Below, in pieces: positions 1 to 64,000 of a DNA stretch of 64,000 nucleotides. The stretch is from Ramazzottius varieornatus. Taxonomy: Eukaryota; Animalia; Tardigrada. The stretch's first letter is position 1. Each line of letters starts with the position of its first letter. The stretch is from contig BDGG01000002.1 of NCBI GenBank assembly GCA_001949185.1, positions 4,206,448 through 4,270,447 on the forward strand, given 5' to 3'. A program made the position numbers and the translations under genes. Below the pieces are notes generated by a model. It saw nothing but the letters and a program-made list of their open reading frames with translations. It was not told where the DNA came from and did no database searches.

Positions 1-1131
1 TAGTCGATCTCGGATTCGGCGTTGAATGCTCGTCGACGACTGTACTTGCTCTTTTTATCCGCTCTAAAAAGGAGTAAGGCATAAGGCGTGCGTTCAACTG
101 GAAAGATATTTCTCGCTACGCGTAATGTGCGTATTGACAAACTACGTCTACTGGACAAATTAATATAATTGATTCATGGACTTCCGGTCTGATGAACTTA
201 CTGAGATCTAACATCCGCAACAAGCTTTTCGATTGCTTCCGGGGAATCCTTGTGCTCGCCGTGGAGAATCGTGTTCGCGTTAGCGTAGAACCGTTCTCCC
301 CTAAATGAGAGAAGCAGATTTATATATAATGCTATGGCTATCTAATTTTGAGGGATTTTAAATGCACTATAGAAACGTACAACTCTTCTTTCTGTTGTTG
401 ATAACTCTCCATGTCAGGCTTGATCTGCTTGGTGAGGTTGTTATACTGTCTTATAGTGGAATCTTCGAAGGTGGAGAAGCCCATATCCGGATTCTTTTTT
501 CGTTTGTGCCGCACATCCTGAGCACTGGCTTCCGCCGCAGAGACCTCCAACACCTTCAGTCTGTCGTAATCCTGTCCTCCTTCCTCAGCCGCCTGGAAAT
601 GAAAATCACAGTTCAAAAAAAACTTCCACATAGATGCAATGCTACCCTGATAGCAGAGAAACATCCTGGGAAAGTATACGCAAAATTTCAGCGATATGAA
701 AACGAAGATGAAACCAACCTTGCGCTTCTCTGCATCGTTCAGTTTCCATTCTAGGCGCTCCCGTTTCGCTTCCCAGTTTGTTGGTAGCTTCTTACGGTAA
801 TCTTCCTCCACTACGTCTTTGTGGTTCAGGTTTCGTGCTTCGTTCTAAAAAGAGCAGAATGTTAGTTTAGAGTCAACACAGAGCGATGCTTTTCATGAGA
901 GGATGACTGATGTCAACAGTTCCGAAAAGAAATAACAGTACTCGCACGCGATCCACAATATCCTACCCGTTTCATGTGCAGCTCCCGTAACTTCTTCATC
1001 CGTTCATCGTGACGTGCTTTCGATGATATAGGGGTAGTGCTGCTGGTACAAGCGGAATTATCAACAGGAGCTGCGTTTTCGGGAACATTTCCGTCGGAGG
1101 TGCCGAGCTCACTCGTTGAAGGAGCATCCAT
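1..1131 (-). CDS. SYF2: Pre-mRNA splicing factor SYF2 (multi-exon, 3' end runs off the window)
   Basis: Spliced translation: ARHDERMKKLRELHMKR|NEARNLNHKDVVEEDYRKKLPTNWEAKRERLEW...GQDYDRLKVLEVSA...KKNPDMGFSTFEDSTIRQYNNLTKQIKPDMESY...YSRRRAFNAESEIDY. These are hallmark SYF2 motifs. Confidence 0.93.
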
Positions 1132-1752
1132 CTGACAGCGAGCTGTTCCTGAGTAGGGTGCGACGGTGTGTTCTGTAGGTACAGGGGAGGTTCAATGACG
1201 CCAGAGAATGGATGAGATATCTCGAGATGACGAACGAACGAGGTTAGAACTTGGAAGCCAGGGAAGAACTCAGAAAATAGATCGCAAGTTCGCAACAGTA
1301 AACATCACTGTTATCACATCACATGACATGACTTACCGTCATATCGTACTCTATGTATTACCGCTTATGTGCGCCGATGTCAGCGGACCCAGCGGGGTCA
1401 CTGGCAACGCCCAACGAGACTCTTTTCACGAGGCCACAGTAAAAGCAATCAGGACTAATAACTTTACAGCCTCGTTTGGCAGGCCATTTAGGTAAAGAGC
1501 CATAACTTATAATTTATAATCGCGGTAACCATAAACACCACGAAGTTCTTCGAAACCGCGTACCAAAGTATGCAGAAAACCCATCAGCGGTCTGTTCGCG
1601 CCTTTGATTAGGCGTTCAGTCTGACTCAGTCAAAAATTATAGCATACAGTGTAATCCCGTTAGTTATAGAATCGGGAGCGGTGTCAAAGAACGAACAAAT
1701 TTATCAATACTAATTATTAGTACCGAAACCCGAATGGGTACGTCGAAAAATA

Positions 1753-4405
1753 CTATCGGCTCGCAGCCAAGTCTTTCAAGCGAGCCTGACGAGTCTTCTC
1801 CATCCCGACAGCTTCCTCCCACCGCTCTTTTGTCAAAGTCTTCTCGCCATGGCTGATGCAAAGGTATCTGGCGAGTTCCAGTTGGTTATGCAGCTGTTCA
1901 CCTGACAAGGATCGATCCGACTTCCGGGTCTCCACGAATTCTTCCACAATCGCCTGCACACAGGTAGAAAACGAACCTTAGCATTCAGTTTACGATGAAG
2001 GGTAAGTTCCAACTATTCACCTGTCGCAAGCCCGTCGCTATTTCGTACTCTGCAAATTTAGCCATGACCAAATACTGCCGAATTCGCCACATGTCTTTTT
2101 CCGACAGTGTGTCCAGGTCTCTAAAATCGGCGCCAGTCAGGACATTGGAAGCCAGAGGAACGACGTAACGGCACTCGACCAAAGAACGACCCTGGCTCAG
2201 AACGAGGAGCGGAATGTCCATTCGGAAAGCCGCTTGCACTCCAAACTCGTAATCGAAGAGCAGCTCTTGATCCTTCGCCAGGCGCTGCAATGCCATCACA
2301 TTCCTCACGCCTGGAAAAAGAATTAGTTGGCGTTTGACATCTACTTGATTACCCATGTCCAACCGGTTTATTGAAAGATACTCTCAGCTTACCCGCATCG
2401 TTTAACGTTCCCGTCGTCATGCCGAGCTCGTCCAGCACAAGGTGAGTGTGCTTGGGAAGCTGCAAGAAACCAGGTTGAAGATCATGCTCCATGTCAGTCT
2501 GGCGTTCTTTGATTAGGGGAGCCATTCTAGAGCTGTTTAAGTTGGCGACCGTAAGACCGAAGGTTCTCAACTGGAAGGAAGTCAGGTTAGATTTTGCGGT
2601 CATCCGAATGTGATAATCAAGATACGGGAACTCGACAAGCAAATTCCACCAGGCCGTTCTTCCAAGTGGTACACGCTTCCAACAACACAGTGAAAACGTC
2701 CGCCACTTGAGAAACGATCTCGTTTGCCGAGCTCCCAATATTATTCCGGCCATCGAGCTCAGTTACAGCGGATGGTTACGAACCTGGGTGACGACATCTT
2801 CAACCTGTGAAAGTAACCTGCTTAGGAAAAGCGCATCCTCAGGTATGTCGATGACGTTCAACGAGAAATTCCCGATGGCCATGTCGGCGGTCCATGAATA
2901 TCTACCAAGTTAGTGTCGGATCACCATGTTCCAAGTTAGTATCGGAGCGTCAGCCGTGGACTGTGAGCAAGTTCAAACCATACTTACGTGGAAGAAAGCA
3001 GATACATAAGGATGTACTGAGTGGAAAGCTCGTCCCCTCGAAGACATCGTAGCAGTCGGTCAAAAAGAAGTTTCCTCGTGGAGTCGATGGACTGCTCTGT
3101 GGCAGCCAGTAGGGAAAGGTCTTCAAAATCCAAAATCATAATTATGGAGGATAACGAGAGAAGGTTAACAGTGATCGGCGAACGCCGAAACTAAGGCGAA
3201 GACTGTATGAGTACCCGCTTTCGCCAGCGGAAGGGCTGGATGGGCATGCGAGAGCTCTTCATACACGAGGACGCTCATCCTTATCTCCATAGACTTCTCA
3301 TCTCTAGCGGGAACCGCCTCGCCATCAACGTCGCCTGTGATATCGGCAGTGGATTTCTGAAGTGTTCCAAACAGCTCGATACTATCATTGATGCCGATAG
3401 CGGAGCCTGCGCCGGCAAACAGCTGCAATTAACAGCACAGATCAGACTTCCATTTTCGTAACCAGTTAGACTTTCTTCTGTCGAAGCGTACATACGTTTG
3501 CGATTACAGTGATATTGGCCCCAACTGCGTTCTCCTTGTCTTCCGCAAGAAGAGAGCCGAAGAGTCTGGTTTTCTGCTGCATTTCATCGTTCAGGGAGCA
3601 AACCCACTTTGCTTCAGCCGGAAGTGGAACACAACTAACTGAACGCATTTCTCGCAGACTGGATGGATCGCCTAACCCGACGACTGTTTCATTCTCCTGT
3701 AGAAAAGACCACCAAAATATCATAGAAAAACATCCGACCACTTTAAGCCCAGTGATGCTCACCAGAACTGGGACGGAGATTTTGAAAATGGAGCACACAT
3801 AATGAGTGTCCCCCGAAACTTCATTTCGGATATGGAGCATTGGCTGGTGATAACTCATCTGTTTCTCATCCTGCACCATGCATCGAAAACGCACTAAGAT
3901 ATTAGGAGAGAGAGCTTGCACTTCGTCTTTTGATAGTCCGTTGATGGAAGGAACCTACAGAACGGACAACCAATTGACCATCGAGAGTAAGCTGCATACC
4001 CGTTCAAAGAACACGGCGGTCGCACCAACAGTCGCATGCATTTCTTACCAAATAACGATAATCGAAGGTGCTACTTCGGAGCCTCTCCTGGAAAAATCTC
4101 TCCACCTCGGTACGTAGGCTTTCTGGATCATCACGGAATCTTGCCGTGTCTGAAGCTGCAGCGAACAGATCAAATAATTAAGGATGTTCAGTAAACTGCG
4201 AAGGTGCAACCTGCCAACTCCTGCGCCTTGTCCGAGTACTCTTCATGTGGAGTGGGAAATGTCAGAATTCGGCATCTGTCGTAAAACTGCGGAAACTGGT
4301 GGGGAAAAAACGAGAATAATGAAAGGAAAAAGAAGACTCACCGAAGATGCCATCCACAACAGTCAAAGGATCCAGAGCCCATTTCGGCGTAGAAGGTGCA
4401 GGCAT
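1753..4405 (-). CDS. MCMBP: Mini-chromosome maintenance complex-binding protein
   Basis: ATG at 4405 gives MPAPSTPKWALDPLTVVDGIF. Later exons give VPSINGLS..LSPNILVRFRCMVQD, LQPGFLQLPKHTHLVLDELGMTTGTLNDAGVRNVMALQRL and IVEEFVETRK..LHNQLELARYLCISHGEKTLTKERW. Confidence 0.9.
2663..2709. repeat. Dispersed palindromic repeat core (CAAGTGGCGCAC family), MCMBP intron
   Basis: caagtggtacac...gtccgccacttg with extended flanking inverted arms. Confidence 0.75.
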
Positions 4406-5258
4406 CGTGCAGTATTCTTGTGCGAAGAAGAATCAGAAGATCCGGTTAACGCACAGCCGACTTAGCTGCTGAAAGAATACCAGAGCAAGTGCAGATAACT
4501 TCCGGAAGACAGAAGAACTAGTAGCCGATCACGAGCCTCTGTCGAGGCCCGAGGGATTGAGGGAAGCACAATGAGATGCCACCAAAAATGAATCGCGAAA
4601 TTGCCATTCCAACCGGAAGTCCAACGGAACACTGGACACCTAGCCGAATCAGATGTCATAAAAGTGCTAAATCACATAATGTAAGTAGAGAAGTACGAGA
4701 ACGCATGCCAATTAGTTCAGATAAGTCGCGGCTCGAGACCCACCACACGCTGGGTTTTAAATTTTCAGTCGATGCGGACTGACACACATAGCTTGCTATC
4801 GTAAGGGCAATTACGTCACGCGGCCACGTTTTCTCGATACGTAAACGGATGGGTTGTTATACGTTTCATAAAGATTTTGGATTCCTCGTCATCGAGTCAC
4901 CAGTCGTCACTGTTCTGGAAAAACGCGTAACTGAGGTTACGCCTGACTGAGTAATCGTGATAACCCCCACTGAGGTATGTAGTGGATTCTGTCGACAATA
5001 CCTGTTGTGGATAGGAGGATCTGAAGAAGAGCATTCACACTGCGCAGGTAAGAAGCATCTTTAGTCTTCAGAGCTGATTAGGAGTTTTCTTCCCAGCTCC
5101 GTGGCCATTCTAATTTGTTGTTTTTCTTTCTTGTTTACGTGAAGTTTGTGACACGTTAAACTTATCAGTGTGTTCAGGGGGAAGATCCTCATCGTGCATC
5201 ACTTCGGACGGGCGAGAACTGAAACATTCTTCGATTGTAGCTTTTTCTAACTATCACC

Positions 5259-7502
5259 ATGTTACGCTGGATGAGATCAGATGGATCAGTGCGGAAGGAG
5301 CCCGAAGTCATCTCGTCCGTGGTGGACGGACTGAAGAAGTTGTACAGGAACACAATCTTGCCCTTGGAAGAACAGTACAAGTTCCATGAGTTCCACAGTC
5401 CCCAACTGGATGATCCTGACTTTGACGCGAAGCCCATGATCCTCCTCGTGGGACAATACTCTACTGGTAAAACCACCTTTATCCGTTACCTGATCGAACA
5501 AGATTTTCCGGGAATGAGGATTGGTCCTGAACCAACTACGGATGGTTTCATCGCGATCATGGGTGCTGACCAGGAAGGCGTCATCCCCGGAAACGCGCTG
5601 GTGGTCGATCCAAAACGACAGTTCAGAAAACTCAGTAAATTTGGGAATAATTTCCTCAATCGCTTCCAGTGTAGTTTAGTCAACAGCCCCGTCTTGGACA
5701 GCGTGACATTCGTCGACACTCCAGGTAAGACATATTCTGAATTATTTCCGAATATACATGAGACGCGAGAGACCGGCATACAGAGCAGGCCTGTTTTTCA
5801 GACATCTGCATACTCACAGACCAGAGCTGGCGGCCCATTGTGTGCATGCAGGTGGATGAAAGATCGGTTTCTTCGTATGTGTGTTCGTCGCTGTGACTCC
5901 TCACTGTCTGTTTTTTGGCAGCTGAGTCCTTCTGAGCGATTTCAGGCCGCGGTTACGTGAAAGTATACTCTAATTTTAATTTTTTAAACGTTTTTCTCCA
6001 GGTATTTTGAGTGGGGAGAAACAACGCATCGACCGCGGTTATGAATTTACTGGGGTTCTTGAATGGTTTGCTGAGCGTGTGGACCGCATTGTGTTGCTTT
6101 TCGACGCCCATAAGCTGGACATTAGCGATGAGTTTCGTCGAGCCATCGAGGCATTGAGAGGACACGATGACAAAATTCGTATTGTTCTGAACAAAGCGGA
6201 CATGGTTGATCATCAGCAGCTGATGCGCGTTTACGGTGCCTTGATGTGGTCCTTGGGCAAAGTGCTCAACACACCCGAAGTCGCCAGGGTGTACATTGGC
6301 TCATTCTGGGACCATCCCCTTCATAACGACTCAAACAGACGCTTGTTCGAAGCCGAGGAAGTGGACTTGTTCCGTGACATTCAAAGCTTGCCACGAAATG
6401 CCGCGTTGAGGAAACTGAATGACCTGATCAAACGTGCGCGCCTCGCCAAGGTACACATTTACGTATTCTTTTCAGTCTTATAGTCCTGTCTGAACTTTAA
6501 AGGTGGTCTTAGTGACTTTCGAGTCAGCGCATGTAAAGAAACTGTACCGACTAGACGACGCAGCAAAGTAGGATTACAACTTGCGAGTTTGTGACCGTTA
6601 TAGCATTGTGACTTGTATGGCACGTTGTCGTGTCCGCAGCGTGGCGCTGCGTGGTTAACAGGTACAGCTGTCTTTTATGGCGTGAGCTCACAACGCGCTA
6701 ATCCATCAAAAACTGGATTGTCTTGGTCGACTGCCTTTGTCGTTAACCTGCTTGCTTTCTCACATTTTCCTCTTGGTTGTAGGTGCATGCTTACATCATC
6801 AGTGCCTTAAAGAAAGAAATGCCGGCTGTTTTTGGTAAAGACAGCAAGAAGAAAGAGCTGATCGACAATCTGGGGCAGATCTACGCCCAAATCCAGAAAG
6901 AACACAACATTTCACCCGGTGACTTCCCCAACTTGCCGCGCATGCAGGAGTCTTTACGCAATCAGAACTTTGAGAAGTTCCACGTTCTGAACCCCAAGCT
7001 AATACAAAGAGTAGATCGTATGTTAGCCGAAGAGATTGCCGTGCTGATGAACATGATCAGTATGGAAGAGTCGAGGCAGACACAAGACCCAATCGTCAAA
7101 GGCGGAGCTTTCGATGGTCTGACCAAGTCACCCTTCGGTGTGGGCTACGGCGAAGGAGCCAACGCTGGTCAAGACGCCCCGGAATGGATCGTGGGCAAGG
7201 ACAAGTATAAGTACGACGAGGTCTTCTACCTGTTGAATCCGGTCGATGGCAAGATCACGGGCGCGGCAGCCAAGCAGGAAATGATCAAGTCCAAACTACC
7301 CAACTCGGTCCTTGGGAAGATTTGGAAGTTGGCCGATGTGGACAAGGATGGTATGCTGGATGTGGAAGAGTGGGCGCTGGCTAACCATCTGATCAGAATC
7401 AAACTGGAGGGAAACGAGCTACCGACAGAGCTCCCGACACATTTGTATCCGCCTTCGAAGACTGATAAGATTTATCCGCGTATGGGCAACGGCGAAGGAT
7501 AA
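5259..7502 (+). CDS. EHD1: EH domain-containing protein (EHD1/Past1 family), 3 coding exons
   Basis: P-loop [20 protein letters not shown]|ILSGEKQR and NKAD motifs. C-terminal EH domain ([25 protein letters not shown]). GT-AG introns ~5725-6001 and ~6451-6782. Confidence 0.97.
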
Positions 7503-7797
7503 ACGGTTTGTTTTCTTAGCTTTCCATTCGGTTTACTACAGCTATTTATATTTTCTATCAAAGACGATTATCTTTGCTCGGATCATTCATCGTAATCTTT
7601 ACGCTTGCGCGATTCTTCTGTTAGATTTGGTTATTCCATTGATCGTTTTCGTTGTATCGTGAAATTGTGAAGAGTGCGGGACCTGCGGGTGACTTGCCAA
7701 GACAGTAATTCAAACTCCCAGTGAAGACACGCGAAAATCGAGCCAGAGCTGAATATCAAAGACAGATACCAGAAGGTGTATGCACAAGGAAGCATTG

Positions 7798-8715
7798 TTA
7801 TCTTTGGAGAGGAAACAGTACTCGGCTCCCCGCGAAAGACTCTTCAGTATTCGCTTCGTCCGAAGATTCAGAGTCGTTGTCGGAATCTTCTGAGTCTTCC
7901 GATGAATCTAAGTGGGACGGACCACCACGGTTTAGATTCGGTGACAAGTCGGAATAGTCCTCTTCGCTGCCTTCGTCGTCGTCAGATTCAAGGATCCCGA
8001 GCTTGAGGGGTGTCGTTTCAGGTTCTATTCTCCCCTCTGTCGGTGCCGGACTTTCTTTCGGGCCGGTACTAAATCCTTCTGGCCTGAGAAGAATCGCTAT
8101 TTGCGGTTGTGTTTACAGTGGACGAACAACAGAGACTGAACTGACACATAAGCGAAACGAGCGTAGACTACTGGTATAATAAATTATATAGAATCTAATC
8201 AGAATCATATACAGTAGTAGATAACCAGTACCTCGTACGTACCATTTTCCTTCGGACGCAATATATGCAATCTGTTGCTTTGTGCGTATTATGTTGACGA
8301 TTTCTCCTTTCACTCGATCACCTTCTGATATCGGTTCGACAAGGACAAAGTCACCTACACAGAAAAGAAATAATGTGATTATACCGTGCTCGCCATATGA
8401 TATTGTCTGCTCAATTACTACGAAACGACATGACAACGTACCTCTCTTGATCCAGACAGTCTTGCGGAACTTAGGAGGCATGCTAACCAAGTATATCTCG
8501 CCTGACGAAGTCTCCACCTCGTGCAGGTTGTTTCCTCGTGGCCCCACAATCTTTAAAGAGCATTCAAAAGAACTAAACTATACAAAAAGTCGTATGAAGC
8601 AGATGAACCAGAATGATCTTACGCGAACTATTTCCTGTTTCCGCTCCTCGTCAGGTAGCACATAACCATCGAGAAATTCTTGAGACACCAGTTTCCGTTT
8701 CGTAGCTTCGGACAT
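7798..8715 (-). CDS. EIF1AD: Probable RNA-binding protein EIF1AD (eIF1A domain)
   Basis: MSEATKRKLV...IVGPRGNNLHEVET..YLVSMPPKFRKTVWIKR|GDFVLVEPISEGDRVKGEIV..GKW|PEGF, followed by an acidic tail ending in TAA at 7798-7800. Confidence 0.93.
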
Positions 8716-9208
8716 GATTGTTCTGTAGAAGTCCCGGAATAACAGTCAGAATGGAACTGCTCGACAAATCCCGGGATACCAGCGCCTGCTCCGGGATTGC
8801 GGATATCTGGATTATTGACACGCTCTTCGCGGGTTGTAAGGTTGCTCGCTAATCGGTCCACTTGTGCCAAAAGACTGCTACTCCACTTGGAATTTCTCCT
8901 CCACAGTGATCCTGCTAGAAATGGAACGACGAATGATAGCGATATTAGTATTATGGCAACTATAAGGAATGAAAGAAATCGAAATAGCGACTGGCGAGAT
9001 TCGATCATTCCGGCAGAGTGTGATGTCATTTCCGGTGTCATTCAGTGATGTCACAGCGACTCTTGCCCCTCTGCACTTGCTGACAGCGGGGTGGCTTTGT
9101 TTTCAGTTCTTTTCTGTCTTCTCCTGTGTAGCATTCACGTTGTTCTCCTCCAAGATCTTATGTACTCGAGTAGGAAGCTGGACGACGGCTAATGTTTGTC
9201 ACTGTGCC

Positions 9209-10138
9209 ATGGACGATAGCCTAAACGATGGAAAGAAAGGGAAGAAAGAAGATAAGGGCAAGGATGAGCAGGTAAGGGTATTTTCTTCGAGCTTCGTAAT
9301 GTAATTTCTTCCATAGTTCTTCCTTGCCTGAGTTTCTTTTCCTTTATCTGCTAGTGGCTGAATTAGAGGTTAACTGATACTTCTTCACCGTAGATGCTTC
9401 GAGCTGCTGTCCACTACATCATCTACAAGATCTCTGAAGAAGTCGCATCGACCACCAACGTAAAATTTACGAAGGATGTCATCGCCAGTCTTGCCAATCA
9501 TTTCTACCGCGTAAACGCGAACTCAGTCTTGATCCTGTTTGTGTACCTCTCCCCGAAGCACGTTTGACCTCTTGGACTCTTTCTACAGGATTTTGCTACT
9601 CGCGGCCGCGATCTCGAACATTTCGCAAGGTAGTACAGTGTTTGCTCTGAGCTGACAAACGGTGATTTTTCCGAAAGCGCCTGACATCGCAGAATACGTT
9701 CCCGGGTTTCTGACGTCATGCGGGAATTTGATCAGTAATGGCAGTGCATCTTTTCAAACACTTTTTTTAAAGTGGTTTCCTGGTGTTTTTGTTTTCAGAC
9801 ATGCCAAGCGCTCTAAAATTCAGCCTGACGATGTTCGGCTAATGTACCGCAACTGCCCCGATATCGTTGCACAAGCAGACGTGGCTCTTACGAAGAATGA
9901 GAAAGAAAAGCAAGAAGCGAAAGCAGCCAGCAAACCGAAGAGTAAAGTTGGCCGACTGAACTCCGAAGAACTGTCCAATTCCAGAGAGCCGTCGGTGGAG
10001 GCTGAGCTGGAGGACAAGAATGCACACGACGGGGAAGATGGGGCGGAAGGCGAGAAAGATCCGGCACAGGATGTTGATCGACTTAACGATCCTGAGCCCG
10101 TGGCGCACGACTTTATGGACATTGAATCCGACTTTTGA
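9209..10138 (+). CDS. CENPS: Centromere protein S / MHF1 histone-fold protein with acidic C-tail
   Basis: LRAAVHYIIYKISEEV..KFTKDVIASL..RDLEHFAR|HAKRSKIQPDDVRLMYRN matches the CENP-S histone fold. Four exons. Confidence 0.88.
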
Positions 10139-10196
10139 CTTTTCGTATTTGTGGTCCTTCATGTAGCAGAGAGTTCCGAAGAGTATTCCAGGATTA

Positions 10197-10350
10197 CTGT
10201 AGTGCTACCAAATTATCGCGCACTCAACCACGTGATGAGCCATGGTTGGCCGATTGATCAGATGTTATCACTGTAACGTCGATGACTCTCACCCGGGCAT
10301 CGTTTACTGTTCACGTGGTTTGAGTGCGCCATAATCTGGTAGCACTACAG
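10197..10350. mobile_element. MITE, ~154 bp, TA target-site duplication
   Basis: ~40-bp imperfect TIRs (CTGTAGTGCTACCAAATTATCGCGCACTCAACCACGTGA ... TCACGTGGTTTGAGTGCGCCATAATCTGGTAGCACTACAG) with TA on both sides. Confidence 0.85.
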
Positions 10351-10418
10351 TATATTCTGGACAAATAGCAGTAACAATACTACTTAGCATCGTTTCGAAA
10401 TTATCTCAACCCGCAGAG

Positions 10419-13293
10419 CTAGACAGCAACATCTGAAGTCGACGGATTCTTGCATTTGTACGCGGACTTCCACACTTCCGAAAGGCAAACACTGCGATAA
10501 ATCAAATAGGAAGTCACAGGTAAGTATGTGCAGAACAAAACTAGTTGATTTCGTACAACATCCGATCATGAGATTTTCGGGGGACCTCACCTGGAATGAA
10601 ATCTGTAGAAGATCATCAAAGGCATCGAAGCACGCGTTATCATGGTCCACTGCAAAACAGAGAGACGTAGATGAACCACAACGCAGAACGCACTTGCCTA
10701 TGCGATTCGTACCGCGGCTGTTCCATAAAACGTCAACTGCTGTGGATAGAGCTGTTGCCGCCAAGCTTCCAGGGAATCGATAGCCCATAAGCTAACATTA
10801 CACACCAGTAGAAATGTGACGAGCTGTCTTCCAGGTTTTCTTTCGACATGTTTAGCGTTAGTGGTGACTCTTCTAGTGGCGTCCAACAGGAACAACGTCT
10901 GGATCGTAGACTGTAAGGTTTCCAGACAAGCCGCAACTATACCGGTTATTCCTTCCCATGTTGGCTCTTTGCTGAGCGTATGATGAACGGATATGATTAT
11001 ATACGCTGGAAGAACGTAGCTTCCCATCTGGGATATGACGAGAAGTGTATCGTCAAGCCGTGATCCAGATTCGCACTCGAACTTGAGAGACCTTATACGC
11101 CAAAAGGCCAACACGACCGCTATGAGGGTCGTCGAGTACAGAAGGATCTCCAGGCAGTTAGCTTGAAGAACGGCTGTTCTGTAGTAGAAGTCTTCGGGAT
11201 TCCATATCCATACAAAGAACAAGATCATACTGGAAAGGAACAATATAGGTTGTCCACGGAGAAGAATCCAGCAAAGAGGCGCAAACCTGATCATGGTGAG
11301 GAGCACCAACCCAGTGCCGAAGAAGAGCCCGATAGTGGCGCCCTCACAGTCCACTCTGTATTGCATGTGGGTCTTTTTGGCCTTTTGCCGGATACCGTCC
11401 TGCACATTCTCCAGTACGGTCTTCCGGTCGAGATCCAGGTTTTGCCATCGGATATAAATCAGAGCGGCACTAATCAGACTACTTTCCACAATGCAGGGAT
11501 ACAACACCGGGTTGAGGTACTGCAGTATCTGACCAAGGGACGTGGCTGTTCGGCAGGAAGGGGACGATATGTCGCTAGCGTTGAGGAACGAGGCGAACGC
11601 CACTCGAGCGGCTTTGGCGTAGTAGAAGAGCTTCTTGGAGTGGAAGTCGCCAATGGAAGAATTGTGGGGTAACTGTATGGTGTGGTTGTGGGGAAACGGG
11701 TCGTGGTAGCCGGGTGGCCGAATCGTTTCCGGATCAAAAACTGTAAATAAAAGCTCGGTTATACAACCGATCAGTTGGAAGTTGAGACATACGTGCCAAG
11801 TTTTGTACCGGGGGCCATACAGTAAAACATCATTCATGGCCCACGGTACAAAACTTGGCACGTATGTCCCAACAGACGAGTAGTTTAAAGTAATACTCTG
11901 TCCGACAGCGAGAATTTCCGTTCAGAAATCTCTCCACTGCACAGAAAAATAGTACGACCTGCAGTTTCCAGCTCGTGTCGAGTCTCATCAATCAGCACGC
12001 CCAGCCAGATGCAGATGTTCGTCGCCAACATCTGTAAATAACAGCAGCATGTTGTCCCGCGACCTAGTTCTTTCTTAGTCCCCCCGCAAAACTGAAGTTC
12101 ATTTATTGCGTAAGCTTACAACGTACATGCATGAGTCCGAATCGCGCAAGAGCTCCCAGGCGTCCTCGACGAACCTACGAATGTTGATCGGTTGATTATC
12201 CCTGTTCGGGATAGCCGTAGGAGATGCCTCGAGCTTCCGACTTACCCGAGTGTTTACAAAAATAAAGTACAGCTGGTAGAAGTAAAACAGCAGCCGGAAG
12301 ACCGATGTGAAGTTAAAAAATTCTTGGTGGCAGTGGTGGACGTGCTGAAGCAAGTGCATTTCGATACCTTGCCCAAGCTCCAGACTGGAATACAGCATTG
12401 CGCCGATCCCGAACAACAGCGCCCCCTGCAAAATATCGAACAAGGAATACAGTGCGTAATAATATACAGTACTTTGTTGAAACTTTCGTGGGAAAGCAAC
12501 CCATACCGCGCGTAGATAGAAGCTTCCGGTCTGTCGTACGCTGTATCCTTCCATCTCCTCGTTATTCATGGGAGAGTCCACATCTCCCCGGTCACGCTCA
12601 CGGGAAGTGCTCAGCTGAAGGCACCTTGGCGTCACATGAGCTCTCGTCCTTCTCCTCCAGCAGTTGCTGGTGTAGACAGTCATGAGGAACAGGAGTGAAA
12701 GTCCGTAGAGGTAAATGTGAAAGCCCTAAACGATTCGTCCATGCATAAAATCCCACTCGATTAAGCTTCTGGAATACGGACCACAGCCTTGTGGACCATT
12801 TGATGGAAAACACAAGGGAGTACTTTGATAAACCTGGTAATAAAAAGGCGTGACTTCCAGGGCGATAATTTCGGACAACGCAAAAGCTGTCCCGAGGACG
12901 ATGGCCACCAGACAGTACAAGCAACTAAGGTTCCTCCATAGATAGTCCCTGGAAAATAAAGAAAAGTACCATCATAATTTACGATATACACTACATGACG
13001 CAAACATTTTGTTTCTCAATGGTTCCCTCTCGATACATGGATCTATCTCGGCCGGCTTCGTTCGAGGAACTGCCACGCAAATTTCTCAAGGTTGGGTCAG
13101 CAGGTTCCTTGTCCAAGATCACGGGTTTTGGGATAGGTTTATTCGGAGGCCGTAACGGTGTGGCCGGTCCGATGTCTTCGTGGACGTCTTCGAAATATTC
13201 GCTGGCAGAGCGCACGATGGGGGCTTTCCTGACATATCGGAACAAAGGCTCGTCCACCTCGAGGTTCTTGCGGAAAATAGCTGGACTTCCCAT
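10419..13293 (-). CDS. Otopetrin-family proton channel
   Basis: Multi-TM spliced protein with QTGSFYLR, GALLFGIG, LYPCIVESSLI, VDCEGATIGLFFG, KPGRQLVTFLLVCNVSLW and MPLMIFYRFHS|SVCLSEVWK otopetrin motifs. The start codon is tentative. Confidence 0.9.
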
Positions 13294-13979
13294 TTTGGTT
13301 TCTCCGTCATACCATTACAATAACCCAAGTACAAAGGCTGGACATCCCCAAGCACCAAGTCTGGAGATTTCACTGAATAAATGTGCACGGAGAAGTCCCG
13401 TTGTATTGACAGGAAGTTGCAAACACGCACACTGGGGGAAGCCAAGTGTACGGCTCATTAGACAGAGACCGTACGTCAAAGTTTTTAACTTTTGACAACA
13501 GTCTCATACTGTAACAGCCTTTATCCCCCACATACTGCCGTCAAACGTCGCGTGTGAACCGGTTCTCCGACTGTTATAAAAAAACGTGAGACTTTTCAAG
13601 CAGTCAACTCTTGTTATGTTGACGCTGACTTCGACCTCGCTGAGGGCAGTGCAATGACGCAAGTTTTCTTCGATCGAAACGGAAGATTGAAGAAGTCAAA
13701 TGGTGGTGGTAATGAGCCTGGTTAGTGTGGCACTAAATGCTTCTGTCTGTTGTTGTCGTTGTCAACTGCGCGACTTGACCGGAGAAAGTATACGGTGGTT
13801 CAAACCGCATTCTAGGCGAGCGGAAAATTCAACAACACGTACTTTGTCAAAATTTGCGCTTTTGAATATTTGGGACGCGACATGCCTGTTTAAGAAATTT
13901 TATTAATCTAAATGCGAGCACTTTGGTTGGAGGACCACGTACCGCTCGAACAAATTACAAAGCGCGGTAGTCGTATAGT

Positions 13980-16900
13980 TTATGCGATCAGGTGCTGGCT
14001 TGAAGTACCATTGACGAGAGGAATGGTGTGATCGCCGGTTAGCTTTGAGGCGTCAGCGGAAACAGGGTGGATCGTCGTATCAGACTGAGCTGAGCTGTCC
14101 GACTTGACCGCTTCGTCGACGTTGTGAGTCTTCGCAGGATCATCCTTTGTGGCGTGGTCGTCTTCTGCGGATACAAGAAAACCTCATTAACCAAAGTATC
14201 GTTCTTGAGCTTGCTGAGACAAGGAAACTCACTTCGGTAGAGAGACGCCGCGGTACCATCCATGGCAGCCACGATGCCAGTAGAAGGATTGCTTGTGCTG
14301 TTGGTGTCTCTCTTCGATCTCACGATTTCTGCTCCATGGGCAGTATCCACAACAACTGCTGGTTGGGCGCCTTGAGGGACCGATCCTGGTAAAAAACCGT
14401 CATAAGCGACAATGAGACCAGTAATATCAATACTTGCAATATCGCCACATATTCAGATGAGACTGAAGCGAAGACCTGACTTTAAGCTTACCTTCGCTGG
14501 AACTAGGAGCTTCAAAAGCCGCTGTTAAGAACGGTACCGAAGTTACATTGGCTGGTGCATTCCTCGTCTCGTCTGGGTTCCTTCGCCGACGTGCTGGCGC
14601 CACCGTAGCAGCCGAAACGTGGACCTCGACAGGAACGTTGATGGTAACCACTGACGTAGTGTCCGAGACACTCGGAGCCGCGGTAGCTGAAGTGTCCGCC
14701 GCCGAAAACTTGCCTTCACCAGGCTGGACAGAGGCCGTCATCGGTTCCGCAGAGACTTGGGTCGATGGAGTCGCACTGGCTCCGGCATCAGCAGCACCCT
14801 GAGCGACACTCGGCTGCGTGGCTGTCAGAACATGCAGCTGGGACTCATCCCTCAACAAAGAGCCCTGCATGACGATTGGGTTCCCTTTCACATCCTGCAG
14901 GGTACTACCGCTGGCGACGGACCCCACGTTACCCTCAACTGGACCAGTGGCTTGTGTAGTCCCATCAGCATCGGGACTTCGACGTCTACGCGCAGGTGCG
15001 ATAGTTTGCGCCGAGACGTGGACCTCGACGGGCACATTGACAGTAACGGTCCGTGTAGTGTCCAAACCATTTGGCGCTGAGGTAGCGGCAGATGCAACTG
15101 GTGGTAGCTGAGCATTTCCGGGTTGTACCGAAGCGCTCATCGGTGCGTCAGAAGTCTGGGTGGTACCAGCGCTTATCGTAACATCTGCAGGCTGTACTGA
15201 TATGGCCATCGATTCAGCAGAGGCTCGAGTGACCGCAACGGTAGCGGTACCGGCAGCATCACCAGACTGCTGTGTGGTCAGAACGTGTAATTGAGACTCA
15301 TCCTTCAATAAACCTCCCTGCATGACGATAGGATTTCCCTTAACGTCCAGCAGGGCGCTTCCACTGGAGACCGAGCCGATGTTACCGACAACGGGACCGG
15401 AGACTGGTGTGGTGACATGGATGTCCCGACGTCGGCGGGCTGGAGCAACAGTAGCAGCTGCAACGTGGACCTCGACAGGTACATTCACAGTAACAACCTG
15501 GGTGGTGTCGGTGCGAGTTGGTGCGGCGGTAGCGGCAGTATCAGACCCTGGGAGTGGGCCATCACCTGGTTGAACCGAGCCAGACATTGGCTCGGAAGGC
15601 TGCGTCCTTCCTGTATTCGCGGAAGCATCGCCAGAGCTTGGTTGCGGTGTGGTCAGGATACGCAGCTGCGACTCGTCTTTAAGCAGAGAACCCTGCATAA
15701 CAATTGGGTTCCCCTTGATGTCCTGCAAGGCACTTCCACTTGCAACTGAGCCAACGTTCCCCTCAACTGGACCAGTGGACGGAGTGGTGGCATCAACGTC
15801 CCTCCTACGACGCGCGGCGACGGTGGAAGTCGCATCGGCGGGTTCTACGGTTACGATATTGTTTTGAACGATGGCGATATCCGTGGCGCTAAAGGGTGGA
15901 GTGGAATCAGAGGAGGCAGATGCAACATCGCCGGAAGTGGGTGGTGAAGTGGCCAGAACGCGAAGTTGAGATTCGTCTCGAAGCAGAGAACCCTGCATGA
16001 CGATGGGGCTTCCTTTGATGTCTTGCACAGCACTGCCACTCGCCACAGAGCCAATGTTACCCTCAACGGGACCCGTAGCTTGGGTAGTGGCATCTCGTTT
16101 GCGACGAGCTGGAAGTGTGCTCGCGGTGTCAGGGTTCGAAGTAGTCGCATCGGATGCAGGTAGTTGGGTCGTCAAGAGATGTAGCTGCGATTCGTCTTTC
16201 AGCAGGGAACCTTGCATGACTATCGGGTTACCTTTGAGGTCTTGGAGAGCGCTCCCGCTGGTCACGGAACCGACGTTTCCTTCAACAGGAGAAGTATCGA
16301 CGTTGGTGTCTCGAACGTCTCGTTTGGTCTTCGGAACCTGAGTGACACCTACAGAGGAAAAGATGGGCATTGGCATCGAGGTACAACTGGCTTGTTTCTG
16401 GTGTAGTACCTTCAACAGTTTTGTCCGATTCCTTGTATTGAGGAGATTCCTTCATGGTTACATCTCGGCGTCTCCGCATCATGGCGCGACGAGTTATATT
16501 GTGCTGCTTAGGCGTAGTGTAGACGTCATCTTTAGCCAGCGGATGATTAGGACGCAGCGTGTGATCCTTCATTTGTTTGGGATCTGTGATCTCAGCACCG
16601 CCAGAGATGGTGTGGTGCTCAACGCCATGGCTGTACGGCTTCCTTCCTACCGCTTCGGTTTCTGTGTGGTTGGTTTGCCGAGCAATGCGAGGACCTACAT
16701 CGTAACAAATACCCCAATGAAAATAAGACGTCAGCCAGTGAATTGACCATGATTGTTACTTCAAGTGGCGCACACTTGTGTTGGTATTAGCATAGGGTGT
16801 GCGCCACTTGGGAAATACGTTGGATATGGCCAAAACGCGGAAGGTGATTACCATTTTGGCGGCCCGTTTCGATGACTTGCGGTAAGGCGGTAGCGTGCGA

Positions 16901-17233
16901 AGGAGACGTAACTTGATCGACATCCTGTCCGGGCTCGTGATGGATATCATGAGTGGGTCCCGGAGTTATTGTTACGACATCCCGTCGGCGTCGCTGTTTG
17001 GCTACCACCGTGGAGAACCCGTGCTCTTGGTTCTCCTTCATGGTTCTTGGCAAAGGCGTTACAGCCACATCGTCCTTCGCTGGATTCACCGTAAGACCAT
17101 GTGCGCCGGGATTCACAGGAGGATGGGGAGGCACACTGGAGGAGTTCTGAACGTCATGGGTATTGCTGGACGCATCATTCGTTGCCGATGCTAGACGAAC
17201 ACCAGAAAGAAAGGTGATTAAAAGTATCTTCAT
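13980..17233 (-). CDS. Uncharacterised secreted repetitive polyprotein (~953 aa) with multiple furin-type sites
   Basis: Exons 17233-16852, 16694-16410, 16348-14492, 14385-14233 and 14164-13980 splice in frame; all four introns are phase-1 GT-AG. Hydrophobic N-terminus MKILLITFLSGVRLASA. Five copies of PVEGNVGSVASGSALQDIKGNPIVMQGSLLKDESQL. RRRR/RRKR/RSKR sites. Confidence 0.85.
16762..16810. repeat. Palindromic repeat core, polyprotein intron 1
   Basis: CAAGTGGCGCACAC-N21-GTGTGCGCCACTTG. Confidence 0.85.
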
Positions 17234-17599
17234 TGTGCTTGGGAATAGGGAAGAAATGGTTCCGCAATATGGAATTAGCCTCAGCGCAATCGAACACAAA
17301 CAAGGCTTGTGTAGTTTCTGGACGGTTAAACACCTTCAAGCACACTGTTTTCCTCGAGATTGTGATCTTCAGTGGAGTATCAAGCAAAGAATCTCACTTA
17401 CCGATAGGGTTTACGGTGAAGATTGGATCAGATCTGAGCCTTCTTCCAGTACGCACAGCAGTATTCTACCGGTGAATCATCCATATTACGCAACCCGAGT
17501 CAAACGAACTTCCGGTAGCATCCCATTTGGCAAGCGATTACATAATACGACGAAGATCAACGGGTACGTCGGCAAAGAAGTTGCAAACGATCGTTTTCC

Positions 17600-17648
17600 C
17601 AGGTGGCTCACACTTTCAGCCCGTAACAATGGTATCGTGGGCCACTTG
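17600..17648. repeat. Palindromic repeat core, intergenic
   Basis: caggtggctcac...gtgggccacttg, with arms gtcggcaaa / tttgccgac. Confidence 0.75.
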
Positions 17649-17987
17649 AAATAACAATGGTGCTCAACTCATTTGCCGACGGCCCAGGAAATACCTTTGA
17701 TTTTATGGCCAGAAAAATACAGCTTGAATCAAAAGGAAGATTTAAAAGAACGGAAACAGTTTGAAAGCCCGGATAATTCAGATTGTAGAATGTACGAAAA
17801 ACCTTCATCGATAATTAACACGATAAAAGGTAAAACCGTTTCAAAGCCATAACATCAATTTGTACTGTACAAAGAACAACAATAAAAATAAACTGCGTAC
17901 AGGCGCTTTGAAGAGGAATGCAAAAGGGCGAAAGGAATTTTCCGGTCCATATTCTGGTTTTCGAGAACGCCGAAAAAAGCTGTCACG

Positions 17988-20900
17988 CTAGATAAGGCGG
18001 GAAGTACTCAGATAATGCACGAGGGCGGTATACACGAAACGATATTGGGAAACCGTCTGGACCATGTGCATCCTCTGCGTCCTCATATGCGTCAGAACCC
18101 TCGCGAGATCCACCTGTTGACAGAATCGAACAGTGAACAACCTTCACAACATGAGCCAGCGAATCATAGGAACGCCAGTAAATGAACTGAGAACTGTCTC
18201 ATGTGGCGCACGTTCTCGTTGTAACTGGCTAGAAAGATGCGCCACACGAGGGAATGATCCTGTTTAAGTCATTCGCTGACGTCTCATATGGTCAAACTTC
18301 TCACCTGTTGATTGTGGTCCAAACACAGCTTCATGAAGTCAAACAAGATCCACACGCCACTTCTTCCCGCGCCAGTCTTGCACAAGACCAGCACTAAGCC
18401 GGCCTTGATTACTTCGTTACCTCTGGTACTCTGCACCCTTAGTCCTTCCACTTCCTGCGCCATCTGGGTAAACGACCTGACACTCTTCGGCACACCCTGG
18501 TCATCCCACGCATGGTAATGCAGAGCCCATGTTTTGCGTCGAGCTAGCTTGCTTCTTCGATCGAACAACCAAAAGCACACTATGGTATAGTCTCCCACAT
18601 TGGACAGACTCAAAAGTTTCAGGTGGAATCCATCCATCGAGACATCCTTCGTACTGCCATCCAGGAAACCAGCCCAAGGAACGGCCGAGCTTTCAGTCAG
18701 AACCACCACCAAGTCGATGCAGTACTGTATCATCATGCTCAGAAAGTCTTCTTGTGTCTGAGCTGTGCTTTGTATGGTCAATGTGTTCTTCATCCCTGAC
18801 AGGCTTCGGACAGTACCCAACAGCCCTTTCATGCTCTTTCCCCCAGCACCGTCCAGACCGGTGCTGGAGACACCGGCTGAATCTGTGCCTGTTAGAGGAT
18901 CTTGTGTGGCAATGTACCGTCTTTCTAGGTTCTGACACTTCAACACGACTTCCGAAGCATTGATATAACCCATCGGGTTCCTCTTACTGGGATGTAAGAG
19001 CCGAACGCGGGTATCGTCATAAGGGACCACATCAGCTGAACGATTACGCGGAGCGTTGTCGGGAAGTAGCGCTACCTGACAGGAACTGTTGTGCAGGCGC
19101 TTCTTTGGGATCTGCTCGAACTCGATCAGGACTGTGCCAGAAGACAGTCGGTCTTCTAGGTCTTTGCGGCAGGCGTCTTTGGTCACATTCTCAGGTTCGG
19201 GGCTGTCAGTTGACAGCGCAACGAGAGGACTGTCCGGATCAGACGGTACTAAGCCGTTCATAGCGGCCATCAGTAAAGGCCGTGCCGGGTTTCTGTTCAG
19301 CGTATGTGTTGTAGAAGCGGCACTCAACCTGTCTTCGGACGGTGTCATGTTCATTGTAGAGTTTTCTTTTACCTGAAAGCCAGATAAGAAACTTGAGGTT
19401 AGCACAACGCATTGTATTTACTGGAGTCCATCACGGCACGAACCTGTTCATGAACTGGTGGAACATCGGGATGATCAGGGACGTATCTCCTTACAGGCAT
19501 TGCTTCCGTTCGGTCTTGCTGCATCTGCTCATACTTCTTCTGTAAGAAATGGCATGAGAAAGCTATTGATCGAAATATGAAAGAGGAACTGGCTAACGAT
19601 GAAAAGGTTCGAATATCATACTCGAGGTGGCTTCACTTCGATGACGGGTTCCAAAGGAGGACCTCTGTGGGTCCTCGCTGAGAACGGCGGAAGTTCCTTG
19701 ATAACCGGCTGGTCACGAACTCTGTGGTGGTTGTTGGATGGTGCAGAAGGCGACGACAAATCTTTGACGGCCATCTGGCGCATCATCAGCTGACTGGATA
19801 CCACGTCGGAGTTGGAAGGACGCAGTGCGTGGTTGAAAAGGCGACGCTGTGGTGTAGCTAGAAGGAGATCGGGGGTACTGCAACTGACACCATTACCGCC
19901 CAGGCGAACCTACAAATCCATTGCTGCTAACGATACATCCATGACTTAATAACAGCCGTTCCCTTTCCATCGATGGAAAACTCATACAGCTATTAAATTA
20001 CCAATAGATCTCCTACAGTTATCCTGATCGCACTCTGCGCTGTTATCGGCTGTATTATAGAATTCGTTCAGTAGTGATTAAGTACCTGTGAAGTGCTGCC
20101 GTGACGGAGATCTGGCGTGCTATTTGTCAATACGTTACTCTGCAAGGAATATGTCGCGGACTCGACTAGGTCTAGCGAGCGAGATTGATTCTGGCTCGGC
20201 CAGGGATAGCTCGTTCTTGACTGCACAGCCTGCTTTTCCGTCAAAGTTGCGAAGAGAGGGCTTTGACTGTACAGCCTTGGAGACCTTTCCTTCCTGTCAT
20301 CCGCTATTTCTGGAAAACAAGTTAGAAATACAAAACAGAAATTCTAAGAGTTCGTTAGAACAAGAACGCAAGACCAAAATACTAATCGTAGAGCAACACA
20401 AAAGACTGCTAAAATCGACGTATACGTGTGCTGGCTATTTTCTATTACACATTTCTATTATGAGACATAAAGGTTCCACGGTTGATTAGCTTGTACCTGG
20501 TGATTCAGAAGATCGGCTAGGATCGTCATCTCGCGAAAAGGGAAGGATATCGGGTCTGTCGGACTTCATCAAACTGTCCTGGAGAAACGGCAAGTTGGAC
20601 GATGCGTTGGAGAAAGGATCGGGTCGGAAGAGAAGGGGTTTATGGCCAGGAGGGGCTACTGCGGCGAACCCATCGGGCACTGCTGCCGGATTGCTCAAGT
20701 AAAAGTCTTGTTGTAAAGTGATGTTGCTGAGAACGTATGCGGCAAAGTCACCGTTCTCTAGGAAGATCTGCACGTGGCGTTGAGTGGAACGTCCTGTGCC
20801 GTGACATTCTATGCAAATACTGCGTCGCTTGACTTGGGTAACACTCTTCAGATTCTGCCAGCTGACCGCCGTGATCGGACGACCTGTCGGATGTTTGATC

Positions 20901-21855
20901 GTCAGCCCACTGTGGCTTGTCCCTAGCAGTAGATCGTTGTTCGAAGCGTCTTTGGCTGCGTAGTACTCCTCGCCGTAACCTACGAACATATCACTTTTGC
21001 AAAAGCATCTCTATGTAAGTGGAATTTCATAGCGCCATAATTGCTTATAATCCATTCCCTAAATTTCTACGAAGCCTCTAAAAGCTTGTATGGAATCGAA
21101 AAGATATCTGATGTTCTTACGGTACCTTCGAGATGTTGAGCTTCGGTAATGTAGAGTAGTTCCGCATTAGCAGGCGGCATCCCATGTAGAGAGCGATGAC
21201 TAGCCGAAACTTCAAGCAAAAGCTCCCATAGTGCTTCTTCATCGCCCGACATGCGTTTTGGTAGCAAGTAGAAGTTCTTTAGATGGTGTGGTGAGTGACG
21301 ATCTGGATCGAAGTTACCTGAAACGTACAGCATGAACGAGATACAGGAAAAATCCGAATTACGAGTCGTCTAACTTCAATGTGGCCGAAACGCCTTACCA
21401 TAGGCTGCCTGTAGACTGTAGCTTGCCAGCAGTACTGCCTGTTCTGGTGAGCAGAGCAGTGCACCTTCGATAATTTCATTCCGTAATTGGAGGAAAAATT
21501 GATATCGTGAAGACTCGTCTCGGAGCTCGCTGGCGCTCTGAACGTAGAACCTGACGGAAAACTTGACAAACATAGCATCTTGGGAAGCTCCTTTGGCTAA
21601 CTGACGCTTGAGTGGAAGGTCCAACGCGAGCCATTGGTACTGGTAATGCGAGTTAATGAATTTCAGTCCGAAATATCGTTCTTCGCGAATGCGCAGGCGC
21701 TGTGTGATGTGGACAAGCAAATCCAATCCCGTACTAGTCTCATTCATCGTACATTCCATCAGACTGTTGTCCAGCAGCTGGACGGGAAGGACGAACAAGG
21801 CTCGTCGCGCCACTTCATAGCGTTTCACCTTCTTCAATCCGAACGTCACGGGCAT
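17988..21855 (-). CDS. PTPN14: FERM-domain tyrosine phosphatase PTPN14/PTPN21 (Pez)
   Basis: N-terminus MPVTFGLKKVKRYEV..VQLLDNSLMECT, FERM domain and STPDL motif. PTP domain with VVPYDDTRV, GYINAS, YIATQDP, WDDQGVP, LCKTGAGRSG and MVQTVSQYRFVY. C-terminal SRLI. Confidence 0.92.
18200..18248. repeat. Palindromic repeat core, last PTPN14 intron
   Basis: catgtggcgcac...atgcgccacacg. Confidence 0.7.
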
Positions 21856-22633
21856 TTTGTATCACCTGAAAGAGAATAATGCACAAAATAACGAAGAGTC
21901 TCCCGTCTATGCTACCCACTATCGAACTTTCAGGGGCAGCCTACATCATCCAGTTCTTCTCCCGTATAGGACCAGCATCAAAGGATGAAGAAACGTACAC
22001 CTGGACAAAAAGATGAATAAATTATATTGGACTAATCGGAGCAATGCAAGCGCAGCAAGGTGAGGGCTGCGATAACACATACAGTAAACAGGTGCGCTGT
22101 TGACAGGCGGCATGGCTGGCATCAGAATAGCACGTGATCTTTTGTTTGTATTTTACACGTGATCGGAGAGTAGCACAGACAGTGTTACTGATCCCAAGTT
22201 CAAAGATTGCAGTTGTAGGTCGTAACTCTTGAGTTTCGACCATTGTCCATTGTGCGCCTGCTTTCTTGGCATTCTGGTAGTGTCCAGGTATATCCTGTAT
22301 CAGTGGTTACGATGGAATCCTCCTTAAACCCTGACCAGACCGCAACAAGGCTAAGATACACCTCGAAACGGCAAAGTATATTGGGAACGACCAATGGTCA
22401 GCCAAAGAAGCAGTCGATCTTAAATTTTAATTCTGCTTAATTTGAATACCAAACCACCGTTCATTGTTAAGCGGGGCTAGCATAGCTAGTGGACTTCGAA
22501 CACCCTCACGAGGAGATTTTGCCATCGCTCCACTCTTGTTTCATAAACTGAAACGGCAGAAAGGTAGAGGAGAGTTTTCTCTACTGACTGGGACAGACTA
22601 GGCTGGCAGAAATCCTGAAAGACACAGCAGGAA

Positions 22634-22648
22634 GCGGAAGTGACGTCA
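22634..22648 (+). promoter_or_regulatory. ETS-CRE composite motif GCGGAAGTGACGTCA upstream of PTPN14
   Basis: Exact overlapping ETS (CGGAAGT) and CRE (TGACGTCA) motif ~0.8 kb upstream of the Pez ATG. Confidence 0.45.
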
Positions 22649-22970
22649 GAATCTGGGCGGAACATGGGCATCAGCGAAGTTCACTGCAGCATCAGTCAAG
22701 TGGCTTGATTGTCTGCTGGTTGATTCGCTATTTGATTGATCTGAAACACTATGATATGGGTAAAAGAGCAGCTGATCACTACAATTTTGACTGTTTTGTC
22801 AAACTTCGCCCTCTTTTCTCGTCTGCTCTCCTCCAGTCATCACAGACATGGATTCTGGTGTGGACCTTATCAATAAGCCTACCGCACCTTTGATAAGTGC
22901 CGTTAGCAGCTTGTCCTTGTCACTTGGAAAGTCGCTCGGTGAAAAGCCTGTTATAGCCCATACCCCAAAG

Positions 22971-23020
22971 NNNNNNNNNNNNNNNNNNNNNNNNNNNNNN
23001 NNNNNNNNNNNNNNNNNNNN
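22971..23020. other. Assembly gap (50 N)
   Basis: Run of n characters. Confidence 1.
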
Positions 23021-24179
23021 TTTTTTCTGCCAGCCTAGTCTGTCCAGTCAATAGAGAAAACTCTCCTCTACCTTTCTGCCGTTTCAGTTTGTGAAACAAG
23101 ACTGGAGCGATGGCAGAATCCCCTCGTCAGCTATTAAGTATGCCAAAAATGCAAAAGCTGAAGGAAAGGTTATGCGCCACGGCTGTTCATTTATACAGCC
23201 AAGAATCAGCCAGACAAGAAAGAAAACGGCGAGCCATATCCTCATCCGCTATCCAGCTCACATGGGTCTTGGTGCAGAGAACTGATTTTTCCTCAAAGGT
23301 TTGTCGCAGGTTTCTTTTCTTTGAATCTTATCGAATAGCACTTCTGAGATGAAGGTATCAGTACGCTTGAGGAAGATGCCACGACCCGCTTCACCCTGGA
23401 AATAAAATTCACCTCCCACTTCTCCAGTAAGGTTTCAGGTTTGGGTCGCCGACTTTATCGTTCTGAAACAAAACAGATTTGAATAAATCCCACCTTGTGT
23501 TCTAGAAGAATGTGTAAACCGCTCATACTTCTGATGCAGTACAAGAAATAATGACGTCAGTGCAGACAAAACCAGAAAACTTAAAAAGAGTTCTAGCCGG
23601 ATTCCCAGACAGTTATCCGATGCAGTGATATCTGAATGAAATCCGAGGTAGCAAGATGGATTGCAACCTAGACTACATAATGTGCTTACACTAAAACCGG
23701 ATCGCAAAAACTCTGCCAGTTCTTGCAGGCTCGATGTTCTCAGCTGTCTCATTGGATTGACAACCGAGTCCATAGGCTTTACACGGAAACGCCACTCATT
23801 TCAGACGACGCATGCATGGCACATCAATTCCATCATGCAGCCATTCCTTACAGATCGAGTGGGAAGAGAGCTCAGGCCCCAGGCACAGTTCACTTGACCA
23901 AAGTCCTGCATGCAGCGTATTTGAATGACGACGCGTTTCTTGTTGAACAACGTTATTGCCAGAAAATATTCCCACATGAAGAAGCTTTGCGTTACAACAG
24001 GGCCGCGGTGCGGCCTGTGTTGAGTGTATCAAAGTAATATCGTGGCGTCACTGTCCTAGGCTATTCACAGTGCGAAAGCGACTGTAGCGTATGACGCCAT
24101 ATGTCAAGCCTGATACATTCAATACAGGCCGTGCCGGCCCGTAATGATTACGGTAACGACCGTGATAAATATTATTTTA

Positions 24180-25697
24180 TTACACCATAGGTTTCCATCT
24201 GCCTAGAAAATATTGTTTAGGATTAATTCCTCTAGCCATCTCACTTCCGGGTCTAGGCCAGTCCTTGTAGTAAAGCACCTCATCCGCATCGCTGAGGTAT
24301 GCTGCCCACCACCCATACGATCCCACAGTAAGTATAATGTTATCCATGAGACTGAGGAAAGCCATGTCGACCGCTTCATGACTCTTCTCGAGGTACAGGA
24401 CATTCGGGTTGAGGAACAGCTTCCGGCAATATGCAATGTCGTTGCTGACCACAAAGAATATTACCAGCGGATACTTTCTTTCGAAGTACGCCACAGCATG
24501 CAACAGGTAGTCGTCGGTTGCCGGCGTATGCCCAAACTGGTAATGCGACCCGCTCCTGTTCGCGATGTCACCTCGTCTCACATGTATTCCGACTAGTACA
24601 GGTTCCTTTCTAGCTCTTTCTCTGGCAGCCGAAAAGCCAGACGACGCATCAAAATTCAGCAGCTCCCTGAAATGCCTGAGCCGTCGACCGTCACTTCCGA
24701 CTTTCCGCTGTTTCGTCAGCGTAAGCGAGGATTCCGCCACACCGTCATCGACAAATTTTGGGACAGATTTTGAAATTAAGGTTCGTGAATCTACTCCAGA
24801 TTCGATATCGGGTTCGATTTCATCGATGGGACTGTCCAATTCAAACGCCAGCTTTTCGGCCTTTGAAGCGTGTTCTTGGGCTTCCATCTCAACCGTCAGG
24901 TTTCGCAGAGCGTTGAGCTTGTACCACACCGCGCCGATGCAAGCATCGTAGATTATCCTTTTGAAGGTGAACATCGACCTTATCTCGTCGCGAACCCAGT
25001 GGAAGTACATCCACGACTGCAGGTATCCCTGGATGACCATGTCAGGACCATGCTTTGCTGCTTCCAACGTATCCAAGTAGACCATCCATGCTGCAAAGGT
25101 TCCATAACTGGCTTCGGGGACAAGGTGCTTTTGTACCTCTTCCGTGTAGTTTCCTCCCAGAAAGAAGTCAGTTCTGTTGATTCTTGTCAGATTGAAGTTT
25201 TCAAGGTAGGTCTCTGCCCAGTACGTCTGAAACAACGAAGGAGTGCGGAGGTTTACTCGGGCGATTCCGTACAGAGACGCCACCATGAAGAGCCAGTTGC
25301 CCAGTCCGCCATCATTGATGCCATGGGAAAGATATCCATGGGTCTCCGACGCAGTTGCATTCAGCCGCCGCTGATAATATTCTGACTTCCGCAGTCGGGC
25401 TTCTGCTTTGCCACGTATTCGTGAAGTAATGGCAACCAGATCCAAATTTTTGTACCTTCTGAGAATGCGGCGAGAATCAGCTGTTATAATAAGTGGTCGG
25501 TCGTACGACAAGTCTACTTCCGGGTCGACGCTCTTGAGCAATGCTGAGAAGTGTCCGATATCTGGAATGGTGATAAGGTCCATCAATACTAATCCCGACA
25601 TCGAGAGCGCAACTGCCAACCATAACGCAAAAAAAAGGTTTCTTGTCAAGTGATTGAAACATCTTTGAGCTGACATATCATTTCTCCAGGCTCCCAT
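24180..25697 (-). CDS. Galactoside alpha-1,2-fucosyltransferase (GT11), single coding exon
   Basis: Type II TM anchor; GGLGNWLF, QGYLQSWMYF, VGIHVRRGD, VVSND and DMAFLS..IILTVGSYGWWAAYL GT11 motifs. Confidence 0.92.
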   Translation of the reverse strand: MGAWRNDMSAQRCFNHLTRNLFFALWLAVALSMSGLVLMDLITIPDIGHFSALLKSVDPEVDLSYDRPLIITADSRRILRRYKNLDLVAITSRIRGKAEARLRKSEYYQRRLNATASETHGYLSHGINDGGLGNWLFMVASLYGIARVNLRTPSLFQTYWAETYLENFNLTRINRTDFFLGGNYTEEVQKHLVPEASYGTFAAWMVYLDTLEAAKHGPDMVIQGYLQSWMYFHWVRDEIRSMFTFKRIIYDACIGAVWYKLNALRNLTVEMEAQEHASKAEKLAFELDSPIDEIEPDIESGVDSRTLISKSVPKFVDDGVAESSLTLTKQRKVGSDGRRLRHFRELLNFDASSGFSAARERARKEPVLVGIHVRRGDIANRSGSHYQFGHTPATDDYLLHAVAYFERKYPLVIFFVVSNDIAYCRKLFLNPNVLYLEKSHEAVDMAFLSLMDNIILTVGSYGWWAAYLSDADEVLYYKDWPRPGSEMARGINPKQYFLGRWKPMV

Positions 25698-26038
25698 GAT
25701 CCAGAAACGACCCTAACCATGGGAGAAAAGAGAATGCTTTATGCTAGACTAGATGTCAGGAAAAAAATGTACTTTAATTTCGAGAGTGGCTGAGTTACCT
25801 TAGCAGTGGACATACAAACGAGATAGTTCAAAGCACAGATGATCTTTGGTGTGCGTTTACAAGCTTCATCTTCCCTGAGGCGGTGAGCTGAGGTCGCTGA
25901 TGAAGACGTAAGTGTCCGAAGTGACCTTGCAGCTTCAGTCGGTGACTATACTGTCCGCCATCTATTGGAGCTGCTTCTCTCTGTAAGAGACAAGACAGAG
26001 AAAACAGAATAATTCACGAATAATTGACGATCTATTAA

Positions 26039-26606
26039 GGGGGTTCAGCGGTTGATTACTCCGCTGGTGGACTTACATCCGGTGGAAATGACCCCACCCC
26101 TGCCCCTCGCAATTGGTCTATCCATTCCACCGAAAATTAAATTCCACCGAAAATAACATTCCACCGAAGACTCGGTGTAATTACGACTCACTCCCGAGTA
26201 ACTCGTAATCCCGCCGGCTGACGAAACTTTCGGTTTCTACTTGCACAGTGCGGAAGTTTCTTTACAGATATCTTGTTTTCGTTCTCCATCTTTCTGCACT
26301 TCTTGCTCTGTGTTTTTATATCAGTACTGTGGTTACCATGTCCCTGTCGCAACCGGCTCGTTCCTCTAAACCAACAAGTCAGGAGGCTGAAGTCGTGATA
26401 ACCGTACCGGTAAGTGGAGCAGCAGCCAAGCGCCCTTTTCGAAATTTTACACCGGTCTCATGTTTGGATCGAACAGAGGGCGTTCAACGGCAGATGATTT
26501 CGTTGAACTAAAACAGTTTTTAGCTGGCTGAAAAAGATTGCGGGGGCGGTGCCACAAACAAGACCGTTGTAATGTCACCGGCGGTGTAATCAACGGTTGA
26601 ACCCCT
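26039..26606. mobile_element. Non-autonomous TIR element (~570 bp), Kolobok-like termini
   Basis: GGGGGTTCAGCGGTTGATTACTCCGCTGGTG pairs with the reverse complement AGGGGTTCAACCGTTGATTACACCGCCGGTG. Flanked by TTAA and TTAT. Subterminal 3x ATTCCACCGAA at 26124-26168. Confidence 0.6.
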
Positions 26607-27476
26607 TTATTGCAAGGCAAAGAATGGCTTTGCGCAAGGTTGTGGCTCACCAGGAGGAAACGCGAACGAGCGCCCCGTTGTAGCACGTATCCTCGTACTC
26701 TCACCTACCCGTGGGCGTCCGGCGCACCTTCTTTCGTGCAAGCTGGAAAACATGGCACAGCACAACAGACTATTACGGTACACGCGCGGTTCTTTTCAGA
26801 TGGCTCATCAGAATAATTCATCAAAACTTGGACACCACCAGACTGGTTACGTGTGGATACAGCCCGGAGGCTACAGTACATCGGATCGTAGAGGTAACTG
26901 ACTTCCGACTTTGTTCTAGCTTCTTGAGTGTGGCGCATTCTTTCATAGTCTGCCTTAATTCGTCTGCTCGTTTCTGCCGTAAAAAAAGGTTCATTCAAAA
27001 GTGGGAAAACCCCCTGTTCTTCAGTATGTCTCACGTAAGGTTTCTCCTGGGTCAACTGAGTTTTACCGGCCTGTGCCTCTTGTGCATGATATTGTCGGCT
27101 CGTGCTGCTCAGTTCTTATGGGTACGACAGAACATGTACTGGAGTTAGGTTCATTTTCTTCTCAACTATTTCCCCGATATGCGTGTTACTTTATAGGCTG
27201 ATTCTGATCCAACAGCAACAGAGAGCACCATCTCTGTATTTGATCTGCGGCGACCCGATTTTCCAGCAGAGAGAGTGGCAGAGTTCCTGAACCAAAGTGT
27301 CGCGGGTCGAGACTATCCGGATTTCTTGACTATCCCAACAAACCTCAACTTTTCGTGTCATGATGTCGAACAGCCGGTAGGTTAAAAACTCTCTTTACTG
27401 ACAACATTAACCTAGTTGCTCGCAATTGGGTCGGAACGTGGGCTAAAGAGTTGAACAGACCACTATCCCAGACTCT

Positions 27477-27525
27477 CAGGTGGCGCACGTCTTCGCTGTT
27501 ATTGACTGGAGGTTTGCGCCACTTG
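27477..27525. repeat. Palindromic repeat core, intergenic
   Basis: caggtggcgcac...ttgcgccacttg. Confidence 0.8.
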
Positions 27526-28256
27526 GGAAAATAATCTGACACAAATCATTTGTCAATGTCCACACTGCCAAACTACATGACCATGTTGACTTTTTGCAGG
27601 GCTTCTATGCGAACAGAGACACAGGATGTCAGGGTACACAATGTCCGCTTCATGCTCAGTCAACCAGATTTCCCCTGCATTCAATCATTTAGTATAAATA
27701 TTGTTGTGGTGTATTTTAGTCTATCATCGATGCGACCCAAACGGACGACAGTATGATTACCTCTGCGGCAACCAGACTGTCTTTGACCAACTTTTATTGA
27801 CCTGCGATTTTTTCTACAAAGTCGACTGCAACGCGTAAGTGTACCTTCATGACACCATCGCATTATTTCCTCGCAAAAGCATGACGATGATTCTGAGAAC
27901 TGTTTTGCTTTGCAGCTCAAAAACATACTTCAATTACGTCAACATGCATTTATACAAAAGCGGAGAACCTGCGCCAACCTAAAGACTTCCTACTTCCTCA
28001 TCCGAGTCCAACACGACTTGTTGTTGGTTTCCCAACCACAAATACAAATACTGGCCAAAATTTGTAATACAGTCACTTATTACTCAATCGTTCAAGCTGT
28101 TTCCATTAACAAAGAATTATAAATTTTCTATAAAAGAAAAGCTCAAACTCAAAATCAAAAACGGGAAGAAAAAACATGAAAACTAATCAACTAAAACTTC
28201 AAAGGTCCAAAATACTGATGAGTTTATCCCTGAGAGAGAGAGAACAATCTCACCGT

Positions 28257-31200
28257 TTACTGATAGACTGGATGGACTCGCAAGAAGTAGTTCGCTCCAT
28301 GCGACTGCTCCATCTGGTACTGCTTGCGCAAACCGTGCGTGAGGTTGAGGAAGCTGTAGGCTGGTGTCTCCAAGTTCTTGGTCATCCGACCACCCATCAT
28401 GAAGGCCTTGTCGTAAAGTACTGTCAAGCTGAAGTTACTCCCTGCTGCGCCCTTCGCGATTCCCACCACCGTTCCTCGAAGCCCCACGGGAACCAAGCTG
28501 CCTTCCCGGATACAGATCACTCGATCGTACATCTCCCACGTCACGCTCAAATCTGGCACGACCTTGTCCACGTAAGGCATGTGCTGCAAAGAATGACGAT
28601 ACGTCATATGTCCTGTCATTTGTTGTGCGATAGAGTACCATATGATATGTCATAGCATAGTAGTATGTTATGTCATGCCATGTCACGGTGTTTTATCGGC
28701 ATACTTTTGGGGGGGAAACATCTTACTCGGTAGAGAAGGCGTGGATGGATTTGGGTTCGGAAGCGTGTAGGTCCTCGTCGTTGCTGCCTCAGAGCTTGAT
28801 CGACTCTCTTTTGAATCTCGTCGAGGACGTACTCGTCGACAAACTCGCCTCCACATGGCTGCTGTGTCATCTTGGCCGTCGGTAGAGTGTTCAAGTACGC
28901 CTTCACTTCATCTAGCTTTGCGACACCTTGTCCTGGGTAGATATCTTCGAAGAAGGGATCCTGGCAGCCAGTATCCAACAGAAATTCGAACAGCCGCGGG
29001 AAGCGTTGACGGTACTCGTGGATCAAGTCAAGAACCCGATCGGAGTACAGCCAGATGGGATCGCCACGAGCATTTTCCACCTCCGATCGCTTCGTATATC
29101 CGCGCATCTAGAAACCATAGAAATCAAACCGACTGAACTATTTTTCAGTAATCTCGAATTCCAAATAACAAGTACCTCAGTGTTGGCTTTGGTCGCCTTC
29201 AAGCCAAGCCCAATGTTGACTTTCTCCTCGTCATCGGGATGAACCCGGGCAAACACAGTTCCAGTCAGTCGCGATATGATCTGCGGACTCAACTGCAGAA
29301 CTTTCGCCGCTATTCCAGCAGCTTCATATTGCGAGGCAAATTTCTGAAGAGAAACAGAAACTTGATCTCATGTCAAATGCACTCATGACAAGAAGAACCT
29401 ACATTTCGTCCATAATGCTGGTTGATGATGTCATCCAAGTAAGGCTCGGGAGGATTGTCGAAGATGACTTCGGCCAACCCTTGTGCTCGGTCGAAATGAT
29501 GAACCTATAAAGTAGCTTCAGCGGTGAGAAAAAAGCGAATGCTTGCAATTCAACTCCCTCGAAACCAAAACTTACTCGTGCTTCCCGACCATAGTAAGGG
29601 AAGCCCAGCACGAAGACGCGAGCTCCTGCGGCGAATATCTGGTCGATTCGCAGTTCCGGTGTCTTTTGAACCTGAATGCGGTCATCGACGAAGACCATCT
29701 GGATGGGGTACGGCGTCAGCTCCGTCGAACTGACCGGATCCAAGTATGCCGCTCGCCCGTCCTTTCGGATGCTGACGCGATTACCAAGGCACGATCGAAC
29801 GTACACCAGGACCTGGATTCGCCCGCAGTCAATACCTTTCCGGCAGTTCAACCTATGAAGAACACGTCTGATCAGTGGACAAACTTTCTGCGAGTTATAC
29901 TCGGATAAGCAAAGATAATTAAGTACACGCAAGACGAGAAATTATGGTAGAGTAAAAATGATGGGACAGGCGGAAAGGACGGCGAAATGGAAACTCGGCC
30001 GTAGAAAAGTGTCGGAAAATGTATTACTGTGAATCGGTCGCGTACGTACGTGCTCCCGTACCGCCGTAGCGAAAAGGCCTGTCCCATCATTTTTACTCTA
30101 CCATAATTTCTCGTCCTGCGTGTACAGTAAGTAAGGCTTGACAACGGCCCATTAAGGGACATACATCATCTCAAGCTCTTTGATTTTGCTGTCGAATGCA
30201 TCCATATCGTCAGACTCGGTGACCGTCTCTTGCTGTGCTTGTGGAGGTCCTCCAGGTAGACGAGGAGCTAAGCTGCACTTCTTCACACCGTCGGTCACAT
30301 AAGCCACCACGGCTTTCGACTGCAGAGGCCAGTTGACAAAGACCGTTTTCCCCAGTAACTTCACTCCTTCTTCGAAGTAATTCTGTAACCGTCACAAAGC
30401 TTTTGACGATTTTTGTCTCAGCAATACGTTGCAGTAGAGTTGAATGTGCAGTGTGGGATGAACAAGATATGCATACCATTTCAGGATCAACGGCGACCTT
30501 CAGCAAGACACTGGGTCCTCGACTCTTGTGCTGGAAGACCTGGACATTGCCGAGCTTCAACTCGGCCTGATAGGTCGAAAAAGAAAAATACATACAGCAA
30601 GTTAAGCAAAGGATAGCTCATCATGAACGCTTGATCTGAATTCACATCCTTCATACCGTATGTTGCAAGAAGCCCAGTGTGGGGAAGCCTGGACTATAAA
30701 GTGGTCCTCGTAGCGCTTCGTGTTTTCCCAATCGGATGGCTTTGCGCGGAAGAGTATGAAACTTGTAATCGTAGTGCATGAGCCTGTAATGGGACTATCA
30801 ATGCTCGGTCTTACCGCGAGTTCATCTCTTCAAAGAGTTGAGCCTATGTTTTTCTTACTGTGCATGGAATGGTTCTATGGGCGGCAGGTGTCGCGAAGGC
30901 GGTCCGTACGGTTGGCCTCGTTGCGGAGAGTAGCGGAAGACAAATCCTGGCCCAAGCTGGTTTCGACGCTTCTCACCCGGCGTCAGCTGCGACAACCGAG
31001 GCTTGATCGCATCAACCAAGCGACTCTAGGGGAGAGTTTCCGCAGTCAGTCACTGAGCTTCATAAGTATTCAGTTGGACTTTCGAGCATACTTCTTCGAT
31101 GAACGGAATAAGCACAATGGCTTCCCAATCGTTCGTCTTGCCGTTGAGATCCGTGGCGAAGTCCTCCGGGTAGAAGTCGTATATCGGACTCGCCGGAGTA

Positions 31201-33678
31201 AACAAGGACTGCAGAGACAGCTCGTTATTATGACGAAAAGCGATACGAGGCTCATGGAAACACAAGGCAGAAGGCGGTGCTTACATGAAAGACTTTCGGA
31301 AGAGCTCCTTTGCTTCGAGATGGCAAGACAGCCATCAGCTGTTCGAATGGCTTGAATGGTTCGCCCATCGTGAACTCATCTTTCAACATGCCGAAGTTCT
31401 TCAAATCGGAAATGTAGGGAGCGTAGTTGTACGGGTAAAACCTGAACAAACAAAGTACTGTCCCTTGACACCACAATATCAAGCTACCCTCCGATCTGAC
31501 AAATTCAATCTCTTACCATCCCCAGGACGGGACTCCATGGTAGTAGTAGTGCAAATTCCACTGTATGGCTCGTACATATTCACAAGCCAGGTCGGACAGA
31601 GCCTTATCGTCGACCACCATCATGCGCATCTTGTCCTTATAGTACTTCTCTTTGTGAGCGAAAACCTTCGCCTTCGTGATATCTGTCAAGCAAACATGTC
31701 ATTAAAAGTGTGAATGCCGAGCTTCAAAGAAAGTCGGGCTTACCTTCCGTCGATTCTTCCTCCGATGTTTCGTCTGAAGATTCATCCATCCCATTCTGGC
31801 CGTCCTCTTTGTCGAAATCGAACTCGTCGTCACCCACAGGATCCCACAGACTCAGGCCGTTCAGTCCATCTGCAATGTTCGCCCCGCGCTTTGATTCCAT
31901 CCAGCCGACATCCTCCAGCTCATCCTCAACTTTGTTCAGATCGTACTTCTCGAGTTCACTCAGCAAAGCTTGAAAGCGATGGAGATTTAGGTAGCCAGAT
32001 TCGTTAATGTAGCCTTGCAGGGTGGGCAGAACCTCCTTGTACGCTGCGTAGATCTCGTCAAAGGCGCTCTTGTTAATGTGAAGGCCGGGCAAGTGCGGGA
32101 TGAAGTCGTTACCGACCAAGAAACCCATCAGGATCCAGTCGTCGATGATCTTCTCCACATCGTACTTGAATTTGAGCTCTCCCTGGAAAAACTGCTTTAT
32201 TAGCGGATAAATTTTGAATTTCTGTCGATAGAAGTATGACCTATTGAGATTTGTTTGTGGATCCTTCAGATAAGAGACAACGATGCCAGTTGGCTTACCG
32301 CAAGTCCTTCGAATTCGTGACTAAGGTAATCTCGTAAAATGGATAAGTGTAGCAAATGGAAAGTTATCTTCTCAGGCTTCGTTTCCCTGTAAGAAATAAT
32401 GCTGGACACCCGGATACGAATAGGTTGGTGTACGGGAAGACAAATACTTACACCGCCTGGGTGGATTTTCCGAACTTTACTTCTTCGCGCAGGAGGGATA
32501 CAAATGGCTCATGAACGGAAAGACCCAACATAATCTGCAACACCAAGAGTAAAACGACAACGGAAAATGTGAGTTAATCAATAGAACGTCGACGGATAAG
32601 TTAGCGCTTACCAGATCGGCATCCAAGCCGTACAGGCAGTGGCGAGTATTCGGATCGTAGTCCTTCTGAGATCGGATGAATCGAATAAACTCGAGAATTT
32701 TGTGTTCGCCTTCACCAGGCACCTTCAACAATAAGTAAGGAGTATTGAGAGATCTGTTCTGTTACCTGTGTCAGCCACTCTGGTGAGTTAAAAAGAGGAT
32801 ATGGCAGGAGCCCTACCAAATGACTAGAGTAGTGAACATCAACGTTCCTCCAAGTAGGATCCTCCGAAATTTTCCGGGCAATGAAGTATCGCAAATGCAA
32901 ATCCAGTCTTTCCATAAAGTCGGTACCTGTAAAGAGAGCGGAGATGATCAGGCTTTCCTGCTTTAATATGCAATAAACAATTTCACGGTCAAAATATGGG
33001 ATTAAATGCTCTACAGCCTATACTGTACCAGGTGTAATCGCATTCGAATCGAATCTAGCTTCTTCCGATAACTTCTTTCCTTCTCTCTTGGCCTGAAGTT
33101 CTTGCTCTCTGGCTTCCTTGGCCGTTCTGAAATGCCAAAGAGTTTTCGAGGTTCAAATAGGTCGAACCTCAACATTCACATCACGCACCGGAAACGACGT
33201 CCGCGTTGTTGGTTCATCTTGGCTCGCGGTGCCACTCCGTCAATGGCCAGGTACAGAATCTTCTGAGGACGGATGAAACTGAACAGTACCTGCAAAAACA
33301 TCGTTCTTGTCTCGCAAAGCCACGGAGAACGTTCGGTTATTTCTGGGATTATGCGGATATCTCACCTCCACATAGCTGAACACCGCTTTGTAGATTTCTT
33401 CCTCCGTTATCCGAAAATTGACATCGGCATCATTCGGGTGAGAGCAGTGATGGATAATGCCATTCATATCCAGGTAGAAGTTGTCAAAGACAGGTATCTA
33501 GAAGAATTTCCAGGAATTCATTCTGGTGATCGAACTGACGATACGAAAGTACAGTAATGAAAATACTGTACGTATAGGAGGCCGTGGCATAACGTTATCT
33601 TACCTCTTCTTCCTTCACGAACGAACTGAGGCAAGGATACCTCTCCGAAATCCAGCGATAAAACTTCGGAACTCCCAT
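28257..33678 (-). CDS. XRN1: 5'-3' exoribonuclease 1
   Basis: [97 protein letters not shown], and SH3-like [23 protein letters not shown]. The 3' end is uncertain. Confidence 0.96.
29926..30122. mobile_element. Young MITE (~197 bp) in an XRN1 intron, TA TSD
   Basis: 46-bp near-perfect TIRs CACGCA(A/G)GACGAGAAATTATGGTAGAGTAAAAATGATGGGACAGGC, flanked by TA on both sides. Confidence 0.92.
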
Positions 33679-34228
33679 CTTGGTGTGTGTTACTCCTCAG
33701 TCCTCACGGCTGACGAGCAAAATTACGATAGCGAATATTTGCCGAATAATGCCCTGTGAATCCGGATATTCTAGGACAACCTCTCGCACTTGGAGAATAA
33801 TCGCTTCGGATCGTGGTGGCTTCAGTATACGCCGGCTCAGTGCTCACGGACGTCGTCGTCGTCTCAAAACCTCGTTACACTTGCGAGCAGCTAACAGATT
33901 ATTTACAACATAAGACGCACATTCGTTCGAACTTCGGAGTTCGGATCTCGGAATCTGAAAAGATTTTCCACACTCCACAGAAAATAAATCGGATCTCCTA
34001 TCGGAAGTTCGGCACACTCTGACACTCACTGACACTGTCACTCAGATGGAAAGGTCGTGCCCCGTATCGCAGGGGTACACTAAGGAAATAGGGGGAACCT
34101 GTCAAGAAACCCAAGGGCGTATTGAGGTCCCTAAAGGTCCGCAATTTGGCCCTTCTTCTACGACGTCGCCTGTCAGGCCCGTGCCTGGCACAACTTGAAC
34201 TGACATCCTATGAAAACTTTTTAAACTA

Positions 34229-36892
34229 CGAGGGAGAGGTTGTCGAATGGGCCACACCACTTTAGAGTTATGGAGTGGGCCAGTCAGTTTTTTCGCTAAC
34301 TATCCACTATTTCCGTTAAGTTTTCCGATGAAACGCTAGAGAATATCTTTTTGTATGTCTGTGCACAGGTTATTAGCGGAGAAAAATTCAGATGCTCAAG
34401 ATGAGACGCCCGATCTGGAAAATGATTGCATCCCATGTTAAAAAGCCTGAGCATAAAATAGTAGAGAGGCCACAAGGGGCGCTGCTGTCGCCTTTCCGAG
34501 TGACTCACTCAGCAAAACTGAATCGTACAGCAGGGCCAAATTTACAAAACAAGCATACGAAATCGTTTCTGAGGACATTCTCTCATTCATCTCAAGCATG
34601 TCGTCTCCCAAGCTCGTCAGTGCTGCAGAAGCATAAAAGCAGCTAACGGTTGGAGCTGCAGTTCATGCCGTGCAAAAGCTAGGATGGAGCGGACGGAAGG
34701 CAGCAGAATACTACGAAATTCCTCGGACTACTCTACAACGTCGCTTGCTGAACCTGCAACCTGGACGTCACGGTGGGAAGACCAAGATTCCTTCACATGA
34801 AGAGAATGCTCTTCCAGACTTTCTGATCAACAGCTCTGACATAAAGATTCCTCTGAATCGCCAACATTGTGCAGGGGTTATCGTTGAGATGAGCACGCAA
34901 CTGGGTAAGCTTTACACTGTTATTACACTGTTATTACACTGATGTAATTTCCAGTCGAAATTTTCTTTCATGATTTGCATCCTGTATTTGTGTTCGTATT
35001 GTACTTAGTCCAAATTCCTCGGCAGAATTAGAGCATCCAGCGTTCAAGAATCAGCATTTCCGAAGACTACTGAAGCGACATCCTGATCTGGCGATGCGGG
35101 TGACACATGCCTCCAGCCGTAAAAAAGACCGAGAGTGGACAAGTGAACTCTGCGACAGTTACATAGAGAAGTTGCCGTATCTAGCTGACGAAGGATTCCT
35201 GCAAAAAGCTGAGCAAGTGTGGAATCTCGACTAGACTGCGTTCAACACCTCGGAGATGTTTGACAGAGTAGTGGCTCGAAAAGGTATAAAGCAGATTTGG
35301 TCTCAGTTTGATGGAACTGAGAAAGAAGTTATCACGATTCTGCCTGCTGGAAACACTGCTGGACTCCAGCTGAAATTCACGGCTTTGTATGCGGGAAAGG
35401 CGCATGTCAGATCTCGACTGGATGGGACAAAAGGCATGTGTTATCATTTTGCTAATCCTTCAGGGTATATGGATGCAGAGCTGTTTGCCGAATACATCAA
35501 AGAAGTTGTTTCCAGCCATGACAGAGGACAAGGTACGGTCTTGATGTTTTAAAATATGAGCAAGGTACGTGACGTCATGGAAATTTTGTTTCATCGTACG
35601 TTGGGGCAGAAAGGGTCCATACTTTTGCTCTGTGACTTCACGCGCAAGTTTCTTCCAAGCCAAGTCTGTTTTATATGTTATTTCTGCTGTTTCAGAATGT
35701 CATCTTTGTCGACGGCCACTTCTCTCATGTCAACAACGAGCTACTGCACAGTACTGCAAGCAGTTCTACGAAGAAGATAAAACTGCATATCTTTTGCCTG
35801 CCAGCTGGGCAGACAAACCATCTTCAGCCTTTCGATGTCTCAGTTTTTGGACAAGTTAAAAGAGCCTGGAAAGATTACCTTCGACATCGACGTCTTATTC
35901 CTGGAGGAATGGTAATGCAGTATTTGGCTATTTTGGTGGGCTCTACTTGTCTGTAATCTGTGCTGATTGCAGGTGACAAAAGATAACATTCTGTCTCATC
36001 TTGTCAGCTTGTGGTACTTCGAACAAGATTGTCCACTTCGATTTGCCTTCAATGTAGGTTCCAATCTAAAGTCTGGGTTCGAGAAACGTCATTCGTCGAA
36101 CTGTCAAGCCTCATAACTGTCCAGGAAAGATATCAGGATCCGCCATGGAAAACCAGCAAGCAAATTTCGATCGTGTGCTGCAGGTAGTGAGAAACGAACT
36201 CAACATTACTGGTGAGAAGGACCTCGAAGACGTTAAAGGGTACCTCCGTTTAAAGCAACTGGGAGTCACGGCAGGAACGGTCACCGCAGTAGCGCTTCAG
36301 AAGACACTCTTTGGCGAGGCACCAACAAAGTAGCGTCGAGTAAAGAATGAACATCTTCCGACAGAAGCTGGATGTTTAATCACGTCGGAAACCTACGAAA
36401 AAGCCAGAGACAAGTTCAATACCGAACAGAAAGTCAAGAAAGCCGTTCGAACATCCAAAAGAAAAGCTCCAGAGGCAGAAGAAAAGCATAAGGCACCAAC
36501 GAAGACTGCCCGGATGACTGTCGAAAAGAAATAACGCACTGATAAGAAGCAAAAGTGTTCCTAATTTACCGTGAACTCTGTGGAATCCGATGTTACGGTC
36601 GAATCTCAGTTCTTTTACCTCTTAGATGTCTTAGCGATAGTTCAAGTCTTATGTGAAGTTGTGGTGAAGAAGTCAGGTGTAAGGCAAACCCTTCCGTTGA
36701 GATTGTTAAAATCATTTGCAGCGTAAAGCTGGACCGTAAGCAACATACCACAAATCTAAACCTGCGGTTTAGCTCGAACCGCCAGTTGAACAAGCGCATT
36801 ATGTGTGGTGCCACCCTATACCACAGCTATTTTTGCGGTGGCCCACTCCATAAACCCAAAATGATGTGGCCCACTCGATAACCTCTCCCTCG
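34229..36892 (+). mobile_element. pogo/Tigger-like (Tc1-mariner superfamily) DNA transposon, 2.66 kb, defective
   Basis: ~55-bp TIRs CGAGGGAGAGGTT(G/A)TCGA(A/G)TGGGCCACA... with TA TSD; internal transposase remnant. Confidence 0.92.
34598..36533 (+). pseudogene. Intron-containing psq-HTH / DDE_1 transposase pseudogene
   Basis: SGRKAAEYYEIPRTTLQRR (psq HTH), VWNLD*T, PSGYMDAELF, IFVDGHFSH and CLPAGQTNHLQPFDVSVFGQVKRAW. In-frame stops. GT-AG introns at ~34905-35025, ~35532-35696 and ~35912-35972. Confidence 0.85.
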
Positions 36893-37916
36893 TAATTGCA
36901 TTCTGAGTCACAGGAAGTAATTCAATGGTTGGGAACTTGGGATACGCGCTGCCATCATCCCAGTTCCCGTTTTCTTCCCTCTTAGCCTCCCTCGGCGGCA
37001 ACAGTACCCGCAAGGGTGCCGCCCCGCGAATTAGTAGTTGCAACACGTATCCCCCTCTGGGAGTGCCTTTGAAAACGTTTATCAAAATGAGCAGTGGTCA
37101 GAGTAGATCAGTAAGGCGGGGCTAGTTTGAAAAGTATGGAGCGGGAACAAAGATAAAATTATGTCAGATAGACCAACCAAGATTGTCCAAGGTAGAGGCT
37201 CTATTTGCTGATTGGTTGTTTGCGGATATTCTTTAATTTCATACCCCGCTCTATATGATGTCATCTGGCCTTTCTGTTCCACTCTGTCCAGTGGTTAAAT
37301 ATCAATCAAAACTTCAGTGAGTTCAAATGGAATAAGTGGACACGACTTGGTTTCGATTTGACCACGTAAAGGAACCACGCTTTGAAGTAAGCGGTTAACT
37401 GAGTGGACGGTAGGTAAGCTGAAGTTACTTAAGTTAATCGTCACGAAGTCAGTATGTATGCGCATCGAGGAGAGAGATTTACCTTTATTGAAAAAGGAAC
37501 CGCCACCATGTAGGTGGTAGCCTTTCGACTCGGTAGCAAAAGAATTAACAACTTAACAAGTAGCGAGTTAACGAGACAACTAACAAGTAACGGTAATCCA
37601 GCTGATCGTGGTATACACGTGTACTCTAATTTCATTCAGTTGCAAACTTGCAGCCGACTTTGTATCCTGTTCCAGTATTCAAGGAATAAATTTCTGAGTT
37701 TCCTTTACGGGTTGCATCCTGGACTGCTGCTGGAAGAACGAGCTCTTGTTGTACGAGCAAGTCGTATACTGGATCAAGTCGAAACGTTCACGAGCCTTGG
37801 CTTGAGCTTCCGGGTGTCTGAAAGCTCTCCTTTGAGGTGTGTGACACTGGAATTGTCACCTTATATTCTTTGCAGCAATCAGCTATAGTCAGACCGGCTA
37901 CTGCGCCTTCTTGAAG

Positions 37917-39357
37917 ATGACTTCCGCTTTCCGGCAACTACTGCGAAGACCTGCTGCATCATGGACACTAAAACAGAACAGCCGGTTCTTTTCAGAAAGC
38001 TCTTCTCCTTATTATGGAGGACACGACTTCGAAAAGACCTATGGTTATCAGTCCATCCGGAATTCAGCTAGCTTCGACTCCAAAGCAGCTTTGGTCGATA
38101 TGAGATCCGATACGATCACTATGCCGACCAAAGAAATGAGAGACGCAATGGCGAACGCCGTTGTGGGAGACGACGTGTACTACGAGGACCCGACAGTGAT
38201 CCAGTTAGAAAGAAAGGCCGCGGAAATGTTCGGCATGGAGTCTTCGTTGTTTGTGCCATCCGGAACCATGGGAAACCTCATTGCTGTCTTGATTCACTGT
38301 AAATCGCGTGGAAGTGAAGTGATCGTCGGGGACAAGGCCCATATTTTCAAGTACGAGCAGGGCGGGGTCGCACAGTTTGGTGGAGTTCACGTGAAAACCA
38401 TTCCCAACTTACCGAACGGAGGTTTCGAGATCAGGGATGTAATCGCTGCTACTCGATCAGAGGATGTCCACTTCCCACGGACCGCAGCACTCTGCTTGGA
38501 GAACACCCATAACGTTTGCGGTGGCAAGGTCCTATCGTTATCGTTTATAGACCAGGTAGCAGCGTAGTAAGAGGCGTGAATGCATGTCGGCCACGATGGA
38601 TGAATCGGCCACCCATCAAGTTCCTACGTGACACAAGCGGGGTATGAGGGGTGACCGATTCATCCTTTTTGCCTCAACTAGCGTATCAAATCTTCACTGT
38701 TCTATTCATAAAGTCTGTTATTTTCAGGTGACGAAAGCAGCCAAAGATAATGGCATTCCAGCTATTCACATGGACGGAGCTCGTATTTTCAATGCCGCTG
38801 TCGCTCTAAAGGCTTCTGCTTCCCGACTGCTGAGGGATATCGACTCCGTTAGCGCTTGCCTTTCGAAGGGTCTCTGCGCACCCGTTGGATCCCTCGTAGC
38901 CGGAAGTGACAAGTTCATCTACGAAGCTCGGCGGTTACGGAAAGCTCTCGGTGGTGGAATGCGTCAAGTGGGGCATGTTGCGGCAGCTGGGTTGATCGCC
39001 ATAGAGAGCATGGTGGACAGGCTGGAACTGGATCATCGACGTGCTCGTCGTTTGGCCCAGGCCATCACAGACTTAGAATGCCCGTTTTTTACGGTCGACG
39101 TGGACGGCGTGCATTCCAATATCGTCATGATTGATCTACCAAGTCCAGATCGGCTGACACCGTTGCAGTTTTGCCAGAGATTAGTATCGGTGACGGAAGC
39201 GGAGAAGAAAGCGTGCGGAGGACATTCCGCTTATGTACGCTTCCTTCCATTCAGTGACACGGTTACACGTGCCGTTGTTAACAATAATCTGTCCGAAGAA
39301 GATATCGAACGCGTAATAGCCAAACTTGAGTTCCTGTCTAGAGAGATAAGTACCTGA
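37917..39357 (+). CDS. Low-specificity L-threonine aldolase, probable mitochondrial presequence
   Basis: DMRSDTIT, GDDVYYEDP, PSGTMGN, LENTHN, HMDGARIFNA and CLSKGLCAPVGS (PLP lysine). One intron ~38556-38727. Arg-rich, acid-free N-terminus. Confidence 0.95.
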
Positions 39358-39646
39358 TTTCCTACAGAATTTTTATTTTGCTCTGCAAACTGCGACCAAT
39401 CTCAGCGTCGCAGACGGTGGTTTTTAGTGGGTTTTGATTTCCTTCCGGTTCCTGTTTCACCCATTATTTTTTGAATGATTGTTTTATATATTGGACTCTA
39501 GAGCTTTTCCCATAACTCGTAAAACGTTCAGTGAGACATACGTATGCACTTCTGTAAAAGAAAGAGAACTGCTCGAAAAAAATAAACCGTATATCAATCA
39601 CGAAGATCGCTAAAGATCCATCAAGAAGGCAAATCGAAAGACTTCA

Positions 39647-42600
39647 TCAAAAGTTAGGAAGTAAACTACCTGTAGCAGGCGGCTGTGGCTTGGTAGGCTG
39701 GTACATACATAAGTAGCAGTCTTCGAAGAAGCGATTGACGGGAGTAGGCAACTGTTCGTTCCGCTCAAGTATGCCCATCAGCTTCTTATGCCCATCTTCT
39801 TGCAAGTACTCGTTCACTTCTGGACAAAGAGTTACTTCCGGAATGTTGAAACCAGCGTTACCTTCACCCCCTTCGCGATCCGCCATCGAGTCCATGAAGT
39901 GCCAGACATCCGAGCCATCCTTGGCGAACGTCACATAGTGGCTAGTCTTGATACAGAGAACTGCGAAAAGCTCCATTGTTAGGCGACCTTGACTAATGGA
40001 TGGGTCGCTGGAGATGGTCAGTTCTTTAGAGTGGTGGTTTGGATGCTTCTTGTGACGGACGGAGAAACATGTACGGCAGAAGGCCATGGAACTCAGCAGA
40101 GACGGGCTGATCTCTTCGTTGTCTTTCCATTTGAAGCAGTCACGGCATTCCAACTCTGCCTGGTTATCTTGACAGAGGCTGCAGATTCGGGGAGCGCCGA
40201 TCACTGCGTCGGTCACGTCTATGATGGGACTTGGTAAAATCAGGCGGTACATCTTGTATTGTGCACCGGAGCGTGGTGTCTGTAGAATCAAACATCGAGG
40301 CGCCTAAAGAAGAAAAATACACATTCGGGTTCTGTACCGGATTGATAGAACACAAACAGTATGCCGGTAAACACGCGCTTATGCAGCGCTATTCTTTCTG
40401 TACCTGCATACACCATACACCGTATTCACCATTATACTGGGTTATGTAGGTGGACGAGGTAACTGATTGACACGAGGAAGGTAGATAGCTCTGCGTTTCA
40501 TCTACCTGCATACGCTGACCATCAAGCTTCCCATTATCTAAGGTATGCAGTTGAATAAGGTACGGTACCACGTTATAACAAGATTTTTGCGTAGTCTAAC
40601 AGATCGAAACAAAGCCGCACTGATAAAACTCTGCAAAATTACCTCTTTGAATCGTACATCTGCATCGACCAGTGACTGATCAAACAGTTCTTGGATAGTT
40701 GGGATTGGCTTCGACTGGTTCTTCTCGACAAAGAGAGTATACCAGTTGGCGTCCAGTGTGGACATCTTTAGCAACGGATCGATCGTTAGGATGTGCTCCA
40801 GAAGGGTGTGAAGTAATTCTTCCGGGTCCTTTTCTCTGTCCGTCAAGCCTTCCACATCGCCAAAACTGTCCAGAAGCTCCCGTAGTTCCATCATATTCTC
40901 ACTGTTCACAAAAAAGTCTTTCTGAAGCGGGGCAACGATCCCATCGCGCAAAACTTCCTGCAGTAATTATAAGAACACTTGTTGGTTTCATTCAGCGACG
41001 CTTCTTATTGTTTTCTCCACACAGTTTAAACTTACCTGAACTTCTTCATAACCTTGTATGTTGCCTTTTGAGCGTGGGCGTTGTAGGATCTCTTCGAAAA
41101 CGTTGGAGAAAGCGAACATGCCGAACAAGGTGGCGTCCATGTAGCATGAGTTTTTATGTCCCTGGATTCCACGGTTCCTCCCCGAAGTCTTAGCGTGATC
41201 GATCTGTCTCAGAACGGCGACAGATCGAGGTGGTGCTGGTTTGCCTACGTTCAGTTCCCGGGCCACGGAAAGTCTACCTTTCCTTCCTATAAACACCTCA
41301 AACCATCAGCTGCTGCAAAACGAGGTTTCAATTGAACAGACAGAGTATACTTCAAGTGGCTGATCTAACAAATACTTCGATATTAACACGTAAGACCCAG
41401 GCAAACACAACAACAAGATCATTTTCCAAGTGGCGCGCACTTTTAGCCAGTGACACTGGAAAGGTACGCCATTTGGTACGCCATTTGTCGAGCTTGCTCG
41501 CCAAGCTCTCATAGTATGATCGGTTACGAACCTCCAAACTGAGGTGCTGCCACACGAGTTATCCCTTCGCTCACATTCTCATTACGATCGTGTCGGACCA
41601 TGGCGTCATTCCGAGTGGTGATTTCCTCCTGTCGCTGAACAACAGGCACTTCCGGTGAAGGGTTCGGGTGGACCGACATGGCTTCTCTGACTAACAACTT
41701 GGCGTTATTGGCCTCCTCGTCTGGGTTGTAAAACTTAGTATGCGATTTGGAACGAGAGACATTAAAGCACCCAACAGCTTTCTCACTCGAGTCGTTTTGA
41801 AATGGCTGGCCATGCCTTCGATCTCCAGACGGACTTCTTCGCGGTTGTGGTGTGTCAGCAAGCATGTTCAACTGCGCATCGGCTCGTCGAGCTGGCCGAG
41901 TCTCCCGCTGAGACTCGGATTGTTGGTGTGGGAATCTTACGGCCAATCGTTCACTCACTTCGGGAGTTACCTCCACACCAGTTGAACGGACAGAAGACAC
42001 CGAGGACGCGGACGATGCAGTGGAAGGATAGCTTGCCGTGGATGACACACTGGGCGCGGAAGGGTAAGCAGCCGGAGCCGGAGGTTTCTTGACTATGTCG
42101 CTGTAGCTTGGCTGGCGAACGAAGCCGTTACTCTGGCCTGCCTGAATCTTCACGGGGCCCTGCTTGGACACCACCAGCTTCTTTTCTTCCTCAGCGTTCC
42201 ACTGGACCGTTGGCTCATCTGGCAACAGCGTAAGGTAAGCCAGCGGGACGTAACTGGCAAAACCTGGCCTGGAGACGAACAGCTGGGTACCGTCGTATAG
42301 TCCTGTTCCGTGTCCCAGAGAGAAATCCTACATGGAATCCCATTGGGTTACATGGATGGCACATAACAAAAGCTAGGTTAGTTAACTTTTCGTATCAACT
42401 TTGGTAGGTAAGCTTACCAATTCTAGTCCGGCGTACAGTTTCGAGTCTCGAGCGTTGTTATCCAGATACCCAATCCACCGCACTGATCCCACCATCTTGG
42501 TTCCTGTATCATCGAAGTAATACACTCGACTGTCAAGCTTAATATCCGCACCTTGGAGGGCGCCGATAGGGACAGCTTCAGGAACGCCTTTGATGGTGTT

Positions 42601-43500
42601 TGAGTCTTTTGCTGGTTGACGGTCCTGTTTCACGCTGTCCAGTAAGTGGGAACCGAGGTTGACGGTCGAAGTGGCCAAGTTCGTCATAGCAGGTAGCAAT
42701 CCTATTTTACTCAACGCCTTCTTGCTTTCCTCCTTTATGTTCTTCACGATTGGCATGTGCTTAACCTCACCATCGGCTGGAAAGGTAGGGTAAATTCCGT
42801 TGGTGGTTCCCGGTGAAGTTGAACGACGACCACCGGATGCAAAATACGAAGAAGGGCTATCGACTATGTTGATCATCCGTTTGCTGGGATCCATGCCATT
42901 GGCATTCCGGTCTGCAACGGACTCTCTCGGTGGTGAGATGTGCTCGACGGTGACAAAGAGACCGGCTCCAGCTCTGCAGCGAAAGTAAGGATGACCATTG
43001 AAGCTTCCATCGCAATCGCCATGACCAACGTGATGAGGCAGCTCCAGACCGAAGTAAATTCCGGCTCTTTTGCCTTTCACAGGTCCAACATACCGCACGA
43101 CGCCAGGGTATGACATGTCGTGGAAAGCTACCGTGACAAGAGAGTCTGACTGACATGTGGAGGCGAAGTTCAAGCGCTTACTGGCTAAAAGCTTGATTCG
43201 CGTCGAATAGTCCAGTACCGGAAGGAGGAGATCCACGGCGAAGGTGCCAATGTTCGTGACATCTTTAATGCTGCATTCGAGAAGCACGTCTCTGCGCTCG
43301 ATCGATATGAGGGACAGCTGTTCTTGTCCCGGTCGAAAGTCCTCGACAACACACACTTCTTCGAAAATCTCTCCAGGATGAACCTTTGTGGAGGCAGCCG
43401 AGACAGCTCGGTCCGAAACCAACGCTTTCGCCACCAGGCTGTTGATGACAATAAACTTTCTGTTGGACGCCGGTGATGCTTGAGCGTTCCTGGCAGCCAT
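39647..43500 (-). CDS. CYLD: Ubiquitin carboxyl-terminal hydrolase CYLD (2 CAP-Gly + USP with B-box)
   Basis: CAP-Gly motifs GVVRYVG..IYFGLEL..GDCDG..YFRC and LYAGLEL|DFSLGHG. USP Cys box GIQGHKNSCYMDATLF, EKDPEE, B-box CSLC..CRDC..FCRTC..H, and His box LFAVLCIKTSHYV..MDSMADR. Confidence 0.95.
41427..41475. repeat. Palindromic repeat core, CYLD intron
   Basis: caagtggcgcgc...gtacgccatttg. Confidence 0.75.
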
Positions 43501-44071
43501 GGTCCGTTGGTGGTGTCACTTGTGTTGTGACCGATATTTCCAGGATCAGAGGAAAGCTGAAGAAACAAGGTATTACTTCGGGTCTCTGATTGATGGTAAA
43601 ACTCTGGAACGTGGCTGCGCCACTGTGGATAAATCCATAAATTTGCCGTTTCAACTACTCACTAATTCCTTACCTTAAAGACTCATCGTTCTGCGAAGAT
43701 AAAGAGGGAATGTTCACTAGACGTCGTTGGAATTCAGGAGGACGAGGGAGGAGGAATCCGAAACGAAGTCGGAATTAATTTGACTTTGCGCAACTTCACC
43801 CTGGATGGTAGAGCGGATTGCGATACAGATGGAAGCAAACGGTCTGGTAACCCTGGTTCACCCACTCGAAACTTCATCGATCAAAAACCGACACAATCGA
43901 CGCTAGGCTTCATCATACTTTACGACTAAGCAGGAATGATTGATCAAAACGTTTCTTAATCAAGCAAGACGTTCCCCGGTGGAAGTCGACGAACAGTAGA
44001 TGGCAAAAAGTGAAGGGCAATAGCACGACTCAACGCTAGTGTTTATCCAAATTTGGCCTAGCCAAAGTTTA

Positions 44072-44230
44072 GTTTAGCTAAACGGACGCGGTGACTGGCT
44101 GATCGGCGCAAACAAGCCCCGCCCGCTCCGTTTAGCTAAACGGATTGAAATCGTCCATTTAGCTGATCGTAGGCCGTCAAAGCTCTCGGTGACGTCACAT
44201 TTGCGCGCGATAATTTCAAAGCTTTGAAAG
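44072..44230. promoter_or_regulatory. Putative CYLD/CHK1 bidirectional promoter motif cluster
   Basis: Perfect palindrome TCCGTTTAGCTAAACGGA (~44127-44144) plus a second copy at 44072. CRE GTGACGTCAC at 44189, E2F-like TTTGCGCGCG, and CHR-like TTCAAA/TTTGAA. Confidence 0.45.
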
Positions 44231-45042
44231 TTGGAGAATGTTGATCCTCCAGATCTGCTCATCCCATCTGTGCTTCAACACAATTTTCAAGTCTCAGATC
44301 ATCGCCTCTTATCGATTAGCCTTCTTGCGCTCGTCATGAAGAACGCTCGAAACTGATGCGCAATACCGCGAGCCGCAGCTCGCAGGTTAAACAGTATGAC
44401 TTCCGTTTACTGCAGCCAAAAACGAAAGTTATTACCTGCGTCCAGCTAGAATTACTGGGAATCTGCTTTGCAGACTGAAGCAGAAGTAGATTCAGTTTAG
44501 TCACACAACAGTCTAACAGACTTGTAAGGTTTACTGCAAAAACACGAAAAATTGGAAAATCTTGCAGTGGCGCTAATAAAAATGTTTTTTTCCCGACTTT
44601 CGAATTTTCACCAGCACTTCTGTTTTTGCAAAGTTCTTGCGGATGGTTCATCTCTGTTTTTTTGATTTTCGAGCCGATTCCAGCGTAGTGCTACCCGTGT
44701 TCGGGATGTTTACTCGGAGTTTCGGACCTGCCGAGGACCATTCGAGACGGGATGATCAAAAACTCGTATCTCGTGTCTTGACATCACATCCGTAATTATA
44801 CGTGGACTTGAATTTAAGCACTCAGACCTGGCCGTACAATCTCAATGCCGATTGGTGCGTTTATCTATACAAACGGAGCCTCCGTTAAGTTAAACGCCAG
44901 CTCTGAGTTGCGCTAATGTCATTTGGGAGCGGATTTTCTTTGTTCTTCCATATACTATAAACTTCCTTTCAATATTCGGATCTGGTTCCGACTTCATTCC
45001 AGAGAGTCGGGCGAGCAGACGCTTGTAACGCAAGATCGAAGG

Positions 45043-47546
45043 ATGCCTGTTCAAGCGTTAGCTGATTCGACCGAAGGTGCGAGACCATCCCAGCGTCATC
45101 CAGAACGACTCGATGGACACAACTTGGAACTTGACGTTGTACCTGCTTACGAAAGTAAGTGCCCCGTGGACCCTAGTGCAAGACGTGAAGCAAGAAGAGC
45201 TACGGACCGGAACGCGGTCGTAATATGTCCGGAGCAAGAAGATGATGTTCAAGGGAACTGGTTCATCATTGGGCAGCTGGGAGAAGGCGCATATGGAGAG
45301 TGAGTCCTGATTCCTTATGAAACGGCGGCAATTAACTGTATAATGGAAATCACTTGTTACTTCTGCTTGAATTTCAGCGTTAAACTTATCGAAGATGTTC
45401 ATCAACACCGGCTATTGGCTATGAAGATCGTCGCGCTTCCCAAGATGCCTAAAGAACGTAAGAAGGTTAAAGATTTGGTGCAGAGAGAGGTACGGTAATC
45501 GTTTCGGGCACGTGATGATGGCTCCGTAACTATTGTGCAGCTTTTGAACATTTGAAGGCACTCTTATAGTATTCTTCCTCGTTTCAGATTCTCCTTCACA
45601 AGCATCTGTATCATGATAACATAATTCGATTCATCGCGAGCCGCGAATCGCCGGATACAAACTACATTTTCCTGGAGTACGCCTGCGGCGGAGAACTGTA
45701 CGACCGTATAGGTACATCTTTACTTCCGGTGATTACGCCATCCATGGAGTTCTAGTATAGACTGATCAAAACCTTGTGTGTCGTTGCAGAACCGGACTAC
45801 GGTGTACCTCGTGATAGCTGTCATGAATGGTTCAAAGCTTTGGTGAATGGAGTGGTATGTAACTTCTCTACACATTTGCTTCCTAGACTCGGTATTTGCT
45901 TCCAGCTTCCTGAAAGGGACGCATACGCATTTACTAGCGAGACGCATTGTTCCGCCACTTCACTATTCTTTATTTGCAGGACTATCTGCACCAGAGAGGT
46001 ATCTTACATCGCGATATCAAGCCGGAGAACCTGCTTCTGACTGATACAGGTAGCCAAGTTCCCTGAAGCTCAACTTCGGGTTCGTCCCATGTATGCTGTA
46101 CAGTACAAGTATTCTATTACTCTCCAGATGTGCTGAAAATTTCGGATTTTGGGCTGGCCACGGTATTTCGAGCTGACGGAAAGATCCGAATGATCAACAC
46201 TCGCCGAGGAACCCCTTCATACGTCGCACCAGAAGTGTACGCAAAAGATAGCTTCCACGCGCAGCCTTTGGACATATGGTCCGTGGGAGTCGGTAGGTTC
46301 TACAGAGTAATCCAAATGTAGATTTTGAAAGAAAAGCGTTATTGTCTGTATGTTTCTCCCATAGTTCTTGTGGCTATGGTCAGTGGGGAACTTCCTTGGG
46401 AGCAAGCGACAATGCAGCACGAAAACTTTTGTCTGTGGAAAATGAACTCGCTGACAAATTCTCCTTGGAATAAGCTACCATCGGAGTGCATCGGTCAGTA
46501 CGAGTAATCACATATCTCTCGCGATTTGTGCGTTCGCCATTAGATATCCGCGTGGAACGAATTCTCCCAATTTCAGCTTTATTGAGAAAGACGTTGGACC
46601 CGAATCCAGACACACGAGCGGACATTGCTACCATCAGAGCAGACCACTGGTTCCGAAGAGGGTTCACAAAACGAGGCACGAATTTGGAACTGGCGTTGAC
46701 ACAAAGTTTGGTTTCGTGAGATCGATTGATGCTAACGTTAAGTTGTTTTACAGCCATTCGTGCTCCAGCTCCGAAACGGTTCTGTTATGGTGGTGCCCAC
46801 GTTTTCAGCGTTCCCACAAAGACCATTCACCAGTACTCGTCTACGATGGACTCGGTTAACAACGACGCCGGAGATGCCCATCTGTTCTCGCAACCTGTAC
46901 GACTGGAGGATCTCCTGATGAGCCAAAACACCCAAGGAGTGGAAGGATTAATGGTTAGCTCACATCCAGACTGAACCATCGGTTTTTCTTGTTTTTGAGA
47001 GGCTCCTTTTGATCGTACACCAGTGATCATCTTACCTTTTGCAGCAACAAAGCCCCTTCGCACGAATGGTCAAGCGTATCACGCGCTTCTACATAAGTTG
47101 CGGCATCCCGGAAGTGATTGAAACTCTGTCTGAAATCCTGGAGCCAATGCACATGACACTGCAACGCACCTCTCCCGGTTCCGTAAGTGCAATTTTGACC
47201 AGAATCTTATAAACGCGCGGTACTTTTTTATCCGTCTCTTTTTGCAGTTTACTGTCACTGGACAAGACAGCCATAAGGGTGCTCTTGTCTTCAAAGTTTC
47301 CTTTGTTCAAACCAAGACGAAAATACTGATGGACTTCCGTTTGTCGAAGGTAAGGACAAACACTGCACCATGTGAAATCATTCGAACCGACCAACGAGTT
47401 GATATTTTTAGGGAGACGGCCTTGAATTCAAACGGGTGTTCGCAGTATTACGAGAGAAGCTGAATCATATCGTGGATGAAGATCCAGTTTCATGGAGTGT
47501 ACAACAAGATGTGAAAAGCGAAGTTATTGCGGAAGACAAAGAGTAA
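45043..47546 (+). CDS. CHEK1: Serine/threonine checkpoint kinase Chk1
   Basis: [21 protein letters not shown]|[39 protein letters not shown], and KA1 domain VKRITRF...LMDFRLSK|[10 protein letters not shown]. Confidence 0.95.
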
Positions 47547-47730
47547 AACGGCAAGACATCTAAAACCGTAAAGTCAGCGTTCGATTGAGCATTACTGAAT
47601 TGAAAGTAAAATTGATGAACGAAAAGTAACAATGCGAATAAAACCATAACTTGTTTTCCTGTAACAGAAACTGCCTTCTTTAGCGACTTTTGCCGCTGCT
47701 GGCTTTTCCCTTGCTTTAGTATTTCCAGTT

Positions 47731-49371
47731 TTACTTCTTGTTGTATTCATCGTTGATACGTCGACCGATGATTAGTCTCCGAATCTCACTAGTTCCCGCT
47801 CCGATCTCGTAAAGTTTGGCGTCCCGAAGATACCTTCCGGTGGGGTAGTCGTTGATATAGCCGTTGCCTCCAAGTGCCTGGATGGCCTGAAGCGCGACTT
47901 GCGTTCCTGATTCTGCCGACTTCAGTATAGCCGCAGCGCAGTCTTTCGAACTAGTGTGTCCGGCATCATAAGCCTTGGCCACGTTGTAGACGAAGGACCG
48001 ACAAACAGCCAGCTCTGTGTACATGTCAGCTATCTTCCCTTGCATTAACTGCCGCGAAAAATAAAGTATCAATGACACATTTGACAAGAATGTTTTCCCA
48101 AGTGGCGCATGTTTTCAGTGTCATTGGCAGAGAGCATGCGTCGCTTTGGAACCCGAACCTGACGAACTTTTCAAGTCCGCTTTGAAGAACTGTGATTGTA
48201 GTGGTCTTAGAACCCCATAAAAGGTGAAAAAACTTCACAGGAACAAACTTAATGAGGCTGAAGTATCCACCTGAAAGGTGCCAATCTGTTGATCGAACTG
48301 TTTCCGGTCGTGCACGTAGTCGAATGCGGTGTCACAGCAGGCCTGCATGATGCCCAGAGGTCCGCCCGAAAGAACTAGCCGCTCAACATCCAGACCCGAC
48401 ATCAAAACGTACACGCCCTTATTTAGCTGTCCAAGAATATTTGCAGCGGGGACTTTGCAGTCCTCGAAGATGAGCTCGCAAGTGTTAGAGCCACGCATGC
48501 CGAGTTTGTCCAGTTTCTGTGCCGTTCGGAAACCTGCCATTCCTTTCTCAATTAGGAAAGCCGTGATGGAGTGTTGTGGTTTCGCGCTTATATCGGTCTT
48601 TGCATACACCACAAGAACTTCAGCGTCGGGACCATTTGTGATCCAGAACTTGTTTCCGTTGAGAATGTAACTGTCCCCGTCCTTCTTTGCGGATGTCCGC
48701 ATCGACACCACGTCCGAACCGCTACCTGGTTCGCTCATGGCCAGCGCACCCATGTGTTCCCCACCGATAAGCTTATAAAGAAGACCGGTTATTCCGAGCA
48801 ACTACAACAAAGACAATGGTCGTACCTTGGGCAGATATTTCTCCTTCTGTTCGTCGGTTCCATGACGAACGATCTGGTTAACGCAGAGATTTGAATGAGC
48901 TCCATAGCTCAGACCGATTCCTCCACTAGCACGAGACAACTCTTCTTGTGCAATAACGTGAGCAAGGTAACCAAGATCCAATCCTCCGTATTTTTCTAGA
49001 ACGAAAAAGCAACAGGTGTATTCTCTTGCTAATTGATATGCAGCGGAAGGCACTTTCAGTGCATTCTTCTCATCGACTCCCTAACCTGGCGCAGTGATGC
49101 CGAGAAGTCCTAGCTCCCCAAGCTGCTTCCAGAAGGTCCGAAGGTTGTCGAACTTGTTGGTGGTGTCGATGGTTGCAGCATGGGGAGCAAGTTCCTTCTG
49201 AGCAAAGCGGAAGACGGTTTCGCGTAGTTCATGCTGATCCTCGTTGAGGCCGAACAGCTTGTCATCTATGGGATAATAGCTACCAAGCAGACGCACCCAT
49301 CCGTATTGCTTGTCCGGCAGGAGTGGCCTGAGTAATTTGGAGGACAATTTGCGACAGACAAGGGAAGACAT
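47731..49371 (-). CDS. IVD: Isovaleryl-CoA dehydrogenase, mitochondrial
   Basis: [56 protein letters not shown] and [32 protein letters not shown]. Confidence 0.97.
48099..48148. repeat. Palindromic repeat core, IVD intron
   Basis: caagtggcgcat...atgcgtcgctttg. Confidence 0.7.
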
Positions 49372-50178
49372 CTTTCGAAATCGTAAGTGAACTGGACTAA
49401 CACGAGTACTTGAGCGGAACTTCCGGTTGATCAATTTTCCAAAATAGAAATCAGCTGATCAGTGATCAATAGTCCTCCTCACGACGAGCTGTTTATGTCG
49501 GAAAATGTTGTTTTAAAATTTGAGTTTGCTTGATCAACGGAAATTAGTCGTGAGTGAGGCAAAATTGCGTTTTTCGAAAGTCTCGGATATGGGAGCGGAA
49601 ATGCGCGACTCTTGCGGGGTAGGTTTGTAGGCAAACTTTGCCTCCTGACTAGGCTGAAACTCATGGTTTTCTCTCTGGCTAGTCTCTGTCTGTCGATATC
49701 CCCGACACTAATAGATATCAAGAAGCCCATACGTGAAACGGTATCTCGCAACGTCAAGCACTGTGCAGACAGAGCTCAGCTGACAAATGAAAATTTGAAA
49801 TTTTGAGTCAAGTGTGCAGAGAATAATCCGTTTTCGCTTTCAAGATAAGCTACTCGAGTAGCTTATCTTGAAAGCGAAACTTCGTAATCCACTTTCAAGA
49901 TCAACACAATCAACGGAGTTTTACGGCCTGTCGTGCGGAGGACTGCATTCAGCCGTTACTGCTAGAAGTTCTTTCTTCCCTCATCGCCATTTTGCTCTTG
50001 ATCCTCGTCGGAATATTCTCGGCTATTTCAGAGCTGGCTTTTTCTTTGGAAATCAGGCAATTGCAGAAACAATCCTACAACGCTCCTCGGTACTTCATGC
50101 AGCTTCATTTCAGATTCTAATGCGGGAGATGTGAGAGAGCGGTACATTGGATTCGACTGACCGGACTCACCGACAAGA

Positions 50179-53100
50179 ATGACTGGCGGAACGTCCCTTG
50201 CTGCCAGATTTATCCTAACTAGGGACACGCCGCTAGCGGAAAACCAAGGTGCCTTGCTACCCGCGGGATCTCTTGTACAAGAGATAAAGAACGGCTCAGA
50301 CAAGCCAAATCAGCTGTTGCTGCAGTCTCTGGAAGATCACCCCAATGCAACAGGTGGACAAGCTTTCGTTCTTGTTCCTGTTGATCAGCTGTGCGAAGTT
50401 AGCAAGATCTTTGCCGAGCTACTCGCTGCGGAAAAGAACCACACAGCTCGATTGGTAGTCTGCCGGGACGAGAACTGGTTGGAAGAAGCCTTGCATATCG
50501 ATCCCGATTCGGAAGTACTCGTTTCGTTTGGGCAGCTACAGATGCTGGGCATTGTGCACTGGATCGGTGCTCTGCCCAGTCTTCGTGGAAAGTGGTTCGG
50601 GGTAGAGATATATCCTTCGGAGCTGATCGACGTAACTCGATATGTCCAGGGAAACGATGGATCGCCTATGTTCCAGTGTGTTGCTGGTTTCGGTGTCTAT
50701 GTGGCTGTCACTCGGCTTCGCCTGGCTGATGCCTGTCTCGACGCACCGTTCCCGAAAAGAGCTAAAGGAAAAAAACCATTCTCTGTTCGACCGACCAAGG
50801 CTTCTGAGATCGTAGCCGCGAAGAATAATCTCACGAGCTGTAAGTGTCATTCGCAGTACCGTAGGTCCTGCAATGTTAAGAACAACGGCTTCTTTTTCAG
50901 CTCATACAAACGGCAACAGTGGCATGAGTGGTCAAATTTCGTCCGTGTTTGATGAAGCTATGGAATGGACCGATCAGCCTACTTCTGACAATACTCCGTT
51001 GGCCGTGAACGATCGTGTGGTGTGGTTCGGAGGAGACAAGCCCGCACGGGGGACGGTTGTTTACGTTGGTAAAGTCAGCAAAAAAAAGTCCGGCGTCGCT
51101 TTGGAATTCGTAAATCTCTTATCTCTTTCTGGACAACATGTGTACATCCGTCCAACTGCTGTTTACTTCCTAGGATGAGGCCATTGGGGACAAGAAATTC
51201 ACAGGGATGAACAACGAACACTGTCTGTTCACGGTGGCTGACGGGCACGGGAAACTTGTCGAGTTGGGTGAAGTAGTGCGCGAGAAGGATTACGGGTTTG
51301 AGGAGGCTCCGCAGGTACAGACGGCAAAGACTAGCATGAGTGGGACAGGTAGCGAACCCTCTTCTAGTGGGGTTCCTCGATTAGCAGATCGAGTTGTCTG
51401 GTACAGCCCCGAGGGAGAAGTTCGCGGCCAAATCGCGTACATCGGGAAGGTACCTGGGGAAGAAGGAGAGAAACTTGGGTTACGTTTGGTATGAAATCTT
51501 TCCGTTCAGATTATCATACGAGTTTGGCTTACACAGTGCTTCGTTGTTTCAGGACGAACAAAAGGGGGATAAGAGGTTCCGTGGTGAAGTCAACGGTAAG
51601 GACCTTTTCCACTGCGGTCCTGGGTACGGCGCGATCGTCGAGTTTGACGACGTCATCTTGGAGAAAGTGTATGATAATGCTGAAGGCAAAGAACAGGGGC
51701 TTAGTGAAGTAGCTGTTCACGATAAGATCAACTGGCTGAACCCTGAAGATGGGAAGTACGAAGAGGGAACCGTCCGTTACATCGGTGACGTCGGCAAGAA
51801 GAAGGAAGACAGGATACGGATGGTTGGAATCGAGTTTGTAAGTCAAGACAATTTCACAGCTGGCTTAGAAGGAACACAGAAATTTAGAGACAACAGTCTT
51901 GTGGCAACAGTGAGAAGAAACTTTACATTGTTGCAGGTGAATCCATGTGGGCAGCTGGGCTGGGCAGGACGAGCCTACAAAGAACAGCTGTTCAAGGTGA
52001 AGCAGAATCACGGCATGTTGGTGTCGTTGGCGGAAATGACAGCAGGGCGAAATGTCGTCTGGTTCACAAAGGATGAGTACAACCGACAGAAACGAGAAAT
52101 GGCGACCAAAGCGGAGGAACCGGTCAAGATGCAAAGTAAGCAAATCAACCCGGTCGTTCCTGATGGCAAGACTGCAGCGCCGAGGAAGCCTGCGCCGAAA
52201 CAAGTGACGAAAGAGAATGATTTCATTCAGGCCTTTACCTCGATGGACAAGTACGAAGAATTCACGGTGGGTCAGCGCGTTCTTGTCGTTTCAAAGAAGG
52301 CTGGAGAAGCTGCTCGACTTGGGAAGATTCTGTGGATGGGCACGATCGCAGCAATCACCGGGCCAGCAGTTCTTTGCGGACTGGAAATGGTAATTTTTGA
52401 GCGACTAATGAAACGTGAGGTGGGGCAAACAAACTCGACAAGACTGTTTTCCCAAGTGGCGCACGTTCTCGGTGTTATTGACTGAAAGTGTGCGCCACTT
52501 GGAAGAACCATCTTGTCGAGTTTGTTTGAGCTCTATCCTTTTGAAAGCCGAATGGAAAAAGCGAAAGTGTATGAACCAGTTTTCTGATTTATCTTTCAGG
52601 ATGAAAGCGTCGGCTCGGAGGAGAACGTTACTTACTGCGGTTACGCCGGAAACGAGAAGAGAGGGTTCGTCGAGGTCTACGCCTGCAAACCGGGCCATGG
52701 ACAGTTTGTCTCCATCAAGGACGTCATCGCGGCGGATGTCGCAGATATGGGTGGTCACGCTCAGTCAGAACCCATGAGCGAGAACGGAGGATGGCAGCAC
52801 GTCGGGAAAAAACAAGGAGCTAACCCCGCTCATGCAGTTCGACTGCACGAAACTCTGACGTTCGAGCGAAACCAACCACCGCTACATTCCATTCGGCACC
52901 TGGTTCCCTCCCAACAGCCCTCAGTCCCTTCTCATCAGCCAGCGTGGCAAAACAATTCAGGAATGGGTTTCGTTCCTCAAAACAACAACTGTAGTCCGTT
53001 TGCTGTTGGTCCTTTCAGGCCACCGTTCTCACCGGCTGTGCAAAGCCTGCCGATGGAGCAGACGGGGAACAGAACATGGATGGATCATTCCTACAGACAG

Positions 53101-56100
53101 CAGCAGCAACAACAACCGCCGCCGCGTCTGCAGTTACGTCAGGAAGCTCTTACGTTCATCGGAAACAAGCCGGTCAAAGGAGTGGTAGTGTGGATTGGTC
53201 AGCCACATTTCGCTCCTCAACAGCTTTACGTCGGGCTGATGATGGTAAACCAGGCTTAGACCATCAAAGACAGTAGTGTTCGATAATTGATGTGTTCGTA
53301 TTGAATGATGTAAATGTTCCGTTGAACTGAATCTTTTTTGGTCACAGTTGCAAGCTGGCGATGGGACAAATGCTGGCGCGAATGGATGGGTCGATGGATA
53401 TCACTACTTCGAATGTCTGCCTAATTGCGGCCTGATGTGCTTGGCGGATGAAGTCCATTCCATGGATTTGCCACAAGCGCAACAGCAGTTCTCACCGGCA
53501 CTTTCTCCCGTAGCTCAAGCACCTGCTAGATTCGGCTTTGCTCACCAGGCAAGTGGCTCTCCACCAGCAGCCTACCATCCTACTCGACCTGCTGCTCCGG
53601 TCCAGGTAGCGCCTGTACAGCGTCCACCTGTACAGTCCGAAGAAAGTGTCCGAGCTGCCATCCAAGAAGCAGACGTAAGATTTCGGAGGCCTATCTTTTC
53701 GAGACGAAAATGATTAATTTGCTGGGCTTTTCTCCAGAGGCTTGAGCGACTGGAGAACGAGAGAAAGTCTCACGTGGCTATTTTCCAAACCCTTGCCAGT
53801 GAAGAACTAGGTGGTGTGGAAGTGACCGTGGAGCTCCCAGGGACCAAAGGGTTCGTGAAGTTTTGTCCCAGACCGAAGCCGTTTGATGGAGAACAAGAGT
53901 TCAGCGTTACGACTTTGGTCATGCCAGTGGCTGATGGTAATGGAAACGCCGGGTTCGAGCCACGAAAACAGAAGCGATCGATCGAGTACTTGCCTCCAGT
54001 CTTCCTTCACTTCCAGCTGACGGAAGGCTTTCCTGAGAAAATCCCGCCGACGTATCAAGTGAAGTGCAACTGGCTCCCGAATGACAAGGTGAGAAATTTT
54101 ATCGACTTCATTAATGTTGCCACGGAATTTCGACATATTATTTGATGAAAACTTCTTGGTGAATGAAAATTCGAATAAATTTCGCAGCATGAAAATTGTC
54201 AATTCACCAGCATCGTTTTCCCCAGTGGCGTACCTTCTGAGCTAATAGCAATGAGAAAGTGCGCTACTCGTAATATCGGAACAATTTGGCAGAACTTGTT
54301 TGCCGACGTTACAGGTATGGACTAATATCGTAGTTCGTTTTCCGAAAAGTGCTTCACTTCCTGTCGTTGTGCTAATCGTTAACCGAAGTGTACTGAAATA
54401 CAACGAGGTATTTTGTTTTGTAGATTGACGTTCTTCGAGAAAGATTGGTGAAGTCATGGAAGGATAACGTCAGACAAGCTAATAAGAATATCCTCTTCGA
54501 AGCAACGAGAGTTCTCCGCTGCGACCTACTATCCATAGCTGGACTGGAATTCGGCATTGTCTACTACAGTCAAGCCTTGGCGGACTTTGTCGGCATTTTG
54601 GAGATCGAGCCAATTGCCGGTCGGTGCTTGTACGCTACCGACAAGGAAGTCCAGGATACCGTCAACCGCATCGTGAAGTTCGATGAAAAGACCCGCAAAG
54701 AGGCGCTCGAGAAGGACTTGGTTGAATGTCCGATCTGTGCATCGTCCTATGCACCGGCCGAAGTGAACATTTTTTCGACGACATGCTCGCACATGTTTTG
54801 TGTTGGCTGTGTGACCCAACATGTCAAGACTCAAGTGGAAGGCAACAACTGGGACAAGATACCGTGCATGCATGACGGCTGTGAAATCACGGCGCCTCTA
54901 CACGAGGTAAGACTAGCTAGTGGTTCTGGCCACTGGAAAAGCCGAGCAAAGGAGAAAAACCATTGTAGAGCGAGCAGTTTTACTTGTGACTCACAGTACG
55001 GTTCCCCAGTAAAATTTTTAATCGCCCCGATCAAGTGGCGTGTTTTTTTCAGTACTGTGTTTGCGATATCTGAAAGCTCGAAGAATCTGATCGTCCATTG
55101 AAATCTCGACAGACTCAAAAGGGCCTCGCTTCGCTCGACCTGATTATTGGGGAACTTGTAGACAAACTCGACCACAACGTTCTCCCAGCTGACGCATGCT
55201 ATCGGCCAACATCACTGAAGCCGAACGCCACTTGACAGGACAACGAAACCTGGCAAAAGTGATTTTTCCAAGTGGCGCACCCTATCAGCCGGTATCACAG
55301 AAAACGTGCGCCACTTGGGGAAAGTGATCTAGTTGAGTCTGTTTGCCGAGCTGAGCGAGCTCCTATTTGTTGACGAAAAACAAGATATCAAACTAAATGA
55401 AAAGTTATATCACTATGCTGGAAAAGTTCCTCAGGGGAATTCTGCTTTTGGGTTTTGCAGTTGAGTGATCTGGTTGAGCCGATCATCTTCGAGCAGCTGA
55501 ACAGGTACGTCAACGACAAATTCTACGATAAGATGGAAGATGTGAAGCGGTGTCCAAAGTGTAAGCACCCGGTGGTTTACGGAGCAGAAATGCTCAGTGC
55601 TGACCAGCGGTACATTACATGTCCGGATGACACTTGCGGCACCGAGTATTGTCCTCACTGCGGGAAGAGTGGACATGGCGATCAGCCTTGCCTGAATGAC
55701 GGTACAAGCGGATGAGATAATTCGCTGACGATCCTTACTTTTTCCATCTTTTGTATCTTTTAGTTCTACCGATACTTTTTTCTAGAACAAAAGGCACAGC
55801 TGGGGCAAGAGTACGAGAACGCTATGCCGGAAGGGAAGCTGGCTCTTGAGAAGCAATATGGCGCCGAGAACATTCGTCATGCCATCGAGGACTTCAAATC
55901 GGAAGAGATAATCCGGACCAAAATGAAGCTGTGCCCTAACTGTAAATGTCCCACCGAGGTAAGCTACACGGAAAGACCGTCCTTGATGCCTTTGTCTTGA
56001 TTTTTCGAAGTTACAAAGTGAAATAAATGTTTTTCGTAGAAAATCGAGGGTTGTAACAAGATGGCGTGTACCCGTTGTCACACTTTCTTCTGCTACATCT

Positions 56101-56177
56101 GCGGTGTCCAGTTGCCCAAGGAAAATCCTTATGGTCATTTCGATCGCGGTGGCTGCAGGAAGTTTGACCATTATTGA
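50179..56177 (+). CDS. Chimeric protein: CYLD-type N-terminal domain + 6 CAP-Gly + RNF14-like RWD-RING1-IBR-RING2 E3 ligase (~1426 aa, 12 exons)
   Basis: Exons 50179-50839, 50901-51109, 51174-51488, 51553-51837, 51937-52389, 52600-53244, 53348-53674, 53738-54088, 54424-54906, 55461-55701, 55786-55958 and 56040-56177 all join in frame via GT-AG. RWD: YLPPVFLHFQLTEGFPEKIPP. RING1: CPIC..CSHMFCVGC..CMHDGC. IBR: CPKC..CPDDTC..YCPHC..H..C. RING2: CPNC..KIEGCNKMACTRC..FCYIC..NPYGHF. Confidence 0.85.
52426..52528. repeat. Best-preserved copy of the palindromic repeat (MITE-like), intron of the chimeric gene
   Basis: caaacaaactcgacaaga..ttttcccaagtggcgcac-N25-gtgcgccacttggaagaa..tcttgtcgagtttgtttg. 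Confidence 0.88.
54222..54270. repeat. Palindromic repeat core, intron of the chimeric gene
   Basis: ccagtggcgtac...gtgcgctactcg. Confidence 0.7.
55186..55317. repeat. Two tandem palindromic repeat cores (55186-55234 and 55269-55317), intron of the chimeric gene
   Basis: cagctgacgcat...gaacgccacttg and caagtggcgcac...gtgcgccacttg. Confidence 0.8.
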
Positions 56178-56949
56178 GCATTTGTTTGAGACCAAATCGA
56201 AACATTCTTCCAAGAGTTACCAAGGATATTCTGTCCTATACGTCAGGTTGATACAACATCATTATTATGTAGTTAGCTCTTATTTTACGTGCCTGTGTCT
56301 GATTTCCGATGGTGATTTCTACCGAGATCTAGTTCATTGTATAGTCCTGGGTCTTTCCTTTTTTTACAAATTTTATAACGGGTATCCTAGATGAATCCAT
56401 TACGTTGTGCTTTGGGGTTTTGCACAAACATTGAATTATAAACAATATACGAAGATATACTACCTTATTGATAGGAGTGCTCGAAAATGGCTATGGGGTC
56501 AGCATCTGTACGTGTGTACGGGTAACACGATGGCCCATACTTTTGCGGGCCTCCATTGCATGCTCTTCTGAGACTAATGAGATCATCCTTGTGATTGAAT
56601 GGTTGAGTAGTAAAGGTAATTTCCCGACAGTTGTACGAAACAGTGCATCGACGTTCCGAGGTTTCATAATCTCCAACAGAGCTTCTCGGTCTTTCGGGTC
56701 AACCCCACCGTGGATGATTGAATTTTACGATACTGACGTGTTTATTAGCGCACTGCATGGGAACTGTGTATCGGTAAGTTACTTAGCCCGTCGCGTGCCA
56801 CATCTCTTCCGCCCCATTTGATGCCGATTTGTAACGACGCCGGCATTAACAGATTCTGTCAACAGCCTGTCGAGACTAAGTTTAACTCAGATTTCCCGAC
56901 TTCCGTCTCAAACCTTACTCTGTGCTGTAACTGGACAGAAATCTTCCAG

Positions 56950-58503
56950 ATGGAATCTTCGAACTCGAGTGCGGCGGCATTATCGTTGAATCATTCCATC
57001 AATACTAGCCGGGTGCCCAACCCTGACCATCTAATTTCCGCCGAACCATTTACCACCGAGCAACTCATACGAATCTTTACCGTTACCATTGTCGTGTATC
57101 CGATCTTACTGACATTTTGCACCGTGGGGAATATTTTGAGCTTCGTCGTTCTGATAAGGGAGAAACGCAAGGGCAGCACGAACATTTATATGACGTCAAT
57201 GGTCATTTCCGACTTCTTCATTCTGTGAGTCCCGCAATTAAACTGAGGTTCTTCCCCCATCATGCTCGCTACTAACGAATATCGGTTATCGACCGAAGAG
57301 TACCGTTCATGCTAGAACTTGCGCTTGTGTACCGGCAAATGTTATTCTTTCCAGATGGTTGTATTTGCCGCCATACCTATACAACGCCAGTCTATCTCTC
57401 CGACGAAATCCGTCGTTCAAGCGGGGTTTTAGTCGGATTCATGGTCCTCAAGTGTGGCTTCAAGAGACCTTCATTCAACAATCAGACTGGTAAGCTGGTT
57501 CTTTTCCTGTTTTGAAGATTACTGCGCCGAAGTACAGAAGCATGACTTTTGAGCAAAAATTCTTGTTTATAGGACGCTGATACTTTTCTCGGTAGCAAGA
57601 TTATGCGCCATAGTGCAGCCATTCAAGTGGCAGTGGATCCACGATGCTCAAATAACCAGACGGACCTTAATTATATTGTCCTTCCTGTCTGCTGTTTTTA
57701 CGCTCAATAACGTCGTGAAAATATCCTATCTTGATGCAAAAAGCATCGGTATGGATCACGCACCCTCCTGGCTCGCTGAGTGGTCGGAAATACAGCATCA
57801 AGCTGAGGTAAGCACCGAAAGGAAAGCCGAAAGTGGGCCTAAAGTTCTTCACTTTGATGCACAACACTAATTAGGTTAAGAGCATATCCTCAATAAACCT
57901 TCTGTCCGCGCGTGGTTGCAGGTCGTTTGCACGATGATAAAGGTCTCCTTTCTAATAACGATCAATGTGGCTGTGTTAATAGCGCTGAGGAGACAACGCG
58001 CGGAGGAGATTGGAGAAACTCTGGATGTTCAACCGAGTACCGGTACCACGAACAGCCGGAAGTATAAGAACAGTAATTACATCTTGCTCGGAAGTGTGGC
58101 AATGTACTTGGTAACACAAGCGCCGTCCTTGATCGTTAACTGTCTGATGATTGCGGCGGACAACTATGGATCATTCCGTTTTCCCCAGTCGGTGCGACTC
58201 TTTATCAACCCGTTCGCTTCGATGAGCTATTTCACTTCATATTCGGTAAACTTCCTGCTGTACCTGGCAGTTAGCGAGCGTTTCCGAGCACAGTTTGGTC
58301 AGATGCTCGGGCGAAGATGGGGACTGCGCGCTGATTCCTCGAACCCACAAGGCAGCGTCCGACCTCGACCAGGTCACAGCGGCGCAGGCAAACCGGAAAA
58401 CGGGTTCTTCAACATGACACAAGCTTTCCGAACGAATACCACCAACCTACAACTTCAATATTCAAGTTCAATTAGCGAAGTACAGTTACAGTCCCCGATG
58501 TAA
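56950..58503 (+). CDS. Orphan rhodopsin-class GPCR (FMRFamide/peptide-receptor-like, divergent)
   Basis: N-glycosylation sequons in the N-terminus, TM1 VGNILSFVVL, TM2 YMTSMVISD, TM3 end SVARLCAIVQP, TM6 YLVTQAP and TM7 SYSVNFLLY..SERFR. Four exons. Confidence 0.85.
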
Positions 58504-58941
58504 CGTTATTGAGATTCCGGCTCATTTCTGCCAAATTATTTTTAAAAAACCCGCACCTGGCCTAATTAATGGCCTGGACAGAAAATTGGTGGCACTCGGC
58601 CGAAAGCGGCAGGTGCCCGCTACTGATAAAACTGGACCGTCAATCAATGTGCTGCCGACTTTGGCCTGCGGCTTATGATTTTTCCAGGTCAGTAACTAGT
58701 TGGATGCATATACTTGTGATTAATTTTTTACATTCGGCTGATTTCAGCTTGCTTGTCCAGAATTTTCATCTCAATTTTTCCTTTCTTGGGTGTGTCTCGT
58801 TCCAGAGGAGAATAAAACAGAAGCAGTAAGGCCAACAAGGTTATCACAACAAATAATCCATGTACGATACATTGCACGTAAATAACAAAAATGAGGTATC
58901 GGAAGGTATCTGGACAAAATGTACTGTACAAATATTCGAGC

Positions 58942-60960
58942 TTACACAAGTGTAAAAGCCAGCATGAGTTTGGCGATATTAGCTGAGACCAGCTCGTAGT
59001 CACCAAGTTCGGCCTGTTCATACAAGTCAGTTGCTTGAGGTATGAGGTCCGCCAAGTCCACTTCTTGAAGGTCCAGCTGCACTACCCGGTCTTCCTGTTC
59101 GGCAGGTTTGGTCACTCGAACCAGTCCGGCAGTGGGCTCACTCGTGGCGAACAAGATCTTTCCACCGTATACACCAGCCTCCCTGGCAAGAAGCCGACTC
59201 AACGAAGGAATCACATGGGGCATAATGGGACCATCAGAAAGTTCAATGTGCGTCAGGTTGTCCGAACGAGAGTGCTGATACTGTAAGACCAAACAATTAG
59301 ATGAACTCATGGAGATCATTATCAAGAAAACATACCTTCAGCCGCTGCAGGGTTCCGTTCGTGAAGCTGTTCGGAGCGATGAGAGTCGGTGGGACGTTGT
59401 TTAAAGGACCTCCAGCTGGAAGTAGGTCCTTCACGGAGACCAACAGCTTCACGAACTTCGTCACTTCAGTGCCAGTGACGCTTATCAACGACTCTGGACG
59501 ATGGTCATACTGCAAGTCCTGTGCGTAGGTATCCTCCACGTAGATTTTCCCCACTGTCTTGCACTGGCTCTCGATCCAGTGGGTTCCATGTTCCAAGCTA
59601 TCACTTCCTCCACTCGAATTCAATCTAACAAAAGACAGCACGCGATGGAACTTTCCGTTAATCATTTCCATCCATAATCAGAGTAATGTTTGCTTACTCT
59701 TCTGGAATGTTTGCTCCATTAGACGAGGTCGGTTTTAGCGGCATGTCGAATTTCAGCTTGTTTTCTCGAAGAGCTTTCCGAAAACCCATGCTAGTGGGCG
59801 TCACGTAAGCTTTCAGCAGGTCTGCTTGGTTAAGCTCTTTGGCCAGGATCAAAGCTGTCCATTGGTGAGTTGCGATGTAGAAGTAAGGACACAAAGCACC
59901 TTCGACAGCATTCATGAGCTCCAGAACAGCCGCATCCCAGTTAGACTGCAAGGATGGCATCAAGCGCTTCCAGTCCACCGAGGCAAAGCTGGAGCTGAAA
60001 GAAAATCCTCTTTTATACTGTACATTTACAAAAGAAGACCAACAATCAAACGATTGAATAAAGATACAGACCTGTTTGTTGAGGAAAGCCTGGGAAATGT
60101 GCGGGTTCCATTCAGACACGGGTACAGCCAGTATTTCATGTGGCGTGCGAACTGGACTGGTGGAGGCGCTTGCTTCGTGAAAGTCTGTAAAAACGAGCAC
60201 CACATGTTCAAGAACTGTTCTCTACTCCAAGGAACGAAGTACCCTTTCTTGAACGTACAGATAGTGAAGAAAATGGCTGGTCGGAATAGTTGGTTTCTTT
60301 GAGAAAGGACACTTCGTTTTCCACGCTGAATCGGACCCTCGTCTTCAAGCTCCAGTCAAAGAAATCGCGGTACGGCACATAAGCCTGCAAAACGGAACGA
60401 ACAGAGGGAGTGACGTCACTGAAGTTATTTGATTTTTGATTGACTGGGTATCTAAATTTCAAATTGTGAATTTCTGATTTGAATTTGACTACCTTTTTGA
60501 CAGCTGCTTTTTGCGTTTTCTCCGCTACTTTTTCCGTCTTGGCGAATACATCCGGATTGAAGAAAACTTTGCTCTTCTTCTCATGCAGCTTTAGGTTCTC
60601 GACTAACGGACTGGCTTCCACAATCTCCAGAGCGAGAGGTAACGAGCCAGTGTACAGATCGAGGACATCTGCGTCAACTTCCGGTGCGGAATTCTGTCTC
60701 GTGAAGGGATTCACGTGTCCGCTGGCCGACTTCTTGGAAGAACTACCACTTTCCGATCCACGATCGAAGTCCAGACCACTGTCGTCATCTTGGGACAGAC
60801 TTCTCTTCGCCCCAGACAGATCCAACGTCCGTCGAGATCTGAGCTTCGAGATGGCCACTTTCGGACGACTCCAAGTGCTGGATGCCGTTCGTTTGCCCGA
60901 GCTGATCAGGGACGGATCAGAGTTGCATGTCTTTAGAGGAGATTTCTTCTTCGGAGACAT
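58942..60960 (-). CDS. DONSON: Downstream neighbor of Son (DONSON/humpty dumpty) replication fork protein
   Basis: DWSLKTRVRF, LCPYFYIATHQWTAL, YVTPTSMGFRKAL, VPPTLIAPNSFTNGT and IELSDGPIMPH. The start codon is tentative. Confidence 0.88.
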
Positions 60961-62170
60961 CGCTGGATGTTCTCGTTTCTGGAATACAGAGAAGCAGGTG
61001 GATGAACGAGAATTTCTCCGATTTTGACGAACATTCACGAAATGTGGTAGACAGATAGACATACCGTACTTTGGTCTCGTTTTCCTAGAAGTTCCCAGTG
61101 ATCTCCTCCTCTTTTACAGAGCAGTCAGTCTCGCAAGAACTTGCTCGTGAGTCGTGGATTGTCCTGAAGGTCCGTGAAGGAAGAAAGTTCAACCTTTTTC
61201 TGTCTTCCAGGCTCCAGGATAAAGAAATCCCTCCACTCCAGTAGTGCAAGCTCGGATGCCCGCCCACCCGTTGGGGTTGTACAAATGGCGGGAAGGAACT
61301 GTGGTCGGTACGCTGCGGCGCACTACGGCTTGCCATGCCTGCACGGAGGCGCCACTGGTCTCTGCACAATTCGCTGAGCAATCATTTTAGAGGAGGACAG
61401 CGGTCCTACCCTAACTAACAACGACTGGAACCGATGTGTAGCGCCAGATTAGTCCCTCGTCAAGCACAAGAAATCGCCCTTTTCTTGAAGACATTGGCTT
61501 CTAGTCGTCAAGAAGTTTGCCGGAACGGCGTCGAAGTCTGAGACTCGGTGGAGAACCGCCACATTCGGTCCTGCAGATAACTCCTGCCGGTACGGCTTTC
61601 CGGTTACCAGTGTTCAGTCCATGCATAGAGGTCTTGACTTACCGTGCTGTTACGTAACTGGGAAAATGAAAATGGCGCACCATACAGCAATATTGATTTT
61701 GTTGTCTGCTGATGTTTGGGTTTTCACCGGACTGATCTATGGAAAATACCAGTCTCTAATTTTGACGCACAAGGCGCGGGCTCGATGGCGTCTGACAGTG
61801 CTTTGGTCGGCAGCAAACCATTTGACTTCACCGACAAAAGCTAGGTGATTTGGATGTTATCCAATCTAGTTTAGGCTATCAGCACATTCCTTAAGGGAAC
61901 AAAGTTGGAAAATTTTCCTGTTGTACAACTATGGGACGCCTAATGTCATGCGTTATCGTCGGTTCAGAACTACAATAGGTGCTATGAATGGTCGATAACT
62001 TAATACACCAGGTACTAGGCGTTCATTTTTCTTATCGTTTGTTTTTCTTTCCAGGTTAGTCCAGACATTCAAAAACACCGTCGGTGGACGAACTCGCGTT
62101 ACCGGCGCACTTTGTGTGGTTGGACTCATCTGACCGACCACCGGTCTTCCCGAAAGGACACCCGCCAAGA

Positions 62171-64000
62171 ATGGTTCTTGTCTGGATTCTCTATGCGCTC
62201 GTGTTGCTAGCAGGATACTTCATTTTGTGAGTGGTCGATCTGGCTCTAGGAGACAATGCTGAAAAGCATGGTGTTAATAATTTTTTCGCAAAATATTGGG
62301 GACAGCTCGTCATGACTTAACATTGCGTACCAGTGCGCATGCGGCGTTTGTGTCGACAGCATCGCGGGACTGCAACGTAGAAGTTTTCTTTTCGTAGCGA
62401 CGCACTGTGGAAATTTCAATATTGGAAGAAAAGAGGAATCTCTGGACCGCGCCCACTTCCACTTGTCTACTTCGTTCCGCATATCGCCAAAGTAAGCAAA
62501 CTCATTACCGTTGTGACACTCCAGGAGTCCTAAAAGTGATTCGTAGAATCTACCTACAGGGCATCGGAGAGTTCGACATTCGGAATATCAAGAAATACGG
62601 ACCTTTATACGGTTACTACGATGGCGGAGTGCAAGTTTTGGTTACTTCTGATCCAGGTCAGATGCTCATCCCAAATCATGCACATGTTTATACCGGTCCG
62701 TCATTTTTGTGTTATGGTTAGACATGCTGAGGAGCGTAATGGTCAAGGACTTTTCCCATTTTGTGAACCGACGGGTAAGGTACCACATTTTTGTCCGATC
62801 GGTGATCTCGTTCTGCAGGCATCACCTGACTGTAGCATGCGGACTTCAATGGACCTTTCTTTGAGCGGGCTGTGTCTGAGCTTCGCGACCAGCGATGGAA
62901 GGACGTGCGGAGTGCTTTAGTGCCGGCGTTCACATCCGGAAGGATGCGACAGGTAAGGCAAAACAATATCATATAACAAGCACCCCCAAATCTATCTTCT
63001 CCGTCTATAAATTCTCGAGCGTGTATATTACGTAACAGATGGACGAGTTGATGAACGAATGCTGCGCAACACTTGAGAGAAACCTCGCAACGATGAGCGA
63101 TCAGAAAACCGAGTTTGATTTGAAGGAGTAAGTGCGATGCCGTCCGGACGAAACGTACAAGATCGTTGTCTGAAGTGGCGCACGTTTGCAGTCACTAAAA
63201 ATGAAAAGGTGCGTCTATTGAGAGACTCTCAATATCGTTTTCCCAATGGCGCACACTTTCAGCCAACGACAATGAGAAGGGCGCCACTTGAGTTGGCGGT
63301 CTTGTAATCTTCGTTCGTCGGCCTCCCTAATTTTTCCAGCTGTTTTTCTTTTTGGGGTATGCGTACACTTCTAGATGGGCTTCTCGTCATATTGCAGGTT
63401 TTTTCAGGGAGTGACAATGGATGTCATTGCTTCGACGTTTTTCGGAACGAGGATTGACTCCCAGAACGACCCAGACAACGTATTCGTCAAGAAGGCAAAA
63501 TCCGCGTTTGAGGGCGGGTTCTTCTCCCTTGCAACGTTAATTTACTGTAAGAGCCGCCATCCTCTTTTAGTTCTGAAACCCGTTTCAGGAAACTGAATGG
63601 GTTTACTGTTTTAGTTCTGTTTCCACGGGTATGGCCGATTGCAAAAAAGCTGGGTCTGCAAGCTATACCGAAGACTACCGTGGACTTCTTTGTTGACAAC
63701 ACTTTCGAAATCATTCGAATGCGAAGAGCCACAAATTTAGTGGGTGAAGTTTATTCCTTCCTCACGCTAACCCTACCTAGAACAAATACCACGGCTCTCA
63801 TTAGACTGGTAAGTCATAGCTTTTGTGCTTCAGAACCGCCGGGACTTCTTGCAGTTGATGCTGAAGTCCGTGGAAGCGGCTGAAAATGGTAAAGTTCGTC
63901 TCCAGTCCAACGGCTCCTCCACGGGCTTTAGTCGCTCCGACAGCCCTTCGGAAATGATGAACGGGGATCTGAACGACGTCGTTCCTCATGAGTTGACAAA
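62171..64000 (+). CDS. Cytochrome P450, CYP3 clan (5' part only)
   Basis: TM anchor, WKKRGISGPRPLP, DP|DMLRSVMVKDFSHFVNRR, WKDVRSALVPAFTSGRMR, TMDVIASTFFG..IDSQNDP and RRDFLQLM. Confidence 0.93.
63172..63290. repeat. Two tandem palindromic repeat cores, CYP intron
   Basis: gaagtggcgcac...gtgcgtctattg and caatggcgcac...gggcgccacttg. Confidence 0.75.

Follow-up and report, generated by a model that had tools for sequence, protein, structure and literature searches.

Introduction

The RBR ubiquitin ligases form a small class that has been studied intensively. Among them, RNF14 is an RWD-containing RBR E3 ligase that acts together with GCN1 on stalled ribosomes, and recent work has given it a central place in the repair of ribosome stalls and RNA-protein crosslinks. 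Human CYLD is built on another plan, combining three CAP-Gly domains with a USP deubiquitinase domain. The GKNDG motif of CAP-Gly domains binds C-terminal EEY/F tails. Ubiquitin is bound by CAP-Gly 2 and 3 of human CYLD but not by its CAP-Gly 1; a change of Leu475 to Arg abolishes ubiquitin binding of the CAP-Gly 3 type (PMC8511506).

Here we describe a gene of the tardigrade Ramazzottius varieornatus found in a window of 64,000 nucleotides (contig BDGG01000002.1, positions 4,206,448 to 4,270,447) in which CAP-Gly domains and an RNF14-type ligase meet. The gene probably encodes one intact protein of ~1426 aa, a divergent paralogue of the RNF14 family that has acquired a new N-terminal part of ~900 aa, and for this part we infer 5' exons copied from the CYLD gene lying nearby.

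Results

Gene structure and orthologues

The gene model comprises the following elements (coordinates are those of the window):

50179..56177, + strand: full CDS of the fusion gene in 12 exons, ATG at 50179, TGA stop at 56175-56177
50179-50839, 50901-51109, 51174-51488 and 51553-51837, + strand: exons 1-4 (E1-E4)
51937-52389, 52600-53244, 53348-53674 and 53738-54088, + strand: exons 5-8 (E5-E8)
54424-54906, 55461-55701, 55786-55958 and 56040-56177, + strand: exons 9-12 (E9-E12)
53675..53737, + strand: intron 7, 63 nt, phase 0, GTAAGA...CCAG, joining the CAP-Gly half to the RWD-RBR half

The spliced coding sequence of the assembled model is 4281 nt long (1426 codons plus TGA) with 0 internal stops, and GT-AG borders with good donors are present at 11 of the 11 introns, which bears out the 12-exon open reading frame of ~1426 aa given in the preliminary description. 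The predicted protein consists, in this order, of a conserved N-terminal region, six CAP-Gly domains and an RWD-RING1-IBR-RING2 block; exon by exon, Pfam detects CAP_GLY in E1-E7, RWD in E8, zf-C3HC4 in E9 and IBR in E10 and E12. Single exons or database orthologues served as the queries of our similarity searches.

When exon 9 was compared with 1.84 billion representatives, strong matches were limited to three proteins, two of which (1389 and 1573 aa) match at the same relative position. Both of these long orthologues carry CAP_GLY, RWD and IBR in Pfam, with or without a RING hit, their CAP_GLY totals being 153.8 bits (5 domains) and 117.7 bits (4 domains). The orthologue of Hypsibius exemplaris (OQV25974.1 / UniProt A0A1W0XES8, 1389 aa) is full-length, its residues 3-1388 matching the window collinearly and exon by exon, and a full-length orthologue is also present in Paramacrobiotus metropolitanus (XP_055337738-40, LOC129587832, 1488-1584 aa). 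The chimeric combination of CAP-Gly domains with RWD-RBR proposed for this locus thus recurs, complete, in two other tardigrade species. The N-terminal module and the RING1 exon were the two regions compared in both orthologues, with identities of 45-49% for Hypsibius and 38-43% for Paramacrobiotus; in some exons identity falls to 33%. The Paramacrobiotus protein differs in having apparently seven CAP-Gly repeats, as opposed to six in Ramazzottius, and a longer C-terminal tail.

The fusion of CAP-Gly domains to an RNF14-type ligase appears, from these sequence comparisons, to be specific to tardigrades. A word-based search with the Hypsibius RBR and N-terminal part returned no further fusions, a weak blank in that it missed the Paramacrobiotus orthologue as well. 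No paper on a CAP-Gly-RBR architecture was present in the literature searched, so the claim that none is known holds to that extent; the protein itself, however, is already in public databases, where the orthologues bear automatic names only ('putative E3 ubiquitin-protein ligase RNF14', 'uncharacterized protein'). Elsewhere, a 1389-aa 'ORF' at C3:4394300-4399800 was discarded as an artefact of a 3482-N gap.

The junction between exons 7 and 8 decides whether one gene is present or two. The 63-bp phase-0 intron previously placed at 53675-53737 was recovered in our model with identical coordinates, length and phase. Were this stretch intergenic, the model would wrongly unite two genes, one for a CAP-Gly protein and the other for a short paralogue of RNF14, and reading through intron 7 does lead to a stop at 53711-53713, so that its retention would end the CAP-Gly frame there. 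However, no ATG exists in the window sequence between this stop and the start of the RWD, and the Pro-rich linker keeps an open frame over ~70 codons. The peptide flanking the junction (~10 aa from the end of exon 7, then the opening residues of exon 8) is continuous and conserved in both the Hypsibius and the Paramacrobiotus proteins, and the annotated models of these two species, including all three Paramacrobiotus isoforms of 1488-1584 aa, cover both halves. The two-gene reading is therefore already disfavoured and we consider it very improbable; judged by its sequence, the fusion is a single gene.

The CAP-Gly half

The N-terminal part of the protein is encoded by the following segments:

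50179..50839, + strand: exon 1, conserved N-terminal region (aa 1-~105) and intact CAP-Gly 1 (50506-50718; Pfam CAP_GLY at aa 121-179)
50901..53674, + strand: exons 2-7, five further CAP-Gly domains followed by a Pro/Gln/Ala-rich linker (Pfam CAP_GLY, gene model)
51110-51173, 51489-51552, 51838-51936, 52390-52599 and 53245-53347, + strand: introns splitting the CAP-Gly domains (gene model)

Six CAP-Gly domains were counted by eye, one lying whole in E1 and five each split by an intron. This agrees with the five additional CAP-Gly domains claimed to follow the first. The splitting introns of CAP-Gly 2-6 are all of phase 0 and follow G-x-E/M-L/F/M. The signature of the CAP-Gly fold is present in the exon pieces (15-46 bits each with Pfam CAP_GLY); compared with solved structures, the half-domain pieces gave no useful matches. 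Exon 1 is 43-46% identical to the N-termini of the orthologues and contains invariant motifs such as RDENWLEEA, the N-terminal module having 60 invariant positions across the three tardigrade species. The AlphaFold2 model of exon 1, made with a 4-row alignment, reached a pLDDT of 42.5 and was unusable for the fold of the leader.

The canonical GKNDG motif, which is carried by the CLIP-like CAP-Gly domains of this same genome, was not found in any of the six CAP-Gly domains of the fusion: in CAP-Gly 1 the sequence is GNDG, lost from the Hypsibius orthologue, and repeats 2-6 are degenerate. The lack of this motif makes classical binding of tubulin or EB tails by the array doubtful. Degenerate GKNDG is, on the other hand, typical of CYLD CAP-Gly domains, and with most repeats deprived of the motif the array more likely uses non-canonical partners in the manner of CYLD than binds microtubule plus ends classically.

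The ligase half

The C-terminal part contains the following domains:

53738..54560, + strand: RWD, exon 8 and start of exon 9, with intron 54089-54423 inside (Pfam, RNF14 profile)
54727..54882, + strand: RING1 (C3HC4), the E2-binding finger, exon 9 (Pfam zf-C3HC4 5.4e-06)
55551..55691, + strand: IBR, exon 10 (Pfam IBR 1.7e-08)
55932..56141, + strand: RING2 (55932-55958 and 56040-56102), split by intron 55959-56039, with the tail (alignment)

The last ~460 aa keep the plan of RNF14 / ARA54 (yeast Itt1), with RWD, RING1, IBR, helical linker, RING2 with the catalytic Cys and the PYxHF tail in the same order. In the alignment with RNF14 proteins and among the three tardigrade species every zinc Cys/His ligand of RING1, IBR and RING2 is kept. 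The Cys encoded at 56052-56054, in the context KIEGCNKM, corresponds to the catalytic Cys417 of human RNF14 (bioRxiv 10.1101/2022.03.21.485216), which shares the GCNKM context, and the tail motif of the RNF14 type, PYGHF, lies at 56127-56141. Pfam and alignment thus concur with the RWD-RING1-IBR-RING2 block, intact zinc ligands and catalytic Cys (GCNKM) attributed to this region at the outset. The differences from RNF14 are the ~900 extra N-terminal residues with six CAP-Gly domains, a 5-aa insertion in the IBR, and a divergence such that canonical RNF14 proteins match exon 9 of the fusion only at ~1e-5.

The RBR core is also common to RNF216, parkin, ARIH1/2 and HOIL-1, and RNF216 is the solved structure nearest in sequence across RING1-RING2 (9.4e-07); no RNF14 chain was among the matches to solved structures. 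RNF216 and the other solved RBR families, however, have neither the RWD nor the PYxHF tail, and among the RBR proteins compared the RING2 context together with this tail is common to the fusion and RNF14 proteins only. With a profile built from 9 metazoan RNF14 proteins, which aligns from the RWD onward, the fusion orthologues give a single collinear hit of 215-217 bits, compared with 202-288 bits for non-metazoan RWD-RBR proteins, 78 bits for the best stretch of Ariadne and 34-47 bits for RNF216-like proteins. The nearest ESM Atlas clusters all have RWD+IBR, which we take as a lead only. In an IQ-TREE phylogeny of 19 rows, a set without tardigrade RNF14 paralogues as whole proteins, the two fusion orthologues pair on a long branch (stem 1.48) within an unresolved polytomy, and eight metazoan RNF14 proteins group without them (support 92/95). 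The RNF14-type character claimed for the ligase half is accordingly upheld by the profile score, the architecture and the tail motif, for a sequence that is very divergent and to which the tree gives no placement; on this sequence evidence we assign the ligase half to the RNF14 family as a very divergent member. A separate canonical RNF14-like gene, for which a check had been suggested, is present elsewhere in the genome, and with other RNF14-type genes there the fusion is an extra paralogue.

For the RWD directly N-terminal to the RBR the separate lines of evidence are each modest but concordant. The Pfam score of exon 8 is 19.7-22.9 bits with a cut-off of 22.8, and is thus at, below or around the threshold; the orthologues score 25.2 and 22.8 bits. 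A YPxxxP-like motif (FPEKIPP) is located at 54029-54049. The AlphaFold2 model of exon 8 has a pLDDT of 70.7, and its top matches in a wide VIA search are enriched in RWD/UBC folds, with RWD domains (GCN2, RWDD2, C21orf6) along with E2 folds at a middling Z of 5-6.4; Foldseek returned no significant matches with this model.

The very long branch and the mostly divergent sequence, together with the low-complexity linkers and the degenerate GKNDG motifs of the CAP-Gly repeats, could be taken as signs of a paralogue in decay or without catalytic activity, kept only as a pseudo-ligase scaffold. Against this stand the 4281 nt free of stops and frameshifts, the conservation in three species of all zinc ligands as well as of the catalytic Cys and the tail of the RNF14 type, and the 60 positions of the N-terminal module that are invariant across the same species. 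We therefore find a dead ligase hardly credible and treat the protein as a putative active RBR ligase.

Relationship to the nearby CYLD gene

Two further genes of the window are relevant here:

39650..43500, - strand: CYLD orthologue with CAP-Gly 1, a split second CAP-Gly and USP boxes (Pfam CAP_GLY 1.9e-17)
47734..49434, - strand: acyl-CoA dehydrogenase gene, between CYLD and the fusion gene, context only (Pfam Acyl-CoA_dh_N, _M, _1)

The CYLD orthologue has the Cys box of its USP at 41170-41141 and the His box at 39946-39932; its C-terminal piece matches the USP structure of human CYLD (2VHF, 1.6e-38), and its CAP-Gly 1 has the first CAP-Gly of human CYLD (1WHL) as closest match. A 90-nt phase-0 intron (42328-42417) splits its second CAP-Gly directly after GLEL. 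The fusion gene had been described as lying next to CYLD. The distance is indeed 6.7 kb, but the two genes are on opposite strands and at least one gene, that of the acyl-CoA dehydrogenase, lies between them; the ORFs of the 43.6-47.7 kb interval had no Pfam matches, and the number of intervening genes is thus given as at least one. No USP domain was detected by Pfam in the fusion or its orthologues, so that the fusion is not a CYLD and shares with it at most a common N-terminal module; it differs also in its six CAP-Gly domains, as against two seen in tardigrade CYLD and three in the human protein.

CAP-Gly 1 carries a sign of kinship with CYLD. Together with the ~30-40 residues before it, this domain matches CAP-Gly 1 of the nearby CYLD with 36.8 bits (E 5e-11), whereas the other CAP-Gly loci of the genome reach 13.3 bits at most, and in both proteins alike it lies ~110-120 aa from the N-terminus. 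This match was absent from default tblastn of the CAP-Gly pieces and was detected by phmmer and profile searches. The intron position of repeats 2-6 is that of the phase-0 intron in CYLD CAP-Gly 2, and a boundary after GxEL occurs in no other of the listed CAP-Gly loci of the genome. Of the proposed alignment with CYLD over the first ~180 aa, only part is retained: significant similarity extends from ~aa 79 to 180, but the first ~108 aa compared by themselves with CYLD residues 1-118 score 0.8 bits, a value equalled or exceeded in 311 of 2000 shuffles.

An array that owes nothing to CYLD would have arisen by amplification, ahead of an RNF14 paralogue, of a generic CAP-Gly exon pair taken from another gene; the likeness of CAP-Gly 1 to CYLD and the shared intron would then be due to chance or to a trait long present in CAP-Gly genes. 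In keeping with such an origin, repeats 2-6 match a CLIP-like CAP-Gly (42.0 bits) about as well as CYLD (40.9 bits) and contain no CYLD-specific sequence signal, the leader is not CYLD-like, and among solved structures human CYLD is no closer to CAP-Gly 1 than KIF13B is. The genome moreover contains a second CAP-Gly + RING gene elsewhere, and shuffling of CAP-Gly domains onto E3 ligases may thus be recurrent. This account, however, leaves aside the clear best match of CAP-Gly 1 within the genome, its collinear position, the phase-0 intron after GxEL, confined among the loci examined to the fusion and CYLD, and the physical closeness of the two genes; we see it as possible but rather unlikely. 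With repeats 2-6 scoring equally on both kinds of domain, the argument for descent from CYLD consists of CAP-Gly 1, a single intron position and the closeness of the genes. The origin from a partial CYLD duplicate suggested earlier is accordingly supported in part, by the similarity of CAP-Gly 1 and the shared intron, but not by the leader or by the sequence of repeats 2-6, and the same partial support applies to a CYLD origin of the targeting half as a whole.

Discussion

The arrangement that we favour would have arisen by a local copying of the 5' exons of CYLD, which were joined by splicing to a paralogue of RNF14; amplification of the exon pair encoding a split CAP-Gly would have followed. 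In the predicted protein RING1 would bind the charged E2, ubiquitin would be passed to the Cys of RING2 as a thioester and from there to the substrate, and the CAP-Gly array may provide localisation or the choice of the substrate.

It has been proposed that the two linked genes form a pair of ubiquitin writer and eraser, in which the CYLD-derived array would send the ligase to the partners of CYLD or to its ubiquitinated complexes, the two enzymes opposing each other on shared substrates. The specific likeness of CAP-Gly 1 to that of CYLD, the intron position common to the repeats and CYLD CAP-Gly 2, and the distance of 6.7 kb between the genes are in line with this proposal, and since human CYLD CAP-Gly 2 and 3 bind ubiquitin, an array of the CYLD type could in principle read ubiquitin. 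In human CYLD, however, CAP-Gly 1 does not bind ubiquitin; most repeats of the fusion, read by eye, have Arg at the position of human Leu475; repeats 2-6 are without a CYLD-specific sequence signal; and the genes are not adjacent, being on opposite strands with an unrelated gene between. We therefore regard a writer/eraser pair as quite improbable. The other role suggested at the outset, that of an RNF14-type quality-control ligase re-targeted to the cytoskeleton, is a conjecture, and most repeats are without the GKNDG motif that binds EEY/F tails. The wider form of the idea is equally a long shot: here the ligase would be targeted by CYLD's own recognition module and write ubiquitin where CYLD erases it, the array reading CYLD partners, possibly ubiquitin chains or CYLD clients on microtubules, and the protein would belong to an RNF14 family expanded in these stress-tolerant animals that extends the quality-control chemistry of GCN1/RNF14 to new targets.

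The interest of the locus lies in the natural pairing of the RNF14 catalytic module with an entirely different targeting array, apparently borrowed from a nearby deubiquitinase gene. Should the array and CYLD have partners in common, nature would here direct both a ligase and a deubiquitinase through related modules; should they not, the gene would still represent a clean example of exon shuffling and exon-pair amplification making a new E3 within one phylum. The practical value of the finding is modest at present. The genome also holds several other RNF14-type genes besides the second CAP-Gly + RING gene, and ubiquitin-ligase innovation in tardigrades may thus merit a systematic look.

Structure of the fusion gene

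The plus strand of the window carries, at 50179-56177, a series of open segments that join into a single coding sequence of 4281 nt (1426 codons) with no internal stops and a terminal TGA at 56175-56177. The splice sites were set by frame continuity and GT-AG signals, guided by the required continuation of the CAP-Gly domains. Nine of the 11 donors read GTAAxx, the remaining two being GTATGA and GTGAGA, and a pyrimidine-rich tract lies upstream of most acceptors. The spliced model returns the figures of the preliminary description (12 exons, about 1426 aa) together with its 63-bp phase-0 intron, found at 53675-53737. All searches were run with single exons or unaltered database proteins.

Exons and catalytic features of the fusion gene (window coordinates)
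50179-50839, +, exon 1
50901-51109, +, exon 2
51174-51488, +, exon 3
51553-51837, +, exon 4
51937-52389, +, exon 5
52600-53244, +, exon 6
53348-53674, +, exon 7
53738-54088, +, exon 8
54424-54906, +, exon 9
55461-55701, +, exon 10
55786-55958, +, exon 11
56040-56177, +, exon 12
54727-54882, +, RING1, all Cys/His ligands kept
55551-55691, +, IBR, all Cys/His ligands kept
55932-55958 and 56040-56102, +, RING2, all Cys/His ligands kept
56052-56054, +, catalytic Cys codon, context KIEGCNKM

Run on each exon separately, Pfam assigns exons 1-7 to CAP_GLY, exon 8 to RWD, exon 9 to zf-C3HC4 and both exon 10 and exon 12 to IBR. The per-exon CAP-Gly scores are low because an intron cuts five of the six domains; side-by-side comparison shows each of these five to be broken in phase 0 directly after the G-x-E/M-L/F/M strand, and CAP-Gly 1 (50506-50718) is the sole one lying whole within an exon. 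The zinc ligands and the catalytic Cys had been described as intact, and this holds for every Cys/His ligand of RING1, IBR and RING2 and for the KIEGCNKM stretch. The six-fold CAP-Gly array and the intact RBR catalytic module thus form one predicted reading frame, which is kept in three species.

Orthologues and the exon 7/8 junction

Exon 9, run in full by HMMER against 1.84 billion representative proteins, matched only three of them strongly. Two of them, of 1389 and 1573 aa (matched residues 1046-1203 and 1142-1292), are OQV25974.1 of Hypsibius exemplaris and XP_055337739.1 of Paramacrobiotus metropolitanus, both of which possess CAP_GLY (4-5 scored domains), RWD and IBR. These orthologues are about 40-50% identical to the fusion protein. 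The Hypsibius protein matches consecutive exons of the Ramazzottius genome in order, residues 3-1388 being covered, with 46% identity in exon 1 and 45% in the RING1 exon.

The model would be wrong if a CAP-Gly protein and a ligase, encoded by two separate genes, had been merged at intron 7. We consider this highly improbable, as both halves occur in full-length proteins in Hypsibius and in all three Paramacrobiotus isoforms (the other two have 1488 and 1584 aa, and no isoform is ligase-only). Moreover, the ten final residues of exon 7 (SVRAAIQEAD) run on into the opening residues of exon 8 (RLERLENERKSHVAIF) as one continuous peptide, with equivalent stretches kept in both orthologues. Read-through of intron 7 leads to a stop at 53711-53713, and the stretch from there to the RWD contains no ATG. 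The comparative evidence for one gene is strong, and the reading as a single gene was retained.

The Paramacrobiotus orthologue apparently has seven CAP-Gly repeats, compared to six in Ramazzottius and Hypsibius, so the repeat number seems to differ between lineages; it also has an extension of about 100 aa beyond RING2. A 203-aa ENA fragment from a 10318-bp contig matches the RING1 exon with 40% identity (5.7e-29), a far nearer match than canonical RNF14 proteins give, and probably represents this fusion family in a further species.

Affinity of the ligase half

A profile built from nine metazoan RNF14 proteins matches the two orthologues with 215 and 217 bits, each in one collinear hit that starts at the RWD and runs past RING2, and exons 8-12 of the fusion match its consecutive parts. 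The same profile gives 202-288 bits with protist and algal RWD-RBR proteins, 78 bits with an Ariadne protein and 34-47 bits with RNF216-like RBRs. The fusion shares with RNF14 proteins the RING2 context and a fixed-spacing PYxHF motif after RING2, both absent from the other RBRs compared.

By Pfam the RWD is weak, with 19.7-22.9 bits for the window and 25.2 and 22.8 for the orthologues (cut-off 22.8), yet it aligns with the RNF14 RWD helix for helix, including a YPxxxP-like motif. Exon 8 modelled with AlphaFold2 (pLDDT 70.7) had no match in a Foldseek search; a wide VIA search returned abundant RWD and E2 folds among its top matches, including Ubc9 (Z 6.4), the C21orf6 RWD (5.9), the GCN2 RWD (5.8) and RWDD2 (5.8), as well as yeast GCN2, RWDD1, FANCL and Yih1. 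These Z values are middling and concern a partial domain, and they agree with an RWD without proving it. As a lead only, the Hypsibius protein has nothing but RWD+IBR clusters around it in the ESM Atlas, none with CAP-Gly.

In a maximum-likelihood tree, eight metazoan RNF14 proteins group with 92/95 support; the two orthologues are not among them but pair on a long branch within a polytomy, so that the tree is of no help with the placement. On architecture, profile score and motifs, we file the ligase half as a divergent, putative member of the RNF14 family.

The genome carries further loci of this type (on contigs C3, C58, C79 and C168), among them the best candidate for the separate canonical RNF14 gene (C3:3768659-3770319).

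Other RNF14-type loci of the genome
C3:3768659-3770319, RWD (E 2.8e-8) followed by RBR exons, RNF14 profile positions 61-466
C3:3387510-3390728, second RBR, RNF14 tail present
Small contigs C58, C79 and C168, and next to a 3482-N gap (C3:4394300-4399800), third RNF14-type

An intron just 5' of the RING2 KxxGCNKM stretch is common to the fusion, the second RBR and the C58 copy, and the canonical candidate has an exon boundary close to the same profile position. With several RNF14-type loci in the genome, the fusion is an additional paralogue of an enlarged family. The copies on C58, C79 and C168 have the look of unplaced sequence from the gap on C3; a 1389-aa ORF at C3:4394300-4399800 is an artefact of this gap and was rejected.

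CYLD and the origin of the CAP-Gly half

By its sequence, the minus-strand gene at 39650-43500 is identified as a true CYLD. Its first CAP-Gly (Pfam 1.9e-17) has its nearest counterpart in CAP-Gly 1 of human CYLD (1WHL), the C-terminal part matches the USP of human CYLD in structure 2VHF (1.6e-38), and both the Cys-box and the His-box motifs are found. Human CYLD has three CAP-Gly domains, whereas two are recognisable in the tardigrade protein, followed by a long Ser/Pro-rich linker. The second (VRWIG...AGLEL), which may be nearer to human CAP-Gly 3 than to CAP-Gly 2, is interrupted by a 90-nt phase-0 intron (42328-42417) right behind GLEL. The fusion gene had been placed next to CYLD. The two are indeed 6.7 kb apart, but they lie head to head on opposite strands with an acyl-CoA dehydrogenase gene between them; the ORFs in the 43.6-47.7 kb interval have no Pfam matches.

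Genes around CYLD
38644-39354, +, Beta_elim_lyase ORF (3e-40), just beyond the CYLD 3' end on the opposite strand
47734-49434, -, acyl-CoA dehydrogenase gene with Pfam N, middle and C-terminal domains

The first 180 or so residues of the fusion had been aligned with CYLD. In BLASTP of exon 1 against the first CYLD exon, the CAP-Gly region alone was aligned, with 31% identity across 78 columns (E 9e-08). When the N-termini of the three tardigrades were made into a profile and compared with all CAP-Gly loci found in the genome, CYLD scored 36.8 bits (E 5e-11; profile positions 72-189, CYLD residues 80-193) and the next-best locus 13.3 bits, and thus CAP-Gly 1 and the 30-40 or so preceding residues appear specifically CYLD-like, at collinear positions. 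The first 108 or so residues on their own lack this likeness: they score 0.8 bits against CYLD, a value reached by 311 of 2000 shuffles, and the earlier hand alignment of this part is unsupported. The initial observation is otherwise confirmed, with the exception of the N-terminal 80 or so residues of its CYLD alignment. Repeats 2-6, the five intron-split domains, show no such preference when modelled from the orthologues: CYLD CAP-Gly 1 scores 42.0 bits and a CLIP-like domain 40.9. All five, however, are split at the position of the intron in the second CYLD CAP-Gly, and none of the other CAP-Gly loci found has an exon boundary at this after-GxEL point, the matches either crossing it or breaking at profile positions of about 22-26, 39, 43 and 48.

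The idea of a partial CYLD duplicate is thus favoured by CAP-Gly 1, the shared intron and the 6.7-kb distance, but not by the first 108 or so residues or the sequence of repeats 2-6. Counting this distance among the grounds, we lean slightly towards descent of the N-terminal half from the 5' exons of CYLD.

Possible mode of action

In RBR ligases RING1 holds E2~Ub, and ubiquitin reaches the substrate by way of the RING2 Cys. The fusion protein would act likewise, and the CAP-Gly array may provide targeting or regulation. The GKNDG motif, which grips EEY/F tails, is present in the CLIP-like CAP-Gly domains of the genome and absent from the fusion repeats, which makes classical plus-end tracking doubtful. 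Since CAP-Gly 2 and 3 of human CYLD bind ubiquitin (PMC8511506), an array that reads ubiquitin is conceivable; a Leu475-to-Arg change in human CYLD is reported to abolish CAP-Gly 3-type binding (PMC8511506), and because most fusion repeats have Arg at this position, we do not claim it. Cys417 is the catalytic residue of RNF14, whose RWD presumably docks on GCN1 (bioRxiv 10.1101/2022.03.21.485216). The earlier proposal that the fusion ligase and CYLD work as an opposed writer/eraser pair seems to us improbable.

Novelty

A full-text literature search found no paper in which CAP-Gly was meaningfully combined with RBR or RNF14, and no paper on tardigrades; protein scans and the ESM Atlas, of limited sensitivity, revealed no CAP-Gly-RWD-RBR architecture beyond tardigrades. 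The earlier remark that no CAP-Gly-RBR architecture is known thus holds for the literature searched, but the proteins themselves already stand in public databases under automatic names (OQV25974.1 as 'putative E3 ubiquitin-protein ligase RNF14'). The protein is a putative RNF14-family ligase with a novel N-terminal module, probably CYLD-derived, and does not amount to a new class of system. The domain fusion is tidy, conserved, lineage-restricted and as yet undescribed, and falls in an intensively studied family of enzymes.

A second gene combining CAP-Gly with an E3 lies elsewhere in the genome, at 57101-58420 of contig C7, where a CAP_GLY ORF (8.6e-13) is followed 37 nt on by an ORF with a terminal zf-C3HC4_3 RING (9.3e-14); its CAP-Gly is the second-best match to the N-terminal profile of the fusion, at 13.3 bits.
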